Part shown: positions 1 to 20,123 of the stretch, piece by piece
How positions within the stretch are numbered: position 1 is the stretch's first letter
Layout: the number at the start of each line of letters is the position of its first letter
Assembly (NCBI RefSeq): GCF_004010195.1
Contig: NC_057752.1
Coordinates: 2,004,878-2,025,000 of the forward strand
Direction: 5' to 3'
DNA length: 20,123 nt
Source of the DNA: Chiloscyllium plagiosum
Taxonomy: Eukaryota
Notes under the pieces: model-generated
Seen by the model: only the letters and a program-made list of their open reading frames with translations
What the model was told of the DNA's origin: nothing
Database searches by the model: none
Made by a program: the position numbers and the translations under genes

Positions 1-235
1 TGATCACACAGCACTATCCTTTGATGTGAAGGGCAGTGTTTGTCACTGGCCACCCGGGTGTTTTCCTATCTTCCTGGTGGTGGAAATTGAATAAAGATTC
101 GTGCACCTTGTGTCTTTCACTGTGTCTCACACCTGCACACACACACCATGGGTGCTGGGGATAAAATAAGCACTACCGCACTTAGGTGGTAGTGTGGGGT
201 TTAAAATTAAAAAAAATAATAAATAAATAAATAAA
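1..235 (+). mobile_element. 3' end of a non-LTR retroelement (possibly Tx1/L1-like), cut by the window edge
   Basis: AATAAA at 90-95, a terminal stem-loop GCACTACCGC-acttag-GTGGTAGTGT (170-195, 10 bp with 2 G-U pairs), then an A-rich/(AAAT)n tail at 203-235. Confidence 0.5.
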
Positions 236-1796
236 CAGGAGTGTGGGTGCTGCACAAAATAAAAGTCATTTTGCACCAGTTCTGACCATCAGTCCATGTG
301 ACCTGATTGACACCATATAAGAGCAGCCTCTGCAACCCCTTGAATCTCCCTCTTGCTGCCTACCCTCCAGTTCATGAAGACTTCCTGACCCTCCTGGTTT
401 GCTGCCACCTCTTCATCTCACCATTTCTCCAGCTCACTGTTTACCTCCTACCTCTTGCTGCTCATCACCAAAACCCACATTTATAGCAACAGTTTCGGAG
501 AGAGACATGGTAAGCAGGAGGAGCAGCAAAGGCCACAAACTAGAGAGTTGGTGAGAAGAACAATCTACAAAACAATTGGGGTGGGGGGGGGGGGGCAAAA
601 AGCAGGAGAAGCCATGAGCTGCAAAATTAACAAAGTCAAGGGTCAGGGAAAGGGAGAGTCCACAAGCCAAAAGGTTGGCAGTGAGAGGGTCAGGAAGTAT
701 GGAAAGCTGGTAGTTTGGTGAGCAGGATTGGTGGTGAGCAGGATTGGCAGTTTGCAGGAGAGCCAGCAAGTGGGAGGGAGGTAGAAAGTTACCATATTTA
801 TCTTTATTTTTTCAATTTATTTTGTAAGTTATTTAGCAATGTAAATTATTTCAATTTGCAGGATATATTCTTCTAACATTTTTTGTCTGATGAGATGCCA
901 TACTGAACTTAACTATAGCTTTTACACTGGATTTAACGGCTCAGGCATGAGAGTGTTATCATTGAACAAAGGCTGATATCTTGCATAGGAGCATTATAAA
1001 TATTTTTGTTAAGTTTACATGTGTTTGAGACATTCACACCACATGCTGAGAAACATTAAATTAATCAAAGAGAATGCTACATTCAGGAAAACATCTGGTT
1101 GTTATGGATTGAATTTTACAGGGTTAAATACTGATATAAAAGGTGCAAGACACCAGGGACCATGATTATTCTGCCATTAGACCTGTTATAACCTTGGAAG
1201 TGTGAACTGTGAACAACTGTCTAGGCTCAATAATATAGGCTATGAGTTCAGATCAATCTCTGAGACGTTGTGCTCCATTACCTTCAGAAGGGGACATTTT
1301 AGAGGTTCTCCTCATTGGAGTTTTTCCCCTGTGGTTACTGAATCCCCGCAGAAGATTAATCAAATCAGGAAGAGGCCATAATAGTAAAATTTGGACCACA
1401 GACCAGAGTTTTCTCGATTTCTATTTTCTTATATTTCACATCATTTCCATAGAGAACATCAACATTTTCTGATACGTCTTAAGATCAGCAGGATTAAAGG
1501 CAATTATGTGTCTGCAAAAGGAGAACATCTGATAAATTAGACCAGTCTAGCCATCACAACTGGGCAGTTCTGATATTGCAAATTTTTAAGAAACAAAACT
1601 GTTAAAAGAATACTGCTTCTTTAAAACCTGTAACTGAAGTTTTAAAAGTCTGTTACCTTGAGTTTGTTTAGAACCTATTGAATTGAGTTATTCAATTATC
1701 ACTCACAAAAGAATTAGCTTAGAATTTGATTATGGAAATGGAATTCCATAATTTGGAAATGGATTTGAAAATGGAATTGTGTAGATTAGATGCGCT

Positions 1797-1861
1797 TCAG
1801 ATTGGTCTCACAACATCAAGGGCTGAAGGGCCTGTACTACGCTGCAATGTTCTATGTGCTA
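1797..1861 (+). mobile_element. Short CR1 LINE 3' tail
   Basis: cacaacatcaagggctgaagggcctgtactacgctgcaatgttctatgtgcta matches the CR1 terminus at 18755-18806 (cacagcatcgtgggccgaagggcctgttctgtgctgtattgttctatgttct). Confidence 0.7.
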
Positions 1862-1992
1862 TTACCCCTGTACAACATAGTGGGAGTGTAGTGATTGGAA
1901 CCAGGTAGATCTTGTTGACTATGAGGTCCTTGATTGGTGTTGCTAACCTGGGCCAATTAGGTAAGCCCTGCCTGACCAATAGTCACAGGGGA

Positions 1993-2150
1993 ATTTGAGG
2001 TTTGTCCTCCTCTCCCTGTAAATTGGTTGAACGGTAGGGTTCAGGGCCCAGCTTTGCTGCTCCTCTCCCTTGTAAAATTGCTGTCTTTTGTGTACAGCTG
2101 TCAATGTTTTTTTGTAAACTGTTTTGTAATTTGTTCAATAAAAAAAAAAA
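1993..2150 (+). mobile_element. Short 5'-truncated poly(A) retroelement (insertion A) with 15-bp TSD
   Basis: Perfect direct repeat AATAGTCACAGGGGA at 1978-1992 and 2149-2163; AATAAA running into poly(A) at 2137-2150; homologous to 3571-3714. Confidence 0.8.
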
Positions 2151-2534
2151 TAGTCACAGGGGATTTAGAATCTCCTCAGTTCAGGGGACTAACTCTGAAC
2201 TGGCTGGCCACAGAGCTAGTGTGTACTGTTGTTGGTTTGTTGTTTTGGGGGAACCTGATACCTGAACTGGCATTCCTTTTTTTTATTGAGGACTGATTTT
2301 TAAACTGGCTGATCTTCACAGTCAATGTGTTACAGATGTAATTCAGTTCATTAGGGAACTGTTGTTTCACTGGCTGGTTACAGCCTGTGTGTTACTCTTT
2401 TCTTCCACTTTGAGAAAAGGACTGTACTGATTTTGTAGCAGGCCTCAGCCCTTGCACTCTGGTTTTCTTTCTTTTTTGCATGTGTTTTATTTTGGTGTTT
2501 GGACTGAGCCCCTGTGAGATAATGTACCTTTCCA

Positions 2535-2840
2535 GATGAACTGTTTCTGTGTGGGTAGGTCTGACCCTCTGTGAGTGGACTAGGCCTCTGTAAAGACTGA
2601 ACACCTGTGTGTGTGTGTGTGTGTATGCTGGGAGGTGAGCATTTGCTGCCTGTTGGTGTGGACTCTGCCTGTTGGAGTGGATCATTCCCTGTAAGTTAAC
2701 CGTATCTTTTATAATGAACTGTATTCTTGTGAGTGGGCCTAGTTCTCTGTGGATAGACCAAGCCTCTATGGAGACTGAACACCTGTGGGGTGTGCATTTG
2801 CTGCTTTCAGGAGTGGACTCTGCCTTTGGTTGTGGATTCT
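2535..2840 (+). repeat. Diverged ~180-bp tandem duplication with a (TG)n expansion in the first unit
   Basis: ATGAACTGT...GCCTCT.T..AGACTGAACACCTGTG...GCATTTGCTGC...GTGGACTCTGCCT occurs at about 2536-2685 and 2714-2840; (TG)n at 2606-2624. Confidence 0.75.
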
Positions 2841-2974
2841 GTTTATGGTAATGGTCTCTGGTTCAGAAGGGACTCTGTTGGTAATTGACATTGTTTTGTC
2901 ACTTGTTGGCTTTATCAGTGCAGTGTCTTGTGTCTCTGGGTCTGGCAGGCCTTACTGTGAGCTGGGAGGCTCAT

Positions 2975-3455
2975 AGGTCATCCTGAGAGCCAAGGGTGGG
3001 TAGGCCGTCCTAAGAGCCGGAAGGTGGGTAGGCTGTTCTGAGTGCTGCTGTTCCGAGAAGGGGTAATTGGGATGGGCTGTTCTAGAGGTGATTGGAAGGT
3101 GTGTCGGAGTGGCTGAGAGTCAGAAGGTACGTAAGTGTGGGCCAAGATCCAGAATACTTGTGGGCTGCTCTGAGCACTTTTCTCCCAGGGAGGGGATGGG
3201 CTGTTCTAGATGTGGCCTGGACATGTGTCAGGGCAGTCCACAGGCCAGATGGTGCATCCGGGTGGGTGAGAACCAGATGGTATGTAGGGGCAGATGGAGC
3301 TGGAAGGCGGGTAGGACATCCTTAGCGTTGTCACCTCGGGGAGGTACCGGGACGGTTTGTCTTAAAGGTGGCCGGAAGGTGAGTCAGGGTGGGGATTGAG
3401 AGCCGGAAGGGGTGTGAGGTGGGCTGCCTTAGAGTGGTCGGAAGGTGGGTGGGAC
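2975..3455 (+). repeat. Degenerate G-rich array of the motif GAGCCGGAAGGTGGGTAGG
   Basis: Copies near 2986, 3014, 3116, 3270, 3297, 3370, 3400 and 3436, with GGGCTGTTCT-like sub-motifs interspersed. Confidence 0.65.
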
Positions 3456-4270
3456 AGGTGGCTTGCTGGGTTGCGGAATGGGAGTGGGTGGTCTGTATTC
3501 TATGCACTGTTTCTCATTTTATTGGATTGTCTTGTATGTATTTGTTACTTTTGTGGTGACTGAAAGTGGGATTTGAGGTTTGTCCTCATTCACCTGAAAA
3601 CTGGTTGAACGGTGGGGTTTAGGGATCTGTCTTTGCCACCCCTTTCCCCTCCAAATTGCTTGTATGTGGCTGTTCATGTTAACTGTTTATCTGTAATTTG
3701 TACTAGTTAATAAAATATTAACAGGGGATTTAGAATCGCCTCAGTTCAGGGGACTGACTGAGCTGGCAAGCACACATGGCCAATGTACTATGCACAAGTA
3801 AATAAAGGTGACATGGAGATGGACTATTGGCCTCTGTGCTGTTATTTCAGGACCTTCCAAAAGTGAAAGAATTCAAAGCTTGTGGGAGGGCAAGATGTTT
3901 TATCATAGAAACATTTTGCTTTGCTTGTGATAGAGACAAAAAAAACTGCAGATGCTGAAATCCAAAGTAGTCAGGCAGGAGGCTGGAAGAACACAGCAAG
4001 CCAGGCAGCATCACGAAGTGGAGAAGTTGACATTTTGGCTGTAACCCTTCAAGACTGGGGTTGGGTGTAGGGGGAGCTACAGATAAAGGGGGAGGCGTGG
4101 TGAAGTGGGGCGAGGTGAAGACAGGCAGAGGGTATGAACTGGTTGGTCAATGAATCTGGTGGGTGGCAGGGAGGGGGAGGAGCTGGGAAATTGGAGACCT
4201 CAATATTGAGTCCTCTGGGCTGTAGGCTGCTCAGGCAGAAGATGAAGTGGTGTTCCTCCAATTTGCGGTT

Positions 4271-5126
4271 TTAATTGAATTTATTGTCTCGTGAACTGAG
4301 GCACAGTGAAAAGCTTTGTCTTGAGAGCAATACAGGCAGGTCACAGAGTTAAGTAGCATAGATAAGTAAATAATAGGTAAACAGCGGCAAAAACCAAAAC
4401 ACAGGTACAGGTGAACGTTAAGAGTTTGTGAGTCCATTCAGTATTCTAACAACAGTAGGGTAGTAACTGTTTCGAAACCGGCTGGTGTGTGTGTTCAGGC
4501 TTCTGTACCTTCTCCCCGATGGTAGAGGTTGTAGAAAAACATTGCCAGGGTGGGATGGATCTTTGAGAATGCTGGCGGCCTTTCCTTGACAGCGGGCCTG
4601 GTAGATGGATTCTATAGATAGGAGGTTGACCTTTGTGATTGTCCGGGCTGAGTTCCAGTGCGTCCACATGAAGTGTCCAAGAAAGCTTGTTGTGGATGAC
4701 CCACTCCCAGGAGCTTGACACTCCCCACTGGTTCCACTCTGTGCTGTTAATGTGTGGGGGGGAAGGGGGGGCATGAGTAACATCCTGCCGAAAGTCAATA
4801 ATGAGTTCCTTGGTTTTGCCGGCATTGAGAGCTAGGTTGTTCTCAGTGCACCATTTTTCCAGGTCTTCCACCTCCCGTCTGTAGTCTGTTTCGTCGCCAT
4901 CTGAGATTTGACAGACTACGGTGGTGTCATCAGCGAACTTGTAAATAGCATTAGTCTGGTATTTGGCGACACAGTTATGGGCATACAGTGAGTACAGTAG
5001 AGGGCTGAGTACACACCCCTGGGGGGCTCCAGTGTTGTGTTAGTGACGTTGAAATATTGTCCCCAGTCTTCACTGATTGTGGCATGTGGGTCAGGAAACT
5101 GAGGATCCAGTTGCAGAGAGTGGAGC
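4271..5126 (-). mobile_element. Rex1/Babar-type LINE, 5'-truncated RT C-terminus plus 3' UTR (pseudogenised)
   Basis: Minus-strand motifs LCNWILSFL, TGAPQG.., KFADDTT (4921-4940), WCTENNLALNAGKTKELIIDFR and LPSGRRYRSLNTHTSRFRNSYYP; tail CACGAGACAATAAATTCAATTAA. Frameshifted. Confidence 0.85.
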
Positions 5127-5430
5127 TGTTGTGGTTATGGAGGAGGCCAAGGATGGTCATGTTGGAATGGGACTGGTAAGGGGAATTAAAATGGACGGTG
5201 GCTGGGAGGTCCAGTCGGCCCCTGTGGGCCCGGCTGAGATACTTGGTGAACCGTTCCCTAAGTTTACGGTTCTTCTTCTCCTCGATTGTAGAGAAGACCA
5301 CATCGGGAGCACCTGATGCAGTCAACTAGGTTGGAAGAGAGACAGGTGAATCTTTATCGTCACCTATCCCCACCTCACCACTCTGCCCCCACCACCCCCT
5401 TTATCTGCAGCTCCCCCTACACCCAAACCC

Positions 5431-5465
5431 AGTCCTGAAGAAGGGTTACACCTGAAACATCGATT
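5431..5465 (+). ncRNA. Degenerate PLE-type hammerhead ribozyme motif
   Basis: AGTC-CTGAAGA-AGGGTTACACCT-GAAA-CATC-GATT. The core boxes CUGANGA and GAAA are present; stems are eroded by CpG-type changes. Confidence 0.55.
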
Positions 5466-5875
5466 TCTCCACCTGATGCTGCCTGGCTTGCTGTGTTCTT
5501 TCAGCCTCTTGCCTGTCTACTTTGCTTGTGATGAAGACAGGCTGCAATTGTCATTCTATGCAGTACGCCCAGGAAGAATCCAGACATCAGAAATGGTTCT
5601 TGGCCAGAAGGAGCAAAAGGAGGAAGGCATACAGAAATCACCTGCTCTTCTATAAAAGAGTTCAGTCAATTTGCAAGTGAAATATCTGCAGAGCTAGTGA
5701 TGAGCAAGAAAACTCTCACCCTCAAATCCTGCTGATTGCTGAGTCCACTAGTACAGGCAAACATTGACTATTGAATTACATAATTCATCACAGATGCTGA
5801 ATCTGACTTCAAGTTTCAACCACTTTGCTTTAGAAAAATAAACTAGAGGAACTAACAGAATTCAATAGTCAATGT

Positions 5876-7248
5876 TTGCCTGTACTAGTGGACTCAGCAA
5901 TCAGCAGGATCATCTCCCAGACCATCCATAACCTCATCACCTCAGGGAATCTCCCATCCACCGTCTCCAACCTCATAGTCCCACAACCCCGCACCGCCCG
6001 TTTCTACCTCCTGCCCAAAATCCACAAACCTGACTGCCCCGGACGACCCATCGTCTCAGCCTGCTCCTGCCCCACTGAACTCATCTCTGCATACCTCGAC
6101 ACGGTCCTGTCCCCATTAGTCCAAGAACTCCCCACCTACGTTCGTGACACCACCCACGCCCTCCACCTCCTCCAGGATTTCCGCTTCCCCGGTCCCCAAC
6201 GCCTCATCTTCACCATGGACATCCAGTCCCTGTACACCTCCATCCCCCATCACGAAGGACTCAAAGCACTCCGCTTCTCCCTTTCCCGCCGTACCACCCA
6301 GTACCCTTCCACCGACACCCTCCTTCGACTGACCGAACTGATCCTCACCCTGAACAACTTTTCTTTCCAATCCTCCCACTTTCTCCAAACAAAAGGAGTA
6401 GCCATGGGCACCCGCATGGGCCCCAGCTATGCCTGCCACTTCGTAGGGTATGTGGAACAATCCATCTCCCGCAACTACACTGGCCCCACCCCCCATCTTT
6501 TCCTCCGCTACATTGATGACTGTATCGGCGCTACCTCGTGCTCCCACGAGGAGGTTGAACAGTTCATCCACTACACTAACACCTTCCACCCCGACCTCAA
6601 ATTCACCTGGACAGTCTCGGACTCCTCCCTCCCCTTCCTAGACCTTTCCGTTTCTACCTCAGGCGACCGAATCAACACGGACATCTACTACAAACCAACC
6701 GACTCCCACAGCTACCTAGACTACACCTCCTCCCATCCTGCCCCCTGTAAAAACGCCATCCCATTCTCCCAATTCCTTCGTCTCCGCCGCATCTGCTCCC
6801 AGGAGGACCAGTTCAAAATACGTACAACACAGATGGCCTCCTTCTTCAAGGACCGCAATTACCCCCCCCGACGTGGTCGACGGTGCCCTCCACCGCATCT
6901 CCTCCACTTCCCGCTCCTCCGCCCTTGAGCCCCGCCCCTCCAACCGCCACCAGGACAGAACCCCACTGGTCCTCACCTACCACCCCACCAATCTCCATGT
7001 ACAGCGCATCATCCGCCATCACTTCCGCCACCTCCAAACAGACCCCAGCACCAAGGATATATTTCCCTCCACTCCCCTATCAGCTTTCCGTAGAGACCAC
7101 TCCCCCCGCGACTCCCTTGTCAGATCCACACCCCCCACCGACCCAACCACCACTCCCGGCACCTTCCCTTGCAACCGCAGGAGGTGCAACACCTGCGCCC
7201 ACACCTCCCCCCTCACTTCTCTCCAAGGCCCCAAAGGAAAATTCCATA
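5876..7248 (+). pseudogene. PLE reverse transcriptase (ORF 5876-6928, continued after a +1 frameshift in the 6873-7331 frame)
   Basis: Motifs FYLLPKIHK, GRPIVS, MDIQSLYTSI, QTKGVAMGT, LRYIDD, FLDL, YYKPTDSHSYLDYTSSHP, IPFSQFLRLRRICS. One extra C in the C8 run at 6862-6869. The first ~11 codons appear to be flank-derived. Confidence 0.92.
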
Positions 7249-7310
7249 NNNNNNNNNNNNNNNNNNNNNNNNNNNNNNNNNNNNNNNNNNNNNNNNNNNN
7301 NNNNNNNNNN
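7249..7310. other. Assembly gap (N run)
   Basis: 62 N; shorter than the GIY-YIG coding sequence expected here by comparison with the minus-strand PLE copy. Confidence 0.98.
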
Positions 7311-7566
7311 CCCTCCAACCACAAGGGATGAACTCAGATTTCTCCAGTTTTCTCATTTCCCCTCCCACCACCTTGTCTCAGTCAAATCCCTCGAACTCAG
7401 CACCGCCTTCCTAACCTGCAATCTTCTTCCTGACCTCTCCGCCCCCACCCCCACTCCGGCCTATCACCCTCACCTTGACCTCCTTCCACCTATCGCATTT
7501 CCAACACCCCTCCCCCAAGTCCCTCCTCCCTAACTTTTATCTTAGCCTGTTGGACACACCTTCCTC

Positions 7567-7602
7567 ATTCCTGAAGAAGGGCTTATGCCCGAAACGTCGA
7601 TT
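7567..7602 (+). ncRNA. Minimal type I hammerhead ribozyme motif of the PLE terminal repeat
   Basis: CTGAAGA (7571-7577), A, stem II GGGC-ttat-GCCC (7579-7590), GAAA (7591-7594), CGTC with predicted cleavage after C7598. Stem I (ATTC/GATT) is short and has one mismatch. Confidence 0.75.
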
Positions 7603-7662
7603 CTCCTGCTCCTTGGATGCTGCCTGACCTGCTGCGCTTTTCCAGCAACACATTTTCAGCTC

Positions 7663-8117
7663 TTTACAAAGATGTTGCCAGGGTTGGAGGGAGAGGCTGA
7701 ACAGGCTAGGGCTGTTTTCCCTGGAGCGTTGGAGGCTGAGGGGTGATCTTATAGAGGTTTACAAAATTGAGGGACATGGATAGGATAAATAGACAAAGTC
7801 TTTTCCCTGGGGTTGCGTAGTCCAGAATGAGAGAGCACAGGTTTAGGGTGAGAGGGGAAAGATATAAAAGAGACCTAAGGGGCAACGTTTTCACACAGAG
7901 GGTGGTACATGTATGAAATGAGTTGCCAGAGGATGTGGTGGAGGTTGGTACAATTGCAACATTTAAGAGGCATTTGGATGGGTATATGAATAGGAAGGGT
8001 TTTGAGGGATATGGGCCAGGTGCTGGCAGGTGGGGCTAGATTGGGTTGGGATATCTGGTCAGCATGGACGGGTTGGACCGAAGGGTCTGTTTCCATGCTG
8101 TACATCTCTATGACTCT
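7663..8117 (+). mobile_element. CR1 LINE 3' fragment
   Basis: TKMLPGL..RLNRLGLFSLE..LRGDLIEVYK, RGERYKRDLRGNVFTQRVV; 3' UTR ending CTCTATGACTCT. Confidence 0.9.
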
Positions 8118-8252
8118 CAAAGGTTAACTCTGAGGACACATCTGACATGGTGGTAAAACTAGCAAAGTTAGATAACTGGGTACACAGTTTGGTCTATAGT
8201 TTTACAAATATATATTCGAACCTCTCAAATAGAACAATCAAGTATATTCTAC

Positions 8253-9073
8253 GGATCAGATGGGCTTATGGGCTGAGAAGTAGCAGATGGAGTTTATTTT
8301 AGATAAATGTGAGGTGCTGCATTTTGGGAAAGCAAACCTTAGCAGGACTTATACACTTAACGGTAAGGTCCGAGGGAGTGTTGCTGAACAAAGAGACCTT
8401 GGAGTGCAGGTTCATTGCTCCTTGAAAGTGGAGTCGCAGGTAGAAAGAATAGTGAAGAAGGCGTTTGCTATGCTTTCCTCTATTGGTCAGAGTATTGAGT
8501 ACAGGAGTTGGGAGGTCATGTTGCAGCTGTATAGGACATTGGTTAGGCCACTTTTGGAATATTGCGTGCAATTCTGGTCTCCTTCCTATTGGAAGGGTGT
8601 TGTGAAACTTGAAAGGATGTTGCCAGGGCTGGAGGATGAGCTATAGGGAGAGGTTGAACAGACTGGGGCTGTTTTTCCTGAAGCGTCGGAGGATGAGGGG
8701 TGTCCTTATAGAGGCTTAAAATCATGAGGGGCATGGAGAGGGTAAATAGGTAAAGTCTTTTCCCTGGGGTGGGGAGTCCAGAACTAGAAGGCTTAGGTTT
8801 AGGGTGAGAGGGGAAAGATATAAAAGAGACCTAAGGGGCAACGTTTTCACACAGAGGGTGGTACATGTATGGAATGAGTTGCCAGAGGATGTGGTGGAGG
8901 TTGGTACAATTGCAACATTTAAGAGGCATTTGGATGGGTATATGAATAGGAAGGGTTTGGAGGGATATGGGCCGGGTGCTGGCAGGTGGGACTAGATTGG
9001 GTTGGGATATCTGGTCGGCATGGACGGGTTGGACTGAAGGGTCTGTTTCCATCCTGTACATCTCTATGACTCT
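8253..9073 (+). mobile_element. CR1 LINE 3' fragment (ORF2 C-terminus plus 3' UTR)
   Basis: QMEF..DKCEVLHFG, QRDLGVQVH.SLK, LYRTLVRPLLEYCVQFWSP, FTQRVVHVWNELP; ends CTCTATGACTCT. Confidence 0.93.
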
Positions 9074-9195
9074 ACAAATACTACCAAGAACATGACATAT
9101 ATTAGCCTTTGCAAATTTATCTATTTTATACCTCAAATTGGCTGATTATAGTTGGCCTAAAAAATTGTTTTGCATTCCTTCCCTCTCAAGAGCCT

Positions 9196-9962
9196 TACTG
9201 GAGGCTGCTGATGATTTCACATATCTAGGCTCCACGATCATCAGCAATCTGTCACTTGATACTGAAATCAACTCACACATTGCAAAAGCTGCAGGTGTTA
9301 TGCCTGAGTATGCTGAGTAAGAGAATATGGAACATCAGCAATCTGGCTGAGGACATAAACGCAAATGTACCACCTCTACATCATCAGCACACTCCTCTAC
9401 AGTAATGAGGCCTGAACAACATATGCTAGGCTTGAAAAAAAGCTGAACAGTTTCTACTTGCACTGTCTCAGATGTATCCTCAAACTTCCAGCAGGTCAAA
9501 GTCTCTGAAGTGTGCTAATTCCATCAGTAGACACTGAAAGTCAATGACTTCTGCACTGACTCAGCAATATTTATTGGATGGGTCACAGCGAAAAATTGAA
9601 AGACCTTTTGTACAATGAACTCAGTTCTGACCTCTAAAACATCCATACCTCTGCTGCAAAAACAACTGCAAGCAAGATGTGAAGATGGCAGACACTGGCA
9701 ACTGGGAGACAGTTCCTGGCAGCCATAACATCTGGACATTGACTAGAGAGAATTGGAAGATGTAAGGAGAAATGAAAAGCTCAACTAGCTAAGGAGAGGA
9801 CCTAGAGAAATCAGATGCAACTTCTTAACCCAGTGCTGCCTTCTGTGGCATAGGCTGTTATGCTAGACTCAGGCTCCTGAGCCACACCAGATAATGGCCA
9901 ACACAGTGTTGTCAACCTAGACACAAACCATTGTCTCTCAATATTGGAAGGCTGGCAACAAC
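9196..9962 (+). mobile_element. RTE-clade LINE 3' fragment, old and degraded
   Basis: LEAADDFTYLGSTIISNLSLDTEINSHIAKAA, LSKRIWN, STLLYSNEA*TTYA..KKLNSFYLHCLRCIL; RTE-like terminus CCATTGTCTCTC...GAAGGCTG. Confidence 0.8.
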
Positions 9963-10399
9963 ATTGCTCCCTATGTGATGATGAGTACCAATGGAAGTAG
10001 TGAGCTTATTTCCTGCATGTATACAAAGAGCAGGCAATGGTTCAGATCCATCTTGTTTCTGTACTCCCCCATCTCTTTGGTGATCTGGACTGTCCAGGTA
10101 CCTGGAGTTGATCCCAATAATGTACTAAGTTGAATCAGGCTCAATGCAGGATCTTTTGTATTTGAATGCAGTAGTTAAAACTGACCACAATTAGTTATAG
10201 ATTGGCAGTTTTCTGTCAAACTCACTGAAAAGGAGTACAGATGTGAGAACAGAAAACTTTACACCGTACGTGTACTTCACATTAGGTTTAAATTACTGCA
10301 AGCATTTATTTAATAAATAGCAAGTATTATTTTCAAAAATACAATGCTTGTTAGGAAACCTAAAGCAAAATTAATGAGAGCAAAATAATGATGTTGAAG

Positions 10400-10717
10400 A
10401 ATATACTACCAGTAAAGAGTGAGAACTACTCATGACCAGAGTTTCCATCCCCAGATTATAAAGGTAATAGATAAGAATAAGACAACAGTGCAGATGTACA
10501 AAGTATAATCTTCCAAAGTTCTCCTGATTCAAAAACTCTTCCTTTCAATTGGAAAATTGTGCATATCAATCTATTATTTAAGAAAGCTAGCTTAACAACT
10601 GTTGTCAGGAAAGTACAAGATTCTATAATTAATGATAGGGGTGACTGAATGTCTTGATACGTTTCAGCTGATCAGAGAACCAGTATAATTTGTAAAGGAT
10701 AGATCCTGCCTGATGAA
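10400..10717 (+). mobile_element. Degraded CR1 ORF2 fragment (RT N-terminal region)
   Basis: IIFQSSPDSKTLPFNWKIVHINLLFKK, SLTTVVRK..DSIINDR, FVKDRSCL. Confidence 0.7.
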
Positions 10718-11468
10718 ATGAGGCAAGGCAAAAATGACGCCCTTGACATCAAGGCCACATTCAATTGAGTGTAGCACTAAAGAGCCTGAGCGAAACTGGA
10801 ATCAAAGTGTATCGGGGGCAAACTCCTTGCAGGTTGGAGTCATGCCTGGCAATAGGAAGATGGTTATAGTTGTTGGAGGTCAGTTATTTCCGCTCCAGGA
10901 CATCTCTGCAGGAGTTCTTCACGGTAATGTCCTCAGTCCAACTACCTTCAGCTGCTTCCTCAATGATTTTCCCTCCATCTTAAGGTCAGAAGCGAGGACA
11001 TTCACTGATGATTGCACAATGTTCAGCACCAGGAGCAACTCTGCAGCTACTGAAGCAGTCCATGTTCAAATGCAATAAGATCTGGACAATATCCAGGCTT
11101 GGGTTGACAAGTGGCAAGTAACATTTGCCAGACAATGATAATCTCCAATATGAGACGATCTAACCACCACCCCTTGACTTACAATGAAATTACCATCAGT
11201 GAATCCCCTACTATCAACATCCTTGGGTTCACTATTGATCAGAAACTCGACTGGACTCTCCACATAAAACACAGTGGCTACAAAAGCAGGTCAAAGGCTA
11301 GGAATACAGTGGTGAATAACTCACGTCCTGACTCCCCAAAGCCTGTCCACCATTTACAAGGCACAAGTTAGGAGTGTGATGGAAGACTCTCCACTTGCCT
11401 GGATAGGTTCAGCTCCAACAACACTCAAAAGGCTTGATACCATTTAGGACAAAACAGCCTGTTTGACT
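10718..11468 (+). mobile_element. CR1-group LINE of a second family, RT core fragment
   Basis: ALDIKATFN*V*H, ISAGVLHGNVLSPTTFSCFLNDFPS, FTDDCTMFS, DLDNIQAWVDKWQVTFA, INILGFTIDQKLDW, IYKAQVRSVMEDSPLAW. Confidence 0.8.
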
Positions 11469-12049
11469 CACACGACCTCTACAACAGCCTTTTCACCTCT
11501 GTGAACCTGGATATATATCACACTTAGATTCATGGGATATGAATTAAGCCTAGCTGTTAGAATTTGAAGTGAAGTGTATTCAAAATGCAGTAATCTCACC
11601 CAGGAAGGCCATAGATGCCTGCTGACTGCAGTAGGGGGGGATCCCTGCTGAAATTTGAGCTGATGGATATTATTAGAGAGTGTAGAGGGAGATACCCCAT
11701 ACCTTAATGTGATACACCACCCCTTGAGTGCTTGATGCTGACACTTTGGATATCTGAAATGCAAAGTGTCCCATTCAGCAGCGATGTGCACAAAATACTT
11801 TATTGGAATACTAATGAAGTTAGTTTTCCTGAGTTGCTGTGATGCTTTGAGGTCCGTTAATAGAAAACAGTTGCTGCATTCAGTGAGATCATGGATGGCC
11901 ATGTACCAGAGTTTCAAAAACTGTGAAATGAAGGACAGCATCATTATTTAGGTTTGATGCATTAGTTTTTCTGTTACACTCCTTCCAGGGGTAGGCATTA
12001 GACTGTAGTGCGTGGTCAGTATGGGAATAAAGGCCAACAGCATCCCAAG

Positions 12050-12770
12050 AGTCAAGATGGCAGCAGAATACAACGCTTCAGGAGGAACTTGCCTACTCAT
12101 CCATTTCCTTTTTTCTCTTTCTTCACTTGTTTCTTTTTCTTCCTTCTTCTCTCTTCAGTGGCCCAGCGTGGTGATCTCTCAGTCCAGCTTGGCGGTCTTT
12201 CAACAGTATGTGCCGGTCACTCAGCCCAGCGTGGCCTCAGTGTGGTCTTCTGGTCTCAAAGTGATTCCTGAAAGCATGGTCCAACCATGGCTAAGCACTT
12301 AAGAAAGATTGTAATGTTTGAACTTTCAGATTTATTTGTTTATTTTCTACTTAAACCTAAAAGTCTACAACGTGTAACTTTTAACCTTTTTTTATGTTTT
12401 ACATTCGACTATAATTACTGCAACGTTTAACTTTTAACTTTGTTCTTTCTTTCTACCTTGTTCTTAAGATTCTGTACCTAGGTACTTATAGGCAAAAGTG
12501 AGGACTGCAGATGCTGGAAACCAGAGTTTAGATTAGTGATGCTGGAAAAGCACAGCAGGTCAGGCAGCATCCGAGGAGCAGGAAAACTCCTCGGATGCTG
12601 CCTGACCTGCTGTGCTTTTCCAGCACCACTCTGATCTAAACCTACGTACTTATACCTAGGATGGTGCCATGTGTGGTGACATTATATACTTTTCACTGTC
12701 GTCTTTTACTTCTGTATTTGAGTACATGTGACAATAAAATCAAAAATCAAATCAAATGAATTCAAATCAA
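12050..12770 (+). mobile_element. Non-autonomous retroelement with a Rex1/Babar-like 3' tail
   Basis: Begins near CAAGATGGCAGC. Ends TTTTCACTGT...GAGTACATGTGACAATAAA followed by (TCAAA)n-like repeats, resembling the Rex1/Babar tail at 4271-4312 (minus). No LINE coding motifs. Confidence 0.5.
12491..12640. mobile_element. Miniature fold-back PLE derivative (two inverted terminal segments)
   Basis: Perfect 39-bp inverted repeat at 12540-12578 / 12587-12625 with an 8-nt loop. Arms match the PLE terminus at 7609-7647. TSD CCTA(G/C)GTACTTATA at 12477-12490 and 12641-12654. Confidence 0.88.
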
Positions 12771-12964
12771 AACACTGCAAATAAACTGGATAACAACTGC
12801 AGCCTGTAAAACAATATTGGCTTATCATTCAAAGTTCATTTGTCGGATCCATTTCAAAGTTTGCACAATGTTACAAGTTGTTCCTCATCAAAAACAACAA
12901 TTCAAACATCAACCCCCGTTGTTTAGGTACTTATTTGTGCTGTGCTATTAGCTACATTTAATCA

Positions 12965-13050
12965 CAATCAGAAGCTGGTGGATTCAAGCCACATTCTAAG
13001 ACTTGAGTAAGCATTCTAAGCTGACGCATGAGTGGAGCAATTGCACTGCT
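12965..13050 (+). mobile_element. Degraded tRNA-derived SINE head
   Basis: CAGAAG.TG.TGGATTCAAG...GACTTGAG with a B-box-like GATTCAAGCC; similar to the head at 15225-15265. Confidence 0.45.
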
Positions 13051-13086
13051 TCATTGTAGCAAGCACTGACCTACACTGAACTTTGG

Positions 13087-13191
13087 GGATGGTAAGGACC
13101 GTAGATGCTGGAAAGTCAGAGTTGATAAAATGTGGAGCTGGAAAAAGCACAGCAGGGCAAGCAGCATCAGAGGAGCAGGACCCTTCATCAC
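13087..13191 (-). mobile_element. PLE terminal-repeat fragment
   Basis: AGATGCTGGAAAGTCAGAG...GCTGGAAAAAGCACAGCAGGGCAAGCAGCATCAGAGGAGCAGGA matches 12500-12583 and ends in a hammerhead remnant (CCCTTCATCA). Confidence 0.75.
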
Positions 13192-14364
13192 TATCTAGAG
13201 TGAACGTTAAATTCAGATTACCAAGCTGACCAAACATTAAATTACCAAACTGTAAAGAATAAATGATGTAATGACACCATAAACCACGAGAGTGAAATTC
13301 TAGTGGATGACAATGTTATTTTGAAATGGAGGATAGTGTTGCAGTTTTGTACTCTGAAAGCTGCCTTTTATATTTTGGTGAGGTTTCTGATGTTAATTGT
13401 TGTGAGCATTAGGGGGTGAAAAAGTTCTCTGTCATCCAGGTTCAATATCAAATACATTCAAATCAGGTTTTGTGCTGTGACTGCCACTATTCAGCTGTAA
13501 CATCGTAGGGGGAGACGACAGGGACCCCCACAATAAATGAACAATAAGAGGAACATAGATGCAATTAAGACCAACGGAAAGCAGGGGTGTGCCTCACAGG
13601 AGCTGGGGTGCATTATCAGCCTGGATAATGATATTTTAATTTGATTTTGATAAGTTTCACTCCAGTTCTCTAAGTTTCCAGAAAGAAAGATTAGCTTGAA
13701 CAGTGAGTGCTGTTTATCCTTTGGCCCCTGAAAAGGAAATAAACTTCAAAAACTATTCATGTTTCTTATTGAGGCCTTGATAAGGCTAGTGATCTTCTCT
13801 GGTAGAGTATCTATTAAATATGCATTTTGAGACAGTTGTTACAATCACCTCATGGTTGGTAAAAGGCTACTGGAGATCTAGCACCCAACGTAATCGGGGA
13901 TTGATGGCAGTGAGTAAGTTGGGGATTGATTGAAGGATCCAATGCATTGCTCAGATCTATGTTTTATTTTCCCTCATGAGAAACAGGCAATCTTGAGGTT
14001 TGGATGCATTTGTTGAAGTAGGAGTAAGTAAGAAAAAGTCATTACTGCTGGCACTCTATCATTGCCATTCATCCCAAACAATTCACAACAATGTCAAACT
14101 GTGCGATAATGGCATTTGTCCATGCAATATTTCCAGCTGTTACACTGATGACAATTTGATCGTAAAAGGATTTCAAAGGTACGGAGTCTGGTGACTGAAA
14201 TATTCAAAAAAACTTGGTGAGAGGAAGATGTAAGGGGTAGTTTTATTTTACTTATGTTTACTTCAGTCCAATCCTAAAAAGAACACAACAATTGAATTTT
14301 GACGCCGCCTAATTATCTCAATCACCAAGTATTTTGCTGCTAATATGTGTAAAACAAAGAAAAT

Positions 14365-14456
14365 GAACAATTTGTATTAACATAGCATCTTTTATAACCT
14401 CCAAACATCCCAATATGCCTTAGTCAATTAATTATTTTCTAAATATAACCACTATT
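14365..14456 (-). mobile_element. Degraded SINE 3' tail (Deu-domain SINE-like)
   Basis: TTGTATTAACATAGCATCTTT...ACATCCCAATATGCCTT resembles, from recall only, the reverse-complement tail of shark Deu-type SINEs; similar relics at about 15045-15155. Confidence 0.35.
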
Positions 14457-14705
14457 CAGAATAATAGAAGTGTATAGCACAGAAGGTGGCCATTTTGCCC
14501 ATAATGTTTGTGCTAGTTTTAAAAAAATCTACCCAGCCTAATCCCATTTTTCAGCTTTTACTCCACAGCAATGTGGAATATGGTACTTCAAGTATGGATC
14601 CAAGTACATAGCAAAGGTCATGAGGATTTTTGCCTCTGCCATTCTTTTCAGCATTAAGTCTCAAGTCCTCACTAAGTTCTGGGTGAAAACATATCTCCTC
14701 AAAAC
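14457..14705 (-). mobile_element. Old CR1 3' fragment
   Basis: TAGAAGTGTATAGCACAGAAGGTGGCCATTTTGCCCAT...TAATCCCATTTTTCAGC...GGTACTTCAAGT..ATCCAAGTAC is a diverged reverse complement of the CR1 3' UTR seen elsewhere in the window. Confidence 0.6.
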
Positions 14706-14764
14706 TTTCAATGTCATGTAGAAAAATGATTTCAACTTTTACCATAGGAGAGGGAAGTGAAGGG

Positions 14765-14794
14765 GTGTGTGTGTGTGTGAGAGAGAGAGAGAGA
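14765..14794. repeat. Compound (GT)n(GA)n microsatellite
   Basis: Directly visible. Confidence 0.95.
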
Positions 14795-15217
14795 AAAACA
14801 GGGAACAACAGAGTAGATGACAGAAAGTTTATTTCTTAATTCTAACTTGGTTTTTGTCAAAGGTGAAAAAAGAAGCCTGTATAAGGTGAACTGGATACGA
14901 GCAGCATGTGAAAATGAGAGAGTAATACTAGCTAAAGAGAAAGTAAAAGAAAGGTTGAGCAAGATAATGAGTGAGAGTTGAGGTCCAAGAGGGAAAAGGA
15001 AATATAGCATTTGCATTTGTATATTGTCTTCCATGGCCTTAAAACTTCAAAAGTAATTATTACTTGACTATGAAATGCTTTGAAACTTTAATCAATATTG
15101 TAACATCGGCAAACACAGCAACCAGTTAGCACAAAGCAAAATCCCCCAAAAGTAATATAATCCCAAAGATTAATTAGATAAATTCCCATTGTTCCAGTAG
15201 CATTAACTGAGGAAAAA

Positions 15218-15510
15218 ACTCTGAGCTAGAAGCTCCACATTCAAGTCCCACTCCCGGACTTGATGGTCAAGGAAGGTGTGTGTTTGTAATGTGATAGAAC
15301 AGGTTGGATATCAACCTGCAATTCTTTCCAACGCAGACCAATTGCAGACAGTAAGGGTGGGAGAGACTCCTGGTCAGCCATGCTTCATGCAGAGTGGAAT
15401 CCCTCAAACTACAGCCTCATCTGACATGGTTATTGACATGTTCCAGGAAAAGCAAGCAATGGACGCTGATGCAATCTTTGCCTGCCTCATAAGCCACTAG
15501 GAATGAAGTT
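15218..15510 (+). mobile_element. Probable tRNA-derived SINE
   Basis: Head CTCTGAGCTAGAAG...TTCAAGTCCCACTCC.GGACTTGA (B-box-like), followed by a more GC-rich body. Confidence 0.4.
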
Positions 15511-15844
15511 GTTGTTTTCATATGAGGTCAGAAACTGCATCTATATAACATTGTAAACATTTAATATGCATTGGCAGATCATATTATTTCTGGTTATTGC
15601 AGTCAAAGGAAATTTAATACACTGAAGATAATTAAATGAAATGTAATTCTGTTTCACCAATATTGCTCTAGTTGGTGCTCTACTGAAGTTTTCACTTTTT
15701 GTCTTTCTAAAGGCCAAACCCAACATTGGTATCACCTAATCACAACCATACCAGTTACTTTATTTTTGCTGGTGTCCTACATGAGCCCTGGCCTTTCAAC
15801 TTAGTACTGAATTCTAATCTTACATCTGTAACCTTAAACTTCAA

Positions 15845-16000
15845 CAGGATTTTCCAAACCCATCCACTGCCTAAAAAGACAAGGCGAAAGGATACACAGA
15901 ATTGTGCTCACCTCAAGTTTCCTTTCTCCATTGTATACCAGCCTGACTTGGAAATATATTGCCATTCCTTCACTGTCACTGGGTCAAAACCCTGGAACAC
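15845..16000 (+). mobile_element. 3' fragment of a CR1-group LINE
   Basis: CCTGACTTGGAAATATATTGCCATTCCTTCACTGTCACTGGGTCAAAACCCTGGAA is recognised as a LINE ORF2 C-terminal region (SFTVTGSKPWN). Confidence 0.5.
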
Positions 16001-16007
16001 ACAGTTT

Positions 16008-16115
16008 GGTGCTGGGTCCCTTGCTGTTTGTTGTGTAGATTAATGATCGAGATATGAATATAGGAGGTATGATCAGTAAGTTTATAGATGATACCCAAAA
16101 ATTGGTGGTGTGGTC
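16008..16115 (+). mobile_element. CR1 RT fragment
   Basis: VLGPLLFVV*INDRDMNIGGMISKFIDDT / KIGGVV. Confidence 0.75.
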
Positions 16116-16277
16116 ATAAAGTGCTTCATATACAATGAAATACTGTACTTGAAGGACAGTGACTTGTCAAGTAGGCAAACGTGCACCTTTTGCATAACAT
16201 CAATTCAAGTGGAAATGAGAGAAGCCAACAGTTCATTGTTTTGGTCGTTTTGGAAGTACAGAGGATCAGAGGGAAAC

Positions 16278-16380
16278 AAACATAAAACAGAAATTGCTGA
16301 AGAAACTCAGCAGGTCTGGCAGCATCTGTGGAGAGAAAACAGAGTTAATATTTTGAGTCTATTGGCCCTTCTACAGAACT
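16278..16380 (-). mobile_element. PLE terminal-repeat fragment (older family)
   Basis: AAAACAGAAATTGCTGAAGAAACTCAGCAGGTCTGGCAGCATCTGTGGAG resembles the other PLE termini; a possible opposite-strand hammerhead remnant lies at 16694-16722. Confidence 0.6.
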
Positions 16381-16894
16381 GTATCAGAAGGACCTTGTTG
16401 TCATGGTGTTACCAGTTTACATTTCCAGATTTATTCATTGAATTTAAGGTCTACAAGCTGCTGTGGTGGGATTTGATCTTCTAGTTATGTAAATGCTGCA
16501 CCACCAGCTCCCCCAAAGACTTAATAATCATGTACCAGTGAGTAATTATTAGGTTGCAATTGGGGTGAAAAATAATTCTCTGACCATTATCAGTTGGCTT
16601 ATTTGATCCTACTTGAGTCAGTAATTTGTAGTTTATACTTTGTAGTTCCATTCCATGACTTAAGTAGATACTGTAGGCTGACACTCTAGAGAATTCTGAG
16701 AAAGGAACATTGGACCTGAAACAGGTCTGCAACAATAGGTACAATCACCGGGCTTATCACATCAATAGTTTGGCTGACAAAACAATATTATACATTTGAG
16801 CATGATTTTCTATGATTTGCATCCCATCATTTTTGTAATATGCTTCAGCATCCCATATATTTATGTTAATTTTTTCTTAGCAATGACAATGGTA

Positions 16895-17210
16895 CTGGAG
16901 TGTTGGAGGCTGAGGGGTGACCTTATAAAGGTTTATAAAATCATGAGGGGCAGAAGGTGAATAGTCAAGGTCTTTTCCCCGGGGTGGGAGTGTCCAAAAA
17001 TAAAGGGCATAGGTTTAAGGTGAGAGGATAAAGACTTAAAAAGGACCTATGGGGTAAGTTTTTCACACAGAGGGGGGTGCATGTATGGAATGAGCTGCCA
17101 GTGGAAGTTGTGGAGGCGGGTACAATCACAACATTTAAAAGGCATCTGGATGGGTATATGAACAGGAAGGATTTAGAGAGATATGGGCCAAGTGTTGGTA
17201 AAAGGGATTA
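16895..17210 (+). mobile_element. CR1 LINE 3' fragment, cut before its tail by the next element
   Basis: RLRGDLIKVYKIMRG, GHRFKVRG, FFTQRGVHVWNELP, FKRHLDGYM; homologous to 8680-8995. Confidence 0.88.
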
Positions 17211-17656
17211 GAGGATTCTGGGTAATCCAAGATGGAGGACGGGAAAAATTTCTGGCTGTAACAGGCTGCTCCTTTTTTTAAGTATTTTAGGTTTTAGAGG
17301 TGATTTCCTCAAATTCCGGGAACAGCAATTACTGTTTGATATGCTGTTGCATTGTTTTGGAACTTTGGAGAAAAAAAAAGTCAAAACAGCAGTAGTTTTA
17401 AAAGGGGAATGAGGAACAGACAAAGGAAGCATATGGTCAGGTCAGTGCAGGAGAGAGAGAAAAAAATTGACACGGCAGTGAACCTGCACAGTTACTGCCT
17501 TTGCTATATGAATTCACATATCGCTGGATATCGGAGTGTGTCTGGGAAAATTAACAAACAGTGAAATTCACAATTGATCTTGGATGAACCTGTTTGGGAG
17601 AGGTCGCAGCACAGAAACAGAAGTGAATATTTAAGTGTGACCTTCAGTGTGATTTA

Positions 17657-18806
17657 AGGGGTGGTACCAGGGGACTGGAGAGTGGCGAATGTTGTGCCCC
17701 TGTTCAAAAAAGGGAATAGGGATAACCCCGGGAATAATGGAAAGGGTACTGAGGGATAGGATTTATGAGTATCTGGAAAGACACTGCTTGATTAGGGACT
17801 GCCCGGATTTGTGAAGGGTGGGTCTTGCCTTACAAGTCTTATTGAATTCTTTGAGGAGGTGACCAAGCATGTGGATGAGGGTAGAGCAGTGGATGTAGTA
17901 TACATGGATTTTAGTAAGGCATTTGATAAGGTTCCCCATGGTAGGCTTATGCGGAAAGTCAGGAGGCATGTGATAGTGGGAAGTTTGGCCAGTTGGATAG
18001 AGAATTAGATATGATGCAGAGCTGGGCTGAGGAGTGGCAGATGGAGTTCAACCTTGCCAAGTGTGAGGTTGTCCATTTTGGGAGGGCAAATAAGAATGCG
18101 GAATACAGGGTTAACTGTAGGGTTCTTAGTGAGGTGGAGGAAGAGAGGGATCTTGGGGTCTATGTTCATTGATCTTTGAAAGTTGCCACTCAGGTGGATA
18201 GAGCTTGTAAGAGGGCCTATGGTGTATTAGCGTTCATTAGCAGAGGGATTCACTTCAAGAGTCGTGAAGTGATGTTGCAGCTGTACAGGACCTTGGTTAG
18301 GCGACATTTGGAGTACTGTGTGTAGTTCTGGTCGCCTCACTTTAGGAAAGGTGTGGAAGCTTTGGAGAGGGTGCAGAGGAGATTTACCAGGATGTTGCCT
18401 GGAATGGAGAATAGGTCGTACGAGGATAGGTTGAGCGTGCTAGCCTTTTCTCATTGGAACGGAGAAGGATGAGGGGTGACTTGATAGAGGTGTATAAGAT
18501 GATCAGGGCAATAGATAGAGTAGACAATCAGAAACTTTTTTCCTTGGTACAACAGAGTGTTACAAGGGGACATAAATTTAAGATGAAGGGTGGAAGGTAT
18601 AAGGGAGATGTCAGGGGTAGGTTCTTTACCCAGGGAGTGGTGGGGGCATGGAATGCACTGCCTGTGGGAGTGGCAGAGTCAGAATCATTGGCGAACTTTA
18701 AGTGGCAATTGGATAGGTACATGGATGGGTGCTTAAGCTAGGACAAATGTTCGGCACAGCATCGTGGGCCGAAGGGCCTGTTCTGTGCTGTATTGTTCTA
18801 TGTTCT
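17657..18806 (+). mobile_element. Nested CR1 ORF2 3' half with internal deletions
   Basis: GVVPGDWRVANVVPLFKKG, SCLTSLIEFFEEVT, DVVYMDFSKAFDKVPH, then a jump at about 18007 to WAEEWQMEFN (PQG and ADD motifs missing), LYRTLVR..LEYCV*FWSP; tail TGTTCTATGTTCT. Confidence 0.92.
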
Positions 18807-18985
18807 TACAGTAAATCTGCAGTCATGAATAGAGTGGGTTCTTTCTTGATTATATGTTTTATTGAGATATGTCTCTTGATTAAACTTAAAATATAAGCCA
18901 TAGCTGTTAATTTAACCTGGAGCAGTGTTTTGTAGAGGAATAAGACTGTGCATTTTCTGAGTCTGTAGACTGAAAGAAGCAAAAA

Positions 18986-19921
18986 ATGGCTTTTAGTAGA
19001 GTGATATGCTCTTCTTGTCGGATGTGGGAGTTTAGGGAGAGTTTACGGGTTACTGAGAATTATATCTGCAATAAATGCCTTTGGTTGCGAATCCTATCAG
19101 ATCGAATGGGTCGGTTGGAGATGCAGTTAGAGGCAATGAGGAACTTCAAGAGCAAGTGGATGTGATGGATGGCAGATATAGGAAGGGGGGAAAGTCGCAG
19201 ATACAGTCACATAGATGGGTTAACTCCAGCAAGGTTAAGAGAGGTAGGCAGTTAGTGCAGGAGTCTTCTGTGGCTCTCCCCATTTCAACCAAGTATGCTG
19301 TTATGGAAAAGGTAGGGGGTGATGGATTCTCAGGGGAACATAGCATGAATAGCCAAATTTCTGGTACTGAGACTGGCTCTAATGCAATGCATCGGGTTCC
19401 AAGAGATCAATTGTGTTAGGGGATTCTCTAATCCGAGGTACAGACAGACGTTTCTGTGGCCAGCAGTGAAAAATCAGAATGGTGTATTGCTTCCCTGGTG
19501 CCAGGATCAAGGATGCCTCAGAGAGGGTGCAGAATATTCTTAGGGGGAAAGGGGCCAGCAAAAGGTCATTGTCCATATTGGAACCAACGACAACAGGAAG
19601 GGAAAAGGTTGAGATTCTGAAGGGAGATTACAGAGAGTTAGGCAGGGATTTAAAAAGGAGGTCCTCGAGAATAGTAATATCTGGATTACTCCCGGTGCTA
19701 CGAGCTAGTGAGGGAAGGAATAGGAGGATAGAGCAGATGAGCAAATGAATGCATGGCTGAGGAGCTGGTGTTTGGAAGAAGGAATCACATTTTTGGATCA
19801 TTGAAATCTCTTTTGGAGTAGAAGTGACTTGTACAAGAGGAATAGATTGCACCTAAGTAGGAAGGGGACTAATGTACTGGCTGGGAGATTTGCTGCAGCT
19901 GCTCGGAAAGATTTAAACTAG
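18986..19921 (+). pseudogene. CR1 ORF1 (zinc finger/coiled coil plus SGNH esterase), frameshifted
   Basis: MAFSRVICSSCRMWE..YICNKC (CxxC..CxxC), VLGDSLIRGTDRRFCG, CFPGARIKD, VHIGTND, ISGLLPV, LHLSRKGTNVLAGRF..DLN*. Confidence 0.88.
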
Positions 19922-20029
19922 TAAACTGGGACCCAACAAGATAGTGAGACAAGAGATCAATCTGAGACTGGTACAGTTGAGAACAGAAGCAAGTCAAACA
20001 GTCAGGGCAGGCAGGGACAAGGTAGGACT

Positions 20030-20123
20030 GATAAATTAAATTGCATTTATTTCAATGCAAGGGGCCTAACAGGGAAGGCAGATGAACTCAGGGCATGGTT
20101 AGGAACATGGGACTGGGATATCA
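20030..20123 (+). pseudogene. Start of CR1 ORF2 AP-endonuclease domain (truncated by the window)
   Basis: DKLNCIYFNARGLTGKADELRAWLGTWDWDI. Confidence 0.85.

Follow-up and report, generated by a model that had tools for sequence, protein, structure and literature searches.

Two related retroelement 3′ ends lie at this locus, each directly before the same target sequence, and the question that they raise is whether they record a family of elements that inserts at one fixed position of another repeat, as an earlier note on this DNA had proposed. The window is a stretch of 20,123 nucleotides from Chiloscyllium plagiosum (contig NC_057752.1), and all positions below count from its first letter. 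To follow the repeats beyond this single locus, contigs from three public DNA runs (three organisms) and reads from one RNA run (X21) were aligned to positions 1750–3950 at a likeness of at least 80%, with about 82–85 in 100 of each DNA run covered but, for the RNA run, 2 in 100. We conclude that the locus as a whole is probably best explained if a single poly(A) retroposon family inserted twice, as the copies here called A and B, into the same target word of an LTR-like repeat.

An LTR-like repeat split at one word

The target is itself a dispersed repeat. Matches begin at 1887 with unrelated 5′ flanks in 267, 255 and 260 contigs of the three DNA runs; the repeat opens with TG at this position and ends with CA at 3849, and its 4-base outer flanks agree at 3 of 4 positions. 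Three joints between contig pieces skip A, each in all three DNA runs, and six skip B, five of them in all three runs (both counts among 15 of 1033 joints). Other copies of the LTR join 2207–2213 to 3779–3785, and 136 X8 contigs depart at 2213 and then resemble 3781 onward. From the contig starts, the ends and the joints that skip A or B, it follows that 1887–3849 is a single dispersed LTR-like repeat of ∼227 bases that has been split twice. Empty, it is a multicopy repeat of ∼227 bp, and it combines TG...CA ends, a short flanking duplication, a poly(A) signal and dispersed copies, as the LTR of a retroelement does; at this locus it stands as a solo LTR-like repeat. Its parts and the two insertions are arranged as follows:

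1887–1977, + strand: 5′ part of the solo LTR-like repeat, predicted U3, with the TG start and a conserved CCAAT box (1953–1957)
1978–1992, + strand: target word copy 1, the left duplication of A, at the TATA position; 15 of 15 bases identical to 2149–2163
1993–2148, + strand: insertion A, a 5′-truncated retroposon 3′ end with AATAAA at 2137 and poly(A), skipped by joints in all three DNA runs
2149–2163, + strand: target word copy 2, the right duplication of A and the left boundary of B; 13 of 15 bases identical to 3714–3728
2164–2226, + strand: D1, the post-target LTR segment, predicted R region, with an initiator-like word (2176–2182) and two hairpins; its distal half is likely the head of B
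2227–2405, + strand: 5′ part of B, made up of three decayed D1-like units (2236–2276, 2277–2338 and 2339–2405), with paralogous contigs
2406–3570, + strand: body of B, non-coding and multicopy, with T-rich and then G-rich internal repeats (periods of about 155–178 and 27–28/124–156)
3571–3713, + strand: 3′ end of B, carrying AATAAA at 3709 and homologous to A, with identity at 109 of 139 paired columns
3714–3728, + strand: target word copy 3, with a TATA-like hexamer at 3716–3721; 13 of 15 bases identical to copy 2
3729–3849, + strand: 3′ part of the LTR, with D2 (3729–3791, containing an initiator-like word at 3741 and the first hairpin), AATAAA at 3801 and the CA end

The insertion site falls at the predicted TATA position of the LTR. 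It had been described as lying by CCAAT boxes, and the box at 1953 is indeed conserved, but the site is better named for the TATA-like word; a further CCAAT, which straddles the cut site, is missing in the one other LTR copy with letters at that point. The general initiator consensus is matched 25 bases past the start of the TATA-like hexamer, at 3741 and at 2176, and a hairpin opens there in both places; on the strength of this consensus we take both words to be initiator-like. No transcription start site was seen in RNA run X21. The 17-base core of the target occurs twice in the window, where 0.11 occurrences are expected.

Two separate insertions and their possible specificity

The 3′ ends of A and B halt at the same position of the target (2149 and 3714), and the target word follows the 3′ end at both of the 2 junctions in the window. 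As had been claimed, the two ends are related and clearly diverged: 109 of the 139 paired columns of their tails are identical (78%), with 15 transitions, 15 transversions and 15 gap columns, and their alignment scores 137, compared with a maximum of 64 in 300 shuffles. Neither tail folds better than its shuffles (z –1.5 for A and –1.3 for B). Since the tails are only 78% alike, A and B are separate insertions.

The poly(A) and perfect 15-bp target-site duplication ascribed to A hold at 15 of 15 bases: the direct repeat that flanks it (1978–1992 and 2149–2163) is identical over exactly 15 bases, for which the probability by chance is about 4e-7. A thus shows a poly(A) 3′ end, 5′ truncation and a target-site duplication, traits that are not specific to Tx1 elements. 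Two details needed adjusting. The element is the one described before, but it ends at 2148, since the duplication already takes in the final two A of the run; and the 7-base homology between element and target is present at the 5′ side, but the real 5′ joint has one extra A. Because A is 5′-truncated and carries its own perfect duplication, it must have inserted independently. The earlier proposal is thus supported in part: two separate insertions, with the marks of target-primed reverse transcription, share a single fixed position within a multicopy LTR-like repeat.

The family to which A belongs is expressed. In run X21, 41 RNA reads over A extend 5′ of 1993 into other sequence, which makes A a truncated copy of an expressed family, and RNA depth over A is 41, 65 and 26 in the inferred sense direction compared with 3–4 in the opposite one. 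The number of reads drops from 51 at 2136 to 9 at 2191. Since only 1 of 453 RNA reads is 99% alike to the window, the reads derive from other copies.

Insertion B, previously regarded as a 143-bp 3′ end, proved to be a non-coding, multicopy element of about 1.5 kb, spanning about 2164/2227–3713 inside the same LTR and lacking poly(A) beyond its AATAAA. Contig depth over B ranges from 171 to 36,000, compared with about 16 for a single copy, and exceeds the single-copy level in every bin. No coding sequence was recognized in A and B by six-frame reading, nor any ORF remnant in 2200–3720, and the 4 open frames inside 1976–3396 gave no Pfam match at cut-off (one weak match, E 0.046); of the 4 open frames outside this interval, 2 are reverse transcriptases. 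Neither the 5′ nor the 3′ part of the LTR has a significant match inside B, and patterns for the element tail and the target matched nothing in either viral or metagenome contigs. Two X8 contigs span 3243–3593 and 3564–3950 with 13 and 10 differences and then continue into unique flank; they probably represent the orthologous locus, on which basis we infer that insertion B predates the split of the two organisms that are labeled A and B. Few RNA reads cover the T-rich part of B (2268–2785), mostly in the opposite direction (21 compared with 1.7 at 2490–2563), and these may be antisense RNA or a product of internal priming.

On whether the family may be specific across the genome, the contigs give indirect and mixed evidence. 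In favor, loose ends at 2137–2150 or 3705–3715 number 0 among 24 of 3103 rows, a figure to be read with the fact that poly(A) can shorten junction contigs, and contig counts are 32–52 at 2136 compared with at least 128 at 1858. The neighboring, presumably CR1-like 3′ end (1857–1862), by contrast, has 183–421 random-flank contigs per row in each DNA run. Against specificity, summed depth is 7.8, 2.9 and 9.2 fold higher over the middle of A than over the 5′ part of the LTR, depth being a poor measure of copy number. With such an excess, single occupancy of this LTR subfamily cannot hold for most copies, and stacking, other LTR subfamilies or off-target copies are needed. For comparison, the rule for a target-specific family in PMC4494074 is that the target be present in >20% of flanks.

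These counts bear on an improbable alternative, namely that the preference is weak and many A/T-rich, TATA-like words are used, or that B was copied inside an LTR element, so that two insertions at the same base mark a local hot spot. A tail depth far above that of the LTR would fit this, as would the adjacency of the cut site to an A-rich word able to pair with poly(A), and only a single locus was read; but A inserted on its own, and its family lacks, among the rows above, the random-flank loose ends that are plentiful at the adjacent CR1-like end. Far less credible still is a local origin of the second junction, either by tandem duplication or with 1993–2226 and 3571–3790 as terminal repeats that bound a single LTR or DIRS-like element. 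Although the tail-plus-target blocks do align (222 columns, 74%), their target portion comes from a different repeat, copies of which occur with neither insertion in them; A, moreover, is flanked by its own perfect duplication, ends in poly(A), and differs from B by 22% in its body. The joints across empty sites largely refute this explanation, and the concern that a single insertion had been duplicated locally can be set aside on the same three grounds: the divergence of the tails, the perfect duplication of A and the existence of empty sites.

The 5′ side of B and a possible LTR-derived head

The sequence shared after the two junctions had been put at 43 bases, but it extends to ∼75 (2149–2223 with 3714–3787), at an overall identity of 83% (63/76). 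No 15-base duplication lies at the 5′ side of B; instead, 2149–2191 matches 3714–3756 at 39 of 43 positions and 2192–2226 matches 3757–3791 at 24 of 33. Counted from the end of the target word, D1 is identical to D2 at 26 of 28 positions (3729–3756) and then at 24 of 33.

On the evidence of sequence resemblance, B starts with sequence like the post-TATA segment of the LTR, followed by three decayed units of the same. D1 aligns with the three units at scores of 22.5, 26 and 35, values that 3, 1 and 0 of 1000 shuffles attain, and against the third unit the alignment opens on the initiator-like word itself (2176 with 2343). The summed score of 83.5 compares with maxima of 71.5 over 404 other stretches of the window and 64 over 500 shuffles, though the likeness of the units to one another inflates it. 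A profile built from the three units alone finds 2180–2225 at E 5.7e-4, its next match being at 5.8. D1 folds better than its shuffles (z –3.2), as does the third unit, with the same two hairpins (z –2.9), and the hairpin signature occurs on the + strand of the window only at 2177, 2344 and 3742, with 0.07 expected; both the unit borders and the hairpin pattern were picked after the matches had been seen.

Other comparisons are less favorable. Aligned with the entire B, D1 reaches a best score of 35, where the top of 200 shuffles is 35.5 and 1 of 26 other window segments equals it. D2, which is an independent copy of the LTR segment, matches the units more weakly (scores reached by 2, 25 and 4 of 1000 shuffles, and for its distal half by 19, 60 and 187 of 1000), and it is missed by the three-unit profile. 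Units 2236–2276 and 2280–2338 fold no better than shuffles (z 0.3 and 0.8), nor does D2 (z –1.2). A candidate fourth unit at 2406–2470 was rejected, its score being reached by 354 of 1000 shuffles.

The units are not confined to this copy. Of the 24 contig pieces listed, 20 are paralogous to 2265–2597 (9 of them beginning at 2265–2293), which makes the second and third units features of the family. One X12 contig, among 12 of 377 rows, links 2195 to 2277 via 35 letters like 2196–2235, and in our judgement it is too diverged to be an orthologue. Rfam gave 0 matches at gathering score in the whole window, with no SINE head derived from an RNA gene (tRNA, 5S, 7SL or snRNA) among them; B thus appears to have no RNA-gene head, and the head that it does have resembles LTR sequence. 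Whether the 5′ part of B is a family head rather than a local accident we regard as evenly balanced.

An accident of this kind, with the targeting itself being real, could have arisen if both LTRs of one old element were hit once each and a deletion then joined the 5′ LTR (up to 2226) to the inside of the B copy in the 3′ LTR, in which case B would represent a long 3′ untranslated region in truncated form. Such a history would account for the 75-base repeat and for the 3 of 4 matching outer flanks without any new mechanism, and none of the contig pieces listed aligns continuously across 2226/2227. We nevertheless consider it unlikely, because it leaves unexplained both the presence of three D-like units right after the joint and the diverged X12 contig with the same joint, and because identity falls along the repeat from 39/43 to 24 of 33–37 (Fisher p 0.06 or 0.006), a fall that two LTRs of one element would not have to show.

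Under the favored explanation of two targeted insertions, a sequence-specific and probably Tx1-type LINE endonuclease likely cuts at the predicted TATA box of the LTR. Target-primed reverse transcription is the established basis for the steps that would follow: a first nick, placed in the bottom strand at the 5′ boundary of the TATA word, would prime reverse transcription of the poly(A) tail, and a second nick about 15 bases on would duplicate the target word. Since duplication regenerates the target, the site would therefore be open to repeated insertion and to stacks. B, whose 3′ junction is common to a second organism, would have come first, and A would have followed as a short truncated copy from an abundant, expressed sister subfamily that landed in the upstream copy of the word.

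The head of B could extend this scheme. After insertion, the CCAAT box and the duplicated TATA of the LTR would precede a head bearing an initiator, and for this reason the promoter of the host LTR would transcribe the passenger. The long duplication of B (43–75 bases) would stem from the homology that its head shares with the target at the 5′ joint, and an occasional longer capture would append a new monomer to the head. We advance, tentatively and as a possibility that we rate below the insertion history itself, that B is a non-coding element, present at full length, that travels as the passenger of an LTR-targeting LINE: promoterless, with a head copied from the start of the LTR transcript (initiator and 5′ hairpin), with homology of head and target completing the 5′ joint, and with heads gained repeatedly and decaying into monomers. 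If this were true, the choice of site would be explained by the free use of a host promoter, target choice and promoter theft would be a single adaptation, and the transcription of promoterless Tx1 passengers would become testable.

Known target-specific systems and neighboring repeats

By analogy, the system would work like a target-specific Tx1 system (for clade context, PMC3747384). The crocodilian Tx1 families Tx1-8_Crp and Tx1-4_AMi insert in LTR retrotransposons (PMC4494074, section 15); they are coding and placed by reverse transcriptase phylogeny, whereas A and B are non-coding, and the main text of that section gives neither an LTR position nor an LTR-derived head. Closer in several respects are SINEU-1/2/3, which together with Tx1-Mar occupy Mariner-N4_AMi, with tandem SINEU-3 insertions around a duplicated target (PMC4494074). 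Like the present elements, they are non-coding poly(A) passengers with a transposon as target, tandem insertion, repeated gain of heads and proposed transcription from the flanking target; section 20 of the same paper proposes such transcription and raises as a question how promoterless Tx1 passengers are transcribed. Their heads, however, come from U1/U2 snRNA and their DNA transposon target is entered in the opposite direction, whereas the head of B is similar to sequence that lies downstream in the target itself, and B is oriented with the LTR sense strand.

Tx1L in Tx1D of Xenopus and Keno and Utopia in U2 genes likewise use a fixed point in a multicopy target, with precise 3′ joints, variable 5′ joints and occasional tandem insertion (Utopia-1_NVit), but their targets are different and Utopia has a restriction-like endonuclease (PMC4494074, PMC4640811). 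With respect to the proposed head, HeT-A of Drosophila offers a parallel in being non-autonomous, with an upstream promoter and short 5′ tags from upstream sequence; it differs in forming telomeric arrays, in having its promoter in the 3′ end of a sister element and in having no endonuclease target, and it is not a relative (bioRxiv 10.1101/782904). In the literature covered, neither this family nor a Tx1 passenger with an LTR-derived head is described, though Repbase or Dfam may hold such a record. LTR targeting as such is already known, and what is new here is the LTR-like 5′ part of B. To the LTR-targeting LINEs already known, the locus also contributes a case that is probably from a cartilaginous fish, and it suggests an endonuclease whose target is a defined word of 15 bases.

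Several other repeats lie in the window. A 364-codon open frame at 5834–7310 matches Pfam RVT_1 at E 1.7e-8, runs into an assembly gap at about 7249–7310 and is presumably Penelope-like, judged by resemblance. At its 5′ break lies a perfect 52-base inverted repeat (5726–5777 and 5859–5910, 81 bases apart), which may be an inverted duplication formed at insertion. Inverted copies of one retroelement 3′ end, 89–94% complementary, are found at 3963–4100 and 5387–5524, with a minus-strand reverse transcriptase fragment between them (4446–5039; RVT_1, E 1.3e-12). We take 1809–1862, 7688–9057, 16895–17273 and 17660–18806 to be CR1-like LINE 3′ ends; those at 7688–8101 and 8645–9057 are 85–94% alike and 957 bases apart. 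At 12535–12630, finally, a 44-base near-perfect palindrome is formed where this same retroelement end stands twice, head to head.
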